Part shown: positions 1 through 64,000 of the stretch, piece after piece | Position numbering within the stretch: position 1 is the first letter of the stretch | Layout of the letters: the number at the start of each line of letters is the position of its first letter | Assembly (NCBI GenBank): GCA_028279245.1 | Contig: JANQOE010000004.1 | Location: forward strand, 31,724-95,723 | Reading direction: 5' to 3' | From: Alphaproteobacteria bacterium | Lineage (GTDB): Bacteria; Pseudomonadota; Alphaproteobacteria; UBA6615 | Length of the DNA stretch: 64,000 nucleotides | The notes under the pieces: model-generated | Told to the model about the DNA's origin: nothing | The model's input: only the letters and a program-made list of their open reading frames with translations | The model's database searches: none | Translations under genes and position numbers: made by a program

Positions 1-13
1 TGAATTCAACAAC

Positions 14-709
14 ATGTTGGTGCCGATGATCGGTTTGACCGAGCTGGTTGCCGAAGAATTGGAGGATGGAACACCGGAGAAGGAAAACCTGAATGCGGTG
101 CTGGAGGCCGGGGAGCGGGCGAAGGACCTTGTCTCGAAGATCCTGCAATTCAGTCGGCAGGAAGAAGAACATGATGCGGCTGACATCGACTTCATCGAGG
201 TTTGGCATGGGGTCAGACAGCTTCTGCAGTCGACGCTGCCCTCCACCATCGAACTGCGTGAGTCGATAGATCTGGAACATGCCGTCGTCCATGCGGACAG
301 GACGGAGATGCACCAGGTCATACTGAATGTGATTGGGAATGCCGCCGACGCGATTGGGCCATCGAAGGGGTTGATCGAGTTTGGAATGGCTCTCGAAGCT
401 CGCGAACACGCGTTCGCGACGCGATATCAACCGGTGCCGGCTGGTCGCTACCTGAGAGTTTGGATCGAGGATGACGGTGGCGGCATTGATGAGGATACGC
501 TGACCCGGATCTTCGACCCCTTCTTTACGACGAAAGAGGTCGGGGAGGGGACCGGCATGGGTTTGGCGGTCGTGCACGCGATCATCACGCGCATTGGCGG
601 CGCGGTTGATGTGCATAGCGAGAAGGGAAAGGGGACCCGGTTCGATTTCTTCGTACCGCTGGCCGGTCAGGCATCAGCGGAGTTCCCCCTGGCTGCTGCG
701 GCTTACTGA
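14..709 (+). CDS. Sensor histidine kinase, C-terminal fragment (HATPase_c); 5' end cut by window edge
   Basis: N/G1/G2 ATP-lid motifs HQVILNVIGNAADAI ... DDGGGIDEDTLTRIFDPFFTTK ... GTGMGLAVV; ORF open at window start. Confidence 0.8.
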   Translation: MLVPMIGLTELVAEELEDGTPEKENLNAVLEAGERAKDLVSKILQFSRQEEEHDAADIDFIEVWHGVRQLLQSTLPSTIELRESIDLEHAVVHADRTEMHQVILNVIGNAADAIGPSKGLIEFGMALEAREHAFATRYQPVPAGRYLRVWIEDDGGGIDEDTLTRIFDPFFTTKEVGEGTGMGLAVVHAIITRIGGAVDVHSEKGKGTRFDFFVPLAGQASAEFPLAAAAY

Positions 710-721
710 AGGAGTCTTCTG

Positions 722-1096
722 ATGGCACAGGTCCTCATAATCGACGACGAAGACATGGTTCGCATGGTGTTGCGACAGACACTTGAGAAGGCAGGCCACG
801 GCGTGACCGAGGCATCGAATGGCGCCAAGGGAATCGCGGCGATGAAGGACAAGAAGTTCGACCTGGTCATCACGGATATCGTGATGCCGGAGAAGGAGGG
901 TGTTGAAACGATCGTGCAGGTGCGGCTCGACAACCCGAAATTGCCGATTATCGCCATATCCGGCGGTGGCCGCATCGGTCCGGCGGACTATCTGGAAGCG
1001 GCGCGGCAACTTGGCGCCAACCATGTCTTCGCGAAGCCATTTGACCGGAAGGAGCTACTGGCAACGGTCGAAGCATGCGTCGCGGAGACCGCCTAA
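722..1096 (+). CDS. Single-domain CheY-like response regulator (receiver only)
   Basis: VLIIDDE ... DLVITDIVMP (phospho-Asp) ... conserved K in AKPF; 124 aa; 13 nt downstream of the kinase. Confidence 0.85.
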   Translation: MAQVLIIDDEDMVRMVLRQTLEKAGHGVTEASNGAKGIAAMKDKKFDLVITDIVMPEKEGVETIVQVRLDNPKLPIIAISGGGRIGPADYLEAARQLGANHVFAKPFDRKELLATVEACVAETA

Positions 1097-1102
1097 GGGC
1101 AG

Positions 1103-2383
1103 GTGATGGCGCGCTGGCCAGGACTCGCATGGATTGGCGAACTGCTCTGCCGCTTGGCGGGGATCGAACCCGACCAGGATTCGGTTGACGACACGCCATC
1201 ACTGACTGCCCCAGAGTCGCTGGAAGAGATCTTGCTGGGTGAGGTTGGGGGCCACTCCTCCGATCGCTTTGTTCGGCGCATGGTGGTGCTGCATTTCGCG
1301 CCGATCCTTGAATCATGTGGCAGTCGTCGCGACCGGGTCGTGACCGTCATCGACAGCCTGGCCCAACGCGCGTTCGCCGAACGACTGGCGGAACAGGACC
1401 AACATGCGTGGGTCGCCGAAGCGCTGGTGCTCCGGTTGGCGGAAGACGGAAAGCATGATCCTGTCGAACGGGCCGTCAACGCGGTGTTCGACCTTGCGCA
1501 GCGGCTCTTGGGGTCGGACTTCGACCCGGCGGTGTTGCCGGCCCGGCTCCTGGTCGAGCAGGCTGGGGCAGCCGTTTTCGTCGATCTGTGGCCGGACAAG
1601 GTGGCGCAGGCGCGGTTGCGCAACCTGCTGGCGCAGCCGCGCGACGTTGGCGCGGACCCATCTTCGATCAGCTTCGCGTTTCGGCCGCTCTGGACGATCG
1701 ATAACAAGACGATCCAAGCCGCCATCTGCGTCCCGGTGATGGGTGGCGTTGATCTCACCGCCGATAAGGTCGAGATGGCCGCGCCCGAGGCTGCGGCGAT
1801 TGACGCGCATACTGCCGCCCAGGTTTGTGCGACATTGGAGGGTACGGCCGCCGCCGATTGGCTGGTAGGACTGCCGATACATCAGTCGACCCTGTTTGAT
1901 GGGTCACTGCGCGAAAAAGCGCTGGCTTCGTATCTAGACCTTGATGCCAGCGCTCAAGAACGCGTCCTCTTGGAGGTCGTCGGCATTGCGGCCGGCTGTT
2001 CGCGCATGAAACTGAAGACCGCGCTTGAAGCGGTGCGCGGCGCATCGCATTCGCTCTACGCTCGCTTCCATGTCTCGGAGTCCGATTTCTCCGACTTGGC
2101 GGACGCCGGTTTCAATACCGTCGGGACCGATGTCTCGCTGAGCCAGCGGGCCGAAGCCGAACTCCTGCCAATGATGACGGATTTTGCGAAGCGGGCCGAT
2201 GATGCTGGGCTGGGGTCCTATGTGCAGGGTGTCAGTACGGTGAGCCTAAAGACGGGTGCCGCCAGCGCCGGTTTCGGGACGATATCCGGCGACGTTGAGA
2301 GCGATCCGGCGAACTTGGCCAATGCTGCTTACCCATTGTCCCCGGAAGCGCTCTACGGCCGCAGTCTGACCGAAACCGCCTAG
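1103..2383 (+). CDS. Hypothetical protein; C-terminal half resembles a degenerate (non-catalytic) EAL domain
   Basis: AFRPLW-x12-AAICVPV aligns to YQPIVDL-x-EALxRW with the catalytic E lost; ERVLLEVVG ~ LEITES; the DDFGTG position reads RFHVSE; 7 nt after the response-regulator stop. Confidence 0.5.
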   Translation: MMARWPGLAWIGELLCRLAGIEPDQDSVDDTPSLTAPESLEEILLGEVGGHSSDRFVRRMVVLHFAPILESCGSRRDRVVTVIDSLAQRAFAERLAEQDQHAWVAEALVLRLAEDGKHDPVERAVNAVFDLAQRLLGSDFDPAVLPARLLVEQAGAAVFVDLWPDKVAQARLRNLLAQPRDVGADPSSISFAFRPLWTIDNKTIQAAICVPVMGGVDLTADKVEMAAPEAAAIDAHTAAQVCATLEGTAAADWLVGLPIHQSTLFDGSLREKALASYLDLDASAQERVLLEVVGIAAGCSRMKLKTALEAVRGASHSLYARFHVSESDFSDLADAGFNTVGTDVSLSQRAEAELLPMMTDFAKRADDAGLGSYVQGVSTVSLKTGAASAGFGTISGDVESDPANLANAAYPLSPEALYGRSLTETA

Positions 2384-2525
2384 CCGGCGGACTCTTCGGC
2401 TGGCCGCAGGTCCGCAGGCTGCCGAGATGCCGCCAACCTGGCTGGTCTCCCCGCGCCGGCCAAGCTATAAGCCCGGCTTACTGCGATTATCATGGACTGG
2501 AAGCGAGATCTTGCCTCTCGCCAGT

Positions 2526-3389
2526 ATGACAGCATTTGGGCGCGCCAGCGGCGGGGACACGCAGTTGGCCTGGGCCTGGGAGGTCCGCAGCGTTAACGGC
2601 CGCTCGCTTGAGGTGAGGGTCCGGCTTCCAGCCGGACTGGACAGCCTGGAGCCTGCGACGCGGACCGCCGTCAAGGACCGGTTCAGGCGCGGCAATGTCA
2701 ACTGTGTTTTGACCGTGGATAAGCAACCGGGGACCGACAGCTACACGGTCAACCAGGCCTTGCTGGAACATGTGCTTGGGCTTCAGCAGCAGCTCGGTGC
2801 CCGTGTTAGTCAAGATCCGCCCCGGATCGAGGCGCTGCTCGGTTTGCGCGGAATGGTCGAGGTTGCTGAAGGCGCACTTGTCGATCCGGAACGAGAGGGC
2901 GCGGTTCTCGCCACTCTTGGGGAGGCCCTTGAGAGCGTCGCCGCCGTGCGTTTGGAAGAGGGCGGCCGGCTCGCGGAAGTGCTCGGCGGCCAGTTGGAGC
3001 GCATGGGAGCGTTAACCGCTGACGCGAAGGCGGCGGCAGGGGCGCAAGTCCCGTTTCTCAAGGAGCGCCTGCGATCGCGGGTCAATGAACTGCTGGAGAG
3101 CGAGGCGTCAGTTTCGGAGGAACGGCTGGTGCAAGAGCTGGCGGTGCTGGCAACCAAGGCGGACGTGACCGAAGAGCTTGATCGCTTAGACGCGCATGTC
3201 GAGGCGGCGCGGACCCTTATCGAGGCTGGCGGCACGGTCGGCCGACGACTGGACTTTCTGTGCCAGGAGTTGAACCGGGAGGCGAACACGCTCTGTTCCA
3301 AATCGGCCGAGGTCACGCTGACACGGGTCGGTCTCGAGTTGAAGGCGGTGATTGAGCAACTGCGCGAACAGGCGCAGAATCTGGAGTGA
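2526..3389 (+). CDS. yicC: YicC family stress-induced protein (UPF0701)
   Basis: MTAFGRASGG-x-WAWEVRSVNGRSLEV ... GRRLDFLCQELNREANTLCSKS ... IEQLREQAQNLE matches E. coli YicC end to end; start taken at internal Met (track ORF begins 2427). Confidence 0.85.
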   Translation: MTAFGRASGGDTQLAWAWEVRSVNGRSLEVRVRLPAGLDSLEPATRTAVKDRFRRGNVNCVLTVDKQPGTDSYTVNQALLEHVLGLQQQLGARVSQDPPRIEALLGLRGMVEVAEGALVDPEREGAVLATLGEALESVAAVRLEEGGRLAEVLGGQLERMGALTADAKAAAGAQVPFLKERLRSRVNELLESEASVSEERLVQELAVLATKADVTEELDRLDAHVEAARTLIEAGGTVGRRLDFLCQELNREANTLCSKSAEVTLTRVGLELKAVIEQLREQAQNLE

Positions 3390-3435
3390 GGGCGCGTCCG
3401 CGGTGAATAGTCTGCAAATCCAACGGCGCGGCTTG

Positions 3436-4041
3436 ATGTTGGTACTCTCGTCGCCCTCGGGGGCTGGGAAGACATCCATATCGCGCGCGTTGCTCGACGC
3501 TGAAGACAATCTCAACCTGTCGATTTCGGTCACCACGCGCCCGAAACGCCCTGGCGAAACTGAGGGCCGCGACTACTACTTCGTTGATCCGACCGAGTTC
3601 AACCTGATGGTGAACCGGCAAGAGTTACTCGAATACGCGAAAGTCTTCGGTCACTACTACGGGACGCCCCGTTCAGCGGTCGAGGATGCGTTGTCTGCCG
3701 GACGCGATGTCCTGTTCGACATTGACTGGCAGGGAACGCAGCAGCTCGCCGAAAAAGCACGCGACGACCTGGTCAGCGTGTTCATTCTGCCGCCATCGAC
3801 GGCTGAATTAGAACGGCGGCTGCATACGCGGGCCCAGGACAGCGAGGAAGTGATCGGTCAACGCATGGCCAGGGCTGCCGACGAAATCACCCACTGGTCC
3901 GAGTATCAGTTCGTCGTCATCAATCAAGACTTTGAGGATAGCGTTGCCCGGGTGCGGGCAATTCTGAAATCCGAGCGTTTGCGGCGGACCCGACAGGTTG
4001 GGCTTGCCAACTTCGTCAAACGGTTGCGGGAGCTGCAGTAG
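3436..4041 (+). CDS. gmk: Guanylate kinase
   Basis: P-loop SSPSGAGKTS; TTRPKRPGE-x-DYYFV; conserved yicC-gmk neighbourhood; start at internal Met (track ORF 3352 would overlap yicC). Confidence 0.9.
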   Translation: MLVLSSPSGAGKTSISRALLDAEDNLNLSISVTTRPKRPGETEGRDYYFVDPTEFNLMVNRQELLEYAKVFGHYYGTPRSAVEDALSAGRDVLFDIDWQGTQQLAEKARDDLVSVFILPPSTAELERRLHTRAQDSEEVIGQRMARAADEITHWSEYQFVVINQDFEDSVARVRAILKSERLRRTRQVGLANFVKRLRELQ

Positions 4042-4867
4042 CGACGGCTTCAGCCAGCCGGCAGAAGTCTGCGACGGACAGGTTCTCGGCGCGCTGGGTC
4101 GCGTCGATACCGGCGCGTTTCGTGATCTGCTCCACGTCGCCAAGTTGACGAAGGCTGCTGCGCAGCATTTTTCGGCGCTGGCCAAATGCAGCGGCGGTCA
4201 CGCGCTCCAGCATTGGCCTCGATGCTGGATATCTTGGTTTCGACAGAGTGACCAGTCGAACGACCGATGAGGTGACCTTCGGTGGCGGCGTGAACGCGCG
4301 GGCTGAGATATCGAACAGATGGCTGGCGTCGCAGAGCCATTGGGTCAGGACCGAGAGCCGCCCATAGGCCTTTTCGTGCGGGTTGGCAGTAAGCCGTTGC
4401 GCGACCTCGGTTTGGAACATGAGAGTCATTTTCTCGACGTCGCCTGGCTGTTGCAGCCAATTCAGCAGCAACTGGGTCGCGATGTTGTAGGGCAAGTTGG
4501 CAACGATCTGCCGCGGCGGCGGGCCAAGATCAGCAAGGTCTTGGTCAAGGGCATCGGCTTCGATCACCTTCAGCCTGTCTGGATACGCGGTCATCAGGTC
4601 GGCCAGCGCGCCAATACAACGTTTGTCTCGCTCGACCGCCACGACCTGGGCCGCGTCGGTTTCCAGTAGGGCGCGGGTCAGGCCACCGGGGCCGGGGCCG
4701 ATTTCGATAACGGTGCGGCCAGACAGATCGCCTGGCGTTCGCGCAATCCGCCGCGTGAGGTTGAGATCGAGCAGGAAGTGTTGACCCAGTCCGCGCCGTG
4801 CGCTCAGGCCATGTCGGGAAATGACCTCGCGGAGCGGCGGCAGATCCGTCGGACTACCGTGGGTCAC
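4016..4867 (-). CDS. rsmA: 16S rRNA (adenine1518/1519-N6)-dimethyltransferase RsmA/KsgA
   Basis: GLGQHFLLD ... VIEIGPGPGGLT ... NLPYNI; likely GTG start at 4867 (VTHGSPTDLPPLRE); the upstream extension in the track overlaps pdxA. Confidence 0.85.
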   Translation of the reverse strand: MTHGSPTDLPPLREVISRHGLSARRGLGQHFLLDLNLTRRIARTPGDLSGRTVIEIGPGPGGLTRALLETDAAQVVAVERDKRCIGALADLMTAYPDRLKVIEADALDQDLADLGPPPRQIVANLPYNIATQLLLNWLQQPGDVEKMTLMFQTEVAQRLTANPHEKAYGRLSVLTQWLCDASHLFDISARAFTPPPKVTSSVVRLVTLSKPRYPASRPMLERVTAAAFGQRRKMLRSSLRQLGDVEQITKRAGIDATQRAENLSVADFCRLAEAVATAAPATV

Positions 4868-5873
4868 GGCGGGTCTGCTCGACCATGCGGGCGGCGAGGT
4901 TGAGTGCCGCCAAGAGACTTGCCGGATTTGCCTTGCCTTTTCCGGCGATGTCCTCGGCGGTGCCATGATCGGGCGAGGTTCGAACAATCGGCAGACCGAG
5001 GGTCACATTGACACCCTCGTCGAAATTGACGGTCTTGAGCGGGATCAGTGCCTGGTCGTGGTACATGCAGATCACGGCGTCATAGCGCTTTCTCGCTGCC
5101 GCATGGAACAACGAGTCGGCGGGGTAGGGGCCGCTTGCATCGATCCCAGCCGCTTGCAGCCTTTTCACGGCGGGTGCGATAACATCAAACTCCTCGCGGC
5201 CGATGGCGCCGGCCTCACCGGCGTGCGGATTGAGACCAGCCACCGCCAAGCGTGGCGCCCGTATCCCGAATTGTCTTTGTAGCCCCTCTGCGGTGGTCGT
5301 CCCTGCACGAACAATCGTGTCGGCGGAAACAGCCTTGGCGACTTCCGCCAATGGTACATGGACTGTGATGGGCACAACGCGCAGCTCATCGACGGAGAGC
5401 ATCATGACCGGGTGGTCGACGCGGCACAGTTGGGCGATGTACTCCGTGTGACCCGGCGCCGTGAAGCCCGTGTCGTAGAGTACCTTCTTGTTGATCGGAT
5501 TGGTCACCATCGCACGGGTTTGACCATCCCGTGTCAGCGCGAGAGCCGTGTCGATCGAAGCGACGACTGCTGGACCGTTGTCTGGGGAAGGGCGTCCCAA
5601 GTTGACCGGCGCGCCAAGCGGCTGGTGGATGACCGGCAGCGCTTGTGGCCAAGTCCGCTCGGCCCCCATGGGATCATCAACCTTCCTCACACTGACGTCG
5701 AGTTGCAGGTGTTCGGCTTGGCGCCCTACCTCCTCGCTGTCACCAACCAAGACGAACATTGGCGTTCGTTGGTCGCGAGCCTGCCAGGCCTTGATCGCGA
5801 TCTCGATACCAATGCCGGCTGGGTCGCCCATCGTGAGAGCGATCGGGGCACCGGTACGTGCCGACGGCGTCAA
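4854..5873 (-). CDS. pdxA: 4-hydroxythreonine-4-phosphate dehydrogenase
   Basis: PIALTMGDPAGIGIEI, HTEY, NPHAGE motifs; sits in the lptD-surA-pdxA-ksgA operon. Confidence 0.9.
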   Translation of the reverse strand: MTPSARTGAPIALTMGDPAGIGIEIAIKAWQARDQRTPMFVLVGDSEEVGRQAEHLQLDVSVRKVDDPMGAERTWPQALPVIHQPLGAPVNLGRPSPDNGPAVVASIDTALALTRDGQTRAMVTNPINKKVLYDTGFTAPGHTEYIAQLCRVDHPVMMLSVDELRVVPITVHVPLAEVAKAVSADTIVRAGTTTAEGLQRQFGIRAPRLAVAGLNPHAGEAGAIGREEFDVIAPAVKRLQAAGIDASGPYPADSLFHAAARKRYDAVICMYHDQALIPLKTVNFDEGVNVTLGLPIVRTSPDHGTAEDIAGKGKANPASLLAALNLAARMVEQTRRDPR

Positions 5874-5876
5874 GGA

Positions 5877-7130
5877 TCAGATCCGGATGTCGACGATGGC
5901 GGCGCGGCGAAGGTCTCGGAGGTATCGGCGCGAGAGCATATCCACACGTTCCCGCACCAACGTTTCGCGGATCGTCTCGCGCGGCGGCAGGCCAGTGCTG
6001 TCGTCGCGGTCGCAGATCATCACCAGCTGGACCCCGGCAGGCGTCACCAATGGCTCGCTGGTCTGGCCGACCGGCAGGTTTTGCGCCAGATCGCGTAACC
6101 GCTCGTTCAGGTCGCCGATCCGGATGCGCGTTGGCTCGTCAGGCTGTGGAACACCAAGTTCGGCGGCCGTTTCGGCGAAGGCCGGGCACCCATCTATAGA
6201 TGCCAGGGTTGGTTCGGTGGCCTCAAGCTTGGCGCTCGCTTCCGACTCCAGCGGTACCAGGATTTGCCGGAGGGCAACTTCGATCTCGTTGCGGTCGCTG
6301 CCGGCGCTGATGCGATCTTCGATGACTGCAAGGATCAGAAAGCCATCTTGGGTTTCGATCGGGCCGGCGAGCTGCCCCGGACTGAGTTTCGTCAGGATTT
6401 CATCTAATTCCGGGTCGAGTTGTCCTGGCTGGATCCACCCAATGTCGCCGCCGCTGGCCGCGCTGGCGCTTTGGCTGAACTGATTAGCTACGCGGCCGAA
6501 GGAAGCGCCTTCGCGGATCTGCCGCACGAGATTCTCAGCCAGCTCACGGATCTCGGCGGTCTCGGCAGGGTCGTCGATGGGGAGGCGGATTTCCGCTACG
6601 CGCGTCTCCCGCTGTCCGCGGGTCGATGAGATACGGGTGAGGACGGTGTCGATCTCCTCGTCACCGATCTCCACCGTGGGTTGGACGCGTCTGGCGAGAA
6701 ACTTTTCCCAGATGAGCTGAGCCCGCACCTGCTGCTCCACCGCACCCCGGGAGAGCCCGGACTCAGCAATGAACCGGTCGAATTGGCCTGGCGGGATGTT
6801 GTTGTTTTGCTCCAACTGGGCAATGGCCTGTTCCATATCCCGATCGGTGACCCGCACATTTTGCCGCTCGGCTTCCTGGACGCGCAGGCGCTCGTCGATC
6901 AGGCGGCGCAGAATGTTGGGCGCGATCCGGCGTTGCTGTTCCTGAGTTGGTTCCACGTTGGATGACGACAGCACCAGTTGGATGCGCTGTGAGAGGTCGT
7001 AGATCGAGATGACCTCGTCGTTCACCACCGCTGCGATGCGCTGCACCTCTTGCGCGGATGCAACCCAAGGGATTACCCCCATAAGGGCTGTCAGGACTAC
7101 TAGTCGGCCGAGAGAACGGAAACTCATCAT
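5877..7130 (-). CDS. surA: Periplasmic chaperone / PPIase SurA
   Basis: Signal peptide MMSFRSLGRLVVLTALMG..ASA, SurA N-domain (AAVVNDEVISIYDL) and parvulin region; sits between lptD and pdxA. Confidence 0.85.
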   Translation of the reverse strand: MMSFRSLGRLVVLTALMGVIPWVASAQEVQRIAAVVNDEVISIYDLSQRIQLVLSSSNVEPTQEQQRRIAPNILRRLIDERLRVQEAERQNVRVTDRDMEQAIAQLEQNNNIPPGQFDRFIAESGLSRGAVEQQVRAQLIWEKFLARRVQPTVEIGDEEIDTVLTRISSTRGQRETRVAEIRLPIDDPAETAEIRELAENLVRQIREGASFGRVANQFSQSASAASGGDIGWIQPGQLDPELDEILTKLSPGQLAGPIETQDGFLILAVIEDRISAGSDRNEIEVALRQILVPLESEASAKLEATEPTLASIDGCPAFAETAAELGVPQPDEPTRIRIGDLNERLRDLAQNLPVGQTSEPLVTPAGVQLVMICDRDDSTGLPPRETIRETLVRERVDMLSRRYLRDLRRAAIVDIRI

Positions 7131-7199
7131 GGTGTGAGCGTCACGGTCTATCCTATTGTTTCGACGTAACAATAGCGCGAGCGCGCCGCCTCGAACAGT

Positions 7200-9344
7200 C
7201 TAGAAAATGCGGTTCTGGAGTGTTCCAAGGTTCTTGAAGTCCACACGGACATAGAACTCGTCTGCCGGGGTTATCTCCCGGTCTTCAAAAGCACGGCGGC
7301 GGTATTCCGCCGTAAAGATGAGGCAGTCGCAGGTGTAAGTGACCGATGCTCCCCAGGTCCGCGTATCGTCCTGCTTCAGATCACGCAAAATATCGAAGGA
7401 GGCCGACCATTGGTCGGTAATGCGGGATCGAAGCCGCAGGGATATCTCCTCGCGCTTGTCCGCAAACTCGTCGTCCTGGTCAAAGAAGAGGTAATTGGTC
7501 GTCAGGTTCAAGGCTGGCGGGCCGACCCGAAGCAGGAGTTCATTGCGCCGGAACGCGAAGCTGTCTTTGTCCAGCCTGGTCTTATAGACGAGGCTCCCAA
7601 GGCGGTTTGGCGTAATCTGGAGACGTCCAACATAGTCGGAGAAGTGATCGTTTAGGCCGCTGTTGTCCGGAAACGTACTATCGTTGCGGAACTGATACGA
7701 TTGGCCGAAGGCTGCGGACGCCGACGCGCCTCCCACATGGAACAATCCAGTCCGCAAGCCATAGGCGACCCGCTGACCACCTTCAACACGGTCCCGGCCA
7801 ACGAACCGGCTTCGCTTGAACAGGTTCGTCTCGTCAAATTCGAATATCCGGCTGTCCTCGTTCGGTATCTCTTCCGGATTGCCTCCATTGGGTGCGGCGA
7901 CCAGCTGCAGGACCGGCTCAACAAGCTGGCTGAACCGGGCGCCACTGCGCACCAACGGATAGCGCCAGCCGAGTGAGACTTGCGGAAAAATCCGGCCCGT
8001 TACGCCTGAGAATTCGTCGCCATCCGTTTGGGCGACCGAAGATACGCTGTAGATGTCCGCTTGGAGGCTCGCCTCAAACTCAAATAACCCGCCGATCGGA
8101 TCGATGAACGGCAGTCGCCATGCGCCCGTTCCTGACAGACGGCGGCTGTCCGTTCCACTGGGCCGGGTCAGCACGAAGTTCTCGCTACTGAACAGCCATT
8201 GGCTGCCGTTGGCGGCAGGCTCACTGGATATGAAGTAATCGAGTTTTGGCGCGACGATTGGGATCTGATCCTGGTCGTCCGCTGCCCGCAATCCTTGAAA
8301 GTACAGGCCTTCGGCCCGCGCATAGTCGCGGCCGCGAAAGCCTTCGGCGAAGGCCCGGCTGGTGAGGCTATTGCTCGAGTCGATGTTGTACTGCCGTAGG
8401 AAGGTCTCGTCGGAGGTCAGTTCGATGTCCGCTCCGGCACGCCACACGTCGCTGAGGTCAAACCGTACTGCTGTGTCGGTGAAGGTGCGCGGTTGATCAT
8501 CGCCACCGAAATCGTCGACTGTCGCTCCGACTTTGGCGCGCAGCGATCCCTTGTCGAAAGCCTGTCGGTACTCGGCGATGCCGAGGACGGTCTGCTTGGT
8601 CGTGAATGTGGGATCGAACGTAATGTCTTTATCGTCGGTGACGGCCCAGAAATACGGGGTGTTGAGAGTCGTGCCGAGATCGCTGGATACCCCCACCGAT
8701 GGCGTAAGGAACCCGGAGCGCCGCTTCACTGTCGGATCGGGATGGCGGAAATAGGGTGTGTAAAAGACTGGGATGCCGGCGATCTCCATCCGCGCGTTTC
8801 GGTATTCGACGTCGCGGGTTTCCTGGTTATGGATGACTCGGGTCGCCTTGATGCGCCAGAGCGGCACCTGTTGCGGCCCAACGCATTCGCGGCAAGGCGA
8901 ATAGACAGCGCGGTTTAGCTGCGTCTCGACCCCACCAAATCGCTGAGCGTTTACACCGGCAAGTCGTGAGTCATCTTGCAGCAACATGCGGAACTCGCGG
9001 ATGAATCCTTCCTTCAGGTCATCTGTTAGTTCCACGAACTCGGCGAATATGACCTCGCCGGATGGCTCCATCAGAACGACACCGCCCGAAGCCGAGACGA
9101 CATTTGTACGCTGGTTGAAGGTTAGCGAGTCCGCTAGCAGAACCCGGTCGCCTTGGGTGATCTCAACGTTGCCGCTTGCTGTCGCAAGGTCCAGGTCTTC
9201 ATTGAAGGTGAGTTCGTCGGCCGTCAGCAGAACTGGTTCGTCGGTTTGCGGCAGCGTTACATCTTGGGCGTTAGCATGGCCGGCAAGCAATGCAAACCCG
9301 ACTGCGCAAACTTGGAAGACCTTCCTGGTCCACGTCGCTGCCAT
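7200..9344 (-). CDS. lptD: LPS-assembly outer-membrane protein LptD (OstA/Imp)
   Basis: Signal peptide, OstA N-domain (LTADELTFNEDLDLATASGNVEITQGDRVL), 714 aa beta-barrel C-terminus; upstream of surA. Confidence 0.9.
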   Translation of the reverse strand: MAATWTRKVFQVCAVGFALLAGHANAQDVTLPQTDEPVLLTADELTFNEDLDLATASGNVEITQGDRVLLADSLTFNQRTNVVSASGGVVLMEPSGEVIFAEFVELTDDLKEGFIREFRMLLQDDSRLAGVNAQRFGGVETQLNRAVYSPCRECVGPQQVPLWRIKATRVIHNQETRDVEYRNARMEIAGIPVFYTPYFRHPDPTVKRRSGFLTPSVGVSSDLGTTLNTPYFWAVTDDKDITFDPTFTTKQTVLGIAEYRQAFDKGSLRAKVGATVDDFGGDDQPRTFTDTAVRFDLSDVWRAGADIELTSDETFLRQYNIDSSNSLTSRAFAEGFRGRDYARAEGLYFQGLRAADDQDQIPIVAPKLDYFISSEPAANGSQWLFSSENFVLTRPSGTDSRRLSGTGAWRLPFIDPIGGLFEFEASLQADIYSVSSVAQTDGDEFSGVTGRIFPQVSLGWRYPLVRSGARFSQLVEPVLQLVAAPNGGNPEEIPNEDSRIFEFDETNLFKRSRFVGRDRVEGGQRVAYGLRTGLFHVGGASASAAFGQSYQFRNDSTFPDNSGLNDHFSDYVGRLQITPNRLGSLVYKTRLDKDSFAFRRNELLLRVGPPALNLTTNYLFFDQDDEFADKREEISLRLRSRITDQWSASFDILRDLKQDDTRTWGASVTYTCDCLIFTAEYRRRAFEDREITPADEFYVRVDFKNLGTLQNRIF

Positions 9345-9348
9345 CTAC

Positions 9349-10446
9349 CTAGCCGTCCTCAAGGTGCATTAGAGCTGATATCCCAAACGCGAGGCTGACA
9401 CCCGCCGGTACCCACGCCGCCATCGGGATGGGTATGCTGCCGCCCACACCAAGAGCATGCACTAGGTTGGTCAGTATGTAGAGGCCGAATCCTGTGGTTA
9501 TTCCTGCAGCCATGAGGAGCGCGGTACCGCCGCGGCGTGTCAGCCGCAGGGAGAAGATCGCTGCGATCATTACCATGGCGACCAACAACAATGGTTCCGC
9601 GATCAACGCGTGCCAGCGAAGACGGTGCGCGTCACTCGAAAACCCGGTCGCCTCTAGCGCGCGGATGAAGCGCTGCAGTTGCCAAAAGGGCACTGTCTCA
9701 GGACTGGCGAAACTGTCTTGGATGCGTTCGGCGGTCAGCGATGTGTCAAGGTCGCGTCGCTCAAAGAAACTACCGGGGCGGTCCGGTCCGGTGAGCCATG
9801 CCTTGCGGAACTCCCAACTCCCTTGCCGCAGGTAGGCATCCTCCGCATCGATGCGCCCGACGAAACGGTCACGATCTTCGAACAAGAAGACGATGGTGTC
9901 TTTGAAATGCATGTCTTCCGGGTTGACCTGGCTGGCGTGGATGACTGCTTCCGTGCCGTCGTCGTTGACCTCTCGCAGCCACACGCCGGAAGACGATACG
10001 GCGAGCAGCGAGGACGTTCCGGTTAAGACCTGACCTTCGATCGTTTCGAACTTGCCGAGCATGACGGCGGCGGCGGTGTTCAGGACGGTGACCTTAACCA
10101 CGCCGACGAGCAGCGCAACTGCCAGTGCCGGGGTCAGGAACTGCCAGACCGACAAACCGGACGCGCGTGCCACGACCAATTCATTGCTCTTGGTTAGTCG
10201 CAGCAGGCTGAGGATTGCGGCGAACAGGATTGCAAATGGCGTGACTTCTTGGGCCAAATGTGGGGCTCGCAGAAGCGCCATTTGCAGGACGATTGCAGCA
10301 CTGGCTGCTTCTTTGCCGGAGGCACGGCGCAGCAATTCCACGGTGTCTACAAGAAGGATTATACCGATGACCGAGAAGTAGGTTACCGCGATCCACACCA
10401 GATAATGGCGTGCGAAGTAGAAGAAGAGCGTTCGCGATCCCGTCAT
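9349..10446 (-). CDS. lptG: LPS export permease LptG
   Basis: YjgP/YjgQ family (FFYFARHYLVWIAVTYFSVIGIILLVDTVELL); start at internal Met so it abuts lptF. Confidence 0.85.
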   Translation of the reverse strand: MTGSRTLFFYFARHYLVWIAVTYFSVIGIILLVDTVELLRRASGKEAASAAIVLQMALLRAPHLAQEVTPFAILFAAILSLLRLTKSNELVVARASGLSVWQFLTPALAVALLVGVVKVTVLNTAAAVMLGKFETIEGQVLTGTSSLLAVSSSGVWLREVNDDGTEAVIHASQVNPEDMHFKDTIVFLFEDRDRFVGRIDAEDAYLRQGSWEFRKAWLTGPDRPGSFFERRDLDTSLTAERIQDSFASPETVPFWQLQRFIRALEATGFSSDAHRLRWHALIAEPLLLVAMVMIAAIFSLRLTRRGGTALLMAAGITTGFGLYILTNLVHALGVGGSIPIPMAAWVPAGVSLAFGISALMHLEDG

Positions 10447-10450
10447 GTGG

Positions 10451-11560
10451 CTAGGCTCTGGCGATGCGGCGGGCGGGCCTGCGGCCAGGGTGCAGGAGAA
10501 CCTGTAGCCCTCCAAGTGTACCGGCGAGCGGTATCGCATAGAGCAGGGGGATCAACATGGCGTTCTCACGCGCGGCGCTGGTGGTCCCTAGGAGAGCTGC
10601 CTGCAATCCAACCACCGCACTGACCGCGACGAGAATGCGATTGCTTTGTCCCGAGCGCTTGAACTCGCCCGACAAGAGAGCCGCTAAAGCGATCAGGACA
10701 AACGCCAGTGTGGTGAGGGGCGTTGCCAAGCGCCGATGCCCCTCGACAAGCAGTTCCATTCGGTACGACTGTGTCGCGGCTGAGTCAGCGGGCCAGAACA
10801 GTTCCGTGAGAGATCTTTCCTCTGGCTCGCGCCAGCGGCTGCCCGGGTCGTTGGCGACAATTTCCAGGTCCACAGAGTTTTGATCGAAGTAGAGCAGCAG
10901 CAACCGGCCGGTGTCCTTTTCGACCTCTTGGCGGTTGCCGTTGAACAAGATGACGCGGGCGCCGGTATCGGAACGTTCTAGCAGTCCGCGCTCCGCCGAC
11001 AATGTGACCGGATTTGACGGGTCGCGTGAATCATGGACGAAGATGCCCAGCAAGGCGCCGTCGTTGCGCCGTTCACGTACGTAAACGGTAAGACCGTCGG
11101 TTGGACTGTTGAACCGGCCTTCCTGCAGCAACACGCTGCCGTACGAGTTTCGATAGATGAACCGCAGGTCCTTGAAGGCGCCGAAGGCCTTTGGGCTCAA
11201 GACCATATTCGCATAGTAGGCAAAACTGATAACCACTAGGACCATGAGGAGTGCCGGCCGGGCGATTTTAAGCGGTCCCAGCCCGGCGGATCGTAGAATG
11301 ACCAGTTCGCTGTCGTTGTTGAGGCGGCTGTAGACCCAGAGCACTGCCACGAACAGCGCTAGTGGCAGAACGATCGCGATGAAGGTGGGAAGCAATAGGG
11401 CGGTGAGTTCCAGCAGCGCTGCCAGCGGCAATCCCCGATTGACCACGAAGTCGATCAGTCTTAGCGACCGAATGATGGTGATGATGCCGGCCAGCACCAG
11501 GGTCAGAAATGCTGTCGCAATGAAGAGTTGGCGGAGGATGTAGCGATCGATGCGTTTCAT
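10451..11560 (-). CDS. lptF: LPS export permease LptF
   Basis: MKRIDRYILRQLFIATAFLTLVLAGIITI; YjgP/YjgQ family paired with lptG. Confidence 0.85.
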   Translation of the reverse strand: MKRIDRYILRQLFIATAFLTLVLAGIITIIRSLRLIDFVVNRGLPLAALLELTALLLPTFIAIVLPLALFVAVLWVYSRLNNDSELVILRSAGLGPLKIARPALLMVLVVISFAYYANMVLSPKAFGAFKDLRFIYRNSYGSVLLQEGRFNSPTDGLTVYVRERRNDGALLGIFVHDSRDPSNPVTLSAERGLLERSDTGARVILFNGNRQEVEKDTGRLLLLYFDQNSVDLEIVANDPGSRWREPEERSLTELFWPADSAATQSYRMELLVEGHRRLATPLTTLAFVLIALAALLSGEFKRSGQSNRILVAVSAVVGLQAALLGTTSAARENAMLIPLLYAIPLAGTLGGLQVLLHPGRRPARRIARA

Positions 11561-11699
11561 GCCGGCCTTCTGGTGCTTCCCCCAATCGTCATCGGTTATT
11601 ATCAGACGGCTGACCGGCGTGGAATCCCGCAGTACAGCGTAGCTTGCGCTGAGTGAGACGCTGTTCTAAACGAACCTAACGCTGCCCGACACCTAATCA

Positions 11700-13202
11700 T
11701 TGGAGTGTTGCATGAAGATCGCTTTCGCCGATGCGCGCCTGCCGTCCAAGGGGGCACTGGCGGTTATGGTCCTCGAGGGCGGCAAGCTAACGTCGAGTGC
11801 CAAGAGCCTTGATAAGTCGAGCGATGGCGCGCTGAGCCGGGCGATCAAAGCCGGCCGCTTCGACGGGAAGGCAGGTCAGACACTGTGGGTCTTTGCCCCG
11901 GCCGGTCTGGACAAACTCAGCATCTTGTTGTTGGGCATGGGGGCGCCGAAGAGCCTGGATATCATGGCGCTTCGCAAGGCCGGGGGCGCGCTGGCCCGTG
12001 CGGCAAATGCCGAGGGTTTTGCAGAGCTTACGCTGATGCTCGATGCGATCGCCGGCGGCAAGTTGGAGATTGCGGACCGGGCGGCGGAAATCGGCTATGG
12101 CGCGCGGGTGGCGCGCTATCGGTTCGACCGGTATCTGACCAAGGAACCGCAAGAAAAGAAGCCGACACTCGAACACTTGTCGATACACATGAAGTCGGCT
12201 GTGGCGGCGCGGCGCGCTTTCTCGAGTATCGAGCCGGTGGCGGAAGCGGTAGATTTCACGCGCAACCTTGTGTCGGAGCCCGGGAACGTCATCTACCCGG
12301 AGACGCTGGCCAAGGAGTGTAAGAAGCTCAGTGAATTGGGCGTCGATGTTGAGGTTATGGGCGAGAAGCGGCTGGCGTCGCTGGGCATGGGCGCGTTGTT
12401 GGGCGTGGGTCAGGGCAGCGCCCGTGAATCGCAGCTCGTCGTCATGCAGTGGAATGGCAGTACGAAGTCCGCACAGCCGTTGGCCTTTATCGGCAAAGGC
12501 GTGACGTTCGATACCGGCGGTATCTCGATCAAGCCATCTGCCGGCATGCAGGACATGAAATGGGATATGGGCGGTGCCGGCGCCGTCATTGGTGCGATGC
12601 ACGCCCTGGCTGGCCGCAAGGCGAAGGTCAACGCCGTCGGGGTGGTGGGGTTGGTTGAAAACATGCCGTCGGGGACGGCGCAGCGGCCCGGGGATATCGT
12701 GCGGTCGATGTCGGGGCAGACGATCGAGGTGCTCAATACCGATGCTGAGGGGCGGCTCGTTCTGGCTGATGCGCTCTGGTACACACAGGATCGGTTCAAG
12801 CCGCAATTCATGATCGATCTGGCGACCCTGACGGGTGCTATCATGGTTGCATTGGGCCAAGTCTATGGCGGCTTGTACGCCAGCGACGACAAGCTCGCGA
12901 AGCAGCTCGCGGCCGCCGGTGAGACGGTTGACGAGTTGCTGTGGCGGATGCCGTTGGCCGATGCCTACGACAAACAGCTTGAGAGCCCGGCAGCGGACAT
13001 GGCCAATATCAGTGCGGGGCGGTGGGGCGGCTCAATCACCGCGGCCCAGTTCCTGCAACGCTTCACCAACGACGTGCCTTGGGCGCATCTCGACATCGCC
13101 GGTGTCGCTTGGTCCGAGAAGGGCAAGGCGCCGATGGCGAAGGGCTCGACCGCCTTTGGCGTCCAGTTGCTCGACCGGTTCGTCCGCGACAACTACGAGT
13201 GA
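11700..13202 (+). CDS. pepA: Leucyl aminopeptidase (M17)
   Basis: NTDAEGRLVLADAL, GKGVTFDTGGISIKP; ~500 aa (true start may be Met at 11712). Confidence 0.9.
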   Translation: MECCMKIAFADARLPSKGALAVMVLEGGKLTSSAKSLDKSSDGALSRAIKAGRFDGKAGQTLWVFAPAGLDKLSILLLGMGAPKSLDIMALRKAGGALARAANAEGFAELTLMLDAIAGGKLEIADRAAEIGYGARVARYRFDRYLTKEPQEKKPTLEHLSIHMKSAVAARRAFSSIEPVAEAVDFTRNLVSEPGNVIYPETLAKECKKLSELGVDVEVMGEKRLASLGMGALLGVGQGSARESQLVVMQWNGSTKSAQPLAFIGKGVTFDTGGISIKPSAGMQDMKWDMGGAGAVIGAMHALAGRKAKVNAVGVVGLVENMPSGTAQRPGDIVRSMSGQTIEVLNTDAEGRLVLADALWYTQDRFKPQFMIDLATLTGAIMVALGQVYGGLYASDDKLAKQLAAAGETVDELLWRMPLADAYDKQLESPAADMANISAGRWGGSITAAQFLQRFTNDVPWAHLDIAGVAWSEKGKAPMAKGSTAFGVQLLDRFVRDNYE

Positions 13203-13657
13203 GCGAGATCCGGTTCTATCATTTGACACGGCGTCCCCTTGAGGACGCCTTGCCGGTTATGCTGGAGCGAACAGTCAATCGTGACCGGCGGCGGGCTGTG
13301 GTGATGGCCGGGTCCGAAGAACGGCTGGAGGCGCTGAACGCGCATCTCTGGACCTACAACGACCGGGGTTTTTTGCCCCACGGCAGCAAGCGCGACGGGC
13401 GCGGGCCGCGGCAACCGATCTGGCTCACCACCAGCGAGGAAAACCCAAACCAGGCCGCGGTGCTGTTCTTGGTGGACGGCGCGCGTGCCGATGGCGTGGA
13501 TACATACGACCTCGTGTGCACACTGTTTGACGGCAATGATCCGAACGCAGTGGCGCTTGCCCGCAAGCAATGGTCCGGTTTCAAGGACGATGGGCACAAG
13601 CTGACCTATTGGCAGCAGACGGAGCGCGGCGGCTGGGAGAAGAGGGCCGAGGCTTAG
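13199..13657 (+). CDS. holC: DNA polymerase III chi subunit
   Basis: GTG start overlapping the pepA stop (GTGA); SEIRFYHLTRRPLEDALPVMLERT ... WTYNDRGFLPHG; conserved pepA-holC pair. Confidence 0.8.
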   Translation: MSEIRFYHLTRRPLEDALPVMLERTVNRDRRRAVVMAGSEERLEALNAHLWTYNDRGFLPHGSKRDGRGPRQPIWLTTSEENPNQAAVLFLVDGARADGVDTYDLVCTLFDGNDPNAVALARKQWSGFKDDGHKLTYWQQTERGGWEKRAEA

Positions 13658-15492
13658 CTTTCGGCGTTCTCTAGTGCTTCATGGGCCGCGAACCACGCCG
13701 ATTCCGCGGCATCAATCTCCGATTGGACACGCGCTTGCAGCCGCTGCAACTCAGCGACCCGCTCGCGCGGTTCCCGGTAGATGGAGGGGTCGGCTAGCGC
13801 CGCACCCAGTTTTGCTTGGGCGGCTTGGAGAGACTCGAGCTTTTGCTCAGTCTCGCGCATGCGCTGACGTAGCGGTGCGGTTGGCGTCGGTGCCGGTTTC
13901 TGCTTCGTTGACCGCCGGCTGCGGTTGCCGGTGGCCGGGCCCAAGACCTGGCGGCGATAATCGTCGAGATCGCCATCGAAGGGACGACAGGCGCCACCCG
14001 CGACCAGCCACAAGGTGTCGGCGACACACTGCACCAAGTGCAGATCATGGCTGATCAGTAGGACCGCGCCTTGGTAGGCATTTAGCGCCTGGATCAGCGC
14101 GTCGCGCCGGTCGACATCCAGGTGGTTGGTGGGTTCGTCGAGGATCAGCAGTTGTGGCGCCGTATAGGTTATCAGCGCCAGGAGTAGGCGCGCTTTCTCG
14201 CCGCCCGAGAGGTTGCCGATCTTGGTGTCCGCAAGCTCCGCGCTGAAGCCGAAGCCGCCAAGACGTCTGCGGATGTATTGGGGCGGCCGGTCTTCCAGGT
14301 AGTTGGATAAGACCTGAAAAGGTGTGTGGCCGTAAGGAAGCTCATCGGCCTGGTCCTGGGAGAAATAGCCCACCGAGAGCTTTGGGTGCCGCCGCAGTGC
14401 ACCGCCCATGGGCGACAGCCGGTCGGAGAGCAAGCGCGCCAAGGTCGATTTCCCATTGCCGTTCCGGCCCAGCAGCGCGATCCGGTCATCCATGTCGATC
14501 CGGAAGGAGAGTCGGCGGAGGACTGTGTTGCCGTTGTAGCCGACGGCCACGCCATCGGCTGCGATCAACGGCGGCGCGAGATCGTCGGGGTCGGGAAACT
14601 CGAATATGACCGGTGCGTCTTCGACGATCGGCTCTAGCGCCGGCAGGCGCTCGATGGCCTTTAGGCGGCTTTGGGCTTGGCGGGCCTTCGATGCCTTGTA
14701 GCGGAACCGGTCCACGAAGGCCTGCATGTGACGCCGCTGGGCGAGCTGCTTCTCCAACGCCTTGGCAGCGAAACGCTGTTGCAGCTGCCGCGTCTGCTGA
14801 AACTGATCGTAGTTGCCCGTGTAGGCTGTGAGCTTGCCGCGGTCGAGATGGAGTATCCGGTTCGCAACCGCGTTGAGCAGGGTCCTGTCGTGGCTGATCA
14901 CGATCAGGGTCTTGGCATAGTCGGCGAGGTATCGCGTCAGCCAGATCGTTGCTTCGAGATCCAGGTGGTTGGTCGGCTCATCGAGCAGCAGGAGATCCGG
15001 TGCTGCGAACAGCACCCCGGCCAGGGCAACGCGCATGCGCCACCCGCCGGAGAAGCTAGCCAGGGGCTGCCGCTGAGCGGTCTCGTCAAAGCCCAGCCCA
15101 CTCAGGATGGTGGCTGCCCGCGCGGGTGCGGCGTGGGCTTCGATGCCGGCGAGCCGCTCATGGATCTCGGCAATCCGCTGTGGATCCGTCGCCGTTTCGG
15201 CCTCGGCCAGCAGGGCCGCGCGCTCGGTTGCGGCGGCCAGTACCGTGTCCAGCGGGGTGGTCTCGCCGCCGGGTGCCTCCTGGGCCACCAGCCCCACGGC
15301 ATCGCCGGCCGGGACGCCGATCATGCCGCTCTCTGTCTCCAATTCACCCGAAACCAGCCGGAACAGCGTCGTTTTTCCGGCGCCGTTCCGCCCGATCAAG
15401 CCGACCCGTTGGGCGCGTTGGATCGTCACCGTGGCCCGGTCTAGCAGCAACCGGTCGCCGATCCGATAGGTGACACTGGATATCTGGAGCAT
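13654..15492 (-). CDS. ABC-F family ATPase (Uup-like; tandem ABC domains plus C-terminal coiled coil)
   Basis: Two Walker A motifs (GRNGAGKTT, GRNGNGKST), two LSGGxxxR signatures, no transmembrane domain, C-terminal coiled coil. Confidence 0.8.
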   Translation of the reverse strand: MLQISSVTYRIGDRLLLDRATVTIQRAQRVGLIGRNGAGKTTLFRLVSGELETESGMIGVPAGDAVGLVAQEAPGGETTPLDTVLAAATERAALLAEAETATDPQRIAEIHERLAGIEAHAAPARAATILSGLGFDETAQRQPLASFSGGWRMRVALAGVLFAAPDLLLLDEPTNHLDLEATIWLTRYLADYAKTLIVISHDRTLLNAVANRILHLDRGKLTAYTGNYDQFQQTRQLQQRFAAKALEKQLAQRRHMQAFVDRFRYKASKARQAQSRLKAIERLPALEPIVEDAPVIFEFPDPDDLAPPLIAADGVAVGYNGNTVLRRLSFRIDMDDRIALLGRNGNGKSTLARLLSDRLSPMGGALRRHPKLSVGYFSQDQADELPYGHTPFQVLSNYLEDRPPQYIRRRLGGFGFSAELADTKIGNLSGGEKARLLLALITYTAPQLLILDEPTNHLDVDRRDALIQALNAYQGAVLLISHDLHLVQCVADTLWLVAGGACRPFDGDLDDYRRQVLGPATGNRSRRSTKQKPAPTPTAPLRQRMRETEQKLESLQAAQAKLGAALADPSIYREPRERVAELQRLQARVQSEIDAAESAWFAAHEALENAES

Positions 15493-15625
15493 GGCGGTCA
15501 GATACCATGCACCTGGCCGCTTGGTAACCAGGGGTACCGCGTCCGAAATCGGGCGCGGAGTCTTGATCAGCCAATCCAACGGCCCCTATAACCCGGCCAT
15601 TCATAGCTTTGGGATGATCTGACTG

Positions 15626-16048
15626 ATGGCCGTCGAGCGAACCCTATCGATTATCAAACCGGACGCGACGCGCCGGAATCTGACCGGCAAGATCAACGCG
15701 CGGTTTGAGGATGCAGGCCTGCGGATTGTGGCGCAGCGCCGGATCCGCCTGTCCAAGGAGCAGGCGGAGGGGTTCTATGAGGTCCACCGCGAGCGGCCGT
15801 TCTACAATGACCTGGTGGCGTTCATGACTTCGGGCCCGGTGGTCGTGCAGGTGCTGGAGGGGGAGAACGCCGTGCAGCACAATCGCGACGTGATGGGCGC
15901 GACCAATCCCGCCGACGCGGCCGAAGGCACCATCCGCAAGGAATTTGCCGAAAGCATTGAGGCGAACTCGGTCCACGGGTCCGATAGCCCGGAGAATGCC
16001 GCCAAAGAGATCGCATTCTTCTTTGAGGCAGGCGATATCGTCGGCTGA
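15626..16048 (+). CDS. ndk: Nucleoside diphosphate kinase
   Basis: [11 protein letters not shown] ... NAVHGSDS (active-site His); 140 aa. Confidence 0.95.
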
Positions 16049-16088
16049 CCAGCGCCACCATTGCTTGATTCCTAGCCCCTTCACTTGG

Positions 16089-16730
16089 CTAGGGGCAGTC
16101 GGCAGCCGTTAGGTATCCCTTCTCGTCGTCAATGACCGTCCGATCGCCGTCGATTTTCACCCGTCCTTCGGCAATCAATCGGACCGCGTTCGGATAGCAC
16201 TGGTGCTCCTTCGTCAGGATGCGCGCGGCCAGGGTGTCTGGCGTGTCTTTCGGCAAGACCGGGACTGCCGACTGCAGAATGATCGGACCGCTGTCGACCT
16301 CGGGGCGGACGAAGTGCACCGTGCAGCCGCTGATGCGTACGCCTGCGGCGAGAGCGCGTTCATGCACCTTGAGGCCGGGGAATGCTGGCAACAGCGACGG
16401 GTGGATGTTGATCAGCCGGTCGGCCCAGGCGTCGACGAACTCGTTCGCTATAATTCGCATGAAACCCGCGAGGCAGACCAGTTGGACGTTGGCTTCGCGC
16501 AGCCGGGTGTCTATCTCCCGCGCGAACGCTTGAGCGTCGCCAAAGTCGCGATGGTCGACGACCGTTGTCTTAAGTCCCGCCTGTTCGGCTCGGTCGAGTC
16601 CCGCGGCGTCTGATCGGTTGGAGACAACAAGGGCGATCGAAGCCGGATAGTCCGGCGCTTCGCAAGCATCGATAAGGGCCTGCAGGTTACTGCCGCGGCC
16701 AGAGATGAGGACGCCCAGTCTGAGGGTCAA
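16089..16730 (-). CDS. purN: Phosphoribosylglycinamide formyltransferase
   Basis: [16 protein letters not shown] ... HPSLLPAF; probable TTG/CTG start near 16730 overlapping the purM stop; the 282-aa track ORF is an upstream artefact. Confidence 0.85.
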
Positions 16731-17734
16731 CAGTCGATCCCTGTGATCTCCACGCGTTGCCCATCCGCTGGACCGATGACGACCTGGCCAATCCGGTAGA
16801 CGGTCTCGCTGCACTCGGACAGCGCCTTCGTCACCTGATCGGCGTGGTCCGGCGCAACGATGGCAATCATCCCAATTCCGCAGTTGAAGGTTCGGGTCAT
16901 TTCGTCGGGCGCGACGCCGCCTTCTTCGGCCAGCCATTTAAAGATAGCGGGCTGGACCCACGCGCCCTTGTCGACGACAGCCCGGTGTCCTGCCGGGATG
17001 ACCCGCGCGATATTCTCCACCAGTCCGCCGCCCGTGATGTGGGCAAATGCCTTGGTCTCAGAGGTGACGGCCAGACAGGCATGCACATAGACTCGAGTCG
17101 GGGTGAGCAGGGCTTCCCCCAGGGTTTGGGTCGTGGCAAACGGGGCGGGGTCGGTGAGCTTCAGCCCTCGGTTTGTGACGACACCGCGGATCAGCGAGAA
17201 ACCGTTTGAGTGGGCGCCGTCGCTCGCCAATCCCAGGATGATGTCGCCGGACTGCACGTTGCGAGGCAGGACTTTGTCACGCTCGGCGGCGCCGACAGCA
17301 AACCCGGCCAGGTCATACTCGCCGGGCGCGTAGAGGCCGGGCATTTCGGCGGTCTCTCCGCCGATCAACGCACATCCTGCTTGCCGGCAACCGGCAGTGA
17401 TGCCGGTCAAGACGTCGCGGGCGACTGCCGGCTCGAGCCGGCTGGTGGCATAGTAGTCCAGGAAAAACAGGGGCTCGGCGCCCTGAACGACCAAGTCGTT
17501 GACGCACATTGCCACAAGATCGATGCCGATTGTCTTGTTGCTGCCAAATTCAGCGGCGATCTTAAGTTTGGTGCCGACCCCGTCGGTTGCGGCAACGAGG
17601 ATTGGATCCTGATACCCGGCGGCCTTCAGGTCGAACAGACCGCCAAAACCGCCGATCGAACCGAGCACGCCAGCACGGTGTGTGCTGTCGACTAGTGGCC
17701 GAATCGCGTCGACGACAGCGTTGCCCGCATCCAC
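16727..17734 (-). CDS. purM: Phosphoribosylformylglycinamidine cyclo-ligase (AIR synthetase); true start probably upstream (see findings)
   Basis: [26 protein letters not shown]; conserved N-terminal [13 protein letters not shown] motif is encoded in frame just upstream of the first canonical start. Confidence 0.85.
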
Positions 17735-17856
17735 GTCGACGCCGGCATCCTTGTAGGTTGCTGCGGAAATTGGCGACCCCCTTGACTTGTGTCCATCAAC
17801 GGAAACAGATGGCGAGAGGACAATACTTGGTAGGTGACGGTTTGCAATCCGTCGGT

Positions 17857-18993
17857 ATGAGAGCGGCGGCTTCTTTCAGTGCGGCCATTTGGTTCGTCAG
17901 CCTCATCTTTTCCGGGCCGGTTGCGGGGCAGTCCGCAGCCAGCAGTGACGAGGTCTACACCGTTGTTGGTGTGGCGGTGGACGTCACCGCAGAGACAGCG
18001 GCGGCGGCGCGTGAGCAAGCGCTGGCGGACGGACAGGCGGCGGCTTTGGACCGGCTGTTTCGGCGACTGACACGCCGGGTCGATCACGAGCGGCTGCCGG
18101 TGGTCGATGACCGGCGGGCGACCTTCATGGTGCGCGATTTTGAGATTTCCGGCGAAAAGACATCCGCCGTTCGCTATCTGGCTGAGATCACTTACCGCTT
18201 CAAGCCAGCGGAGGTGCGCCGCGAACTGCGGTCGGCGGGCATCTCGTTTACGGAGACCGCCAGTCAGCCGGTCTTGGTCCTGCCCGTTTTGCGGCGCGCC
18301 GCAAGTCTGAACCTGTGGGATGAACCGAACCCTTGGCGCGATGCCTGGACCTCCCTGCCGCCGCGTGCCGATGGGCTGGTTCCGATACTGGTGCCCTTCG
18401 GTGACCTGTCGGATATCGCTGATATCAGTGCCGAACAGGCGGCGAATGGTAGTGTGGAAGATGTGCAGGCCATTGCCGTGCGTTACGGCGCGCGCGACGC
18501 GTTGGTGGCGATTGCCAGCTTGACGCCGACATTGACGGGCCGTGAGGCCATCGACGTCGCGGTGACGCGCGTTGGGACGACGACCCAGGACCCGGTTCTA
18601 CTGGATTTCTCGGTGCAAACCGGTGAAACCCTGACCGCGTTGTTTGTCCGGGCCGCCGAAGAAACGGCGGCTGCTGTCGAGGATGCGTGGGTCGATGCCA
18701 ATCTCCTGCGCTTCGGCGAAGAACAGGTCATGACGGTATCGGTTGCGCTTGCCGAACTGGCGGATTGGGTCGACGTACGGTCGAGGTTGGCGCGCGTGCC
18801 GGTGATCTCAGCCTTCCAACTCAAATCGATGCGGCGGAACGCGGCGTTGGTGGAGTTGGCGTTTATCGGGGATGAAGATCAGCTGTCAGACTCCTTGGCC
18901 CAGCGTGACTTGGCGTTGGAGGCGCCGGCCGCGCCGAGTCTGGGCCTCGCGGCGACGGACCAGGTTCGGGTGCTGCGGCTTGATACAAACTAA
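17857..18993 (+). CDS. DUF2066-like secreted protein
   Basis: Signal peptide [25 protein letters not shown]; divergent from purM; start chosen at the Met giving a signal peptide. Confidence 0.55.
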
Positions 18994-19011
18994 ACAAGAG
19001 CGCGGCCACTC

Positions 19012-20100
19012 ATGACACCGGCACGGCAAGTGCAGGTTTGGCTGGTTGGCCTGGTTGTGGCCATTGTCATTCTTTATGCGCTGCGGGCGGTATTGCTGCC
19101 GTTCGTGGCGGGGATGGCGATCGCCTATCTGTGCGATCCGGTTGCCGACCGGCTTGAGAAGTGGCGTTTCCCCAGGACGCTCGCGACCCTGACCGTCATC
19201 GTCGGCGCCATTCTCTTGTTTGTAATGGCGCTGTTGCTCGTGGTGCCGCTCCTGCAGGCGCAGACCGTTTCCTTCATCGAGCGGGTGCCGAGCTATGGTT
19301 CTGCCTTGCGCGGACTTGTCGAGAGCCTGCTCGTTGCGTTGCAAGACCGGGTGACACCCGAACAGATGGAGCAAGTCCGACAGGCCGCCGGCGAGCAATT
19401 GACCAAGCTCTTGGGGCAGCTCGGTAGACTGATCGGTGCCGCATTCACCAGCGGTCTGGCGTTTATCAACCTGCTATCACTTGTCTTCATCACCCCCATC
19501 GTGGCCTTTTATCTGCTGCGGGACTGGGATCCGATGATCGAGCGGCTGGATCAACTCCTGCCGCGGCACCAGTCGGCGACTGTCAAGTTGCTGTTGGGCC
19601 GGATGGACGAGCGTCTGGCGGGTTTTGTTCGGGGCCAACTGATCGTCGCATCGATCCTCGGGGTGTTTTATGCCACCGCGCTGAGCCTGGTCGGGCTCGA
19701 GTTCGGATTGGCGGTCGGCCTCCTTGCCGGAGTCGCGTCGATTGTGCCGTTTTTGGGATCGGTCGGCGGTTTCGTTCTCTCGGTTGGGCTGGCGCTTCTA
19801 CAGTTCGACAGCGTGCTGCCGGTGCTGATTGTCGCCGGAATCTTCGTGGTCGGGCAGGTTGCGGAAGGCAACTTCCTGACGCCCAAGTTGGTGGGAAAAC
19901 GGGTTGGTCTGCACCCCGTCTGGGTCATCTTCGCGCTGCTGGCTGGTGGCAGCCTGCTGGGCTTGCTGGGCATGCTGTTGGCCATGCCGATTGCCGCCGT
20001 GGTGAGTGTGCTGGTTGAGTTTGTCGTGGAGCGCTATCGCGGCAGCTGGCTGTACCATGGCGGTCTGTTCACCGATGGCGATGATGCCGGCGACAGTTGA
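19012..20100 (+). CDS. AI-2E family transporter (PerM/YhhT, UPF0118)
   Basis: Eight predicted TM segments; family-typical LPFVAGMAIAYLCDPV and C-terminal core. Confidence 0.8.
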   Translation: MTPARQVQVWLVGLVVAIVILYALRAVLLPFVAGMAIAYLCDPVADRLEKWRFPRTLATLTVIVGAILLFVMALLLVVPLLQAQTVSFIERVPSYGSALRGLVESLLVALQDRVTPEQMEQVRQAAGEQLTKLLGQLGRLIGAAFTSGLAFINLLSLVFITPIVAFYLLRDWDPMIERLDQLLPRHQSATVKLLLGRMDERLAGFVRGQLIVASILGVFYATALSLVGLEFGLAVGLLAGVASIVPFLGSVGGFVLSVGLALLQFDSVLPVLIVAGIFVVGQVAEGNFLTPKLVGKRVGLHPVWVIFALLAGGSLLGLLGMLLAMPIAAVVSVLVEFVVERYRGSWLYHGGLFTDGDDAGDS

Positions 20101-20756
20101 CTAACCGGCAACTTGCCCTCGACCTGAGTTTTCGGCCGGCTCTAGGGCGCGAAGACTTTTTGGTTGCGCCGTGCAATCAGGCCGCCGTGGCCTGGGTCGA
20201 TAGCTGGCCAGTGTGGCCCGGAACCGGATTGTGTGTCTGGGGGAGCGCCAGCAGCGGCAAGTCGCATCTGGGCGAGGCGTGGCGCGCTGTGTCCGGCGCG
20301 GCGCGTCTGTCGACCGAGCAACTGTGCGGTGGTGTGGCGGACCGCACCAACTACACGCTCGTTGATCTGGGTGAAGATCAGCTTCCCCGCGCGGCGGAGG
20401 AGCCGCTGTTGCACCTTTACAATTGGATGCGCGATCAGGGCCGGCATCTGATGCTGCTGGCGCGCACGCCGCCGGCGCGGTGGCAGGTCGAGCTGCCGGA
20501 TCTTCGTTCGCGTCTTAATGCGGTCGATGCCGTGCAGATCGAGGAGCCGGACGACGCGTTGCTTGCGGGCTTGCTGGTCAAGCTGTTTGGCGATCGGCAT
20601 CTGGAGGTTGAGCCGGACCTGATCGTCTACGCCCTCAGCCGAATGGAACGATCGTTTGCGGGGGCGCGCCAGCTCGTTGAGACCGTCGACCGCGACACCC
20701 TGGCATCACGCCGCGCGGTGACGGTTCGTCTGCTGCGGAGTGTGCTGGCCGCCTAG
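20097..20756 (+). CDS. hda: DnaA regulatory inactivator Hda (DnaA paralog)
   Basis: N-terminal QLALDL clamp-binding motif, Walker [11 protein letters not shown], ~220 aa; ATGA overlap with the preceding gene. Confidence 0.8.
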
Positions 20757-20866
20757 GGCCTGACCTTCCGACCTTTAAAGTCGGGGTTGGAAGTCGCAAA
20801 TGTAGACGAGCGCCGTATCGTCCGCGATTGCGGTGCAGGTCGCCCGCTGTTGCAAGGATAACCCGC

Positions 20867-23056
20867 ATGTCTCCGCCAGACGGAAGAGATCAGAATCCCG
20901 CGTTGAAGGAAAAGGACGAGGATTTCGGTCAGGATACGCCGAACCGATTCATCAACCGGGAGCTGTCGTGGCTGGCGTTCAATGAGCGGGTGCTGGAAGA
21001 GGCGCTGAACCAACGGCATCCGCTGCTGGAGCGGGTGCGGTTCTTGTCGATTTCATCCTCGAACCTGGATGAATTCTACATGGTCCGGGTCGCCGGCCTG
21101 ATGGCGCAGGACGATGCAGGCGTCAAAACACCGAGCCAGGACGGCCTGTCGCCGAAGGAGCAGTTGCTGGCGATCAACGAGCGGGCGCGCCGCTTGTTGA
21201 CGGATCAGCACGAGATTTGGGCGGGGCTCAAGCAAGAGTTCCGGGCGGCCGGTATCGCTGTCTTGGGCGCCGATGAGCTAACGGAAACTGAGCGTGTTTG
21301 GCTCAGCGAGCATTTCCGCGCCACGATCTTTCCAGTGTTGACGCCGCTGGCGGTCGACCCTGCGCATCCGTTTCCGTTCATTCCTAATCTTGGGCAAGCC
21401 GTCGCGATGCAGCTGGTGCGGCCGAGCGACAGTCGCGAGATGATCGGCCTCTTGCCGATGCCCGGTCAGATTGACCGTTTCGTCCGCCTGCCTGGGGACG
21501 AGATACGTTTCATCAGGCTGGACCAGGTGGTGTCCCTGCATCTGGAAGAGCTGTTCCCCGGGTTCGAGTTGCGGGGTGCGGGTGCGTTTCGGGTGATCCG
21601 CGACAGTGAGGTCGAGATCGCAGAAGAGGCGGAGGATCTCGTGCGGGTGTTCGAGACCGCGCTGAAGCGGCGGCGGCGGGGCGACGTGATCCGGCTGACG
21701 GTCACCGCTGATATGCCGGCGGAGTTGCGGGAGTTCGTGACCAACGAGATCGGGGTCGAAGATGAGAACGTCTTCATCCTGCCCGGTCAGCTAGGTCTTG
21801 CTGATGTCGAAGAAGTCGTCAGGAACGGCCCGCGGGAACTGTTGTTCGAACCGTTTGACGCACGATTCCCGGAACGCATACGCGATTTCGGCGGCAACTG
21901 CTTTGCGGCCATCAAGGCGAAGGACATCGTCGTCCACCATCCGTTTGAATCGTTTGACGTCGTTGTCCAGTTCATCCGTCAGGCAGCGGCCGACCCAAAT
22001 GTCGTCGCGATTAAGCAGACGCTGTACCGGACGTCGGACGACTCGCCGATTATGAATGCGCTGATCGAAGCCGCCGAGTCTGGGAAATCGGTGACGGCGA
22101 TGGTCGAGCTCAAAGCGCGGTTCGATGAAGAAGCGAACATCCATTGGGCCCGCAAACTGGAGCGGGCGGGGGTGCAGGTCGTCTTCGGCTTTATCGACCT
22201 GAAAACGCACGCGAAGATCAGCCTGGTGGTGCGGAGGGAAGGGCGCGGCCTGACCTCCTACGCACACTTCGGGACCGGGAATTACCATCCAATCACCGCG
22301 AAGGTTTATACGGACCTCAGCTTCTTCACCTGTGATCTGGCGCTTTGCCAGGACGCGGCGCGGACCTTCAACTTCATGACCGGTTACGCCCGGCCCGAGG
22401 TGATGAACAAGGTCGCGGTCGCACCGCTCAGCCTCCGGCAGACGTTGGTGGGGCTGATCGATGCGGAAATCGAACACAAGCGCCAAGGGCGTCCGGCCCA
22501 GATCTGGGCGAAGCTCAACAACCTGGTGGATGGCGAGGTCATCGACGCCTTGTATCGGGCCTCCCAGTCGGGCGTTGAGATCGAACTCTGTGTTCGCGGC
22601 ATCTGCTGCCTAAGGCCGGGTGTCAGCGGGTTGAGCGAGCACATTCGTGTGCGGAGTCTGATCGGACGGTTCCTCGAGCACGCTCGCATCGTCGCCTTCG
22701 GGGCGGGGCACGGCTTGCCTTCGAAGGACGCGAAGCTGTTCATCTCTTCGGCTGACTGGATGCCACGCAATTTGGACCGCCGGGTTGAGCTCCTGGTACC
22801 GATCGAGAATGAAACGGTCCACGCGCAGTTGCTCGATCAAATCATGGTCGCCAACTTGAAAGACGCGGCGCAGACATGGACGTTGGCGCCGGATGGAGAG
22901 TACATCCGGGTCGCGACGGCAGACGATTCAAAGCCCTTCAGTGCGCAAGCGTATTTTATGACAAACCCCAGCCTGTCCGGCCGTGGACGCGCGTTGCAGC
23001 GCGATGACGAACGCGCGCCGCGATTGGTGTGGACGACCGGGGGGGACGGTCGCTAG
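20867..23056 (+). CDS. ppk: Polyphosphate kinase 1
   Basis: [21 protein letters not shown]; two PLD-like HKD regions; ~730 aa. Confidence 0.9.
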
Positions 23057-23060
23057 GGGC

Positions 23061-24296
23061 TCAGTCTCCGGCGCTTGCGCCGTCGCGCCGTCGCCGTTTC
23101 CGCGGCTTGGGTTTTGCCGGTATCGCCGGCAGGTCTGCTGCGCCGGCGCCGTTGACTGGAACCAGATGCACATCGCCGCCACGGACGCTAAGGGCCGCCT
23201 TGCCCTGCTTCAGGCGCAGGGCGTCTTCGCCGAAAAGCTGACGGCGCCAGCCCTGCAAGGCCGGCACATCCTTGGCGCCGGCGGCCACTCGCTCCAAATC
23301 TTGGGTGTTGGCCACTAGTTTCTGCGCCACGCCGTGTTCCTCGCAGCGCTGCTTCAGCAAGACGCGCAGCAAATCCACCGTCGGGGCCAATCCCTTGGGC
23401 AGGCTCATCTGCTTCAGCGGTTGTGGACCCTCCTCAGGCGGCCGCTCCGTCGCAGCATTGATGGCGGCGAGCAGGGACTTGCCCAAGCGGCCCTCTGCAA
23501 ATCCTCGGGTCACGCCCCGTATTCTGGATAGCGCGGCCGCCTTGGTTGGCGGATGGGCGGCGATTTCTGTCAGGGCCTCGTCGCGGATCACCCGGTTCCG
23601 GGGGACATCCCGCCGCATGGCTTCATCTTCGCGCCAGGCGGCGACGGCTTGCAGAATAGTTAGGTAGCGCCGATCGGTGCTGCGCGGCTTGAGCCGTTGC
23701 CAGGCCGCCGTCGGATCGATCCTGTAGGCGTTGACGTCGGTCAGTAGCGCCAATTCCTCTTCCAGCCATCCAGCCCGGTCGGTCGCGGCCACGCGCTCGT
23801 TGAGCGCTTCGTACGCATCTCGGAGGTAGATGACGTCGCCGAGGGCATAATTCAGCTGCTTTGGCGTGAGGGGCCGGGCGGACCAGTCGGTGAAGCGGGA
23901 GGTCTTGTCGAGCCGGTGAGGGGTCAGTCGCGACACTAGCGTCTCGTAGCCGACCTGATCGCCGAAGCCGCAAACCATCGCCGCGATTTGCGTGTCGTAA
24001 AGAGGCGCCGGGATGCTGCCTGCCAGGTGGTAGAATATCTCGATATCCTGCCGGGCGCCGTGCATGACTTTGAGGACCCGCTTGTTCGCCAGGAGCCGCA
24101 AGACCGGGTCGAGGTCAATGCCCTCGGCCAGGGGGTCGATGGCAACCGCGTCCTTCGGGCCGGCCAGCTGGATCAGGCACAATTTCGGCCAAAACGTGCG
24201 TTCACGCATGAACTCCGTGTCGACCGTGACATATTCGCTGCGGGCAAGGCGCCGGCACAGGGAAGCGACGTCGGCGCTTTCTGTTATTAGGGTCAT
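23061..24296 (-). CDS. rnd: Ribonuclease D
   Basis: DEDDy exonuclease core (VTVDTEFMRERTFWPKLCLIQL) plus HRDC region; start MTLITES; Lys/Arg-rich C-tail. Confidence 0.85.
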   Translation of the reverse strand: MTLITESADVASLCRRLARSEYVTVDTEFMRERTFWPKLCLIQLAGPKDAVAIDPLAEGIDLDPVLRLLANKRVLKVMHGARQDIEIFYHLAGSIPAPLYDTQIAAMVCGFGDQVGYETLVSRLTPHRLDKTSRFTDWSARPLTPKQLNYALGDVIYLRDAYEALNERVAATDRAGWLEEELALLTDVNAYRIDPTAAWQRLKPRSTDRRYLTILQAVAAWREDEAMRRDVPRNRVIRDEALTEIAAHPPTKAAALSRIRGVTRGFAEGRLGKSLLAAINAATERPPEEGPQPLKQMSLPKGLAPTVDLLRVLLKQRCEEHGVAQKLVANTQDLERVAAGAKDVPALQGWRRQLFGEDALRLKQGKAALSVRGGDVHLVPVNGAGAADLPAIPAKPKPRKRRRRDGASAGD

Positions 24297-24442
24297 TTGT
24301 TTTGGTTCTACACACAAAGCGGGGAGGGCGGAAGGCGGCGGGCCGCTCGCAATGGGCCTTTTTCGTCGGCTCGGTGGGCGTCTTGACAAGCTTGGGCAAC
24401 CATGCCCTTTGCCGCCGAGTTTTCGCGACTTGAGCTGTCCCC

Positions 24443-26245
24443 ATGCATCCCTTCCGTACGCACACCTGCAACGATCTCCGCACTGAACATGCCGGAGAGA
24501 CCGTCCGGCTATCCGGCTGGGTGCATCGGAAGCGCGACCATGGGCATCTGCTGTTTCTCGATCTACGCGACCATTTTGGCGTGACCCAGGTGGTCATCGA
24601 CACCTCGAGCCCGCTATTCGAGACCGCCGAGACGGCACGGCTTGAGTCGGTCCTGACAGTAAGCGGCAAGGTCGTTCTTCGTTCCGATGATACGATTAAC
24701 CCGCGTATTCCGACCGGTGAGGTTGAGGTTCAGATCGCGGAGATCGCGGTGGAATCGACCGCCGATCAGTTGCCGCTGCAGGTCAACTCCGACGAGGACT
24801 ATGGCGAGGAGATCCGGCTGCGGTACCGGTTTCTGGATCTGCGTCGGGACAAGATGCATCGGAACATCATGCTGCGGAGCCAGGTCATCACGTCCATTCG
24901 GCGGCGGATGACCGAGGCCGGTTTCACCGAGTTTCAGACGCCGATCCTCACGGCATCCAGCCCGGAAGGCGCCCGTGACTACCTGGTGCCCAGCCGCATC
25001 CATCCGGGCCGGTTCTATGCGCTGCCGCAGGCGCCGCAGCAGTTCAAGCAGTTGTTGATGGTGGCGGGCTTCGACCGGTATTTCCAGATCGCGCCCTGTT
25101 TTCGCGATGAAGACGCGCGGGCGGACCGCTCGCCCGGTGAGTTCTATCAGCTCGACTTCGAAATGAGCTTTGTCACGCAGGACGATGTTTTTGCGTCGAT
25201 TGAGCCGGTGTTGGCGGGCGTGTTCGAAGAATATGCAGGCTTCAACAAAGAGACCCCGTGGCGGGTTTCACCCGCTCCGTTTCGACGGATACCCTACGCC
25301 GAAGCGATGCTCAGGTATGGGAGCGACAAACCGGACCTCCGCAATCCGCTCGAGATCGCCGATGTGTCGGAGGTGTTTCGCGGGAGCGACTTCAAGATTT
25401 TTGCGAAGGGGGTCGAGGCGGGCAAGGTTGTGCGGGCTGTCCCCGCGCCCGGGGCGGCCGCTCAGCCGCGGAGCTGGTTCGACAAGCTCAATGACTGGGC
25501 ACGGCAGCAAGGCGCTCCCGGACTTGGCTATGTGGTGTTTGAAGACGGTGCGGCGAAAGGGCCCATCGCCAAGTTCCTGGACGCGGCAAGGCTTGACCGG
25601 CTCAAGCAGGAAACCGGTCTGGGGGATGGCGATGCCGTGTTCTTTGCGAGCGACAAGCCGAATGACGCGGCGCTGCTGGCCGGTGCCGCGCGGACTAGGA
25701 TCGGTGAAGACCTTGGTCTTGTCGATGAGGGACAGTTCCTGTTCTGCTGGATTGTCGACTATCCGATGTACGAGTTGGATGAGAAGACCGGCAAGATCGA
25801 GTTCAGCCACAATCCGTTCTCGATGCCCCAGGGCGGTTTGAAAGCGCTGCAGACTCAGGACCCGTTGAGCATCAAGGCATTCCAATACGATATCGTTTGC
25901 AACGGGGTGGAACTCAGTTCGGGTGCCATCCGGAACCATCGTCCGGACATCATGCTCAAAGCCTTTGAGATTGCGGGGTACTCGGCGGAGGAAGTGGAAA
26001 GCCAGTTCTCCGGCATGCTGCATGCTCTGCGATATGGGGCGCCGCCGCATGGCGGGGCGGCGCCGGGCATTGACCGGATCGTCATGTTGCTGGCGAATGA
26101 GCCCAATCTGCGGGAAGTGGTTGCGTTCCCCATGACGCAACGGGCGGAGGATCTGATGATGGGGGCACCGGCGGAGGTGTCGCCGGCGCATCTGCGCGAA
26201 CTCCAGCTTCGGCTGGTGGCGCCGCCGGGAACCTCCAAGGGCTAA
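24443..26245 (+). CDS. aspS: Aspartyl-tRNA synthetase (bacterial type)
   Basis: HTCNDLR ... OB-fold, class II motifs ([19 protein letters not shown]); 600 aa. Confidence 0.95.
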
Positions 26246-26292
26246 GATACAGATTCAGGATTAGCCGCTTGGCTGTTGGCGCCGCTCGGTTT

Positions 26293-27192
26293 TCAGGCGA
26301 ATTGGGGCGCGATGCGGTAGTTCCGGGCAAGCCGCAGTTTGCCCAACAGCAGCAGGACGGTGCCGTTGTAGTCGATCAACCGGTTGAGGAAACCCTTACG
26401 CGGCAAATGCAGAATGCTGCACGGGTAGGCGTGGTGATGCCGATGGAAGGCTTCGCCCCCGGTGAGAAGCGCTAGGCCCCAGGTCACCCACTTCGGTACC
26501 TGCATGTGGCCGCAGACATTCACACCGATCGTCGTTGCATGAAAATGGACGCCTCTCGCCAGCACCACCGTCGCATGGATTAGGAGTGCCGGCACAATTC
26601 CACCGCCTAGGGCCAGCACAGCTCCGTAGCAACACAATGGTACTCCCAGGTGAACGAGGAGGGAGAGCAGGACATGGTGCTTGTCGGCAAAGGCGATGAC
26701 GCGGTTCTCGCGTAGCCAGCGGACCATGGGGCGCTGCATGTCCGCGGGGTCCCGCCACATAACCCAGCCGATCCAGGCCCAGAATCTGCCTTCCGCGGGA
26801 TTGTGCGGATCGCCGGGTCTGTCGGCAAAACGGTGGTGCTGGGCGTGATAGTTGACCCAGTCTTTGATCTTGCCCTGCATGGCCAGGATACAGTTCAAAC
26901 CGACGATGAGTTGGGCAATGGTCCGCAGTTCACCGGCCTTGTGCTGCCAAATGCGATGTAGAGGGCCGATGCCCTGATTGCACAGGAACAGTGTTGCCGC
27001 TCCGGCCGCCAATGCGATCGGCAGGTGCCACCATCGGATGGCGAGACTTGGCCAACCCAGTCCTATTCCCAAGGCAATAACCAGACCCAACAAACCCAGC
27101 GCGGGGTAGATCACTGCCGAGAAAACGCTGGGCCAGCTTAGACTAGCCCAGCTCTTCCTAATGAACGCTGCGCGGGGTGCGAGTTGAGCCAT
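26293..27192 (-). CDS. Acyl-CoA (delta-9) fatty-acid desaturase, membrane
   Basis: His boxes WVNYHAQHHRFADRPGDPHNPAEGRFWAWIGW and GEAFHRHHHAYP match the stearoyl-CoA desaturase family. Confidence 0.75.
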   Translation of the reverse strand: MAQLAPRAAFIRKSWASLSWPSVFSAVIYPALGLLGLVIALGIGLGWPSLAIRWWHLPIALAAGAATLFLCNQGIGPLHRIWQHKAGELRTIAQLIVGLNCILAMQGKIKDWVNYHAQHHRFADRPGDPHNPAEGRFWAWIGWVMWRDPADMQRPMVRWLRENRVIAFADKHHVLLSLLVHLGVPLCCYGAVLALGGGIVPALLIHATVVLARGVHFHATTIGVNVCGHMQVPKWVTWGLALLTGGEAFHRHHHAYPCSILHLPRKGFLNRLIDYNGTVLLLLGKLRLARNYRIAPQFA

Positions 27193-27266
27193 GGCCCAAA
27201 TCTAGGTTGAGGCCCGCCGCCTTGCTACTTATTTGTTTGTTTGCCGGGAGTTAGCACGACTTCCGG

Positions 27267-27623
27267 TCAGGCTCCGCTGACCTCTACCTTGTTGGGAAAG
27301 AAGGCGAGATGGTTCTTGATCGCCGCGACTGCTGGATTCGGTGACTCGTATGTCCAAACAACATCTTTATCTGTTTGCCCGTTCACGACCAGACTGAAGT
27401 AACTGGCTTCGCCCTTGAATGGACAAACCGACGTTGTTGCCGATCTTTCAAGTAACTGCATGTCCGCGTCTTCTCGCGGCAGATAGAGCATAACCGGGTA
27501 GTCCGCCTCTTGTAGCGCCAACGCACGCGTGGTGCTCACGACAACTTGACCGTTCGCTCGAACCTCAACGCGGCTCGGATGTTCGGTAATGCTGATGGGG
27601 TGGTCTGGACCGGGTGTTCTCAT
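27267..27623 (-). CDS. DUF427 family protein
   Basis: CPFKGEASYFS motif typical of DUF427; 118 aa; GC visibly lower than surrounding genes. Confidence 0.5.
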   Translation of the reverse strand: MRTPGPDHPISITEHPSRVEVRANGQVVVSTTRALALQEADYPVMLYLPREDADMQLLERSATTSVCPFKGEASYFSLVVNGQTDKDVVWTYESPNPAVAAIKNHLAFFPNKVEVSGA

Positions 27624-27999
27624 GCACTCACTCCATGTTTGGTAGTGGCGGGAACATGCAGCAGGTTGTGCAGCGTGTCCACTACAACTTTAGGGGTTTG
27701 TCTTGCAATCCGAGTCAAGCCGCACGGCTTGGTGCTTCAGCGACTTGTTGTTTCGCTGCAATGCCAGCACCTCGCTGGAAGCTAGTGCAGGTTGGTGACT
27801 AAATGATGATGGGAGTCATCTTGCAGACACATATCTGCAATAAGAAGTACGCATGCCGCGTGGGTGATGTTCGGACCCGTCGCCGGAACAGATGCCGCGG
27901 TTAAGCTGACTGGGTCTGGTTAACTGCCAAACGTACGAACGATTCCGTACTTAGTATCGCGCCTTAACAGCTTTCTCACCATTCGTGCAGAAGCGTGGT

Positions 28000-29004
28000 T
28001 TAGGTAATTCGGTTCGGCGGCTCCTGTCCGGCAAAGTAAGCATCGATGTTATCGCAACATCTGAATCCCATGGCGTTTCGTGTTTCCAAGGTGGCGCTGC
28101 CCATGTGCGGCATCAGGAAAACGTTCTTCATCGCGATCAGTTCGGCCGGTACTTGAGGTTCTCGTTCAAAAACATCGAGGCCGGCCCCGCCAAGTTTGCC
28201 TGACTGCAGGGCCGCGATCAGCGCTGCTTCGTCAATGACCGGGCCGCGCGCGGTGTTCACGACAATCGCCCCGTCAGGTAGCCGGGCAATCCGTTCGGCG
28301 TTCAGCCAATGCTTCGTTTCGGCTGAAAGCGGGCAGTGCATGCTTAGAAAGTCGCAAACCGGCAACATCTCGTTCGCGTTGGCGTGATAGATGGCGCCCT
28401 GCTCGAGGTCGGCCGGGAGGCGTGTCCGGTTGTGGTAGTGGATCTCCATATCGAACCCGCGGGCACGTTTTGCCGTCGCTTGACCGATACGGCCCATGCC
28501 GACGATGCCGAGGCGCCGACCGGTCACCTTGGTGCCGAGCATCCAGGTCGGCGCCATGCCGGTCCAGCCGCCAGCGCGGAGGACGGCTTCGCACTCGTGG
28601 CCTCGGCGGGCGGTGGCGAGCAGCAGCATCATGGCAATATCGGCGGTGCAATCGTTCAACACCTCTGGCGTATTGCTGAAGATGACGCCGCGCTGCTTGG
28701 CGGCTTCCCGATCGATATGTTCGAAACCGACTGAGAAGGTGGCGACGATCTTCACGCTCTCCGGCAAACGCTGGATGACTTCGGCGGACATGCTTTCCGA
28801 GGGAAGAATGAGCAGCGCGTCGGCGCCTTCGGCCTTGGCCAATAAGGTCTCAGTGTCGTAAAGCTGATCGGTCGGGTTTAGCTCCACGTCATAGTCACGC
28901 TGCAAGCGTGCTTCGACCTCAGGTGGAAGTAGCCGAGTTACAAGGACTTTGGGTTTGTTAGGCACTGCTTCTTTCCTTCTCTTTAGCCTCGGCTGGCGCG
29001 GCAT
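28000..29004 (-). CDS. D-isomer-specific 2-hydroxyacid dehydrogenase (glyoxylate/hydroxypyruvate reductase-like)
   Basis: NAD motif LGIVGMGRIGQA, catalytic R...E...H triad region (VNTARGPVIDE ... MPHMGSAT). Confidence 0.85.
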   Translation of the reverse strand: MPRQPRLKRRKEAVPNKPKVLVTRLLPPEVEARLQRDYDVELNPTDQLYDTETLLAKAEGADALLILPSESMSAEVIQRLPESVKIVATFSVGFEHIDREAAKQRGVIFSNTPEVLNDCTADIAMMLLLATARRGHECEAVLRAGGWTGMAPTWMLGTKVTGRRLGIVGMGRIGQATAKRARGFDMEIHYHNRTRLPADLEQGAIYHANANEMLPVCDFLSMHCPLSAETKHWLNAERIARLPDGAIVVNTARGPVIDEAALIAALQSGKLGGAGLDVFEREPQVPAELIAMKNVFLMPHMGSATLETRNAMGFRCCDNIDAYFAGQEPPNRIT

Positions 29005-29051
29005 AATGCCGGTGGACGTCTATGGCGGCAACCCGCGGGCAGGTGACCTTG

Positions 29052-29870
29052 ATGGATAGTATTGTTCGGGCGGCGCTGGTTTCGGCTCTGTTGGTGCCGG
29101 TCCCGATGGCGGCGGCTCAGGCGATCGACCTTGCCCCGCACAGGGCCTTTTACGAGTTGGGGTTGAGCCGGGCGGACATTGACTCTGGAGTTGCCGAGGC
29201 AACGGGCCGGCTGGTGGTTGACTGGAGTCAGTCATGCGATGGCTGGACAGTCGATCAACGGCTGGCGTTGATCGTCGTTCAACCGTCAGGCCAGTCCATC
29301 ACGACTGAGATCGTTTTCTCGAGTTTTGAATCGCTTGACGGACTGACTTACAGCTTCACCACAAAAACGACCCGGGATGGAACCGTGGTCGATGAGTTTC
29401 GCGGCGAGGCGGGTCGGGCCGATGTGGGCGAGGCGGTACGGGCGATCTATTCGGTTCCAACCGACACGCGACGTGAGTTGCCGGCGGACACGGTCTTTCC
29501 GATGGAGCATTTGCGCCTGCTGCTGGATGCCGCCATGAATGGGGAGAACCGCCTGTTCCGGCCGTTCTTCGATGGGCCGCGGCCGGACGAAAGCCCGTTT
29601 GATGCGAATGCACTCATTATAGGTGGCCCGAACGGCGCCGATAGCGGTGCGGCTGTCGGACTCCATGCGCTCACCGACCGCCCATGGTGGCCCGTGCAAA
29701 TTGCGTTCTTTCCGCACACCGGGCAGGCGGCGGAGCCGGACTTCGAACTCGCAGCCGACCTTCAGGACAATGGGGTGGTGCGGCGATATCTGTTCGACTA
29801 TGGCGCCTTTCAGGTCGGCGGTGATCTGTCGCGGATTGAGGCCGGCACGGTGCCGACCTGTAACGACTAG
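29052..29870 (+). CDS. EipB-like periplasmic cell-envelope-integrity protein (DUF1849)
   Basis: Signal peptide; LAPHRAFYEL start of the DUF1849 fold; Cys near the N-terminus (SQSCDGW) and Cys 4 residues from the C-terminus, as in the EipB disulfide pair. Confidence 0.5.
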   Translation: MDSIVRAALVSALLVPVPMAAAQAIDLAPHRAFYELGLSRADIDSGVAEATGRLVVDWSQSCDGWTVDQRLALIVVQPSGQSITTEIVFSSFESLDGLTYSFTTKTTRDGTVVDEFRGEAGRADVGEAVRAIYSVPTDTRRELPADTVFPMEHLRLLLDAAMNGENRLFRPFFDGPRPDESPFDANALIIGGPNGADSGAAVGLHALTDRPWWPVQIAFFPHTGQAAEPDFELAADLQDNGVVRRYLFDYGAFQVGGDLSRIEAGTVPTCND

Positions 29871-31129
29871 GGTGTGCGCGGCCAACTCCGGCCCTTGCCG
29901 ATTGCGCCGGGGCCCAGCTTTTCGCGAACTTGGTCGATGGCTATCTCGACTTTCCGCCGCTGCTCAAGGTCTGGATCAGCCAGGTTCATCGGGTCGGCAC
30001 CGGTTGGCGGTGTGAGACCGGATACGCCCGCGCCGATGAGCCGGAACTGCGGGCCGGCGGCGACTTTGCGGAGCATCGGCAGCAGCGCCTGGTAGATGGT
30101 TTCGGCTAGCTGGGTCGGGGCCGGGAGCGTCTGGCTCCTGGTCAGGATCTTGAAGTCTGACGTCTTCAGCTTGAGCGCAACGGTGCTGCCCGCCAGTTGT
30201 TGGTGTTTCAGGCGGTCGGCAACCTTCTCACACAGCGGCCAGAGGCGGCGGGCCAACTCATCCGGGTCGCTGACATCATCGTCAAAGGTCGTTTCGTTGG
30301 AGATTGATTTAGCGCGTGAACTCGGTTTGACGGTGCGCACGTCATGGCCGCGTGCCAGGTGGAACAGCCGCTGGCCGATGCTGCCGTACCGCTTCATCAG
30401 CTCGGTCTCTTCGTGGCTGAGCAGATCGCCAATCAGGCCGATGCCGTCGGCTTGAAGCCGTGCGTGTAGTGCCTTGCCGACACCCCAGATGCGTCTGACC
30501 GGTTGGCTTGCAAGCAGCTCTTGGGTTTCGGCGCGGCCGATGACCTTGAAGCCCCGGGGCTTCTCCATGTCCGAGGCGAACTTCGCCAAGAACTTGTTGT
30601 GGCTTAGGCCAACCGATGCGGTCACGCCGATCTCGTTCTCGATCCGGCGGATGAGGTGGATGAGCGTCTTCGCTGGGCTGCCATGGTGGATACGCTCGGT
30701 GCCTGATAGGTCGAGGAACGCTTCGTCGATAGAAAGCGGTTCGACCAGGGGGCTTGCCGACAATAAGATGTCGCGGACCTCTCGGCCGACCGAGACGTAT
30801 TTCTGCATGTTCGGGGGAATGACGACCGCATCAGGGCAGGCCCGCCGTGCCTTAAACATGGGCATGGCCGAATGAACGCCCTTGATCCGAGCGAGGTAGC
30901 AGGCGGCGGACACGACGCCACGTTGGCCACCGCCGACGATGACCGGCCGGTCCCGTAGGCTCGGATCTTCGCGTTTCTCAACCGCGGCGTAAAAGGCGTC
31001 GCAGTCGATGTGGGCAATTGCCAGATCGTGTAGCTCCGGATGACGGAGCATTCGCGGGGATCCACACTGCGCACAGCGCCGGCTCGGCTTGGTGGCCTCG
31101 GCAGCGCAATCGCGGCAGATCGCCGGCAC
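29867..31129 (-). CDS. dinB: DNA polymerase IV (Y-family) with N-terminal C4 zinc-ribbon extension
   Basis: IAHIDCDAFYAAVEKRE ... VIVGGG-x-GVVSAACYLAR (Y-family palm); the CRDC-x13-CAQC immediately precedes the core; GTG at 31129 would include it, ATG at 31051 would not. Confidence 0.85.
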   Translation of the reverse strand: MPAICRDCAAEATKPSRRCAQCGSPRMLRHPELHDLAIAHIDCDAFYAAVEKREDPSLRDRPVIVGGGQRGVVSAACYLARIKGVHSAMPMFKARRACPDAVVIPPNMQKYVSVGREVRDILLSASPLVEPLSIDEAFLDLSGTERIHHGSPAKTLIHLIRRIENEIGVTASVGLSHNKFLAKFASDMEKPRGFKVIGRAETQELLASQPVRRIWGVGKALHARLQADGIGLIGDLLSHEETELMKRYGSIGQRLFHLARGHDVRTVKPSSRAKSISNETTFDDDVSDPDELARRLWPLCEKVADRLKHQQLAGSTVALKLKTSDFKILTRSQTLPAPTQLAETIYQALLPMLRKVAAGPQFRLIGAGVSGLTPPTGADPMNLADPDLEQRRKVEIAIDQVREKLGPGAIGKGRSWPRTP

Positions 31130-31140
31130 TGACGGTCTTG

Positions 31141-32049
31141 CTAGGGCCGTTCGCTTGGGGGCCAGAGCCAGGCGGCGCCGCGGACGCCGCTCGAGTCCCC
31201 ATGGACCGGTGGCACCAATGGCGTATCGACATGATCGGAGAAGGCGTATTTCTGCCAGAGCTTGGGCACCTGGCGGTACAGCCGCCGGATGTTGCCCATG
31301 CCGCCGCCGAGGACGATCGCGTCCGGATCCAGGACGTTGACGATTGCGGCGAGGCCGCGTGCCAGGCGGTCCTCGTAGCGCTGCAGCGTTAGTTCGGCGG
31401 CCTCGTCGCCGGCTTCGGCGCGCTGGACAATCTCTTCGGCTGTTCGCTTCTCGCCGGTGGCGCGCTGATGGTCCCGTGCCATGCCGGGGCCGGAGAGAAA
31501 TGTCTCGATGCAGCCCTTCTTGCCGCAATAGCAGTCGGGGCCAGGTAACTCGTCAGGCGTCATCCATGGCAATGGGATATGGCCCCATTCGCCGGCTACC
31601 GCGTTCGGGCCGGTCAGGACGCGCTTGTTGATCGCGATGCCGCCGCCGGTTCCGGTGCCGACAATGACGCCGAAGACACAACCGGCATCCGCACCGGCCC
31701 CGTCCACCGCCTCTGACACGGCGAAACAATTGGCGTCGTTTTGGACCCGAACCTCCCGTTCCAGCTCGTGGCTGAGGTCCTTGTCGAGCGGCTTGCCGAT
31801 CAACCAGGTTGAGTTGGCGTTCTTGACAAGACCAGTCGCAGGGGAGATCGCACCCGGGATGCCGACGCCGACGGTGCCGCGTTCCTTGAGTTCGCGTTCG
31901 GCCCGCCGCACCAGCCCGACGATGGCGGCGACGGTGCCGTCATAATCGTCCTTCGGGGTGGCGATTCGCTCCCGATGGATCTCGCCGCCATTATCGGCGA
32001 GCGCGATGATTTCGATCTTGGTGCCGCCGAGATCTATGCCGATACGCAT
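31141..32049 (-). CDS. nagK: ROK-family N-acetylglucosamine kinase
   Basis: [13 protein letters not shown] ... GEWGHIPLP ... [15 protein letters not shown] zinc motif as in NagK. Confidence 0.75.
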
Positions 32050-32095
32050 GAACCTTTCCTCCGGCCGGTATACTGCCGCAGCCGGAGTCCGAGGG

Positions 32096-32374
32096 CTACC
32101 GCCGATACGGTTCCGGCAGGGAGAGAATGGCCGGGTCGGCCACGAACTGGTTGCTCAGGCCCGGCACCGGTTCGGTATAGCAATCGATGGCGGCGAGGGT
32201 CTGATAGCAAAAGCCCGGGTTCCGGCGGGCGAGCGTCGGGCTGCGCTCGGCGCTGGGGAACACCCAGCCCGCCGCGCGGATGTCTTCGTGGGTTGGCGCG
32301 AATACTCTCAAGGGGTTGCACGCGGCGAGGAGTAGAAGTGCTGCCGCCGCCGATAGTCTGAAGAGGGCCGACAT
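32096..32374 (-). CDS. Small predicted lipoprotein (hypothetical)
   Basis: Signal peptide with lipobox LLLAAC; 92 aa. Confidence 0.45.
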
Positions 32375-32379
32375 GGCCG

Positions 32380-33390
32380 TTAGCTTATAGCTGTGGTCTC
32401 CTGGCCCGGCGCCTCATTGGTGGTATCGGTGCCGCTCGGATTTGATGGCTGTTGCCGTGGGTTGGGGCGAATGCCCTGCGCCTCCAGGTCCGGAACGGCC
32501 TGCTCAACCGCTATCTCACCGCAGTCGATCGCCTCCTCGGCCCGATGAAACTCAAGCAGGCCGATCTGGTGCAGGCCTGGTTCGATCAGTACGTCCGGCA
32601 TGTGTTCACGCAGGCGGCTACGCGTTAGCTCCTCCTGCATGATGTTCAGGGCGCTGACCAGGACATCCCAGAATTCGATGCTCCTTGCAGGCTCGCCGAA
32701 GAGTTGCTGGGCGAGCCGGGTGGCTTGGGACCGCAGTGGCTCGGGCATGTCCGCGGACAGGCGCTCAACCAGATCGCTGCGGGCTTTCGCACGCTTCTCC
32801 TTGCGGACGGATCGCCGGCCGATGCGATTACTGTTGATGTTTACCGCGATCACGATATCGGCGCCCAAGGCCCGGCAGAGGGAGACCGGGACCGGGTTGA
32901 CGAGGCCGCCGTCGACCAGATGCTCGTTGCCCTCGGCCACCGGGCTCAGGATGCCGGGGAAGGCGATTGCGGCACGGATACGCTCTGCCAGTGGTCCGTT
33001 CTCCAGCCAGATCTCCTCCCCGGTGCGGATGTTCGCGGCGGTGGTTCCGAACCGGATGGGGAGTTGCTCGATCGTGGCGTCCCCCAGCAGATCCCGTAGC
33101 AGCCGCATAAGCTTCTCGCCGCCGAGGAGACCGCCCGCGGACAATCGCACATCCAGGAGCCGGATGAGGTCGCGGCGGGTCAATCCGCGCGCCAGCCGTT
33201 CGAGCTGCCGGTCCGCGTCAACGGCATAGGCGGCGCCGACCAAAGCGCCGATGGAGCTGCCGCAGACGATACTTGGCTCGACGCCGAGTTTGCGGAGGGC
33301 CTGCAGGACGCCAATATGGGCCCAGCCGCGCGCCGCGCCGCTGCCCAGTGCGACCCCCACTGCGGGTTTTTCTCTTTGTTTAACACTCAT
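32380..33390 (-). CDS. Patatin-like phospholipase
   Basis: Oxyanion GSGAARG, nucleophile elbow GSSIG, catalytic DGG (LVDGGLVNPVP). Confidence 0.8.
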   Translation of the reverse strand: MSVKQREKPAVGVALGSGAARGWAHIGVLQALRKLGVEPSIVCGSSIGALVGAAYAVDADRQLERLARGLTRRDLIRLLDVRLSAGGLLGGEKLMRLLRDLLGDATIEQLPIRFGTTAANIRTGEEIWLENGPLAERIRAAIAFPGILSPVAEGNEHLVDGGLVNPVPVSLCRALGADIVIAVNINSNRIGRRSVRKEKRAKARSDLVERLSADMPEPLRSQATRLAQQLFGEPARSIEFWDVLVSALNIMQEELTRSRLREHMPDVLIEPGLHQIGLLEFHRAEEAIDCGEIAVEQAVPDLEAQGIRPNPRQQPSNPSGTDTTNEAPGQETTAIS

Positions 33391-33543
33391 GCGGTGTAAA
33401 CCGCCGGTTTTCCGATCCGGGGAGAGGGTGAGGCTTCGCCAGTATAGGAACCCTTAACCACGCGCTGATACGGTTTTGTAACGTTCTCGTTGGGAAAACC
33501 GAGGCGTAGCCGTACCTCAGGCGCGTCCACCAAGCAGGTCAAG

Positions 33544-33909
33544 ATGCCGAAGAAAGTTCTGATTGTTGAGGACAACGATCTCAACATGAAGCTGTTCCAC
33601 GACCTCCTCGAGGCGCAGGGTTACGACACGCTGCAGACCAAGGATGGGATGGAGGCCCTGAAGCTCGCGCGCGAGCATACGCCCGACCTCATCCTGATGG
33701 ATATCCAATTGCCGGAAGTATCGGGGCTCGAGGTCACCAAGTGGCTCAAGGAGGACGAAAGTCTTCGATCGATCCCGGTCATCGCCGTCACCGCATTTGC
33801 CATGAAAGGCGATGAGGAGAAGATCCGGCGTGGCGGCTGTGAGGCTTATATCTCCAAACCTATCTCCGTCCCGCAGTTTCTCCAGACTGTTCAGTCGTAC
33901 CTGAAATAG
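33544..33909 (+). CDS. divK: Essential single-domain response regulator DivK
   Basis: [31 protein letters not shown] ... [25 protein letters not shown] ... [29 protein letters not shown] is near-identical in pattern to Caulobacter DivK. Confidence 0.85.
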
Positions 33910-33919
33910 GGACGACCGC

Positions 33920-35317
33920 GTGCCTGCCCGTATCCTTGTCGTTGACGATGTCGAGGTGAATCGTCGGCTGCTTGAGGCGAAACTCTCGGTCGAATACTAC
34001 GAGATCATCACTGCGGAGAACGGCGCCGAGGCGCTGGAGCGGGCAAAAGCAGAACAGCCGGACCTCATTCTGCTCGATATCATGATGCCGGAGATGGACG
34101 GTTTTGAGGTCTGTCAGCGGTTGAAGGCGGATCCGGCGTTGACCCACATCCCTGTCGTCATGGTGACCGCACTGTCGGAGCAGAGCGACAAGATCAGGGG
34201 ACTTGAGGTCGGCGCCGATGACTTCTTGACAAAGCCGGTCGACGACTGGGCATTGCGTTCCCGCATTCGGTCGCTGCTGCGGCTCAAGATGGCATCCGAC
34301 GAATTGCTGCGGCGGCGGCAGACCGGCGCTCAGCTTGGCGTTGTTGACGACAGTCTGCTGGTCCGTGAGGTGACCGGGGCACGGGTGCTGGTCATCGATG
34401 ACAGTCCGTCGAAGGGCAAGATCCGCGATACTTTGGAAGCCCAGGGCTACGAGGTCCAACTCGCCGAGGATGTCGCCGCGGGTCTTGAACTGGGGACGAA
34501 ACGGTCCTTCGATCTGGTGCTGGTCCGCCTGCGCCTGAGTAGCGGCGATCCGCTGCGGCTCTGCGCGCAGCTTCGGACGTCCGATGGCAGCCGGTCGGTG
34601 CCGATCCTGGTGATTGCCGACGCCGAGGATCGTGAACGGATCGAGAAGGCAATCGAGATCGGCATCAACGACTATTTCACCTCGCCGGTCGACCCGAGCG
34701 AACTGATTGCCCGTGTCCGGACGCAAGTTCGCCGCAAGAAGTACAATGACAAGCTGAAAGCCGACTATGAGCACGGCCTGGTCGCCGCTTTGAAGGATGG
34801 CCTTACCGGTGTCTACAACCGGCGTTACCTGGACACGCATCTGGACTCGCAGCTCAAGGATCAGGCGAGCAGTGGCCGGGAGATAACGGTGGTGATGCTG
34901 GATATCGATCACTTCAAGCAGATCAACGACACCCATGGCCATATGGCCGGCGACGACGTGCTGCGAGGGCTGGTTCCGGTGGTGCGGGAGTCGGTGCGTG
35001 ACTTTGACACTGTTGCCCGTTATGGCGGGGAGGAGTTCGTCGTCGTGCTGTCGGGCGATGGTCTCGATGTTGGGCAAAAGGTCGCTGAGCGGCTACGCGG
35101 CGCGGTTGCATCGACGCCGTTCGTCTCGGGCGATACGAGCCTCGAAGTCACCGTCAGTATCGGGGTGGCTGCGGGCCGACCAGGTGAGCACGCGACCGAC
35201 TTGTTAAGTCGAGCAGATGCGGCGCTTTATCGGGCGAAAGAAGCGGGTCGTAACAGGGTTGTGGCCGATGATGGCCAAGCTGAGCCGCTAGCGGCTACTT
35301 CATCTTCTGTTCTTTGA
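33920..35317 (+). CDS. pleD: Diguanylate cyclase response regulator PleD (REC-REC-GGDEF)
   Basis: Two receiver domains plus GGEEF active site (RYGGEEFVV); collinear with Caulobacter PleD (ARILVVDD[10 protein letters not shown] ...). Confidence 0.9.
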
Positions 35318-35462
35318 ACAGGACATGCTTCCGGGCGACCGGGTCGAACTTCTTTAGCTCAAGCTTTTCCGGGCGCTTCCGCGGGTTCCGCTTCGCCACG
35401 TAAAAGTAGCCGGTGTCCGCTGTGCTGGTCATCTTGACCAGGATCGTCGCTGGCTTCGCCAT
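35295..35462 (-). CDS. rpmG: 50S ribosomal protein L33
   Basis: Hand translation: [55 protein letters not shown] (55 aa), too short for the ORF track; overlaps the pleD 3' end convergently. Confidence 0.9.
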
Positions 35463-35525
35463 GGCTCAATATTCCCGTTTTCCGCAGGCCGGCTAACCTA
35501 GCCGTGCGCCTTCCGTTGTCAAGAG

Positions 35526-37091
35526 TTACCGCCGTGCGACCGACGGGGCCAGTGGCTCCAGGGACTGCCGGTAGAGACTGAGATCAGCCAGAATTGCTTG
35601 GGCCACTTCGAGGTCCGTTTCGGGGTTGCCGGCGGCCGATGGGCAGGCGCCGCGCAGGATCGCCAGATCCTCCTCGCCGGCTGCCTCGGCTTCGCGCCAG
35701 TCGGTCAAGACCTCTTGGGTCTCGGTGCTGCCGTCACGCAACTCGTTCACCACCCGGTTGGCGGCTGCGGTGGCTTCACCATCGCGCGTACAGACGTTGG
35801 GCAGGACCCCCAGGTCGTGCAGCCGGTAGCCGGTCGGCGCATGCAGCCGCGACCAGGTGAGGGTCAGTTCGCCGTTGTTGGGCAGCCGGTAGACCGTTTG
35901 GACGGTGCCCTTGCCGTAGGAGTTGGAGCCGATCACCACCGCACGCCCCAGGTCTTGTAATGCCGCGGCGACCACTTCGGATGCCGACGCGGAATCGCCG
36001 TTGATGAGGACGATCATCGGCCGTCCGTAGGCATAGTCCAGCCCGGACGCGCCGTACTCCTGGCGGCTATGGGGATGGCGGCCGCGGGTTTTGACGATAT
36101 CGCCGTCCCGCAGGAATACGTCCGCAACCTCTACTGCTTGGTCCAACAGGCCGCCCGGGTTGCCGCGCAGATCTAGTACAAACCCGTCGATAGTCGAACC
36201 ATGCTCCGCTTGAATTCGCGTGACCTCGCCGCGCACCTTGGCGGCGGTGCTTTGGTTAAAGCTCGAGACCCGAATGATCGCAGCGCGGCCTTCGACCCGT
36301 GCCTCGACGGTTGGTGGGACGATGCGCTTTCGCTGCAAGATCACGCTGTAAGGTGGGCCACCCGCTGCACGGTCGAGGGTGAGCCGGACCCGGGTGTTCA
36401 ACTGGCCCCGAAGTTGCCGGACAAGATCGCGCTGGCTCCAGCCGGCGATACGGGAGCTGTTCACAACCGTTAGCCGGTCGTCGGCCATGATTCCGGCTTC
36501 GTCGGCCGGGCCTCCGGGCACGACAGAGATGATGGTGGCGAAATCCTTCTCCATGCGGATCGTCACGCCGATTCCGCCAAAGCCTTCGCGCATTGCGCGG
36601 GCGTCTATGGCGTCGTCTAGACCCGCGTACCGAGAGAACTCGTCCAGTTTTCGCAAGGCGTGGTCGTAGACCACCTCGAATATCTCTTCTGCTTCTGCCT
36701 GGTTGAGTGAAGGGGACGCCGAGCGGGCGGCCTCGACAACGTCGGTCACCAGCCGGGCCCATTCGGACGGATCGCCATCCTGTGGGGTGGTTAGGGTTGC
36801 TACCGTGCGGCCACCGACAAGGACATCGATATCGAGACCATTGGGACGGGCCTCAATGGCGGGATCGATCTCCCGCAGCCCGTCCAGTCCGGCCAGAGCA
36901 AAGCCACGCATGTCCGGGCGTTCGACGTACCGGTGGTTGATGAACTCAAAGCCACTTTCGAAAACATCATTGGCGTAGCCGACGCTGTATTCGTAGGGCG
37001 GTGAGCTTAGGAAGCGTGCACACGCGGTGAGGAGGAGAGGGAGCAACAACAGGGCCGCGGCTCGCGATGACGAGCGCCAGAACATATACAT
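35526..37091 (-). CDS. ctpA: Carboxyl-terminal processing protease (S41)
   Basis: PDZ domain (GIGVTIRMEKDFATIISVVPGGPADEAG) and S41 catalytic region (FVLDLRGNPGGLL); N-terminal signal/lipobox. Confidence 0.85.
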   Translation of the reverse strand: MYMFWRSSSRAAALLLLPLLLTACARFLSSPPYEYSVGYANDVFESGFEFINHRYVERPDMRGFALAGLDGLREIDPAIEARPNGLDIDVLVGGRTVATLTTPQDGDPSEWARLVTDVVEAARSASPSLNQAEAEEIFEVVYDHALRKLDEFSRYAGLDDAIDARAMREGFGGIGVTIRMEKDFATIISVVPGGPADEAGIMADDRLTVVNSSRIAGWSQRDLVRQLRGQLNTRVRLTLDRAAGGPPYSVILQRKRIVPPTVEARVEGRAAIIRVSSFNQSTAAKVRGEVTRIQAEHGSTIDGFVLDLRGNPGGLLDQAVEVADVFLRDGDIVKTRGRHPHSRQEYGASGLDYAYGRPMIVLINGDSASASEVVAAALQDLGRAVVIGSNSYGKGTVQTVYRLPNNGELTLTWSRLHAPTGYRLHDLGVLPNVCTRDGEATAAANRVVNELRDGSTETQEVLTDWREAEAAGEEDLAILRGACPSAAGNPETDLEVAQAILADLSLYRQSLEPLAPSVARR

Positions 37092-37217
37092 GTGTGTTGC
37101 TTGCCCTTCCTTCTGATGATTGTGTGTTTCTTCTTAGTACTATTATCCGAGGCGGTGAAATAACTAAATCAAGCGCCGGTGAGATCGGCCCTTGGTTGGG
37201 TCATGGTTAAGACGGAA

Positions 37218-39410
37218 CTAACGCCGTCGGTGCTGGCGGCGGCCGGCCGTTCTCGGCGATTCGGCCAGTTCCAGGGTGATTTGGCCGGCGATCCCGACGA
37301 CCTCTCGCAGTCTGACGCTTAGCGGCTCCCCCAGGTGAAACATCTTGCCGGTGCGTTCGCCGGTCAGCGCGTGCCGTTTGGGGTCGTGGCGGTAGTAGTC
37401 ACCCGGGAGCAGGGACATGGGGAGCAGGCCGTCCGCCCCGGTTTCGTCTAGGCGGACGAAGAGACCGGCCCGGCTGACCCCGCTTATGGTGCCGCTCAAC
37501 ACTGTGCCGACCTGGTTTTCGAGGAACGCGGCCGCGTACCGGTCAAAGACCTCACGCTCGGCGCCGGCGGCCCGCCGTTCGGTTGATGAGATGTGGTCGC
37601 CGATCTGCTCAAAATCCTCGTCAGCACCCGGCAGCAAGCCATCGCCACCGAGATCAAGGGTGCGGATGATCGAGCGGTGGACCAGCAGGTCGGCGTAGCG
37701 CCGAATCGGCGAGGTGAAATGGGCGTAACGACCGAGGGCGAGGCCGAAATGACCGATGTTGTTGGGGCTGTAGGTGGCCTGCATTTGCGCGCGCAGGATC
37801 AACTGGCTGAACAACTCGGCGCGCGGCGTGTCCTTCACCCGACGCAGGACCGTGTTGAACAGGCTCGGATTGGGGCTGTGACCGCGTGGCACCCAGAAGC
37901 CATGCTCGTCCAACAGGGTGCGCAGGTCGTCGATCCGTTCCGGGTCGGGACGGTCGTGGACCCTGAACATGCAGGGTTGATTGCGCTGGGTCAGCAGTTG
38001 TGCCGCCGCGACGTTGGCTGTGATCATGAACTCTTCGATCAGTCGGTGGCTATCCAGCCGCGACACCGGGGCAATGCCAGCGACATGACCAGCCTCGTCG
38101 AGCCTGATCTTCCGTTCGGGCAGATCCAGGTCGAGAGGCTGGCGCTTGTGCCTGGCGGTCTGCAGCGCTTCGAAGGCCCCGTAGAGCGGGCGGATCACGG
38201 GGTCGAGCAGCGGGCCGGTCAGATCGTCGGGACGACCGTCATCGGCTGCTTGCACCTGCTGGTAGGTGAGCCGGGCCGCGGACCGCATGAGTCCGCGTTC
38301 GAATTGGAACTTCTTTACACCGCCGTGTTGGCCGATCCACAGGTGAACTGCGAGACAGGCTCGATCCTCGTTCGGGCGGAGCGAACACAAGCCGTTTGAG
38401 AGTTCCTCCGGCAACATCGGCACGACGCGGTCGGGGAAGTACACGGAGTTGCCGCGCCGGCGCGCCTCGCTGTCCAAGGCATCGTCCGTACGTACGTAGT
38501 GGGCAACGTCGGCAATGGCGACAACGATGTGCCATCCACTCTCGCTGGCCGGATCCCGTTCGGCAAATACGGCGTCGTCGAAGTCCCGCGCATCGGCGCC
38601 GTCGATGGTGACCAGAGGGATCGACCGCAGGTCGGTCCGATCCCCCAGGCCAGCCGGTTTGCAGCCCTTCGCTTGGGCAAGGGCGGCCGCGGGGAACTCA
38701 TGAGGGATACCAGCGTTGTGGATGGCGATCAGGCTGAAGGCCTTCGGTTCACTGGCGTTGCCGATCCGTTGCTGGATCTCGACCGAGGTCAGGCCCATGC
38801 GGCGGCCCGGCAAGACCCGGGCGAGCACCAGGTCGTCGTTCGCCAGTCCGTCGACCAAGCTTTCTCTGACATGGAACTCGTTGCGGCGGCCGGGCTCGGT
38901 GGCAATGACGCGGTCGCCTTGGGCCGTGTGACGAAAGAGGCCGACAAAGTCCTGGGTGGCGCCGTCGAGCCGCTTCATTGGGGTTGCGCTGTAGGTGCCG
39001 TCGGACTCCCGCCGCAGCCGGGCGAGCAGGCGGTCGCCAACGGCGGGGGCGCGGCCGGGCCGCGGTGCGGCGACGTTGATGACCGGTGGCGGCTGATCGT
39101 CCGACCAGCGGCTCGGCCGGGCTAGCAGCTCGCCGTCGACCGTTTGATCGGTGACCTCGATTACCGTCACTGATGGAAGGGTGCCGGCCAGCCTGACCCG
39201 CCGGTTCGCGCCCCGCTCGATTTCGCCCTCATCTTCCAGTTCGCGCAGCAGTGTCCGCAGTTCGGCCCGTTGCGCGCCGCGCAGGCCGAACTCGCGCGCG
39301 ATGTCGCGGCGCGTCACGCTGTCCTCGCGGCTGCGGATGTAGGTGAGAAGGGTTTGTTTGTCGGGGAGGCCGAGTTGCTGCGCGCGGGAACGGGCCAAGG
39401 GCGTGGTCAA
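37218..39410 (-). CDS. rnr: Ribonuclease R
   Basis: RNB catalytic domain plus C-terminal S1 domain and basic tail; TTG start overlapping the topA stop (TTGA). Confidence 0.9.
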   Translation of the reverse strand: MTTPLARSRAQQLGLPDKQTLLTYIRSREDSVTRRDIAREFGLRGAQRAELRTLLRELEDEGEIERGANRRVRLAGTLPSVTVIEVTDQTVDGELLARPSRWSDDQPPPVINVAAPRPGRAPAVGDRLLARLRRESDGTYSATPMKRLDGATQDFVGLFRHTAQGDRVIATEPGRRNEFHVRESLVDGLANDDLVLARVLPGRRMGLTSVEIQQRIGNASEPKAFSLIAIHNAGIPHEFPAAALAQAKGCKPAGLGDRTDLRSIPLVTIDGADARDFDDAVFAERDPASESGWHIVVAIADVAHYVRTDDALDSEARRRGNSVYFPDRVVPMLPEELSNGLCSLRPNEDRACLAVHLWIGQHGGVKKFQFERGLMRSAARLTYQQVQAADDGRPDDLTGPLLDPVIRPLYGAFEALQTARHKRQPLDLDLPERKIRLDEAGHVAGIAPVSRLDSHRLIEEFMITANVAAAQLLTQRNQPCMFRVHDRPDPERIDDLRTLLDEHGFWVPRGHSPNPSLFNTVLRRVKDTPRAELFSQLILRAQMQATYSPNNIGHFGLALGRYAHFTSPIRRYADLLVHRSIIRTLDLGGDGLLPGADEDFEQIGDHISSTERRAAGAEREVFDRYAAAFLENQVGTVLSGTISGVSRAGLFVRLDETGADGLLPMSLLPGDYYRHDPKRHALTGERTGKMFHLGEPLSVRLREVVGIAGQITLELAESPRTAGRRQHRRR

Positions 39411-42091
39411 TCCGCCTCGGCGGCCGCGCTTTGCCCCGCTTTTCCGGTCTTCGCCTTGGTAGTGCGCTTTGCTGCAGGCTTCTTGGTTGCCGTTTTCTTT
39501 GCGGCTGCCTTCTTCGGTTTGGCGGTTTTCGCCTTGGTGGTCGTCTTCTTGCGTCCGCCCTTGGCCGCCCGGGCGTCGAGCAATTCAACCGCTTGTTCCA
39601 GCGTCACCGTCTCGGGCTCTTGGCCTTTGGTGAGCGACGCGTTGATGCGACCGTGCTTCACGTAAGGACCGTAGCGCCCTGCATAGAGACTGACCGGTTT
39701 GCCATCCTTCGGATGGGCTCCGATTTCCCTGAGTGGTTTCGCGGCTTGACGTCCACCCCGGCTGCCCTTCTCGCCGATCAGGGTGACCGCACGGTTGATG
39801 CCGACCGAGAAGACCTCCATCGGGTCCTGCAACGAGACATAAGTTGTGCCGTGTTTGACGAACGGGCCGAAGCGGCCGATGCCCGCCTGCATCATCACCC
39901 CGTCTTCGGGATGGGCTCCGATATCCCTTGGCAATTGCAGGAGCTTGAGTGCCATCTCGAAATCGACATCGGCAACGGCGACGCCACGCGGGATCGAGGA
40001 TCGCTTCGGTTTGATCTTCTTCTTGCCGTCGAGTTCCTCTTCGCCAAGTTGGGCGTAGGTGCCGTAGGGCCCTTTTCGCAGGCTGACTTCTTTGCCGGTT
40101 GCCGGGTCGACGCCCAGCACCTTCGGCCCGGCCGCCATTTCCGCGTCATCGGCCCCGTTGCCGTTGTCGGTCAGACGGCGGGTGTACTTGCACTCCGGAT
40201 AGTTGGAGCAGCCGATGAACGGGCCGTGGCGCCCGACTTTCAGGCCAAGGCGGCCGTCGTCGCAACTTGGGCAGGAGCGTGGTTCGCTGCCGTCTTCCCG
40301 GACTGGAAAGAAATGCTGGCCCAGTTCGGCGTCGAGCGCGTCGATGACGGCGCGGGTGCGGAGCTCCTTGGTGCCGGCGGCGGTGGCCGAGAATGCCTCC
40401 CAGAAGTCGCGCAGAACCTGTTTCCAGTCGATGCGGCCGCCGGAGATGTCGTCAAGCTGTTCCTCCAGCTTGGCGGTGAAGTCGTATTCGACGTACCGCT
40501 TGAAAAAGCTCGTCAGGAACGAGGTGACGATGCGGCCCTTGTCCTGGGGCACGAACCGGCGGCGGTCGAGCACGACATACTCGCGGTCCTGCAGGACCTG
40601 GAGGATCGAGGCGTAGGTCGACGGGCGGCCGATGCCGAGCTCCTCGAGCCGGCGTACGAGGCTCGCTTCGCTGTAGCGCGGCGGCGGCTGCGTGAAGTGC
40701 TGGGCCGCGTCGATTGACTGTTTGTCTGCGGCGTCTCCTTCGTGCAGCAGCGGCAGGCGACGGTCATCGTCGTCCTTTGTGTCCTTGTTGCCGGTCTCGT
40801 CCTGGTCCTCGCGGTACAGCTTCAGGAAGCCATCAAAGGCGACGACCGAGCCGTTGGCGCGCAGCCGGATCTGTTGATCCGCGGACGGAAGGTCAACGGC
40901 GGTCTTGTCGAGTTCGGCGTCAGACATCTCGGCGGCGACGGTGCGGCGCCAGATCAGATCGTAGAGTTTCTTTTCGTCTTCCTTCAGCACGCTGGAAAGG
41001 CTGGCGGGGCGCCGGAAAAAGTCGGTCGGCCGGATCGCCTCATGGGCCTCCTGGGCATTCTTGGCCTTGGTCTTGTAGATGCGGGCGCTCTCCGGGAGAT
41101 AGCGGCCGCCGAAGTCCTCCGAGATCAGTTCGCGGCTGTTGCGAATGGCCTCTTGGCTGAGGACGACGCTGTCGGTTCGCATATAGGTGATGAGGCCTAT
41201 GGTCTCGCCACCGATATCGACACCTTCATAGAGCCGCTGGGCCACCCGCATGGTTTGGGTCGCGCTGAAACGCAGTTTGCGCGAGGCTTCCTGCTGCAAG
41301 GTCGAGGTCGTAAATGGCGGTTGCGGCCGGCGTTTGACCCGCTGCTTCTCGATCTTGCCGATCGTGAAACTCTGGGCGTCGATGGCGGCCTTCGCCGCGT
41401 TGGCATCGGCCTCGCTGCCCAGGGAGAATTTGTCGAGCTTATCACCGTTCAGGTGAGTCAGCCGGGCGACAAACGAGTCCCCGTCGGACGATTTCATGGC
41501 GACCGCGACGTCCCAGTATTCCTGGGGGTTGAAGATCTCGATCTCGGTTTCGCGCTCGCAGATCAGTCGCAAAGCGACCGATTGCACGCGGCCTGCCGAA
41601 CGGGCGCCGGGCAGCTTGCGCCAGAGGACCGGCGACAGGGTGAAGCCGACCAGGTAATCCAAAGCGCGGCGCGCGAGATAGGCCTCGATTAGTTCGCTGT
41701 GGAGTTCGCGCGGATGTCGGAAAGCGTCGCGTACGGCATCGGCGGTGATTTCGTTGAAGACGACCCGCTTGACGTCGATGCCCTTGAGGGCGGCCCGTTC
41801 CTTGAGGATCTCCTCAATATGCCAGGAGATGGCCTCGCCCTCGCGATCGGGGTCAGTGGCCAGGTAAAGGGTATCGGCGCCCTTGAGGGCGGCCACGATC
41901 TCCTTGACCGGCTTGTCGGAGCGGTCGGTGAGCTCCCAGGCCATGGCAAAGTCTTCGTCCGGCTGGACCGAGCCGTCCTTCGACGGCAGGTCCCGGACAT
42001 GGCCATAGGAGGCCAGCACCTTGTATCCCTTGCCGAGATACTTGTTGATAGTCTTGGCCTTAGCCGGAGATTCGACGACGACGACGTCCAT
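39407..42091 (-). CDS. topA: DNA topoisomerase I
   Basis: TOPRIM MDVVVVESPAKAKTI, active-site region, C4 zinc ribbons, Lys-rich C-terminal tail; 894 aa. Confidence 0.95.
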   Translation of the reverse strand: MDVVVVESPAKAKTINKYLGKGYKVLASYGHVRDLPSKDGSVQPDEDFAMAWELTDRSDKPVKEIVAALKGADTLYLATDPDREGEAISWHIEEILKERAALKGIDVKRVVFNEITADAVRDAFRHPRELHSELIEAYLARRALDYLVGFTLSPVLWRKLPGARSAGRVQSVALRLICERETEIEIFNPQEYWDVAVAMKSSDGDSFVARLTHLNGDKLDKFSLGSEADANAAKAAIDAQSFTIGKIEKQRVKRRPQPPFTTSTLQQEASRKLRFSATQTMRVAQRLYEGVDIGGETIGLITYMRTDSVVLSQEAIRNSRELISEDFGGRYLPESARIYKTKAKNAQEAHEAIRPTDFFRRPASLSSVLKEDEKKLYDLIWRRTVAAEMSDAELDKTAVDLPSADQQIRLRANGSVVAFDGFLKLYREDQDETGNKDTKDDDDRRLPLLHEGDAADKQSIDAAQHFTQPPPRYSEASLVRRLEELGIGRPSTYASILQVLQDREYVVLDRRRFVPQDKGRIVTSFLTSFFKRYVEYDFTAKLEEQLDDISGGRIDWKQVLRDFWEAFSATAAGTKELRTRAVIDALDAELGQHFFPVREDGSEPRSCPSCDDGRLGLKVGRHGPFIGCSNYPECKYTRRLTDNGNGADDAEMAAGPKVLGVDPATGKEVSLRKGPYGTYAQLGEEELDGKKKIKPKRSSIPRGVAVADVDFEMALKLLQLPRDIGAHPEDGVMMQAGIGRFGPFVKHGTTYVSLQDPMEVFSVGINRAVTLIGEKGSRGGRQAAKPLREIGAHPKDGKPVSLYAGRYGPYVKHGRINASLTKGQEPETVTLEQAVELLDARAAKGGRKKTTTKAKTAKPKKAAAKKTATKKPAAKRTTKAKTGKAGQSAAAEAD

Positions 42092-42130
42092 ACACGTGCT
42101 CTACTGCGCCAATCGCTCCAGATGGGGTGA

Positions 42131-43237
42131 TCAGACCGTGGCGACAAGCCCGCCGGGCTGCCGTTGGATATGTCCGGCCAGTTCCTGCTCCAGTAGGATC
42201 TGTTGGACGACGGAGGCGGGCAAATCGCATTGTCGGACGATTTCGTCAATCGAAACCGGGCTCGGCGAGAGACATTCCATAATCTCGCCACGGGCGTCAT
42301 CGGCCACTTCAAAGGGGCCAGCGACGACTTCTGACATGGTTGATCTGGGGCTTGGTGTGGTTTGGGTCATGGGTAAGAGAGTGTCGGTAACATCTTGTGC
42401 ACATTCGGTTAACGATGCTCCCTCCCGGATCAGGCGGTTGGTGCCCCGGCAGCGTTCGTCGAGCGGCGATCCGGGGACGGCGAAGACCTCCCGTCCCTGC
42501 TCCAATGCCAGACGGGCGGTGATCAAAGACCCGGACCGGCGGGCCGCCTCGACCACGACAACCCCGAGGCTCAGCCCGGCAATTATTCTGTTACGGCGCG
42601 GGAAGTGGCGGGCTTGGGGCTCGGTGCCAAGCGGCAGTTCCGAGACAATGGCCCCCTCTACCGCCAGTTGCTCATAGATCGCCCGGTTTTCCTGCGGATA
42701 GAGGACGTCCGCGCCGCCGCCGAGCACGGCCACGCTGCCGGTCCGCAGGCTGCCCCGGTGGGCGGCGGCGTCGATACCGCGCGCGAGGCCGGACGCGACG
42801 ACCCAATCGGCGGTGCCCAGGTCCATCGCCATGCGCTCCGCGAACTTGCGGCCGTTGAGCGAGGCGTTGCGGGCACCAACGATGGCCACGGTCGGGCGAC
42901 CGAGCAGTTCGGTGCGGCCGATGACGTGGAGGACCGGCGGCGCATCCTCGATTTCCTCCAGTGGGGCCGGGTAGCCCTCGCCGCCGAAGAAGACTGCGCT
43001 GATACCACGCTGCTCCAGCAACGCTAGCTCTCGTCCGGCGTCGTCGCGCCCGCAGATGCGGATTTCGCGCCGTTGGCCGCCACGCCGGATCAAGCCGGGC
43101 AGGGCGTCTATTGCGGCGGCCGCGGTGCCGTAATGCCGCAGGAGTTGGCGAAAGGTGATCGGGCCGACATTCTCCGACCGGATCAACCGCAACCGGGCCA
43201 GCTTCTCTTCGGCGTTGAGACCCGGCATCGCCGTCAA
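42131..43237 (-). CDS. dprA: DNA processing protein DprA (Smf)
   Basis: Rossmann-like DprA core (VAIVGARNASLNGRKFAE ... GVDAAAHRG); conserved dprA-topA-rnr order. Confidence 0.85.
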   Translation of the reverse strand: MTAMPGLNAEEKLARLRLIRSENVGPITFRQLLRHYGTAAAAIDALPGLIRRGGQRREIRICGRDDAGRELALLEQRGISAVFFGGEGYPAPLEEIEDAPPVLHVIGRTELLGRPTVAIVGARNASLNGRKFAERMAMDLGTADWVVASGLARGIDAAAHRGSLRTGSVAVLGGGADVLYPQENRAIYEQLAVEGAIVSELPLGTEPQARHFPRRNRIIAGLSLGVVVVEAARRSGSLITARLALEQGREVFAVPGSPLDERCRGTNRLIREGASLTECAQDVTDTLLPMTQTTPSPRSTMSEVVAGPFEVADDARGEIMECLSPSPVSIDEIVRQCDLPASVVQQILLEQELAGHIQRQPGGLVATV

Positions 43238-43908
43238 CTCTTACTGAGGCGGATCTTGGATTCGGTGCCGCTGAGCAGCCGGCGGATGTTCCCCGCATGC
43301 TTCATGTAAATCAGGACAGCAAGGATGATGGCGATTCCGCCGGCCTGGGGGTCGACCAGATGCCAGGCGTAGATCGGCGTCACGAGGGCGGTTGTCAGTG
43401 CGGCGAGGGACGAATAACGGAAGATCGTTGCCACCAGGAGCCAGGTGGCGAACCCGGCCAGGGCCGCTGGCCACCCAACGGCGATTAGCACGCCAAATGC
43501 TGTGGCGACGCCCTTGCCGCCGCGGAACCGGAGCCAGATAGGGAACATATGTCCGAGCACGACGGCGATGGAGCCGAAGTAGCCGATATCCGGTCCGCCC
43601 ATCCGGAAGGCGAGTACTGCCGCCAGAAAGCCCTTGCCGCCGTCCAACAACAGAGTGAGTCCGGCGAGTCGCTTATTGCCGGTTCTTAAGACGTTGGTTG
43701 CGCCGATGCTGCCGGAGCCGATCTGGCGGATGTCGCCTATGCCGGCGTAACGGGTCAGCAGCAGGCCGAACGGGATCGAGCCGATCAGATAGCTGACCGC
43801 GAAGCCAAACGCGAAGATCTGCCAAAAGCGGATGACGAACTTCCAGTCCGGGATACTGAGGTTCGCCGCAATCGCCCCCCAGACGGAAAGAAAGAAGTTC
43901 GCGTCCAT
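43234..43908 (-). CDS. plsY: Glycerol-3-phosphate acyltransferase PlsY
   Basis: YLIGSIPFGLLL ... GSGSIGATNVLRTG ... GGKG; start at internal Met (the 274-aa track ORF overlaps pyrC). Confidence 0.8.
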   Translation of the reverse strand: MDANFFLSVWGAIAANLSIPDWKFVIRFWQIFAFGFAVSYLIGSIPFGLLLTRYAGIGDIRQIGSGSIGATNVLRTGNKRLAGLTLLLDGGKGFLAAVLAFRMGGPDIGYFGSIAVVLGHMFPIWLRFRGGKGVATAFGVLIAVGWPAALAGFATWLLVATIFRYSSLAALTTALVTPIYAWHLVDPQAGGIAIILAVLIYMKHAGNIRRLLSGTESKIRLSKS

Positions 43909-43912
43909 CGCG

Positions 43913-45208
43913 TCACATCTCGGGTGCCGTGTAGATCGTACGGCCGTCGACGACCGTGCGGAGAACCTGCCCTTGAACCAAACGTCCGTCAAACGGCGAG
44001 TTCTTCGATTTGGACCGTAGCGCGTCGGCATCGATCCGCCACGGGCGCCCCGGGTCAAACAAGACCAGGTCGGCGGGTGCGCCCGGCGCGAGGCGGCCGA
44101 CCGGCAGTCCCATGCGTTCCGCCGGAACGACAGTCACCTTGCGTAAGGCGTCCGGCAGGGACAAGTGACCGTTGTGGGCCAGCTCCAGAGTGAGGGGCAG
44201 CAAGGTTTCCATCCCGATGCCGCCAGGTGCCGCTTGGGCGAAAGGCAGGCGCTTCGAATCTTGATCCTGGGGTGCGTGGTCGGAGGCGATCAAGTCGATC
44301 GTGCCGTCCTTCAACCCTTCGACAATCGCCTGTCGGTCGTCCTCGCTGCGCAGCGGCGGGGTCAGCTTGGCGAAGGTGCGGTAGTCGGCGATCGACAGTT
44401 CGTTCAAGGCGAAGTTGGGTGGTGTTGCGTCGCAGGTGACGTCGAGACCGCGTGACTTTGCGGCCCGGATGCGCTCCACCGATGCCGCCGTGGAGATTGC
44501 CGCCGCATGGTACCGACCGCCGGTCATCTCGACCAAGGTGAGGTCGCGGTCGAGCATGATGGTCTCGGCCTCGCGCGGGATCCCCGGCAGCCCCAGCCGG
44601 GTCGACAGCTCGCCAGCGTTCATAACGCCATCGTCAACCAGGCTTGGCTCTTCGGGATGCTGCATCAGCAACGCGCCAAAGGTTGTGGCATAGCTCAGGG
44701 CGCGGGCCACTACCGACGCCTTACTGACCCCTACCGGACCGTCGCTGAAGGCGATGGCGCCGGCTTCTCGCAGCAGGCCGAACTCGGTCATTTCGTTGCC
44801 CGCCAGATCCTTTGTTATGGCGGCGTGGGTGAATACTTTAACAGTTTTGACTTCACGGGCGCGGCGGGCGACAAACTCGATCCCAGCGACGTCATCGATC
44901 ACCGGTTCGGTGTTGGGCAAGGCGATCATGGTGGTCACGCCACCGGCGGCGGCGGCTCGGCTCGCGCTGTTGATGTCTTCCTGGTGCTCGGCGCCGGGTT
45001 CCCGCAATTGAACACGGATATCGACCAGGCCGGGTGACAGGACGGCGCCGCCGCAATCGACGACATCGGCGCCCTCCGGCGTGGCGCCGTTGGCGATGCC
45101 GGGGCCGAGATCAGCGATGATCCCGTTTTCAGCCAAGAGGCCGCCGGGGGCGTCCAGGCCTGTGGCGGGGTCGAGCAAGCGGGCGTTGCGGTAGACTGTC
45201 CGCTTCAT
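43913..45208 (-). CDS. pyrC: Dihydroorotase (multifunctional-complex type)
   Basis: Amidohydrolase metal ligands ([10 protein letters not shown] ... ASDHAPQD); pyrC-pyrB adjacency. Confidence 0.85.
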
Positions 45209-46182
45209 AAAGCGCCGGCCTCCCGGACGCCGTGCGCCAGCAGGTCGAGGCACGCCATGCGCACGGCCACGCCCATCTCGACTTGTTCGTGGATAAGGCT
45301 TCTGTCAATATCGTCAGCGACTTGTGAATCGATCTCAACACCTCGATTCATCGGCCCCGGGTGCATGATCAGCGCGTCCGGCTTGGCGAATTGCAGCTTT
45401 TCATAGTCCAGGCCGAAGAAGCGGAAGTATTCGCGGATAGATGGGACGAAGGTGCCCTGCATGCGCTCCCGCTGGAGCCGCAGCATCATGACGATGTCGC
45501 AATCCGCCAGACCCCGGCGCATGTCGTGGAACACCTCGACCCCGAGCCGTTCCAACTCCGGCGGCAGCAGTGTTGGCGGCGCGACCACACGGACTCGGGC
45601 GCCCATGGTCTGCAGCAGGTAGATATTGGAGCGGGCCACGCGGCTGTGGGCGATGTCGCCGCACAGCGCGACCTGCAAGTCGCGTAGATGGCCGCGGCGC
45701 CGGCGGATCGTCAGTGCGTCGAGCAGAGCCTGGGTCGGGTGTTCATGACTCCCGTCGCCGGCGTTGATGACGGCGCAATTAACCTTTTCCGACAACAGCT
45801 TAACGGCGCCGGCATCGGGATGGCGGACGGCCAGGACGTCGGCGTGCATCGCATTGAGGGTCATCGCGGTGTCGATCAGGGTCTCGCCCTTCTTGATCGA
45901 ACTACTGCCGACGGAGATGTTGATGACGTCGGCGCCGAGGCGCTTGCCAGCCAGCTCAAAACTCGTCCGGGTCCGGGTCGAATTCTCGAAGAACAGGTTG
46001 ATGCAGGTGCAGCCGCTAAGAGTGCTCAGCTTGCGCCCGCGGCCCCGGCTTTGCTCGGCATATTCTTCCGAAAGGTCCAGCAGCTGGGAGATATCATCGG
46101 GGGATAGTCCCTCGATGCCGAGCAAATGGCGGTGCGGATAGGGCGGCGGCGCGGATTCTGGGGAAATCGGCGAGATAGCCAT
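45205..46182 (-). CDS. pyrB: Aspartate carbamoyltransferase catalytic subunit
   Basis: STRTRTSFE carbamoyl-phosphate motif, HPTQ, HPGP. Confidence 0.9.
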
Positions 46183-46267
46183 CAAAACGGTCTTATACGG
46201 GCACCGGTGAGTCGCGGACAAGCCATCCAAGCTTGTTTTTTCGCACCTGCAGCATTAGCTATCTCCC

Positions 46268-46345
46268 ATGATCGCGTATCTGGCTTCGACCACCACGGCC
46301 ACAACGACGACCCGCTGCGGCGGGCCGGGGCTTGGCGTGTGCTGA
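46268..46345 (+). promoter_or_regulatory. Putative threonine-rich leader peptide ORF (MIAYLASTTTATTTTRCGGPGLGVC), candidate attenuator leader
   Basis: 25 codons, 7 Thr in codons 8-15 (acc acc acg gcc aca acg acg acc); lies between the pyrB promoter region and the thrS-like gene; weak Shine-Dalgarno. Confidence 0.45.
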
Positions 46346-46370
46346 TCGATAGCTGATACGCCGAAGCAAA

Positions 46371-46410
46371 CGGCCCCGCCGGCAAACGGACGGGGCCTTT
46401 TGATTCTTGG
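46371..46410 (+). terminator. Intrinsic terminator-like hairpin (GGCCCCGCC...GGACGGGGCC) plus U-tract, candidate attenuator terminator
   Basis: 9-bp GC stem with one bulge followed by TTTTGATTCTT, ~40 nt upstream of the thrS-like start; upstream GCGGCGGGCC (46317-46326) can pair with its left arm as an alternative structure. Confidence 0.55.
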
Positions 46411-46447
46411 GCTCCCGTCCTCCAACCCCCTTCGAGAGGACACACCA

Positions 46448-47719
46448 ATGGACCCGAACGACCACCGAATGATCGCCAAGCGCATGGACCTTTTCCATTT
46501 GCAGGAAGAGGGCCTGGGCATGGTGTTTTGGCACCCTGCTGGTTTCGCACTTTACGAGGTGATCGAGAGTTTCATCCGCAGGCAGATGCGCGCGGCCGGC
46601 TTTCAAGAGATCCGGACGCCGCAGTTGCTGGACCGGGGCCTATGGGAGGCCAGCGGCCACTGGGACAAGTTCGGCGAGAACATGTTTGCGCTGGACGATG
46701 GTGAGCGCGTGCTGGCGCTGAAACCCATGAGTTGCCCGGCGCATGTGCAGATCTTCAACCATCGCCCGCGGTCGTTTCGGGAACTGCCGATGCGGCTGTG
46801 TGAATTCGGTTCCTGCCTCCGCAATGAGCCGTCCGGCGCTTTACTGGGTCTGATGCGGACCCGGGCGTTTGTGCAGGACGATGCCCACATCTTTTGCCTG
46901 CCCGAGCAGATCGAGGCCGAGGTGCGGAACTTCTGCGCGATGCTTGCGGAGATCTATCGGGCCTTCGGTTTCAGCGATGTCGAGGTCCGGTTCGCCAATC
47001 GGCCAAAACAGCGGGCCGGTTCCGATGAGGCGTGGGACATGGCCGAGGCTCGCCTGGAACGGGCTGCCTTGGCCGCCGGGCTCGATTTCGAGACCAGTTC
47101 CGGTGAGGGCGCCTTCTATGGGCCGAAGCTCGAATTCCATCTGCGCGACAATCGCGGCCGGCGTTGGCAGTGCGGCACTGTGCAGCTCGACATGGTCCTG
47201 CCGGAACGGCTGGGGGCGGAGTATGTCGATGCTGCGGACCGGCGGCAGCGCCCGGTGATGTTGCACCATGCCGTGCTGGGCAGTGTCGAGCGTTTCATCG
47301 GCGTGCTGCTGGAACATCACGCCGGCAAACTGCCGCTTTGGCTGGCGCCGGTACAGGTCGTGGTCGCCTCGGTTGGTGGTCAGCAGGCGGACTATGTCTC
47401 CAGTGTCGTAGATCGGCTTAGTCGACTTGGCTATCGCGTGCGGGCCGATGTCAGGGATGAGCGGCTGTCGCGCAAGGTCGTTGATGCCCGGGGAATCGGC
47501 GCGCCGGTGTTTCTCACCGTGGGCAAGAATGAGATGCAGGCGGACACTGTGGCGCTGCGGGAAAGCGATGGTAGTCAGACAAGCCTCAGCGTTGAGGGGT
47601 TAGACGACCATCTGCGCCCCAACGCCTTCCGTGAATCTTCGGGGGTTGCGTCTAGACCGGTCGTCATGGGGCACGGTTGGCGGCCTGTTTCAGATAGTCG
47701 AGGTATCCCTGGAGTATGA
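46448..47719 (+). CDS. Truncated threonyl-tRNA synthetase paralog (catalytic plus anticodon-binding domains only)
   Basis: Collinear with E. coli ThrRS from about residue 242 (NDHRMIAKRMDLFHLQEE ~ RDHRKLGKQLDLYHMQEE) through motifs 1-3 and zinc ligands (KPMSCPAHVQIF, QDDAHIFC, VMLHHAVLGSVERF) to the anticodon-binding domain; no TGS or N2 editing domains. Confidence 0.85.
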   Translation: MDPNDHRMIAKRMDLFHLQEEGLGMVFWHPAGFALYEVIESFIRRQMRAAGFQEIRTPQLLDRGLWEASGHWDKFGENMFALDDGERVLALKPMSCPAHVQIFNHRPRSFRELPMRLCEFGSCLRNEPSGALLGLMRTRAFVQDDAHIFCLPEQIEAEVRNFCAMLAEIYRAFGFSDVEVRFANRPKQRAGSDEAWDMAEARLERAALAAGLDFETSSGEGAFYGPKLEFHLRDNRGRRWQCGTVQLDMVLPERLGAEYVDAADRRQRPVMLHHAVLGSVERFIGVLLEHHAGKLPLWLAPVQVVVASVGGQQADYVSSVVDRLSRLGYRVRADVRDERLSRKVVDARGIGAPVFLTVGKNEMQADTVALRESDGSQTSLSVEGLDDHLRPNAFRESSGVASRPVVMGHGWRPVSDSRGIPGV

Positions 47720-48149
47720 ATGCCGCGGCCATCTTGTCCGTCACCTCGCTGCGACGTTTGCGCGACAGGTCGGCGTCGGCGACCAGGAGCCGCTCGACGG
47801 CGGCGGTCGACAGGCGTTCATCCCAGAACGCTATTGGACAGTCGATGATGGATGCGAGGTTGCGCGCGAAGTCGCGGGTCGACTGGCAGCGCGGCCCTTC
47901 GCTCCCATCCATATTCAGCGGAAGGCCCAGTACCAGGCCGCCAACCTGGTGTTCTTCGATTTGACTGCTCAACCTTGCGGCGTCGGCGCGGAACTTTGCT
48001 CGTCTGATTGTGTCGAGGGGAGTCGCCACAGTCCGGCTCGCGTCACTCAGGGCGAGGCCGATCGTCTTGGACCCCAGGTCCAAGCCCAGCAGCCGATCCA
48101 TCGGTTTGAGCCAATGAAGCAGATCGAGAGGGGCCTCTGCTATGGTCAT
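47664..48149 (-). CDS. ruvX: Putative Holliday-junction resolvase RuvX (YqgF)
   Basis: LLGLDLGSKTIGLALSD ... RNase H-like fold; 3' end overlaps the thrS-like 3' end by 56 nt (start may be the internal Met at 48101). Confidence 0.8.
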   Translation of the reverse strand: MTIAEAPLDLLHWLKPMDRLLGLDLGSKTIGLALSDASRTVATPLDTIRRAKFRADAARLSSQIEEHQVGGLVLGLPLNMDGSEGPRCQSTRDFARNLASIIDCPIAFWDERLSTAAVERLLVADADLSRKRRSEVTDKMAAAFILQGYLDYLKQAANRAP

Positions 48150-48240
48150 TCTGCTGCCTTTCCTGCTGGTCTCGGGTCCGGACTAGTCATCCGGGGGCCG
48201 AACCTGTAGCATTTTCCCTTGAACCACACCGTGTGTTTGC

Positions 48241-48945
48241 ATGCGCATTCTTCTGGTGGATGACGACGCTGATTTCGCGGAAATGGTTCGCGATTATCTA
48301 AGCGACAAAGGGCAGCACGTCGCGATTGCCGGTGATGGGCAGGAGATGCGCGACTGCCTGGAGCGGGATCCCTTCGACATCGTTTTGTTGGATCTGGTGC
48401 TGCCGCAAGAGGATGGTCTCGTCCTTACCCAGTATCTTCGAGAGAATACCGACGCTGGTGTGATTATCTTGAGCGGCGCCGGGACTCTTGTTGACCGGGT
48501 GGTATCGCTCGAACTCGGCGCCGACGACTATCTGCAGAAGCCCTTCGAACTGCGCGAATTGCTGGCCCGGGTGAACAGCCTGCATCGGCGGGTCAGAGCC
48601 GGCCAGCGGTCGTTGCGGCAAGCCAAGGTTGCAGCTTTTGCCGGATGGCGCCTCGATCTGCAGAACCGGAAACTGTTCAGGCCGACCGGCGGCGAAGTCT
48701 CGCTCACATCGACAGAGTTTTCGCTGCTTCGCACGTTGGTGAGTCATCCGTTCGAGGAGCTCAGTCGGGAGGAACTCATGCGCGAGATCAAGGGACGTTC
48801 CGTCGAGGCATGGGGCCGGAACATCGATGTTCATGTCTTACGCCTGCGGCAGAAGATTGAAGCCAATCCGACCGAACCTGCCTTGCTTAAGACCGTGCAC
48901 GGCATTGGCTACACGTTCTGCGCCGATGTCGCGGAGGAAGGTTAG
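48241..48945 (+). CDS. OmpR-family winged-helix response regulator
   Basis: Receiver (ILLVDDD ... VLLDLVLP ... KPF) plus winged helix (LTSTEFSLLRTLV ... VHVLRLRQKIE ... TVHGIGY). Confidence 0.85.
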   Translation: MRILLVDDDADFAEMVRDYLSDKGQHVAIAGDGQEMRDCLERDPFDIVLLDLVLPQEDGLVLTQYLRENTDAGVIILSGAGTLVDRVVSLELGADDYLQKPFELRELLARVNSLHRRVRAGQRSLRQAKVAAFAGWRLDLQNRKLFRPTGGEVSLTSTEFSLLRTLVSHPFEELSREELMREIKGRSVEAWGRNIDVHVLRLRQKIEANPTEPALLKTVHGIGYTFCADVAEEG

Positions 48946-51900
48946 ACAGATAGAAGCGCCAGCGTGTCGGCTAGCTGCTCCTTGCTGAACGGTTTGGATA
49001 GGAACGCGGTCGAAGGGTCTCCGGCACCGATATCCCGGCGAATAGCCTGACCGGAAACCAACAAGATTGGTAGGGTCGGGATCTGGTTTCGGGCGGTCCG
49101 GGCGAGTTCAATACCTTCCATGCCGTTGCCGAAGACGACATCTGTTACCAGAACCGCAGCATAAGGGTGCTCCGACAGAGCGGATAATGCAGTCGACGCA
49201 TCGGTTGCTTGGCGGGTCTCATAGCCCAGCTCTTGCAGCCGCCGTGCCGTCAACGCCAACATGTCTGGCTGATCATCGACGACAATAGCAATGTTGTGGC
49301 GGGGTTCTCGCTTGTGCGGTGCGGTAGCAGGGGGCCGCTTCTGTTTGCCGGGAGGGCCACATGGGAGAACGAGTTGAACCGTGGTCCCCTTACCTTCCTC
49401 CGACTCGATTGTGAGTCCGCCGCCGGATTGACGCATGAAGCCATATACGACGCTTAGACCCAAGCCGGAGCCGTTCCGCTTTGTCGAAAAGAAAGGCTCC
49501 ATGATGCGCGGGCGGATCTCCGCGGGAATGCCGAGTCCGCTGTCCCTGAGGCTCAACACGACATACCGGCCAGGGTTCAGATCCGATCCAGGCTGGACCG
49601 TTTCGATTTCCAGATTCTGGGCTCTGATATCCAGCCGGCCGCCGTCGGGCATCGCGGCGCCGGCGTTCAAAGCGATGTTCAGCAAGGCATCTTCCAGCCG
49701 TCCCGCGTCGACCCAGACGGGCCAGAGCCCGAGCGGCGAATTGAGGGTCACCCGTGTTTTCGAACCGAGCGCGCTACGGATGACGTCTATGATCTCGCCA
49801 AGGATCTGGTTCGGCCTGATGGCGTCGGCCCGCAAACTCTGCCGGCGACCGACGGCGAGCAAACGTTCGGTCAGGGTGGCGCCGCGGCGCACGGCCCGTA
49901 AACCGGCCTGCACACGGCGCGTCAATTCGGGCGTCTCCCTGGTCTGCTCGCCGAGAATCTCCAGGTTGCCTCGGATGACGGCCAGGAGATTGTTGAAGTC
50001 GTGCGCGACCCCACCGGCCAGTTGGCCAATCATTTCCATGCGTTGGGCATGGGCGATCCGGTTGTCAGTGTGCCGGCGCTCCGTGATGTCCAAATTGAAG
50101 CCGGCCATGCCGACCAAGTCGCGGTCGGTATCGAACACTGGGAACTTGGTCACCTCGAGGATACGATCCTCGCCGTTTGGGCATTTCGAGATTACCTCCC
50201 GGGTAACCGGGTGCCGCGTCGCGCGGACCTCGGTTTCGATCCGTCTGTATTCTCTGGCGATCTTGTCCGGCAATAGATCCTGGATGCGCTTGCCGTAGAT
50301 ATCCTCGATCGGACGATCGAGGTTCTTCGCCAGCAGTGGGCTGGCAATCACGTAGCGGCCGTCCAAATCGTTCATGGAGATCGCGAACGGGAGGTTCTCG
50401 ATGAGTGCGCGAAGGCGCTGTTCGGACTGTTGTCGTGCTTCATCGGCCCGACGTTGTTCCGTCACGTCAACAGCGATCCCCGCTAAGCCAATCAGTGCGC
50501 CACCTGTGTCGAAGATCGGGAATTTTATGACGTCATGGAAACGTGTCTTGCCCGCCCGTTCATAGAGGATTACCTCGCGGGCTGGCCGCTCGTTCTCAAG
50601 GACCGCCTGATCGATGGCTCCTGTTCTGGCGGCAACCTCTGGTGCAAGCATATCAGCCGCGGTCTTGCCGGCGTAATCTCCACTATCCGGTTCAAACAAC
50701 GCCTGCCCCGCCGCGTTTACGAATAGGTACCGGCCGACCGTATCCTTCATGAATAGGGGGTGGGGCAAACTATCAGCGATCACCTGGAAGCGATGTTCGC
50801 TGTCCAGGCGGGCTTTCTCAGCTTCTTCCTGTTCAGTGATGTCTATGGCAACGCTAGCAAGGCCGATCATTTGGCCGGCATGATCGAAAACCGGGAACTT
50901 TGTGACGTCCAGCACCCGGTTTGAACCATCGTCCAGTGTGAACCACGAGCGATAGCGAAGCGATCGCTGCTTGTTCATGACATGACGGTCGGCGGCTCTT
51001 GATCGACGCGCCGCGCCTGCAGGGAACATGTCAGACGCCGTCTTGCCGATGACACCCTCTGGCGGGTCAGTTACGCGAAATGTCTTGCAGAATGCAGAAT
51101 TGACGAGAGTGTATCGACCCGCGGGGTCCTTCATTGCCAGCGAATAGGGCAAATTATCTATGAGGATCCGAAACCGCTTCTCAGTGTCTGCCAACTTCTG
51201 CTTGAAGTGATAACGTTCGCTGACGTCAACGTTGATGCCTCCAACGCCTATGATCTTACCGTCCCGTCCGAACACCGGAAACTTGGTTATTTCCAGATGA
51301 TGGGGTTCATCATCAGGGGGTGTTGAAACAAAGCTTCGATGGACTGGTTTGCCCGTCCCGACGACCTCGCGGTCGATACTCTGCGCCTCTTCGGTCTCTT
51401 TGTCTGAGAAGAATACACTAGTGCTGCGGCCAACGAGTTCCGGGCTTGACCGGCCTACAAAGCCAGCGAAAGCTCTGTTGACGAGGGTATATCTACCCTC
51501 CCTATCCTTCAGATAGGCGCCATGCGGCAAGCTCTCGATTAGTGTTTCAAGTTGTTGGTGTTCTTTCTCCAGGGCTCTGTTCGCGTCGTGAAGCCGATCC
51601 AACATACTGTTGAAAGTCCGGGCTACTCGGCCGACCTCGTCTCGGCCTAGGGACGGAGCCCGGACAGTGAAGTCACCGGCGGCGACAGCGTTTGCCGTCG
51701 ATTCGAGTGTTGCGAGCCGTCGTGTTATCAATGTGCTAAGCAAGAGCAGCGTGAGTACGCTGACTGCTGCGGTCGCCATGGCGAGAAGGAGGCCCTTCGC
51801 CACGACGGCTTGGCTGGCTGACTCCAGGAGGGCCGCAGACAAGACCACGGAAGCCGTACCGATCTGCTCGCCGCTGAGTGTGATCGGGGTTGTTAGGTTG

Positions 51901-52241
51901 ATTGTCTGTCGCTCGTCGGTGGCCGCACCGACTGGAACAAGTGGCTCGGTTCTGGACAGCAGCGTGTTGCGGCTATCTCGAACGTCGATGGAGAGAACGC
52001 TGTCGATTTTCGCAATGTCCCTCAGTTCCTCGCTCAGGGTGGCTAAATCACGTTCGAACACCGACGGAGCCAGAGCCGCGCCGAGTAGGGGCGATAACTC
52101 CGCAAGCCTTGTATCAGACGCAATGGTCAGCAGGTTGCGGGTGAGGCGGGCATTGTTCGCGAGATGAAGCGTGAAGGTGAGTGTCAGAATTAGAACCATC
52201 GCGCCGACAAGCTTTGCGCGCAGGGAATGGACTAGGTTCAT
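48942..52241 (-). CDS. Hybrid sensor histidine kinase / response regulator with multiple PAS domains
   Basis: N-terminal TM plus HAMP, about 5 PAS repeats, H-box LAGGVAHDFNNLLAVIRGNLEIL, HATPase_c, C-terminal receiver (IAIVVDD ... LVTDVVF); 1099 aa. Confidence 0.85.
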   Translation of the reverse strand: MNLVHSLRAKLVGAMVLILTLTFTLHLANNARLTRNLLTIASDTRLAELSPLLGAALAPSVFERDLATLSEELRDIAKIDSVLSIDVRDSRNTLLSRTEPLVPVGAATDERQTINLTTPITLSGEQIGTASVVLSAALLESASQAVVAKGLLLAMATAAVSVLTLLLLSTLITRRLATLESTANAVAAGDFTVRAPSLGRDEVGRVARTFNSMLDRLHDANRALEKEHQQLETLIESLPHGAYLKDREGRYTLVNRAFAGFVGRSSPELVGRSTSVFFSDKETEEAQSIDREVVGTGKPVHRSFVSTPPDDEPHHLEITKFPVFGRDGKIIGVGGINVDVSERYHFKQKLADTEKRFRILIDNLPYSLAMKDPAGRYTLVNSAFCKTFRVTDPPEGVIGKTASDMFPAGAARRSRAADRHVMNKQRSLRYRSWFTLDDGSNRVLDVTKFPVFDHAGQMIGLASVAIDITEQEEAEKARLDSEHRFQVIADSLPHPLFMKDTVGRYLFVNAAGQALFEPDSGDYAGKTAADMLAPEVAARTGAIDQAVLENERPAREVILYERAGKTRFHDVIKFPIFDTGGALIGLAGIAVDVTEQRRADEARQQSEQRLRALIENLPFAISMNDLDGRYVIASPLLAKNLDRPIEDIYGKRIQDLLPDKIAREYRRIETEVRATRHPVTREVISKCPNGEDRILEVTKFPVFDTDRDLVGMAGFNLDITERRHTDNRIAHAQRMEMIGQLAGGVAHDFNNLLAVIRGNLEILGEQTRETPELTRRVQAGLRAVRRGATLTERLLAVGRRQSLRADAIRPNQILGEIIDVIRSALGSKTRVTLNSPLGLWPVWVDAGRLEDALLNIALNAGAAMPDGGRLDIRAQNLEIETVQPGSDLNPGRYVVLSLRDSGLGIPAEIRPRIMEPFFSTKRNGSGLGLSVVYGFMRQSGGGLTIESEEGKGTTVQLVLPCGPPGKQKRPPATAPHKREPRHNIAIVVDDQPDMLALTARRLQELGYETRQATDASTALSALSEHPYAAVLVTDVVFGNGMEGIELARTARNQIPTLPILLVSGQAIRRDIGAGDPSTAFLSKPFSKEQLADTLALLSV

Positions 52242-52351
52242 TGGGGCCTCGTCTAACGGGCTCCGATGGCTATCGGAGCAGGCGAGCTACACTCAGGCGT
52301 CGTGGGCCTATGATCTCTGGAGTATGGGAGAATGCTTGGTCGAAGCAAACC

Positions 52352-53170
52352 TCAAGGTTCGCGTTGCCCCGTCTGGCTCAATCGTTCGACAAGCATTGAT
52401 CCAAACGGTATGAACCCCTTTAGATCCGCTTCGGAGATCGGTTCAAACTGGAGTCCGAACCGCTGCCCTTCTTCAGACTCATGGAAGCGGAGGAACGCCG
52501 CTGTAAGCCGTGTCTGGAGGTCTTCCGCCGCGGCCCCCGGCGCCACGGATATGACGCCAAAGCTGTCCCCCAGTTTGGCGATGCCGCGTAGGCTGTCTCC
52601 GGAGTTAGACGGCAACTGATCCGAGAAGGCCTGTATTGAGACTGTGGTATCGGCCTGCTTTCCGGCGACGAGCAGCAAAGCCGTGCTGTGCGACGTCGTG
52701 TGGTGGAAGCTCAAGTCACGGTCGGCGAAACGCTTCGCCGCCAACAGTGAGACAAAACAAAGCGGATCCGGCAATGCCATGACGCCGCCGCCGAGGTCTT
52801 CCAAGGTCTTCAAGTCGCCGTCTTTGTGGGCAAACAGCTCAATGGCGAATTTGGATGACTGAAGGATGGGGCTGTAGCCAATGTGATCCGCGGCAAGGGC
52901 CGCGACATGTGGCGGGGTCACGGCGATGTCGTAGGTCCGGTTGCCCAGCCGGCTCTTGAATGAACTGAAATCCGGCGCGGTCTCCAGGATGACTTCGGTA
53001 TCCAGGGTCCGGCGAATATAGGCCTGCAGCTCGCCATAGCGCTCTTGCAGGGCGCCCGGACTGGTGAACGGCATGACACCGAGGCGCAGTGCGCCATCGG
53101 CCGCATGGACCGGTCCGGACGCCGCGACGAGGCATCCGAGAAGGACACTGACCCTAAGCGATAGATTCAT
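52352..53170 (-). CDS. PhnD/SsuA-like periplasmic substrate-binding protein (phosphonate-binding fold), putative kinase partner
   Basis: Signal peptide MNLSLRVSVLLGCLVAASGPVHA, LRLGVMPF ... type-2 periplasmic-binding-protein fold; immediately upstream of the hybrid kinase on the same strand. Confidence 0.55.
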   Translation of the reverse strand: MNLSLRVSVLLGCLVAASGPVHAADGALRLGVMPFTSPGALQERYGELQAYIRRTLDTEVILETAPDFSSFKSRLGNRTYDIAVTPPHVAALAADHIGYSPILQSSKFAIELFAHKDGDLKTLEDLGGGVMALPDPLCFVSLLAAKRFADRDLSFHHTTSHSTALLLVAGKQADTTVSIQAFSDQLPSNSGDSLRGIAKLGDSFGVISVAPGAAAEDLQTRLTAAFLRFHESEEGQRFGLQFEPISEADLKGFIPFGSMLVERLSQTGQREP

Positions 53171-53303
53171 TGATCGACCCGATTCTACTAATACGTTCAT
53201 TCTGTGCCGGTTGAAACCACATTCTGAGTGCACCGTGCCAACATTGCTGGGACGGTAGGCAGGTGCTAGCTTCCGCGCTTTCTCGCAGGGCAGAAGACCG
53301 GGA

Positions 53304-53591
53304 ATGGCGCTGGATAAACAAACCGTGGCGCGCGTTGCGCGCCTTGCCAGAATTCATACTAACGACGATCAACTAGATGCACTTGCTAGGCAGCTTAGTA
53401 ACATATTGGGTTGGATTGAGCAGTTGCGTGAAGTCGATACCGATCAGACCGCCCCAATGACCAGTGTTGCCGAGATGACCTTGGCGATGCGGGAAGACCG
53501 GGTGACCGATGGCGCCTACCCCGAGAAGGTCTTGGCCAACGCGCCGGTGCGCACCGATGACTTCTACACCGTGCCTAAGGTTGTCGAGTAG
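53304..53591 (+). CDS. gatC: Glu-tRNA(Gln)/Asp-tRNA(Asn) amidotransferase subunit C
   Basis: 95 aa; [10 protein letters not shown] ... [23 protein letters not shown]. Confidence 0.9.
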
Positions 53592-55051
53592 TGGCGGAAC
53601 TCACTGACCTGACGATTGCCGGGGCGCGCGACGAACTCGCGAAGGGGGCAATATCGGCAGCTGACCTTACGGCGGCGCATATCGCCGCGGTTGACGCCGC
53701 GAGTGACCTGAACGCCTTCATCCTGACGACGCCAGATTCGGCGGCTGCCGCGGCGGCCGCGTCTGATGCGCGCCGGGCGCGCGGCGAGGTTGGGCCGCTT
53801 GATGGAATTCCTGTGGCCATCAAGGACTTGTTCTGCACGGAAGGTATTCAGACTACCGCAGCGTCGCACATTCTTGAGGGCTTCAAGCCCACCTATGAAT
53901 CCAGTGTGACGGCCAGGTTGTGGGACGCTGGGGCCGTCATGCTCGGCAAGGCCAACCTGGATGAGTTCGCCATGGGTTCGTCCAACATGACCAGCCATTT
54001 CGGACCCGTGAAGAACCCATGGGGCCGCTCCAGCGGGCGGGATCTGGTGCCCGGCGGGTCCTCCGGCGGGTCGGCGGCTGCGGTGGCGGCGCGGGCCGCG
54101 ATGGGGGCGACGGGCACGGATACGGGCGGGTCGATCCGGCAGCCGGCCGCGTTCTGCGGGATCGTCGGCACCAAGCCGACCTACGGACGTTGCTCTCGCT
54201 GGGGTGTGGTTGCCTTCGCCAGCTCCCTTGACCATCCGGGTCCGCTGACCCGGACGGTGCGCGACGCGGCGATCATGCTCGGCGTGATGGCCGGGCATGA
54301 TCCCAAGGATTCGACTTCGGCCAACGTGCCGGTGCCGGATTTTGAGGCGGCGCTGACCGGCGATGTGCGTGGCCTGAAGATCGGCATTCCGGCGGAGTAC
54401 CGAATGGATGGGATGTCCCCCGAAATCGAGGGGCTGTGGTCGCAGGGCGCCGATTGGCTGCGCCAAGCCGGGGCGGAGATCGTCGAGGTGTCACTGCCGC
54501 TGACCAAGTATGCGCTGCCTTGCTACTACATTGTCGCGCCGGCGGAGGCCTCGTCCAATCTCGCCCGCTATGATGGTGTTCGCTACGGGCTGCGCGTTCC
54601 CGGGGAAGACCTGACTGACACGTATGAGCGCACGCGGGCCGAAGGGTTCGGCGAAGAGGTGCAGCGGCGGGTGCTGATCGGCACCTATGTGCTGTCCGCC
54701 GGGTACTACGATGCCTACTACCTCAAGGCACAGAAAGTCCGGACGCGGATCCTGGAGGACTTCCGGGCCGCGTTTGAGCGCTGCGATGCCCTGTTGACAC
54801 CGACCTCACCTTACCCAGCCTTTGGTATCGGCGAGAAAATGGACGACCCCATCGCCATGTATCTAAATGACGTGTTCACCGTGCCCGCGTCGATGGCCGG
54901 GCTGCCGGCGATCTCTGTCCCGGCAGGATTGAGCGGCGATGGTCTGCCGCTGGGGCTGCAGGTCATTAGCCGGGCCTTCGATGAAGAGACCATGTTTCGC
55001 ATAGCCGATGTGGTGGAGGGCGCCGCCGGTTTCGATACCCGGCCCCGATGA
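53591..55051 (+). CDS. gatA: Glu-tRNA(Gln)/Asp-tRNA(Asn) amidotransferase subunit A
   Basis: Amidase signature [13 protein letters not shown] ... [16 protein letters not shown]; GTG start overlapping the gatC stop. Confidence 0.95.
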
Positions 55052-55419
55052 ACACGGCCCGGAAGTTGGCGCCGGAGGTGTTTCGGCAGCGGCTGTTGAT
55101 CGAAGGCTATTACGGTCGGGAGATCGGCGAAGCGGAGGTTCGCGCGTATCTGCTTGAGGTTGCGCGGGCGCTGGACTTGCGAACCTACGGAGACCCGGTC
55201 GTGTTTGCGCCGACGAGCGGTGCCGGCCGCGCGGAAAACGCCGGTTATGACGGGTTCGTGCCGCTCATCGATTCCGGGATTTCGATCTATGTGTGGACCG
55301 GGCCGCGTTTTGCTTCGACGGTGATCTACACCTGCAAAGGCTTTTCGGAAGAGACGGCTGTCGCGTTTACCAAAGACTTCTTCGGTCTTCGCGAAGACTT
55401 GGTCCAGTTAACCTTCTGA
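55048..55419 (+). CDS. Small SpeH/AdoMetDC-fold protein (PF02675-like), apparently lacking the Glu-Ser self-processing site
   Basis: [10 protein letters not shown] ~ HLVAEFYEC; [27 protein letters not shown] ~ [26 protein letters not shown] of SpeH; ATGA overlap with the gatA stop. Confidence 0.4.
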
Positions 55420-55442
55420 CGGAACGCTCGACCGTCAGATTG

Positions 55443-55477
55443 CGGGCAAAAAAAATAGGGCCACCATTTGGCGGCCC
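55443..55477 (-). terminator. Minus-strand intrinsic terminator-like hairpin (GGGCCGCC-AAAU-GGUGGCCC plus U8)
   Basis: On the minus strand the hairpin is followed by 8 U; the plus-strand copy has no U-tract; lies in the 370-nt AT-rich gatA-gatB spacer. Confidence 0.4.
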
Positions 55478-55790
55478 AAGTATCTAGGGAGGAACAAGTC
55501 TTTTGTATCATAAAACCGCTTTGGTTGTGTTGCGTTTTTTGCAATGCAGCATCGAGTTAACCGCATCTAAACGCATGACGACTTTGTGACGGCCTGCCTA
55601 ATTCTAAGCGCTGTGGTGCCTACTTGTGCGGCGCAACATCGGCGGGCTGCACAGGGGGCTTTAGGCGCAGACCGGGATCATGGTTAACAGGCGCTGACAA
55701 GAACCGTGCCAAAGTGAAGTTTGGTCTGAACACCGCTTTTGATGCGGTCCCTGGAGTGGCCTATAAGCGGCGCAGGTAAGGAGGCGTTGC

Positions 55791-57245
55791 ATGACGGCAT
55801 TGGTTGAAGGCCGGACCGGAGAATGGGAGGTCGTGATCGGCCTTGAGGTCCATGCTCAGGTCGTATCCCAGGCGAAGCTGTTCTCCGGGGCGCCCACGGC
55901 GTTTGGCGCGGAACCCAACAGCCAGGTCAGTCTGATCGATGCGGCGATGCCGGGCATGTTGCCGGTCATCAATGAGGAATGTGTCCGCCAGGCCGTCAGA
56001 ACCGGGCTTGGCCTGAATGCGAAGATCAACCGCCACTCGGTGTTCGACCGGAAGAACTATTTCTATCCGGATCTGCCTCAGGGCTATCAGATCAGCCAGT
56101 ACAAGCAGCCGATCGTCGGCGAAGGCACCGTTACTGTCGATCTACCCGATGGGGAGGCCCGCGACGTGGGGATCGAACGGCTGCATCTGGAACAGGATGC
56201 AGGCAAATCGGTGCATGATCGGGATCCGCGGAACTCCCTTATCGACCTGAATCGGGCCGGCGTGGCGCTGATGGAGATCGTCTCCAAGCCGGATCTCCGC
56301 TCGGCGGATGAGGCGGGCGCCTATTTGACCAAGCTGCGGGCCATCCTGCGCTATCTCGGCACCTGCGACGGCAACATGGAACAGGGCTCGATGCGGGCCG
56401 ACGTCAATGTGTCGGTGCGGCGGCCCGGCGAACCCCTCGGCACGCGCTGCGAGATGAAGAATGTCAACTCGATCCGCTTCGTCAAACAGGCGATCGAATA
56501 TGAAGCGCGGCGGCAGATCGAGATTATCGAAGACGGCGGGTCGATCGCTCAGGAAACCCGCCTGTTCGATCCGGACCGTGGCGAGACCCGGCCCATGCGC
56601 GCCAAAGAAGAGGCGCATGATTACCGCTATTTCCCGGACCCGGATCTGTTGCCGCTCGAACTCAGCGAAGCGTTTGTTGACGAGCTGAGGGCAGCGTTGC
56701 CGGAACTGCCTGATGTGAAAAAGGCGCGGTTCATGGTGGACTATGGTTTGTCGGCTTACGACGCTAACGTCCTGGTGGCCGAACGGGAGACGGCGGCCTT
56801 TTTCGAGGCGGTTGTCGCCGGTGGGCGGGACCCGAAGACGGCCGCCAACTGGGTGATCTCCAACCTGTTCGGCAGCCTGAACCGCGAAGACAAGACCATC
56901 GCCGAATCGCCTGTCTCGGCGGAACAATTGGGCGGTCTGCTCGATCTGCTGGCCGACAAGACGATTTCCGGCCGGATCGCCAAGGACGTTTTCGACGAGA
57001 TGTTCAAGACTGGCAAGGACTCGGCTGAGATCGTTGAAGAAAAGGGCCTCAAGCAGATCACGGACACCGGTGCCATCGAAACGGTGATCGAGCAGATCAT
57101 TGCCGACAACCCGAAACAGGCCGACCAGTATCGGAGCGGCAACACCAAAGTGGCCGGTTGGTTCACCGGCCAGGCCATGCGCGCGACCCAAGGCAAGGCG
57201 AATCCGCAGTTAGTGAATGAGATCTTGAAGGACAAATTGGGCTGA
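55791..57245 (+). CDS. gatB: Glu-tRNA(Gln)/Asp-tRNA(Asn) amidotransferase subunit B
   Basis: GatB N-domain ([13 protein letters not shown] ... AMPGMLPV) and YqeY-like C-domain; AAGGAGG Shine-Dalgarno. Confidence 0.95.
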
Positions 57246-57263
57246 ATCCGCTCAGGGGGCAGG

Positions 57264-57731
57264 GTGTTCCTTGATGTCCTAAGGTTCGTTCACATCGTCG
57301 GTGCGACGGTGTTGCTAGGTTCGGGCGCGGCCATCGCCTTCCTCATGTTCCAGCACGCGCTGGATGCATCTATCGAGGCCCGATTGGCGGTCGCCAGGTC
57401 GACGGTGGCGGCGGACCTCTACTTCACGACGCCGGCCGTCATTCTGCAGCCGCTGAGCGGCGCTATTCTGGTTGTCGTTACTGGCTACGATCCGACACAG
57501 CTCTGGCTAGTCGCAACCTATGTCCTCTTCGTCGTCGCCGGTTTGTGCTGGTTGCCGGTCGTTTGGATACAGGTGCGCATGCGGCGGCTGCTTGCGTCCG
57601 CCGTCGCAACCGGTCAGCCGCTTCCGGTGCAGTACGAGCGCCTGTTTCGCATCTGGTTCATCCTTGGCTGGCCGGCTTTCGCTTCGGTTGTGGCGATTAT
57701 CTATTTGATGGTGACGAAACCGGTCTGGTGA
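57264..57731 (+). CDS. DUF2269-like integral membrane protein
   Basis: Four predicted TM helices, 155 aa. Confidence 0.45.
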   Translation: MFLDVLRFVHIVGATVLLGSGAAIAFLMFQHALDASIEARLAVARSTVAADLYFTTPAVILQPLSGAILVVVTGYDPTQLWLVATYVLFVVAGLCWLPVVWIQVRMRRLLASAVATGQPLPVQYERLFRIWFILGWPAFASVVAIIYLMVTKPVW

Positions 57732-58837
57732 CGCGTGTTCTGGTCATAGGCGGATACGGCCACTTTGGCTCACGCATTGTGCGTCGGCTGCTGCCGGAAA
57801 CCGATCTTCAGCTTATCATCGCCGGGCGCTCTATTGAGCGGGCCCAGGCTTTTGTCGAAGGGCTTGGGGCGGCCGGCCGAGCGATTGAGGTCCGCGAAAT
57901 CGACGTGCGTGACGGTCTCGCGGGGCACCTCGCGCGAACCCGCGCCGACATCGTGGTGCACACCTCGGGGCCGTTTCAAGGTCAAACCTATGGCGTAGCC
58001 GAAAGCTGTATCCAGGCTGGCTGCCACTACGTCGATTTGGCGGATGGCCGGGATTTCGTCGCTTCCATTCGTGAATTGGACGGGGCGGCAAAAGCGCGAG
58101 CGGTTACGGTGGTCAGCGGTGCAAGTTCGGTCCCGGCCTTTACTGCGGCGCTCCTCGACGCCTATGGCCGCGAGTTTTCCGTGGTGGAGCGGGCTGAATA
58201 CGGGATTGCTACGGCGCAGCGAACCAATCCTGGGTCGGCAACGATGGGTGCGGTGCTGAGTTATGCCGGACGGTCCTTCGAAACGCGCGTTGATGGAGAT
58301 TGGCGGAAGATCTACGGCTGGCAGGGTCTGCATGTTCGGAAACTGCGGGATGTGGGCCGGCGCTTCTTTGCCAACTGCGATGTGCCGGATCTAGCGCTGT
58401 TTCCCGAACGCTATCCTGACCTGCGAACCATCCGCTTCTATGCCGGTCTCGAGGTGCCATTGGCGCAGTTCGGCATCTGGCTGTTGTCGTGGGCCGTGCG
58501 ATTCCGCTTGGTTCGCTCACTGAGGCCGATGACACCGGTTCTACAACGTGGGGCGCGTGTCCTTGACCTGTTCGGGTCGGACACGAGCGGCTTTTTCATG
58601 GAAATGACAGGTCGGGACGAGAATGCCGATCCGAAGCAATTGATGTTCCACCTGGCCGCGCGGTCCGGTGACGGCACGTTCATCCCGTGTGTGCCGGCGA
58701 TCATTTTGGTCCGGCGGCTGGCACGCGGAGAGATCGAAACGCGCGGCGCGTTTCCCTGTATCGGCATGATCGACCTCGATGCCTACCTGCAGGAACTTGC
58801 TGGGTTGGACATCCACTGGAGCGTTGAGCGTCGGTAG
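57728..58837 (+). CDS. Saccharopine dehydrogenase-like NAD(P)-binding protein
   Basis: Rossmann VLVIGGYGHFGSRIV; GTG start overlapping the upstream stop (GTGA). Confidence 0.65.
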   Translation: MTRVLVIGGYGHFGSRIVRRLLPETDLQLIIAGRSIERAQAFVEGLGAAGRAIEVREIDVRDGLAGHLARTRADIVVHTSGPFQGQTYGVAESCIQAGCHYVDLADGRDFVASIRELDGAAKARAVTVVSGASSVPAFTAALLDAYGREFSVVERAEYGIATAQRTNPGSATMGAVLSYAGRSFETRVDGDWRKIYGWQGLHVRKLRDVGRRFFANCDVPDLALFPERYPDLRTIRFYAGLEVPLAQFGIWLLSWAVRFRLVRSLRPMTPVLQRGARVLDLFGSDTSGFFMEMTGRDENADPKQLMFHLAARSGDGTFIPCVPAIILVRRLARGEIETRGAFPCIGMIDLDAYLQELAGLDIHWSVERR

Positions 58838-58909
58838 CGTAAGACGCTTCTGCTGGAACGAGGACACTATTCGTTCTGGCGAAACGGACCATTTGCTTGG
58901 CAGGGCTAT

Positions 58910-60097
58910 ATGGACGCGGGTGCGGAGTTGCGGCGGTGGTTGATTGAGGAGAGCCGCTTTTTCGATGACCCCATGACCTACAACCAGGCGCTGGTCGACA
59001 AGATGCGGGCGGTTGGGTTGCCGATCGACCGGTACACCACCGGCGTGCCGAGCCTGCATCCCCAGGTCGACTCCTTTTCGGCGGTCTGGGAGACTGGCAA
59101 AACGCTGCACTTCCGACAGTTCCGCCGGACGCCGGAACAGATGGAGTCCTATCGCGGCAGCCCGATCTATGTCGTCTACACCGAAGGCCGGATCGTGCGT
59201 TATCGGCTGGAGGACGATCCGCAGCCGACGGAACCGCCGGTCATCGGTGAGCTGCGGGCAGAGGGCTATACCGACTACCTCGCCATGCCGATGCGGTTCT
59301 CGGACGGCTCGAACAAGGCGGTGACCCTGGCGACCCAGCGCCCTGGCGGCTTCACCGAGGCCGAGGTCGAGGCGCTGACCAGCAACCGCCATCTCCTTGC
59401 GGCGACGGCTGAGATCCGCAATCTGCGGTTCACCGCGAAGACCCTGATGGACACCTATGTCGGCCCGCAGGCGGGGCAGCGTGTATTGGACGGGCAGATC
59501 AAGCGCGGTATGGGCGAGAGGATCCGGGCGGCTATCTGGTTCTGTGATCTGAAGGGCTTCACGGCCCTGTCGGAGAAGCTGTCTGGGGACGAACTGATCG
59601 AGCTGCTCAATGACTATTTCGATGTGATGACTGCGGCGATCGAGGCGGAAGGCGGAGAAATCCTGAAGTTCATCGGCGATGCCATTCTGGCCATCTTCAT
59701 CCCGGGGGAGGCGGATGGCGACCGGGGGGCGACGCGACGGGCGCTAGCGGCGGCACAGGCGGCGGAATTGGCGATGGCCGAGCGGAACCAGAACCGGGCG
59801 GCCGATGGCAAGACACCCATCGGCTACGGCATCGCCTTGCACTTCGGCGTCGTGCTGTACGGCAATGTCGGCGGGCAGAAGCGGCTCGACTTCACGGTGA
59901 TCGGGCCGGCGGTCAATCTGGCCAGCCGGATTGAAGGACTGACTCGGGAGCTGGACCGGACGCTGCTGGTTTCCGACGGGTTCGCCAAACTGCATGGCGG
60001 GGCGTTCGAGGCGCTGGGCGACTTCACCTTCAAGGGTATCGAGGGTCCGCGCGCCGTCTTGGCGCCGGCCCTTGCCGCCTCGGAGCCGACGGTCTAA
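58910..60097 (+). CDS. Class III adenylate/guanylate cyclase with uncharacterised ~200-aa N-terminal domain
   Basis: CHD motifs IWFCDLKGFTALSE ... KFIGDAILAIF ... GIALHFGVVLYGNVGG ... TVIGPAVNLASRIE. Confidence 0.8.
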   Translation: MDAGAELRRWLIEESRFFDDPMTYNQALVDKMRAVGLPIDRYTTGVPSLHPQVDSFSAVWETGKTLHFRQFRRTPEQMESYRGSPIYVVYTEGRIVRYRLEDDPQPTEPPVIGELRAEGYTDYLAMPMRFSDGSNKAVTLATQRPGGFTEAEVEALTSNRHLLAATAEIRNLRFTAKTLMDTYVGPQAGQRVLDGQIKRGMGERIRAAIWFCDLKGFTALSEKLSGDELIELLNDYFDVMTAAIEAEGGEILKFIGDAILAIFIPGEADGDRGATRRALAAAQAAELAMAERNQNRAADGKTPIGYGIALHFGVVLYGNVGGQKRLDFTVIGPAVNLASRIEGLTRELDRTLLVSDGFAKLHGGAFEALGDFTFKGIEGPRAVLAPALAASEPTV

Positions 60098-60123
60098 GGG
60101 AAGCGCATTCCCGCCCTCCCAGG

Positions 60124-60876
60124 TTGCCCGACATGTTTTCGCCCGAGGTCTTAGCGCTGATCGCCGCGACGTTCCTGATTGCCGGAACGGTCAAAGGCCT
60201 GGTCGGCTTGGGGCTGCCGACGATAACGCTCGCGCTGCTGGCGGCGGTGATCGGCTTGAAGGAGGCGATCGCCCTCACGTTGGTGCCGGCCTTCATCATG
60301 AATATCTGGCAGGCGTGGGTCGGCGGCGAACTGGTGCAGATCCTGCGGCGGTTCTGGACCTGGCTGATTACCATTTGTGTCGGCATCTGGTTCGGGACGT
60401 CGGTGCTGGCGGCGGCGGATCCGTCGGTGCTGACCGCGTTGCTGGGAATCCTGCTGGTGATCTATTCGGCCTACAGTCTGGCGACGCCGCAGATCAAGCC
60501 GCCTGGTACGCGCGAACCGTGGCTCACGCCGATCTTCGGCGGCGTGGCGGGCGTGATGGCAGGCATGACCGGGGCGCTGATGGTGCCGGGTGTCCTCTAT
60601 ATCCAGGCTCTCGGCATGAAGCGGGACATGCTGGTGCAGACCCTTGGGGTGACCTTCTTCGTCAGCACCATCGCGTTGCTCGGTTCGTTCAGCCGGTTCG
60701 GTCTGTTGACCCGCGAGCTCGTGGTGATCTCGGCGCTGGCCTTGGTGCCGACGGCCCTCGGCATGGTGTTGGGGCAGCGGCTGCGGAAGCGGCTGTCGGA
60801 GGAGCGTTTTCGGCCGGTGTTTTTCGCGGCGCTGCTGGGCCTGGGGCTGATTATCGTGGGCCGCTCCATTTTCTGA
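60124..60876 (+). CDS. TSUP/TauE-SafE family membrane transporter (DUF81)
   Basis: Duplicated 4-TM halves with a GxGGG-like motif (KGLVGLGLPTI). Confidence 0.75.
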   Translation: MPDMFSPEVLALIAATFLIAGTVKGLVGLGLPTITLALLAAVIGLKEAIALTLVPAFIMNIWQAWVGGELVQILRRFWTWLITICVGIWFGTSVLAAADPSVLTALLGILLVIYSAYSLATPQIKPPGTREPWLTPIFGGVAGVMAGMTGALMVPGVLYIQALGMKRDMLVQTLGVTFFVSTIALLGSFSRFGLLTRELVVISALALVPTALGMVLGQRLRKRLSEERFRPVFFAALLGLGLIIVGRSIF

Positions 60877-61032
60877 AACACCGCCCCTCTTTCTAAGACA
60901 TCACCCTTGGCGATTGATTTGGCTCATTGGTGCGCGGTGACAGAGCGCGCTAACTCCCAAGCATCGGAACATTTTTGGTGCAAGACGGGCGCCGCGGCCA
61001 TCTTGGCGCGCCCCCAGGGAAAGGGAGGTCAC

Positions 61033-63465
61033 ATGAGCAGCCCTGCGTATATCCGCTGGTTTGCCGATTTGACGAACGAAGACGTGCCGCTGGTTGGCGG
61101 CAAGAATGCCTCGCTGGGCGAAATGTTCAGCGAACTCGCGCCGCTCGGCGTCCGCGTACCTGACGGCTTTGCGACGACGGCGGATGCCTACCGCGACATG
61201 CTGTCAGCCGACGGCACGGACCGGAAGCTGCTTGACCTGTTGTCCGGGCTCGACAAGAGCGATGTGCAGGCATTGGCCCGGGTCGGTATGAAGGCCCGCG
61301 AACTGGTGTATGCGGCCGGTCTGCCGGAGCAACTGCGCCACGAGATCGTTGCCGCCTACGGCCGGCTGGAACAGGAGTATGGCGAGGGTGTTTCCGTCGC
61401 GGTGCGGAGCTCGGCCACCGCCGAAGACCTGCCGACGGCCAGCTTTGCCGGCCAGCATGACACGTTCCTCAACGTGCACGGCGTCGAGATGCTGCTTGAT
61501 GCCTGCCGCCGCTGTTACGCCTCGCTGTATACGGACCGGGCGATCTCTTACCGGATCGACAAGGGCTTCGATCACGAGAAGGTGGCACTGTCGATCGGCG
61601 TGCAGAAGATGGTGCGCTCCGACCTGGCGTCGGCCGGGGTGATGTTCTCTATCGATACGGAGACTGGCTTCCCTGACGTCGTGTTCATCACCGGGGCCTA
61701 CGGGCTCGGCGAAAATGTCGTGCAGGGCGCCGTCGATGTCGACGAGTTCTATGTGCACAAGCCCACGTACCGGAAGGGACATCGGGCGGTATTGCGCCGC
61801 GTGCTGGGCGACAAGCAGCTCAAGATGGTGTTCAGCACCGGACGGACCCGGGAGCCGACGCGCAACATTCCGACGCCGAAGGCGGAGCGTGCACGCTTCT
61901 GCATCAATGATGAAGAGGTCGTCGAACTGGCGGATTATGCCATCAAGATCGAAGACCATTACAGCAAAGTCGCCGGCACCAATCGGCCGATGGATATCGA
62001 ATGGGCCAAGGATTTTTACGACGGTAAGCTCTACATCGTGCAGGCCCGCCCCGAGACCGTCGCTTCGCAACAGGAAGGCACGGTTCTCGAGAATTATGAG
62101 ATGCGGGGTAGTGGCGATGTGTTGGTTGCCGGCCGGGCCGTCGGGACCAAGGCGGCGCAAGGTCCGGCTCGCGTCATCGATAACGTGCATCACTTAAACG
62201 AGTTCAAGCCCGGCGAGGTGCTGGTCGCCGATACGACCACGCCGGACTGGGAGCCGGTCATGAAGACGGCGGCGGCGATTGTTACCAACCGGGGCGGCCG
62301 CACCTGCCATGCTGCGATCGTCTCGCGTGAACTTGGCATTCCGGCAATTGTCGGTGCCGAGCATGCGACCGAGGTGCTGCGCGGTAAGGGCATGGTCACG
62401 GCCTCCTGCGCGGAGGGTGACGTTGGCCGGGTCTATGACGGTGATGTGCCGTTCGAGATCGTGCGCACCGACCTGACCCAGGTTTCGCGGCCGGCCACCG
62501 AGATCATGATCAACCTGGGCAACCCGGAACTGGCGTTCAAGACCAGCTTCATACCGAACGATGGCGTCGGCTTGGCGCGGATGGAATTCATCATCAACGA
62601 GTACATCAAGATCCATCCGATGGCCTTGCTGCATCCGGAGAAGGTCGAGGATACCGCCGAGATGGCGCGGATCCACGCTTTGGTCGGCCAACACAACCGG
62701 CCCGCCGACTTCTTCGTCGAACGGCTTTCGGAGGGTGTTGGCACCATTGCCGCGGCGTTCTATCCGAAGCCCGTCGTGGTCCGGCTGTCGGACTTCAAGA
62801 CCAACGAGTATGCGGCGTTGATCGGCGGCAAGCCGTTCGAGCCGATCGAAGCCAACCCGATGATCGGCTTCCGTGGCGCCTCACGCTACGCCCACCCGGC
62901 CTATCAGGAAGGCTTCGCGCTGGAATGTGCGGCGATGAAACGGGTGCGGGACGAAATGGGTCTGACCAACCTGATCCTGATGATCCCGTTCGTGCGGACG
63001 ACGACCGAGGGCGAGAAGGTGCTCGGCGTGATGGCGGAACATGGCCTTGTGCGCGGCGAAAACGGGCTCAAGGTCTATGTGATGTGCGAGATCCCGAACA
63101 ACGTGGTGCAGGTCGACAAGTTTATGGAGATGTTCGACGGTCTGTCGATCGGCTCCAACGACCTGACCCAGCTTACCCTCGGAATCGATCGGGACTCCGA
63201 AATGGTGGCGTTCGAATTCGATGAGCGCGACCCCGGCGTTTACGAGATGCTGCGGCTGGCGGTGGAAGGCGCGAAGCGCAAGGGCCGGCATTCGGGCATT
63301 TGCGGTCAGGCGCCGTCCGACTATCCCGAGGTGGCGCAGTACTTGGTCGAACTCGGCATCGACTCCGTCAGTCTGACGCCGGACAGTGTGCTGAAGACGA
63401 TGGCGGCGATCCAAGAGATCGAGAGCCAGCAAGGACGTGCCCCGCGCGCAATGGCCGCGGACTAG
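61033..63465 (+). CDS. ppsA: Phosphoenolpyruvate synthase
   Basis: MSSPAYIRWFADLTNEDVPLVGGKNASLGEM, phospho-His domain (GGRTCHAAIVSRELGIPAIVG), PEP-utilising TIM barrel; start at internal Met. Confidence 0.9.
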   Translation: MSSPAYIRWFADLTNEDVPLVGGKNASLGEMFSELAPLGVRVPDGFATTADAYRDMLSADGTDRKLLDLLSGLDKSDVQALARVGMKARELVYAAGLPEQLRHEIVAAYGRLEQEYGEGVSVAVRSSATAEDLPTASFAGQHDTFLNVHGVEMLLDACRRCYASLYTDRAISYRIDKGFDHEKVALSIGVQKMVRSDLASAGVMFSIDTETGFPDVVFITGAYGLGENVVQGAVDVDEFYVHKPTYRKGHRAVLRRVLGDKQLKMVFSTGRTREPTRNIPTPKAERARFCINDEEVVELADYAIKIEDHYSKVAGTNRPMDIEWAKDFYDGKLYIVQARPETVASQQEGTVLENYEMRGSGDVLVAGRAVGTKAAQGPARVIDNVHHLNEFKPGEVLVADTTTPDWEPVMKTAAAIVTNRGGRTCHAAIVSRELGIPAIVGAEHATEVLRGKGMVTASCAEGDVGRVYDGDVPFEIVRTDLTQVSRPATEIMINLGNPELAFKTSFIPNDGVGLARMEFIINEYIKIHPMALLHPEKVEDTAEMARIHALVGQHNRPADFFVERLSEGVGTIAAAFYPKPVVVRLSDFKTNEYAALIGGKPFEPIEANPMIGFRGASRYAHPAYQEGFALECAAMKRVRDEMGLTNLILMIPFVRTTTEGEKVLGVMAEHGLVRGENGLKVYVMCEIPNNVVQVDKFMEMFDGLSIGSNDLTQLTLGIDRDSEMVAFEFDERDPGVYEMLRLAVEGAKRKGRHSGICGQAPSDYPEVAQYLVELGIDSVSLTPDSVLKTMAAIQEIESQQGRAPRAMAAD

Positions 63466-63512
63466 GTTTTGCGCACCGGGGGCGGGGCGGATTGCCCCGC
63501 CGGTGCGGTTAG

Positions 63513-64000
<488 letters not shown>

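Follow-up and report, generated by a model that had tools for sequence, protein, structure and literature searches.

A probable ribosome-mediated transcription attenuator sensing Thr-tRNA(Thr) upstream of a gene for a short threonyl-tRNA synthetase without editing domains

The T-box system of Bacillus subtilis thrZ/thrS keeps a second threonyl-tRNA synthetase (ThrRS) gene off via a leader terminator and induces it when tRNA-Thr charging drops. Uncharged tRNA binds the RNA directly in this system, which operates without a ribosome or a leader ORF, and ThrZ is a full-length enzyme. The enterobacterial thrL-thrABC system combines Thr-codon runs in a leader of approximately 20–27 codons with alternative hairpins and an intrinsic terminator; thrL also contains Ile codons and controls threonine biosynthesis. 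Attenuation in front of a synthetase gene is represented by pheM-pheST of E. coli, cited as a proteobacterial precedent (PMC1262725), in which a Phe-rich leader precedes the gene for a housekeeping enzyme and senses the charged tRNA that this enzyme makes. Leader-peptide attenuators are predicted for trpS and leuS of Streptomyces (PMC1262725), as well as for alaS, thrS, trpS, and leuS of S. lividans, where thrL is leaderless, contains just two Thr codons, and lacks a clear terminator (PMC8079986). His leaders are predicted for hisS paralogs of bacilli (PMC2965389). In the Alphaproteobacteria, the trpL/rnTrpL leader RNA of Sinorhizobium meliloti, a ribosome-mediated attenuator of trpE(G) that uses Trp codons, is leaderless, with transcription beginning at the AUG, and a trans-acting role has been shown for rnTrpL (PMC6614838).

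Here we describe a locus in an alphaproteobacterial stretch of 64,000 nucleotides (the window, meaning the whole stretch of DNA that was analysed) that likely encodes a ribosome-mediated transcription attenuator sensing Thr-tRNA(Thr) and controlling the gene for a short ThrRS without editing domains. It resembles pheM-pheST in that a leader-peptide attenuator in front of a synthetase gene would sense the charged tRNA made by its own enzyme, but the two have no sequence relationship, and the leader in the window is probably leaderless and precedes the gene for a truncated enzyme. The Thr-codon run, the leader length, the alternative hairpins, and the intrinsic terminator are shared with thrL, whereas the present leaders are enriched in Thr codons only and control a synthetase. 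Like rnTrpL, the leader would be an alphaproteobacterial ribosome-mediated attenuator with a leaderless RNA, but it differs in sequence, in its regulatory codons, and in not preceding a biosynthetic operon. The Gram-positive synthetase leaders likewise place a short ORF with cognate codons 5′ of the synthetase gene, and the Bacillus case also involves paralogs; in contrast to the present leaders they belong to other phyla, and they share neither sequence similarity nor a truncated enzyme with them. The logic of thrZ, a second ThrRS gene behind a leader terminator, parallels that of the window, and the T-box covariance model gave no Rfam match for the window leader. A first-pass annotation had placed an attenuator in front of a synthetase gene rather than a biosynthetic operon. 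This is upheld for the window, although the arrangement itself has precedents in pheM-pheST and in Streptomyces trpS and leuS (PMC1262725). The literature searched, a scope that excludes the survey of Vitreschak et al. 2004, contains no description of a Thr leader before a proteobacterial thrS, and no description of a natural bacterial short ThrRS family was found in the literature searched.

The leader ORF (Table 1) had been annotated as a Thr-rich frame of 25 codons with seven Thr codons in eight consecutive positions, and both the frame, from its ATG to its TGA, and the run are borne out. The accompanying statement that such a run is improbable by chance also holds, as the leader is unique among the 2571 small ORFs (8–60 codons, both strands) of the window in having more than five Thr per eight codons; the two runners-up have five each. 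No Shine-Dalgarno sequence was found 5′ of its ATG. Comparison of five leader peptides with Pfam and NCBIfam gave no leader-peptide match, and Rfam at gathering score gave no match for the window or for 28 related loci; when 46150–46500 was compared at an E-value of ≤10, the sole weak match was to an unrelated family. The curated RNA model Thr_leader (RF00506) is unmatched in the window and these 28 loci, and the peptide model Leader_Thr is unmatched by the five peptides.

The hairpin and T-rich tail that had been noted after the leader stop codon are both present, with the correction that the stem comprises 10 bp with a bulged A, not 9 bp. The hairpin begins 26 nt past the leader stop codon and has an energy of −21 to −24 kcal/mol, and its pattern has a single match in the 64 kb of the window and none in 100 shuffles, even when three mismatches are tolerated. 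It scores as terminator-like on the minus strand as well. The segment GCGGCGGGCC, which the first reading had placed at 46317–46326 and paired with the left arm of the terminator, does lie at this position, and region 2, of which it forms the greater part, pairs with the terminator left arm (Table 1) once the 3′ arm is omitted. Folding of the full leader gives −76.5 kcal/mol as the minimum free energy (z=−4.3), a value equalled by none of 200 shuffles. In the minimum-free-energy fold of 46255–46415, residues 46276–46359 form one long hairpin that holds the Thr codons in its 5′ arm, followed by the terminator, and the 1:2 pairing joins CCCGC (46311–46315) to GCGGG (46320–46324). Folding thus recovered the 1:2, 2:3, 3:4 layout of the thrL/trpL-type architecture that had been proposed, and a mutually exclusive terminator/antiterminator pair was found both in the window and in 31 non-redundant leaders. 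One point against this scheme is that stalling at the last two Thr codons would leave part of region 2 under the ribosome itself.

Table 1. Positions of the regulatory elements and the short thrS gene in the window.
Feature	Coordinates	Strand	Basis
Putative promoter: TTGTTT (46233–46238), 17 nt spacer, TAGCTA (46256–46261)	46233–46261	+	Position only
Leader ORF, 25 codons, MIAYLASTTTATTTTRCGGPGLGVC (ATG 46268; TGA 46343–46345)	46268–46345	+	Translation; leaders homologous at all short-thrS loci
Region 1, regulatory codons ACC ACC ACG GCC ACA ACG ACG ACC (codons 8–15)	46289–46312	+	7 Thr in 8 codons
Region 2, G-rich antiterminator 5′ strand UGCGGCGGGCCG, encoding Cys-Gly-Gly-Pro	46316–46327	+	Pairs with 46371–46384
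Regions 3+4, intrinsic terminator hairpin GGCCCCGCCG-GCAAA-CGG-A-CGGGGCC, also written GGCCCCGCCGG-CAAA-CGG-A-CGGGGCC	46372–46397	+	Sequence, folding
U-tract UUUUGAUUCUU	46398–46408	+	Directly 3′ of hairpin
C-rich box CUCCCGUCCUCC (46412–46423) pairing with Shine-Dalgarno region GAGAGGAC (46434–46441)	46412–46441	+	Folding
Short thrS, 423 aa: catalytic core and anticodon-binding domain, without TGS/editing domains	46448–47719	+	Profile search, alignment

Comparative analysis was based on 20 short-thrS loci gathered by protein similarity: the window, 10 loci from species genomes, seven from other assemblies, and two from plasmids. These loci span the Alpha-, Beta-, and Gammaproteobacteria and the Myxococcota, in addition to the two Burkholderiaceae plasmids. 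All 20, the window included, have a leader with a Thr run, the segment GGCGGG, and a terminator, so the conservation of the small ORF, the Thr run, and the hairpin in related loci that the first-pass annotation had called for extends to every short thrS in the set. The scan of one genome per species covered 80 thrS loci, 10 of which are short, with the reading frame closed 29–87 codons 5′ of the match. Their hosts belong to Inquilinus, Paraburkholderia, Burkholderia, and Myxococcus or are represented by a Polyangiaceae genome, a Steroidobacteraceae genome, and an unclassified Pseudomonadota genome, and each of the 10 genes has a Thr-run ORF, followed by Gly-Gly, 100–170 nt upstream. Short enzymes are numerous in the protein database, where 119 of the best 120 relatives have 371–426 aa and only the two C-terminal Pfam domains. 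A neighbour-joining tree placed all 18 short ThrRS sequences in one clade and none of 70 full-length sequences inside it.

All seven relatives that were fetched with their flanks have the leader and the terminator, and they lie in seven distinct sets of neighbours, one of which is syntenic with the window. As the neighbouring genes vary between loci, the leader travels with thrS. Both plasmid copies, one on pM7012, a conjugative plasmid of 582 kb from Burkholderia sp. M701, and one on a 2-Mb Caballeronia replicon, also have the leader. It is unannotated on both of these Burkholderiaceae plasmid copies, including the RefSeq record of pM7012. Full-length thrS genes have a Thr leader at only five of approximately 67 loci with enough upstream sequence (L013, L014, L049, L055, and L076). 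Elsewhere in the 3 kb upstream of the 80 thrS loci there are no Thr-run ORFs apart from one artefact, an out-of-frame ORF inside thrS; the linkage of the leader to thrS is exclusive. Because the same arrangement stands before every short-thrS relative examined, a ribosome-sensed switch of the classic type, which would turn the enzyme on when charged tRNA-Thr becomes scarce, is very probable.

At 24 of 30 loci, a TTGACA-like box (at least five of six positions) begins 35–37 nt 5′ of the leader start codon, and in most loci a −10-like hexamer ends 6–7 nt before this codon, with no Shine-Dalgarno sequence. The promoter boxes of the window are weak; L082, its closest relative, has the stretch in conserved form. 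From the positions of these boxes, the putative transcription start in the window lies at or within a few nucleotides of the leader ATG. Since the −10-like box stands 6–7 nt before a start codon that lacks a Shine-Dalgarno sequence, the leader is probably translated from a leaderless RNA. A strict sigma-70 consensus scan of 45000–49500 called no promoter at all, including none between the hairpin and thrS. A thrS transcription start downstream of the hairpin, which the first reading had named as incompatible with its proposal, finds no promoter-like site there; the strict scan is neutral on a start before the leader, as it called no promoter upstream or anywhere else in this interval.

The protein encoded downstream scores 454.9 bits against the thrS profile TIGR00418 (cutoff 383.65) but matches only profile positions 171–561 of 565. 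Pfam finds the class II core (PF00587) and the anticodon-binding domain (PF03129) and nothing else; the N-terminal TGS (N1) and editing (N2) domains are absent. The window ThrRS aligns to residues 242–616 of E. coli ThrRS, its start being equivalent to residue 242, and the reading frame is closed 16 codons 5′ of the ATG. Alignment with the E. coli enzyme also locates the Zn-ligand motifs CP.H, QDD.H, and LH. Together with the score above the ThrRS cutoff and the monophyly of the family, these motifs make the enzyme look functional. It comprises exactly the domains of truncated laboratory ThrRS (E. coli 242–642, PDB 1EVK; Anabaena T2 deltaN), and the two C-terminal domains and the alignment from residue 242 mark it as a natural equivalent of such proteins. 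Whereas 1EVK and T2 deltaN are engineered fragments, the truncation described here defines a family of natural genes that is monophyletic and widespread. N-terminally truncated ThrRS constructs aminoacylate tRNA and have no editing activity (PMC4787780). By analogy with these known properties, the enzyme would be a back-up synthetase that is kept silent since it would be unable to edit Ser-tRNA(Thr), and it may serve as a back-up paralog or, in some lineages, as the sole ThrRS.

The gene is surrounded by housekeeping functions (rnr, topA, dprA, plsY, pyrC, pyrB, thrS, ruvX, a two-component system, gatA, and gatB), and pyrB, which runs from 46182 down to 45205, is divergent from thrS. Self-resistance of the ObaO type does not fit and was rejected: ObaO is a full-length enzyme of 637 aa and the window protein is short, the resistance substitutions corresponding to E. 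coli G463S and L489M (PMC11252418) are absent while FYGPK and QLD..LP are retained, and there is no biosynthetic cluster around the window thrS or the fetched relatives.

The 31 non-redundant leaders were aligned (alignment A1), which revealed near-invariant blocks at the end of the Thr run, at GGCGGG, and at the terminator. Each leader contains 3–9 Thr codons, with a usage of 95 ACC, 78 ACG, 12 ACT, and nine ACA. Ribosomes were modelled as simple footprints, which for a terminating ribosome extend over the stop codon and the next 13 nt. Of the 31 leaders, 28 form the terminator when no ribosome is present and 29 when a ribosome sits at the stop codon; in the latter case only four of 31 keep 6 nt or more of the 5′ arm paired upstream. 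Stalling in the Thr run gives upstream pairing of 6 nt or more of the terminator 5′ arm in all 31. The gap between footprint and terminator is 0–22 nt in these leaders, and the leader stop codon lies 10–34 nt from the hairpin in the first 16 leaders examined.

The mere existence of an upstream partner is weakly specific in such G+C-rich RNA, since mononucleotide shuffling of region 2 leaves 57% of the terminator arm with an upstream partner, compared with 76% observed. The antiterminator core is register-specific: 92.6% of cells pair, versus 31–59% when the strands are slid by 1–3 columns. Its covariation score of 0.060 against 0.048 in shuffles, which was reached by 41 of 500, is not significant, and covariation is weak because the alignment columns hardly vary. 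Compensatory classes were read by eye and are off by one column in A1: L013 and L014 have GGAGGG:CCCTCC:GGAGGG in place of the GGCGGG:CCCGCC:GGaCGGG found elsewhere, and L076 combines a GGGGGG leader segment with CCCCTCC. The antiterminator pairing is thus supported by sequence conservation and register specificity, with few compensatory changes. In the terminator, 94.8% of cells pair across the 31 leaders, with covariation of its outer pairs between A-U and G-C, and in the apical 1:2 helix 81% of cells pair and the exact partners vary by lineage. A T-rich tail follows the hairpin at nearly all loci; the Myxococcus locus L023 has no U-tract.

The sequence elements, the degree to which they are conserved, their capacity to pair, and their exclusive linkage to thrS are shown; that the leader is translated, that ribosomes stall in it, where transcription starts, and how the system responds in vivo are inferred parts of the mechanism proposed here. 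Transcription would begin at or just before the leader AUG, and a ribosome would translate the 25-codon leader. When charged tRNA-Thr is plentiful, the ribosome would reach the stop codon and cover region 2, so that the terminator forms and transcription ends in the U-tract. If no ribosome is present, the Thr-codon stretch would pair with the G-rich segment and the terminator would again form. When charged tRNA-Thr is scarce, the ribosome would stall in the Thr run and free the G-rich segment, which could then pair with 46371–46384 before the 3′ arm of the terminator is made, thus allowing read-through into thrS.

The conservation of the leaders outside the Thr codons is very high, and a peptide tail of Gly-Gly-(Pro/Ser) is kept among the leaders compared. 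Both observations would also fit a role in which the terminated leader RNA or its peptide acts in trans and cis control of thrS is secondary, for which rnTrpL, a leaderless attenuator RNA with trans functions, provides an alphaproteobacterial precedent (PMC6614838). However, the Gly-Gly codons are near-fixed even at synonymous positions (GGC in 27 of 31 leaders and GGG in 25 of 31), while the Thr codons use four synonyms, a sign that it is the RNA, and not the peptide, that is constrained. The leader is also strictly linked to thrS, even on a conjugative plasmid, which favours action in cis, and no target is known for a trans-acting product. We consider a primary role in trans unlikely; it would in any case be compatible with cis attenuation and not opposed to it.

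The distribution of the terminator beyond thrS was assessed in metagenome contigs; its signature by itself (GGCCCCGCCGG, 3–4 nt, CGGNCGGGGCC) matched at least 80 loci. Approximately 24 of the 80 matches listed are Thr leaders with short thrS. At least 12 of the matches listed precede asd, with Thr-, Lys-, and Met-rich leaders such as MFGQTKRTMKTMTPSDGVARVCAR, and six precede dapA, three with recognisable short leaders, two of which are Lys- and Thr-rich. A group of 12 among these 80 is unexplained, and approximately 20 of the matches listed lack a recognisable leader. In the asd and dapA leaders, the distance from stop codon to hairpin is approximately 25 nt, as in the thrS leaders; a G-rich complement of CCCCGCC lies past the regulatory codons, and −10-like boxes stand just before the ATG. 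Rfam gave no family match for the metagenomic platform leaders. Two of the metagenomic asd/dapA-type loci adjoin alphaproteobacterial tmRNA genes.

The occurrence of an identical 21-base hairpin signature in many metagenomic contexts, of which only the approximately 24 noted above are thrS leaders and approximately 20 have no recognisable leader, raises the question of whether it is an insulator or terminator of a generic and possibly mobile kind that separates the diverging promoters of pyrB and thrS, with an untranslated, incidental ORF and with any regulation of thrS exerted by something else. Its terminator-like score on the minus strand and the ease of upstream pairing in shuffled G+C-rich RNA would suit such an element. 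We regard this as very unlikely, because a Thr-run ORF stands beside the hairpin at 20 of 20 short-thrS loci regardless of neighbours, its stop codon keeps a conserved distance to the hairpin, the signature also follows short ORFs rich in pathway amino acids at asd and dapA, and the window contains a single copy. A function as the terminator of pyrB was rejected, since pyrB is divergent and leaves nothing to terminate at this position.

Attenuation may not be the only layer of control on thrS. Hairpins masking the Shine-Dalgarno sequence are predicted at most short-thrS loci, with a C-rich box directly after the U-tract, and in the window CCCGUCC of this box is also complementary to GGACGGG of the terminator 3′ arm. 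At 24 of 25 loci, the C-rich box is the best partner of the 3′ arm, at an offset of 16–21 nt. The pairing beats shuffles (z<−1.64) in 12 of 25 loci, and L088 shows one double compensatory change in it. In this modelling, release of the Shine-Dalgarno sequence by the terminator 3′ arm via the C-rich box is a possibility, and it is kept as such because the equilibrium accessibility of the Shine-Dalgarno sequence shifts little in many loci. Repression of the gene by its own product, in the manner of E. coli ThrRS, which represses its own expression at a translational operator, would have the short ThrRS bind a tRNA-like element in its leader, and could draw on the anticodon-binding domain, on a conserved structure that includes the Shine-Dalgarno-masking hairpin just 5′ of the start codon, and on a conservation of the terminator hairpin that exceeds what pairing with region 2 alone needs, but it is extremely unlikely given that the loop is a GNRA tetraloop (GCGA, GAAA, GCAA) and not a 7-nt anticodon-like loop with NGU, that the Thr codons and the ORF would be left without a role, and that this hairpin recurs in the leaders of asd and dapA, neither of which encodes a tRNA-binding product.

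Classical leader-peptide attenuation, as in pheM-pheST and thrL, is well supported as the mechanism by sequence comparison. Less ordinary are its obligatory coupling to a ThrRS family without editing domains, the apparently leaderless leader, and a near-invariant terminator platform that is common to the asd and dapA attenuators. On a speculative note, these leaders could constitute an undescribed superfamily of leaderless aspartate-family attenuators (short thrS, asd, dapA) built on one GNRA-capped, A-bulged platform. The 3′ arm CGGACGGGG of this platform might also pair with the Shine-Dalgarno-masking C-rich box CCUCCGUCC, in a five-strand relay coupling antitermination with release of the ribosome-binding site, and the thrS cargo might mischarge serine and stay silent until an emergency or inhibitor bypass. 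We advance this wider scheme tentatively.

For the family as a whole, the attenuator would provide a regulatory logic for a large, widely transferred group of ThrRS genes without editing domains, in which an error-prone synthetase would be switched on solely under a shortage of charged tRNA-Thr, a matter of relevance to regulated mistranslation and to the tolerance of antibiotics that target ThrRS. The attenuator would also extend synthetase attenuation in Proteobacteria, so far documented for pheST, to thrS in Alpha-, Beta-, and Gammaproteobacteria and to the Myxococcota, and recognition of the shared platform, which is absent from Rfam and also serves asd and dapA, would improve the annotation of many intergenic regions.

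The start codon of the threonine leader upstream of the short thrS gene is preceded, in the window and at the equivalent positions of loci L001-L160, by a −10-like hexamer at a distance of 6-7 nt, and it lacks a Shine-Dalgarno sequence. A TTGACA-like box is present in 24 of 30 loci, its start falling between −35 and −37. This arrangement points to a leaderless RNA as the probable template for translation of the leader peptide. Beyond the U-tract, a C-rich box that is predicted to pair with the Shine-Dalgarno region of thrS shows complementarity to the terminator's 3' arm as well, and may add a translational layer coupled to antitermination, a reading that found support in about half of 25 loci. 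Two further threonine-rich ORFs in the window, both on the minus strand, most likely arise as a side effect of the G+C richness of coding sequence.

Coordinates of the features discussed, by locus
Feature	Locus	Position	Remark
Leader upstream stretch	window	46233-46267	equivalent positions in L001-L160
C-rich box CUCCCGUCCUCC, directly 3' of the U-tract, and thrS Shine-Dalgarno region	window	46412-46441	predicted pairing
Short ORF MTTTATTPNGTR	window	26599-26637 (-)	5 Thr in 8 codons
Second short ORF	window	46014-46046 (-)	5 Thr in 8 codons; within pyrB, different frame
Short thrS with Thr leader MRFHSIPLFAVTTTTTTFTGGSSGGCAR	L209, NC_022995.1	1275-1488	plasmid pM7012, Burkholderia sp. M701
Hairpin and short ORF before asd	e.g. 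L099, L119, L142, L159		metagenome contigs
Hairpin and short ORF before dapA	L090, L153, L147		metagenome contigs

Among full-length thrS genes of Alphaproteobacteria, a minority (L013, L014, L049, L055 and L076) likewise have a threonine leader, and the terminator sequence of L055 is identical to that of the short-thrS class, which suggests that the short form was derived from a full-length gene that already possessed the attenuator. The thrS product of the window comprises 423 aa, compared with approximately 395 aa in nearly all relatives, and its extra C-terminal tail runs into the convergent gene ruvX, giving an overlap of 56 nt (47664-47719); the thrS product of the syntenic relative L082 has 398 aa, and the overlap there is just 4 nt. 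From these comparisons, a stop codon that was lost or shifted specifically in this lineage appears to explain the longer tail. The short gene and its leader are also carried by pM7012, a conjugative plasmid of 582 kb whose RefSeq annotation includes thrS and lacks the leader. Their presence on this plasmid shows that the gene-plus-attenuator cassette is mobile.

Among the metagenome contigs matched by the terminator signature (L090-L167), the terminator hairpin of the thrS leaders, here with the tail UUUUGUUUGGCC, has an ORF resembling MTRFGWAVEGVVR on its 5' side in L111, L117, L120, L138, L150 and L162, and probably also in L112, L152, L158, L161 and L166. Downstream lies an ORF of 100-140 aa (MPPQQT...), which matched no NCBIfam family.

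Among the matches listed from the same contigs, the terminator hairpin of the thrS leaders also occurs 3' of ORFs of about 20-25 codons that precede asd and dapA. Within this set, threonine, lysine and methionine are enriched in the asd leaders. Three dapA leaders could be recognised, and two of these are rich in lysine and threonine. Neither type of leader matched an Rfam family. They resemble multi-amino-acid attenuators for the aspartate pathway that use the platform of the thrS leaders.

Follow-up and report, generated by a model that had tools for sequence, protein, structure and literature searches.

The window analysed here, 64,000 nt of an alphaproteobacterial contig, carries on its plus strand an open reading frame (ORF) of 423 amino acids (46448-47719; ATG at 46448, stop at 47717-47719) that corresponds to the C-terminal part of threonyl-tRNA synthetase (ThrRS). 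This gene (from here: truncated thrS) is flanked by pyrB and ruvX; a first-pass annotation of the same DNA had placed it there, and both neighbours were confirmed by Pfam. The annotation had further described a single-gene insertion. The gene is indeed inserted between pyrB and ruvX, but the inserted unit consists of a regulatory leader plus the gene (Table 1). Two diverged relatives share the position next to pyrB and dS is saturated, which indicates that the insertion is old and has been maintained. In the one relative examined with a PyrB that is 83% identical, neither truncated thrS nor ruvX was found near pyrB.

The odd C-terminal tail that had been noticed before was confirmed, as residues 396-423 are missing from the aligned relatives, whose proteins end in ..EAFR and whose reading frame stops directly after AFR (CGT TGA in L090), at the point where the window reads CGT GAA. 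The tail thus results from loss of the ancestral stop codon of the family and read-through. Its coding sequence shares 56 nt with the 3′ end of ruvX, and the AlphaFold model predicts the tail to be disordered (pLDDT < 30). This extension of 28 aa, borne by the window copy, is counted against reading the gene as an auxiliary ThrRS.

Table 1. Features of the truncated thrS locus, in window coordinates
Feature	Position	Strand	Basis or remark
pyrB	45205-46185	minus	Pfam
Leader-peptide ORF MIAYLASTTTATTTTRCGGPGLGVC*, 25 codons + TGA	46268..46345	+	ORF reading
Full attenuator element	46283..46408	+	covariance model R1, 104 bits, E 4.8e-24
Regulatory run, 7 Thr codons in 8 (ACC ACC ACG GCC ACA ACG ACG ACC)	46289..46312	+	presumed ribosome-stalling site
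1:2 hairpin CCCGC-UGCG-GCGGG (predicted anti-antiterminator), 3′ half in region 2	46311..46324	+	RNAalifold consensus
Region 2 (CGGCGGGCC), can pair with terminator 5′ arm (2:3 antiterminator)	46318..46326	+	
Intrinsic terminator (3:4) GGCCCCGCCG-GCAAA-CGGACGGGGCC, then UUUU	46372..46401	+	-22.5 kcal/mol
Region 5 (GGGCUCCCGUCCUCC), complementary to terminator arm 4 and, via CCUCC, to the Shine-Dalgarno sequence	46409..46423	+	
Shine-Dalgarno sequence GAGAGGA	46434..46440	+	7 nt 5′ of the thrS-like start; read from sequence
Conserved core of truncated ThrRS, 395 aa: class II catalytic + HGTP anticodon-binding domain	46448..47632	+	
C-terminal read-through tail, 28 codons + stop	47633..47719	+	antisense to the ruvX 3′ end
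ruvX	47664-48149	minus	Pfam

Domain content and family of the truncated ThrRS

The first-pass annotation had proposed a stand-alone ThrRS that has the catalytic and anticodon-binding domains but neither a TGS nor an editing domain, and Pfam, TIGR00418 and PDB matches agree on this point. Pfam recognized only tRNA-synt_2b (PF00587, residues 83-291, E 7.6e-46) and HGTP_anticodon (PF03129, residues 303-384, E 2.8e-13) in the protein, with no match to the TGS domain (N1, PF02824) or to the tRNA_SAD editing domain (N2, PF07973). The NCBIfam model TIGR00418 (thrS) scored 455 bits at a cut-off of 384, and the alignment covered model positions 171-561 of 565 only. The PDB matches were ThrRS as well, namely 6vu9 over residues 250-632 (E 2e-135) and the E. 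coli enzyme 1qf6 over residues 242-616, with an identity of about 57% to the solved ThrRS cores. The restriction of all matches to the C-terminal part had been anticipated, as had a start near the catalytic domain; in the alignment, Met1 corresponds to about residue 239 of E. coli ThrRS.

In E. coli numbering, C334, H385, H511, R363, Q381, D383, Y462, K465, Q484 and R520 are kept, and the zinc ligands Cys334/His385/His511 as well as the ATP and threonine ligands are invariant throughout the truncated family. A pseudogene, which the annotation had named as the alternative, is contradicted by the intact zinc ligands and motif 2/3 residues in this alignment. The AlphaFold model of the core has a pLDDT mostly > 85, and > 90 in the anticodon-binding domain. 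Judged by its sequence, the protein is an intact class II catalytic core with an anticodon-binding domain and a catalytically intact active site, and it is expected to activate threonine and to attach it to tRNA-Thr. This prediction of activity follows from the conserved residues and from purifying selection. Because the N2 domain is absent, the protein is predicted to be unable to hydrolyse Ser-tRNA-Thr in cis; removal of N1-N2 from a cyanobacterial ThrRS abolishes editing (PMC4787780).

The ORF is not the 3′ part of a broken full-length thrS, a possibility raised in the annotation. Searches by tblastn with the N-terminal halves of the E. coli, Kiloniellales and Pelagibius ThrRS yielded no remnant of N1 or N2 in the whole 64-kb window (best E = 0.49), and residues 240-615 alone of a full-length query aligned to it, which speaks against a frameshift or assembly artefact. 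A free-standing gene for an editing domain (tRNA_SAD) was found neither in the window nor near the 12 family members whose surroundings were inspected.

The truncated ThrRS belongs to a family of more than 100 clusters at 90% identity, with proteins of about 395 aa each and hundreds of intact relatives. Its hosts are Alphaproteobacteria and Burkholderiaceae, and one copy resides on a conjugative Burkholderia plasmid. In a neighbour-joining tree its members form one monophyletic group, apart from the clade of housekeeping alphaproteobacterial ThrRS. Only three family signature positions are strict (E. coli A260G, T526L and H585A), none of them at a known functional site. The dN/dS values of 0.09-0.15 (0.09-0.13 for the window copy versus L002 and L090) indicate purifying selection. 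The genomic contexts vary, and no conserved partner gene was found in roughly 15 of them.

Paralogy, as claimed in the first-pass annotation, was established directly for one Pelagibius member of the family and is implied for the Burkholderia copy on the conjugative plasmid. That Pelagibius chromosome encodes a truncated form of 405 aa alongside a full-length ThrRS of 650 aa, the latter in the canonical thrS-infC-rpmI-rplT-pheST context, so that the truncated form is a paralog there. Kiloniellales and Pelagibius genomes generally encode a ThrRS of 635-650 aa. N-truncated ThrRS proteins are found elsewhere too, namely in Ca. Providencia siddallii and an archaeal metagenome-assembled genome (MAG).

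Further loci were collected from genome contigs with peptides chosen from the whole-family alignment, which turned out to be universal to ThrRS and not family-specific. Among the matches listed, 2 of 80 loci were truncated and the other 78 went to the full-length controls. The sub-alignment used for metagenome contigs (HHAVLGS..LLEHH) was not specific either; it gave 80 loci, 50 of them full length, and 3 new family members.

The leader of truncated thrS

A Thr-rich leader ORF followed by a terminator was found at 18 of 18 truncated loci and at 0 of 68 full-length thrS loci; the upstream sequence of none of these 68 controls exceeded 4 Thr in 8 codons. The leader ORFs of the truncated loci have an in-frame start and stop, comprise 24-41 codons and encode 5-9 Thr per peptide, most of them in one dense run. 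Across loci the Thr codons ACC, ACG, ACT and ACA are used in these runs in the proportion 52/43/5/2, and the Thr residues are kept through synonymous codon changes, for instance between the window and L002.

The consensus structure of the leader RNA consists of the 1:2 hairpin and the terminator, and its folding beats that of shuffled sequences (z = -4.6). The 1:2 hairpin is pairable in 13-15 of 15 sequences (RNAalifold, alignment A6, columns 29-33 with 38-42). Terminators with a GC stem of 10-12 bp and a U tract are present at all truncated loci, at -17 to -25 kcal/mol; in the window the terminator lies 46 nt upstream of the thrS-like start codon. The 9-bp helix between regions 2 and 3 can pair in 97% of cells, against 24-60% for slid positions. 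When the Thr codons were masked to simulate a stalled ribosome, region 2 paired with region 3 in the minimum-energy fold of all 15 sequences; in the unmasked fold this pairing is preferred already by 5 of the 15 leaders. Among up to 15 sequences there was no covariation in the 2:3 helix and almost none in antiterminator and terminator together, with one compensatory pair (AU to GC) in the 3:4 terminator, because the paired strands are nearly invariant. The RNA model consequently rests on conservation, architecture and thermodynamic prediction.

Region 5 lies downstream of the terminator, and 12 of 16 post-terminator leaders contain a 4:5 hairpin in their minimum-energy fold. This helix can pair in 87% of cells, against 32-58% for slid positions, and shows one compensatory pair; its support is no higher than that of the shuffle control, the paired strands being nearly invariant. 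A role of region 5 in coupling to the Shine-Dalgarno sequence is tentatively suggested.

The covariance model R1 has a single match in the 64-kb window. It recognized copies not used in training before truncated genes of Burkholderia and Caballeronia (78-90 bits) and, at 105 bits, an untrained copy before asd in Azospirillum halopraeferens, and did not match upstream of the full-length thrS of Pelagibius (L089). A weak match in L048 proved to be a tRNA plus a terminator, i.e. a false positive. Rfam families, including Thr_leader (RF00506), had no match at E ≤ 1 in the interval 45900-48400 and none at gathering score in the whole window. Searching plasmids with the leader by blastn returned only the leader itself and unrelated terminators, one of them behind an RND pump gene.

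In a literature search that covered mostly journals accessible without subscription, we found neither a leader-peptide attenuator of thrS nor a bacterial N-truncated ThrRS family described, in line with the earlier remark that no characterised bacterial example was known. The family is widespread in bacteria and seemingly undescribed, bearing in mind that absence from the literature is not proof.

Proposed regulation and alternative readings

We propose that the locus encodes an auxiliary ThrRS without cis-editing that is induced by attenuation when Thr-tRNA-Thr is scarce, and we put the probability of this reading at roughly 65%. With plentiful Thr-tRNA-Thr, the ribosome would move through all 25 leader codons without a halt, helices 1:2 and 3:4 would form and transcription would stop at the terminator ahead of truncated thrS. 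Upon scarcity, caused possibly by threonine limitation or by an inhibited or damaged housekeeping ThrRS, the ribosome would stall on the run of seven Thr codons, freeing region 2 to pair with region 3, so that the terminator would be blocked and the synthetase gene transcribed. Given such a Thr-codon switch, the truncated ThrRS is probably made only when charged tRNA-Thr runs short, and its presumed dependence on charging leads us to propose an on-demand auxiliary enzyme. A backup ThrRS induced under starvation or stress was among the roles listed in the first-pass annotation, and the conserved Thr-codon attenuator, which had gone unnoticed there, lends it strong support. We infer the enzymatic activity, the loss of editing, the attenuation itself and its physiological trigger from sequence.

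Switching on an enzyme without editing at a high Ser/Thr ratio seems to be a fidelity risk that attenuation does not explain. One idea, which we consider unlikely, is that the module is a programmed fidelity trade-off in which threonine exhaustion acts through the attenuator to supply a synthetase unable to clear Ser-tRNA-Thr. Thr codons would then be filled with serine deliberately or tolerably, or charging would be maximised over accuracy; translation would continue in starvation, and the full-length ThrRS could possibly serve as a trans-editor once conditions improve. If true, free-living Alpha- and Betaproteobacteria would possess a natural system of regulated Thr-to-Ser mistranslation.

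Induction by way of the housekeeping enzyme also fits a protective role, in which an inhibitor-insensitive ThrRS guards against borrelidin- or obafluorin-type compounds, produced by neighbours or by the host, and is induced via the attenuator when the housekeeping enzyme is poisoned. Second aminoacyl-tRNA synthetase (aaRS) copies often give resistance (PMC5388404; ObaO), the plasmid location of one family member would suit this role, and a drop in Thr-tRNA-Thr fits inhibitor exposure as well as starvation. However, no biosynthetic cluster (PKS, NRPS or oba-like) lies within 5-10 kb in roughly 15 contexts. The positions of the known obafluorin/borrelidin resistance substitutions, E. coli G463S and L489M/W (PMC11252418), are wild type and invariant in the truncated family, and conservation extends to the residues that line the active site. 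Moreover, the attenuator shared with asd suggests threonine supply and not drug sensing. The self-resistance role put forward in the annotation thus found no support, and we regard protection from inhibitors as rather improbable.

It is very unlikely that the truncated enzyme is the sole ThrRS of its organism, with editing in trans or absent as in Crenarchaeota, yeast mitochondria and reduced endosymbionts. The Pelagibius chromosome with both forms argues against it, as do the generally full-length ThrRS of Kiloniellales and Pelagibius, the patchy family with its variable contexts, the absence beside pyrB in the relative with the 83% identical PyrB and the lack of a free-standing tRNA_SAD gene near any copy examined. 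These points are set against pheST as a precedent for attenuator control of a sole synthetase, the N-truncated proteins of Ca. Providencia siddallii and the archaeal MAG, and the fact that the survey of the host's own sequence comprises this window.

Truncated aaRS paralogs often gain new functions (PMC9437257; PMC4787780), and threonine might be activated for a carrier protein, a metabolite or a component of the cell envelope. Yet the anticodon-binding domain is kept and conserved, unlike in amino acid:carrier protein (aa:CP) ligases, no conserved carrier-protein or other partner gene is located nearby, and the Thr-codon attenuator ties expression to the charging level of tRNA-Thr. Such a non-translational role is hardly credible on these grounds, and the tRNA-independent aminoacyl transfer suggested in the annotation is disfavoured with it. 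A decaying fragment from partial duplication or transfer can be dismissed in spite of the lost stop codon and the run into ruvX, given a dN/dS of about 0.1 with saturated dS, invariant catalytic residues, a conserved Shine-Dalgarno sequence and regulatory leader, and hundreds of intact relatives.

Proofreading by ThrRS is a standard example of quality control in translation. To our knowledge, ThrRS lacking the N-terminal domains (ΔN ThrRS) had until now been either a laboratory construct or a curiosity of organelles and archaea. In the family described here, a gene with this truncation is conserved, under selection and horizontally mobile among free-living bacteria, and its expression appears, from the leader sequence, to be wired to the charging level of tRNA-Thr. 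The auxiliary-ThrRS reading raises testable questions: whether bacteria put up with reduced accuracy in order to sustain translation when an amino acid is limiting, whether the housekeeping synthetase edits in trans for its paralog, and how a non-enteric leader-peptide attenuator works. Culturable hosts of the family include Pelagibius litoralis, Azospirillum halopraeferens, Inquilinus and Burkholderia arboris. There is also a systematic annotation problem, as the databases list the truncated proteins as plain "threonine--tRNA ligase" like the housekeeping enzyme, and the attenuator, present on asd too, is absent from Rfam.

Comparison with known systems

The closest structural counterpart is the engineered E. 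coli ΔN ThrRS (residues 242-642; PDB 1EVK/1EVL, 4HWO and others), which has the same domain boundaries within about 3 residues, is about 55% identical and collinear from end to end, and shares all active-site residues. It is a laboratory truncation without a regulatory leader, whereas truncated thrS is a natural gene. The ΔN enzyme of Dock-Bregeon et al. (2000, Cell) reportedly aminoacylates normally and mischarges serine. Natural ThrRS without a cis-editing domain are known as yeast mitochondrial MST1 and crenarchaeal ThrRS-cat (PDB 3ugq and 3a31). These are much more distant (E 2.7e-69 and 6.6e-48 versus 2e-135 for bacterial ThrRS) and act as the sole synthetase of a compartment or are paired with a separate ThrRS-ed.

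Anabaena ThrRS T2 is, likewise, a second ThrRS that is stress-induced (by zinc starvation) and defective in editing; the other ThrRS restores its fidelity by editing in trans (PMC4787780). It differs in retaining a degenerate N2 and in being regulated by zinc instead of Thr codons. ObaO and BorO are also second ThrRS copies, each in a proteobacterium. The full-length ObaO protein (637 aa) is encoded within the obafluorin cluster and has the substitutions G463S and L489M (PMC11252418). The truncated family has neither the full length nor the cluster location nor the resistance substitutions. The truncated SerRS-like aa:CP ligases of Alphaproteobacteria have lost the tRNA-binding domain and have an adjacent carrier-protein gene, neither of which applies to the truncated ThrRS.

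For regulation, Bacillus subtilis thrZ encodes an auxiliary ThrRS beside the housekeeping thrS, and its leader terminator senses tRNA-Thr charging. According to Putzer et al. (1992), thrZ is said to be silent unless Thr-tRNA-Thr charging falls. This second ThrRS with a leader terminator (PMC3997798) belongs to the Firmicutes, is full length with an editing domain, and is controlled by a T-box riboswitch that binds uncharged tRNA, whereas truncated thrS has a translated leader peptide. E. coli pheM-pheST and thrL-thrABC share with it a short ORF with a run of cognate codons and an intrinsic terminator before the gene, and their alternative 1:2/2:3/3:4 helices correspond to those predicted for the leader of truncated thrS. 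The pheST operon is the precedent for an aaRS under leader-peptide attenuation. There is no sequence or covariance-model similarity between these attenuators and the leader of truncated thrS, which occurs in Alpha- and Betaproteobacteria and precedes an accessory paralog, not a housekeeping gene. By analogy, truncated thrS would resemble thrZ in logic and the pheM-pheST attenuator in mechanism. What is new here is the proposed Thr-codon attenuator upstream of a truncated thrS.

A threonyl-tRNA synthetase lacking the TGS and editing domains

The open reading frame that the first-pass annotation had placed between pyrB and ruvX was recovered with the same coordinates and a length of 423 aa, and both flanking genes were identified by Pfam. 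Pfam detected two domains and no others: the class II core (PF00587) spans residues 83-291 and the HGTP anticodon-binding domain (PF03129) residues 303-384. Met1 aligns approximately with residue 239 of the E. coli threonyl-tRNA synthetase (ThrRS), in agreement with the described start at the catalytic domain. TIGR00418, the thrS equivalog of NCBIfam, scored 455 bits (cut-off 384 bits) and aligned only at model positions 171-561 of 565, the C-terminal match that had been anticipated. Best solved-structure matches were bacterial ThrRS enzymes, 6vu9 (residues 250-632, E 2e-135) and E. coli 1qf6 (residues 242-616), and engineered E. coli delta-N constructs (1evk, 4hwo and others) matched from end to end.

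The reported absence of TGS and editing domains extended to the whole 64-kb window, where tblastn with ThrRS N-terminal halves (three queries) gave nothing better than E = 0.49 and a full-length ThrRS query aligned through residues 240-615 alone. This rules out a frameshifted or mis-assembled thrS of which the gene would be the 3' part, an artefact considered at the outset. Aligned with the E. coli enzyme and in its numbering, the zinc ligands C334, H385 and H511 are all intact, another point on which the initial reading had depended, and R363, Q381, D383, Y462, G463, K465, Q484, L489 and R520 are also kept. The AlphaFold model (mean pLDDT 83, pTM 0.82) is confident except for the motif-2 loop and residues 399-423.

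Family relatives terminate at ..EAFR in the alignment. At this site the relative L090 reads CGT TGA and the window CGT GAA, so the ancestral stop was lost in the window copy. The C-terminal tail, noted early on as odd, consists of 28 extra codons that run antisense into the ruvX 3' end with an overlap of 56 nt; predicted by AlphaFold to be disordered, it looks like a lineage-specific accident rather than a domain.

The mechanically called pyrB frame (45205-46230, minus strand) begins with TTG and encodes 341 aa; the true start is probably the ATG at 46185, because relatives measure 320-325 aa. Many PyrB homologs of related Alphaproteobacteria (P0256, P0267, P0269-P0276 and others) have approximately 395-403 aa and carry an N-terminal XRE-type HTH (PF01381, PF13560) that the window PyrB lacks. 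No tRNA genes or Rfam families at gathering score were found in the whole window (1-64000).

Features of the thrS-like locus and of the asd attenuator
Feature	Position	Strand	Remarks
pyrB	likely 45205-46185	-	Pfam
Leader ORF	46268-46345		25 codons, MIAYLASTTTATTTTRCGGPGLGVC; between pyrB and thrS-like gene
GC-rich hairpin and UUUU	46372-46401		thrS-like start 46 nt beyond
Shine-Dalgarno GAGAGGA			7 nt 5' of thrS-like start
thrS-like ORF	ATG 46448, stop 47717-47719	+	423 aa
ruvX	47664-48149	-	Pfam
Response regulator	48241-48945		between ruvX and gatC
Multi-PAS histidine kinase	48942-52241		1099 aa; between ruvX and gatC
Phosphonate-type periplasmic binding protein	52352-53233		between ruvX and gatC
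asd attenuator	L005 6563-6705		A. halopraeferens AUCF01000006.1; asd at 6763-7782

Family, second copies and genomic contexts

Among 5.8 billion proteins searched, more than 100 clusters of 391-405 aa matched at 62-77% identity, all with the same two Pfam domains. Pelagibius, Kiloniellales, Minwuiales and Azospirillum halopraeferens supply the named members, every one annotated as plain "threonine--tRNA ligase"; further members occur in Inquilinus sp., a MAG labelled Polyangiaceae, a Caballeronia megaplasmid and a 3.5-Mb secondary replicon of Burkholderia arboris. The conjugative 582-kb plasmid pM7012 of Burkholderia sp. M701 (NC_022995.1, MOBF/MPF_F) encodes WP_176704807.1 (402 aa; L175 3989-5197) and can serve as a vehicle for horizontal transfer between Alpha- and Betaproteobacteria.

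Mean column identity within the family is 67% with all catalytic residues invariant, and pairwise dN/dS is 0.09-0.15 at dS up to 1.9. In a neighbour-joining tree of the shared region, computed without support values, the 15 truncated proteins group together as a single clade. It lies outside the alphaproteobacterial housekeeping ThrRS, among them the full-length Pelagibius and Kiloniellales enzymes, and separates the truncated from the housekeeping form. Column identity, dN/dS, the separate clade and the confident AlphaFold model show a family that, judged by sequence and predicted structure, is functional and distinct. Among the best 150 cluster representatives at 50% identity, about 25 are ThrRS of approximately 400 aa starting at the catalytic domain. 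Those outside the present family (P0375, P0470 and about 20 other representatives, some of which, unnamed, may be fragments; named cases are the endosymbiont Ca. Providencia siddallii, 410 aa, and a Methanobacteriota (archaeal) MAG, 396 aa) indicate that the N-terminal half was lost more than once. The ThrRS-like P0042 (625 aa, JGI metagenome) contains the catalytic-domain start twice, once 5' of N2, and is probably an assembly chimera.

When a full-length ThrRS of a Kiloniellales MAG served as query, 635-650-aa enzymes of Pelagibius and Kiloniellaceae were retrieved. A single 5.50-Mb Pelagibius record (ena:ERZ25084454:ctg6074) encodes both P0050 (405 aa, truncated, near 2.28 Mb) and P0226 (650 aa, full-length, near 4.79 Mb), the latter in the canonical thrS-infC-rpmI-rplT-pheST context, so that at least one genome has the truncated form in addition to a full-length gene; for Burkholderia, its plasmid location implies the same.

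The PyrB relatives of the window belong to Alphaproteobacteria, Rhodospirillales or Kiloniellales MAGs. Adjacency to pyrB is common only to the two closest relatives: L002 (77% identical) fully keeps the synteny from pyrB through ruvX, response regulator and PAS kinase to gatCAB, sharing the insertion noted in the window, and L090 (76% identical) has pyrB directly upstream. In L002 the kinase is present as two ORFs. A relative with 83%-identical PyrB has the pyrB-pyrC'-plsY-dprA-topA block and no truncated thrS beside pyrB. The gene follows lipA and an SRPBCC gene in the Pelagibius group, lies between asd and prfC in A. halopraeferens, and occupies yet other, unrelated contexts in the remaining loci; across the contexts examined there was no recurring partner gene, carrier protein, free-standing editing domain or biosynthetic cluster. 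From these comparisons, leader and gene behave as a self-contained accessory cassette, long kept in the window lineage.

Threonine-codon leader and candidate attenuator

The first-pass annotation had missed a short leader and candidate attenuator between pyrB and the gene. Each truncated thrS examined (15 alphaproteobacterial or metagenomic and 3 Burkholderiaceae loci) has an equivalent leader upstream, of 24-41 codons with 5-9 Thr, mostly in one dense run and usually in the pattern ..TTTTTR.GGP.. (Pelagibius, MRNIAVTTATTTTTTRNGGPRGILSR; Polyangiaceae MAG, MLVALALTTTTTTRPGGTEVVVTRG; B. arboris, MNARFVTTTTTTTTTANGGLGGGCTS). Their Thr codons vary synonymously (ACC 52, ACG 43, ACT 5, ACA 2). For 68 full-length thrS genes, the upstream 330 nt contained no 8-codon window with more than 4 Thr and nothing leader-like. 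No Shine-Dalgarno sequence is obvious for the leader ORF, whose translation may start on a leaderless or SD-less mRNA. Just 5' of it, CTTGTTTTTTCGCACCTGCAGCATTA is conserved in the window (46231-46267) and L002 (7780-7825), and a divergent promoter region may be common to pyrB and the leader.

Compared with shuffled sequence, the leader of the window forms a much more stable fold (z = -4.6), and RNAalifold gave, as consensus of 15 leaders, a 5-bp hairpin and the terminator. This 1:2 hairpin (anti-antiterminator) pairs the last Thr/Arg codons with the following GCGGG. Region 2, CGGCGGGCC (46318-46326), is complementary to the terminator 5' arm, region 3, GGCCCCGCCG, and the 9-bp 2:3 antiterminator helix is pairable in 97% of cells versus 24-60% when slid. 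Masking the Thr-codon region, to mimic a stalled ribosome, and folding the nascent transcript as far as region 3 gave 2:3 pairing in 15/15 sequences; unmasked, 1:2 was preferred in 10/15. Covariation is almost absent because the strands are nearly invariant, as three overlapping helices and a reading frame would be likely to enforce, and the predicted structure is not covariation-backed.

A covariance model, R1, built from the 15 leaders matched the window once (46283-46408, 104 bits) and, outside its training set, the sequences upstream of the three Burkholderiaceae truncated genes (78-90 bits; pM7012, 78 bits), with no match upstream of any full-length thrS, including that of Pelagibius (L089); Rfam had no match to the element. 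A further untrained match of 105 bits lies 5' of asd (aspartate-semialdehyde dehydrogenase) in A. halopraeferens, with the leader MKSMFATTTTTTKTTRCGGPSAGVVR. The truncated thrS directly after this asd has its own attenuator copy. Matches at both genes point to a threonine attenuator that also serves a threonine-pathway gene and to which the truncated thrS is wired, and suggest an unrecognised threonine attenuator regulon beyond enterics.

A conserved CCGUCC(UCC) segment 3' of the terminator (46409-46423) can pair with terminator arm 4 and, in the window sub-clade, with the Shine-Dalgarno GAGAGGA (to 46440). The 4:5 pairing is 87% pairable versus 32-58% slid, with one compensatory pair and no excess over shuffles; tentatively, it would hold leaky read-through transcripts untranslated as a second, translational control layer.

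Proposed function and relation to known systems

By its sequence, the locus is a conserved cassette of a putative Thr-codon attenuator and a predicted editing-less ThrRS. With ample Thr-tRNA-Thr, the leader would be read smoothly, 1:2 and 3:4 helices would form and transcription would terminate; when it is scarce, a ribosome stalled on the Thr run would favour 2:3 and the synthetase would be transcribed. The product would add ThrRS capacity without cis-editing. Work attributed to Dock-Bregeon in 2000 reportedly found that E. coli delta-N ThrRS charges normally and mischarges Ser. In a cyanobacterial ThrRS, editing was abolished by N1-N2 removal (PMC4787780). Possible triggers are threonine limitation, favoured because of the asd link, and inhibitors, oxidation or metal stress that disable the housekeeping ThrRS. 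The family-wide attenuator thus supports and sharpens the earlier proposal of a backup enzyme under starvation, for which we infer activity and induction from sequence.

A self-resistance paralog, also proposed initially, is a rival reading: resistant aaRS paralogs have precedent, one copy is plasmid-borne and an inhibitor would cause the same induction. Yet no biosynthetic cluster lies near family genes in the contexts examined, and the family keeps G463 and L489, whose change makes ObaO, the self-resistance ThrRS of the obafluorin cluster, and E. coli ThrRS resistant (PMC11252418). A non-translational function, such as the suggested tRNA-independent aminoacyl transfer, is disfavoured by the retained anticodon-binding domain and the attenuator logic. 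That the truncated form is the sole ThrRS is contradicted by the Pelagibius genome with both forms and by the patchy distribution. Invariant catalytic residues, together with dN/dS, rule out a pseudogene.

In line with the first-pass annotation, which knew of no characterised bacterial example, no bacterial family of naturally N-truncated ThrRS, and no Thr-leader attenuator on thrS, was described in the literature searched, which included few subscription journals. According to the obafluorin preprint, extra ThrRS copies in the genera concerned occur only together with the oba cluster. With the cassette, the way in which charging capacity trades off against proofreading could be studied in a natural, regulated and culturable system. 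The engineered E. coli delta-N ThrRS has the same architecture as the window protein, whereas yeast mitochondrial MST1 and crenarchaeal ThrRS-cat are only distantly similar in structure matches. Bacillus subtilis thrZ is likewise a second ThrRS gene behind a charging-sensitive leader terminator (PMC3997798), but has a T-box and is full length. E. coli pheM-pheST, an aaRS under leader-peptide attenuation, parallels the proposed mechanism without sequence relationship to the present attenuator, and Anabaena T2, a zinc-starvation paralog, resembles the predicted editing-less enzyme in fidelity as an editing-impaired stress enzyme rescued by trans-editing (PMC4787780). Auxiliary aaRS paralogs and leader-peptide attenuation being known kinds, we rate the present cassette, as read from its sequence, as a variant of them.
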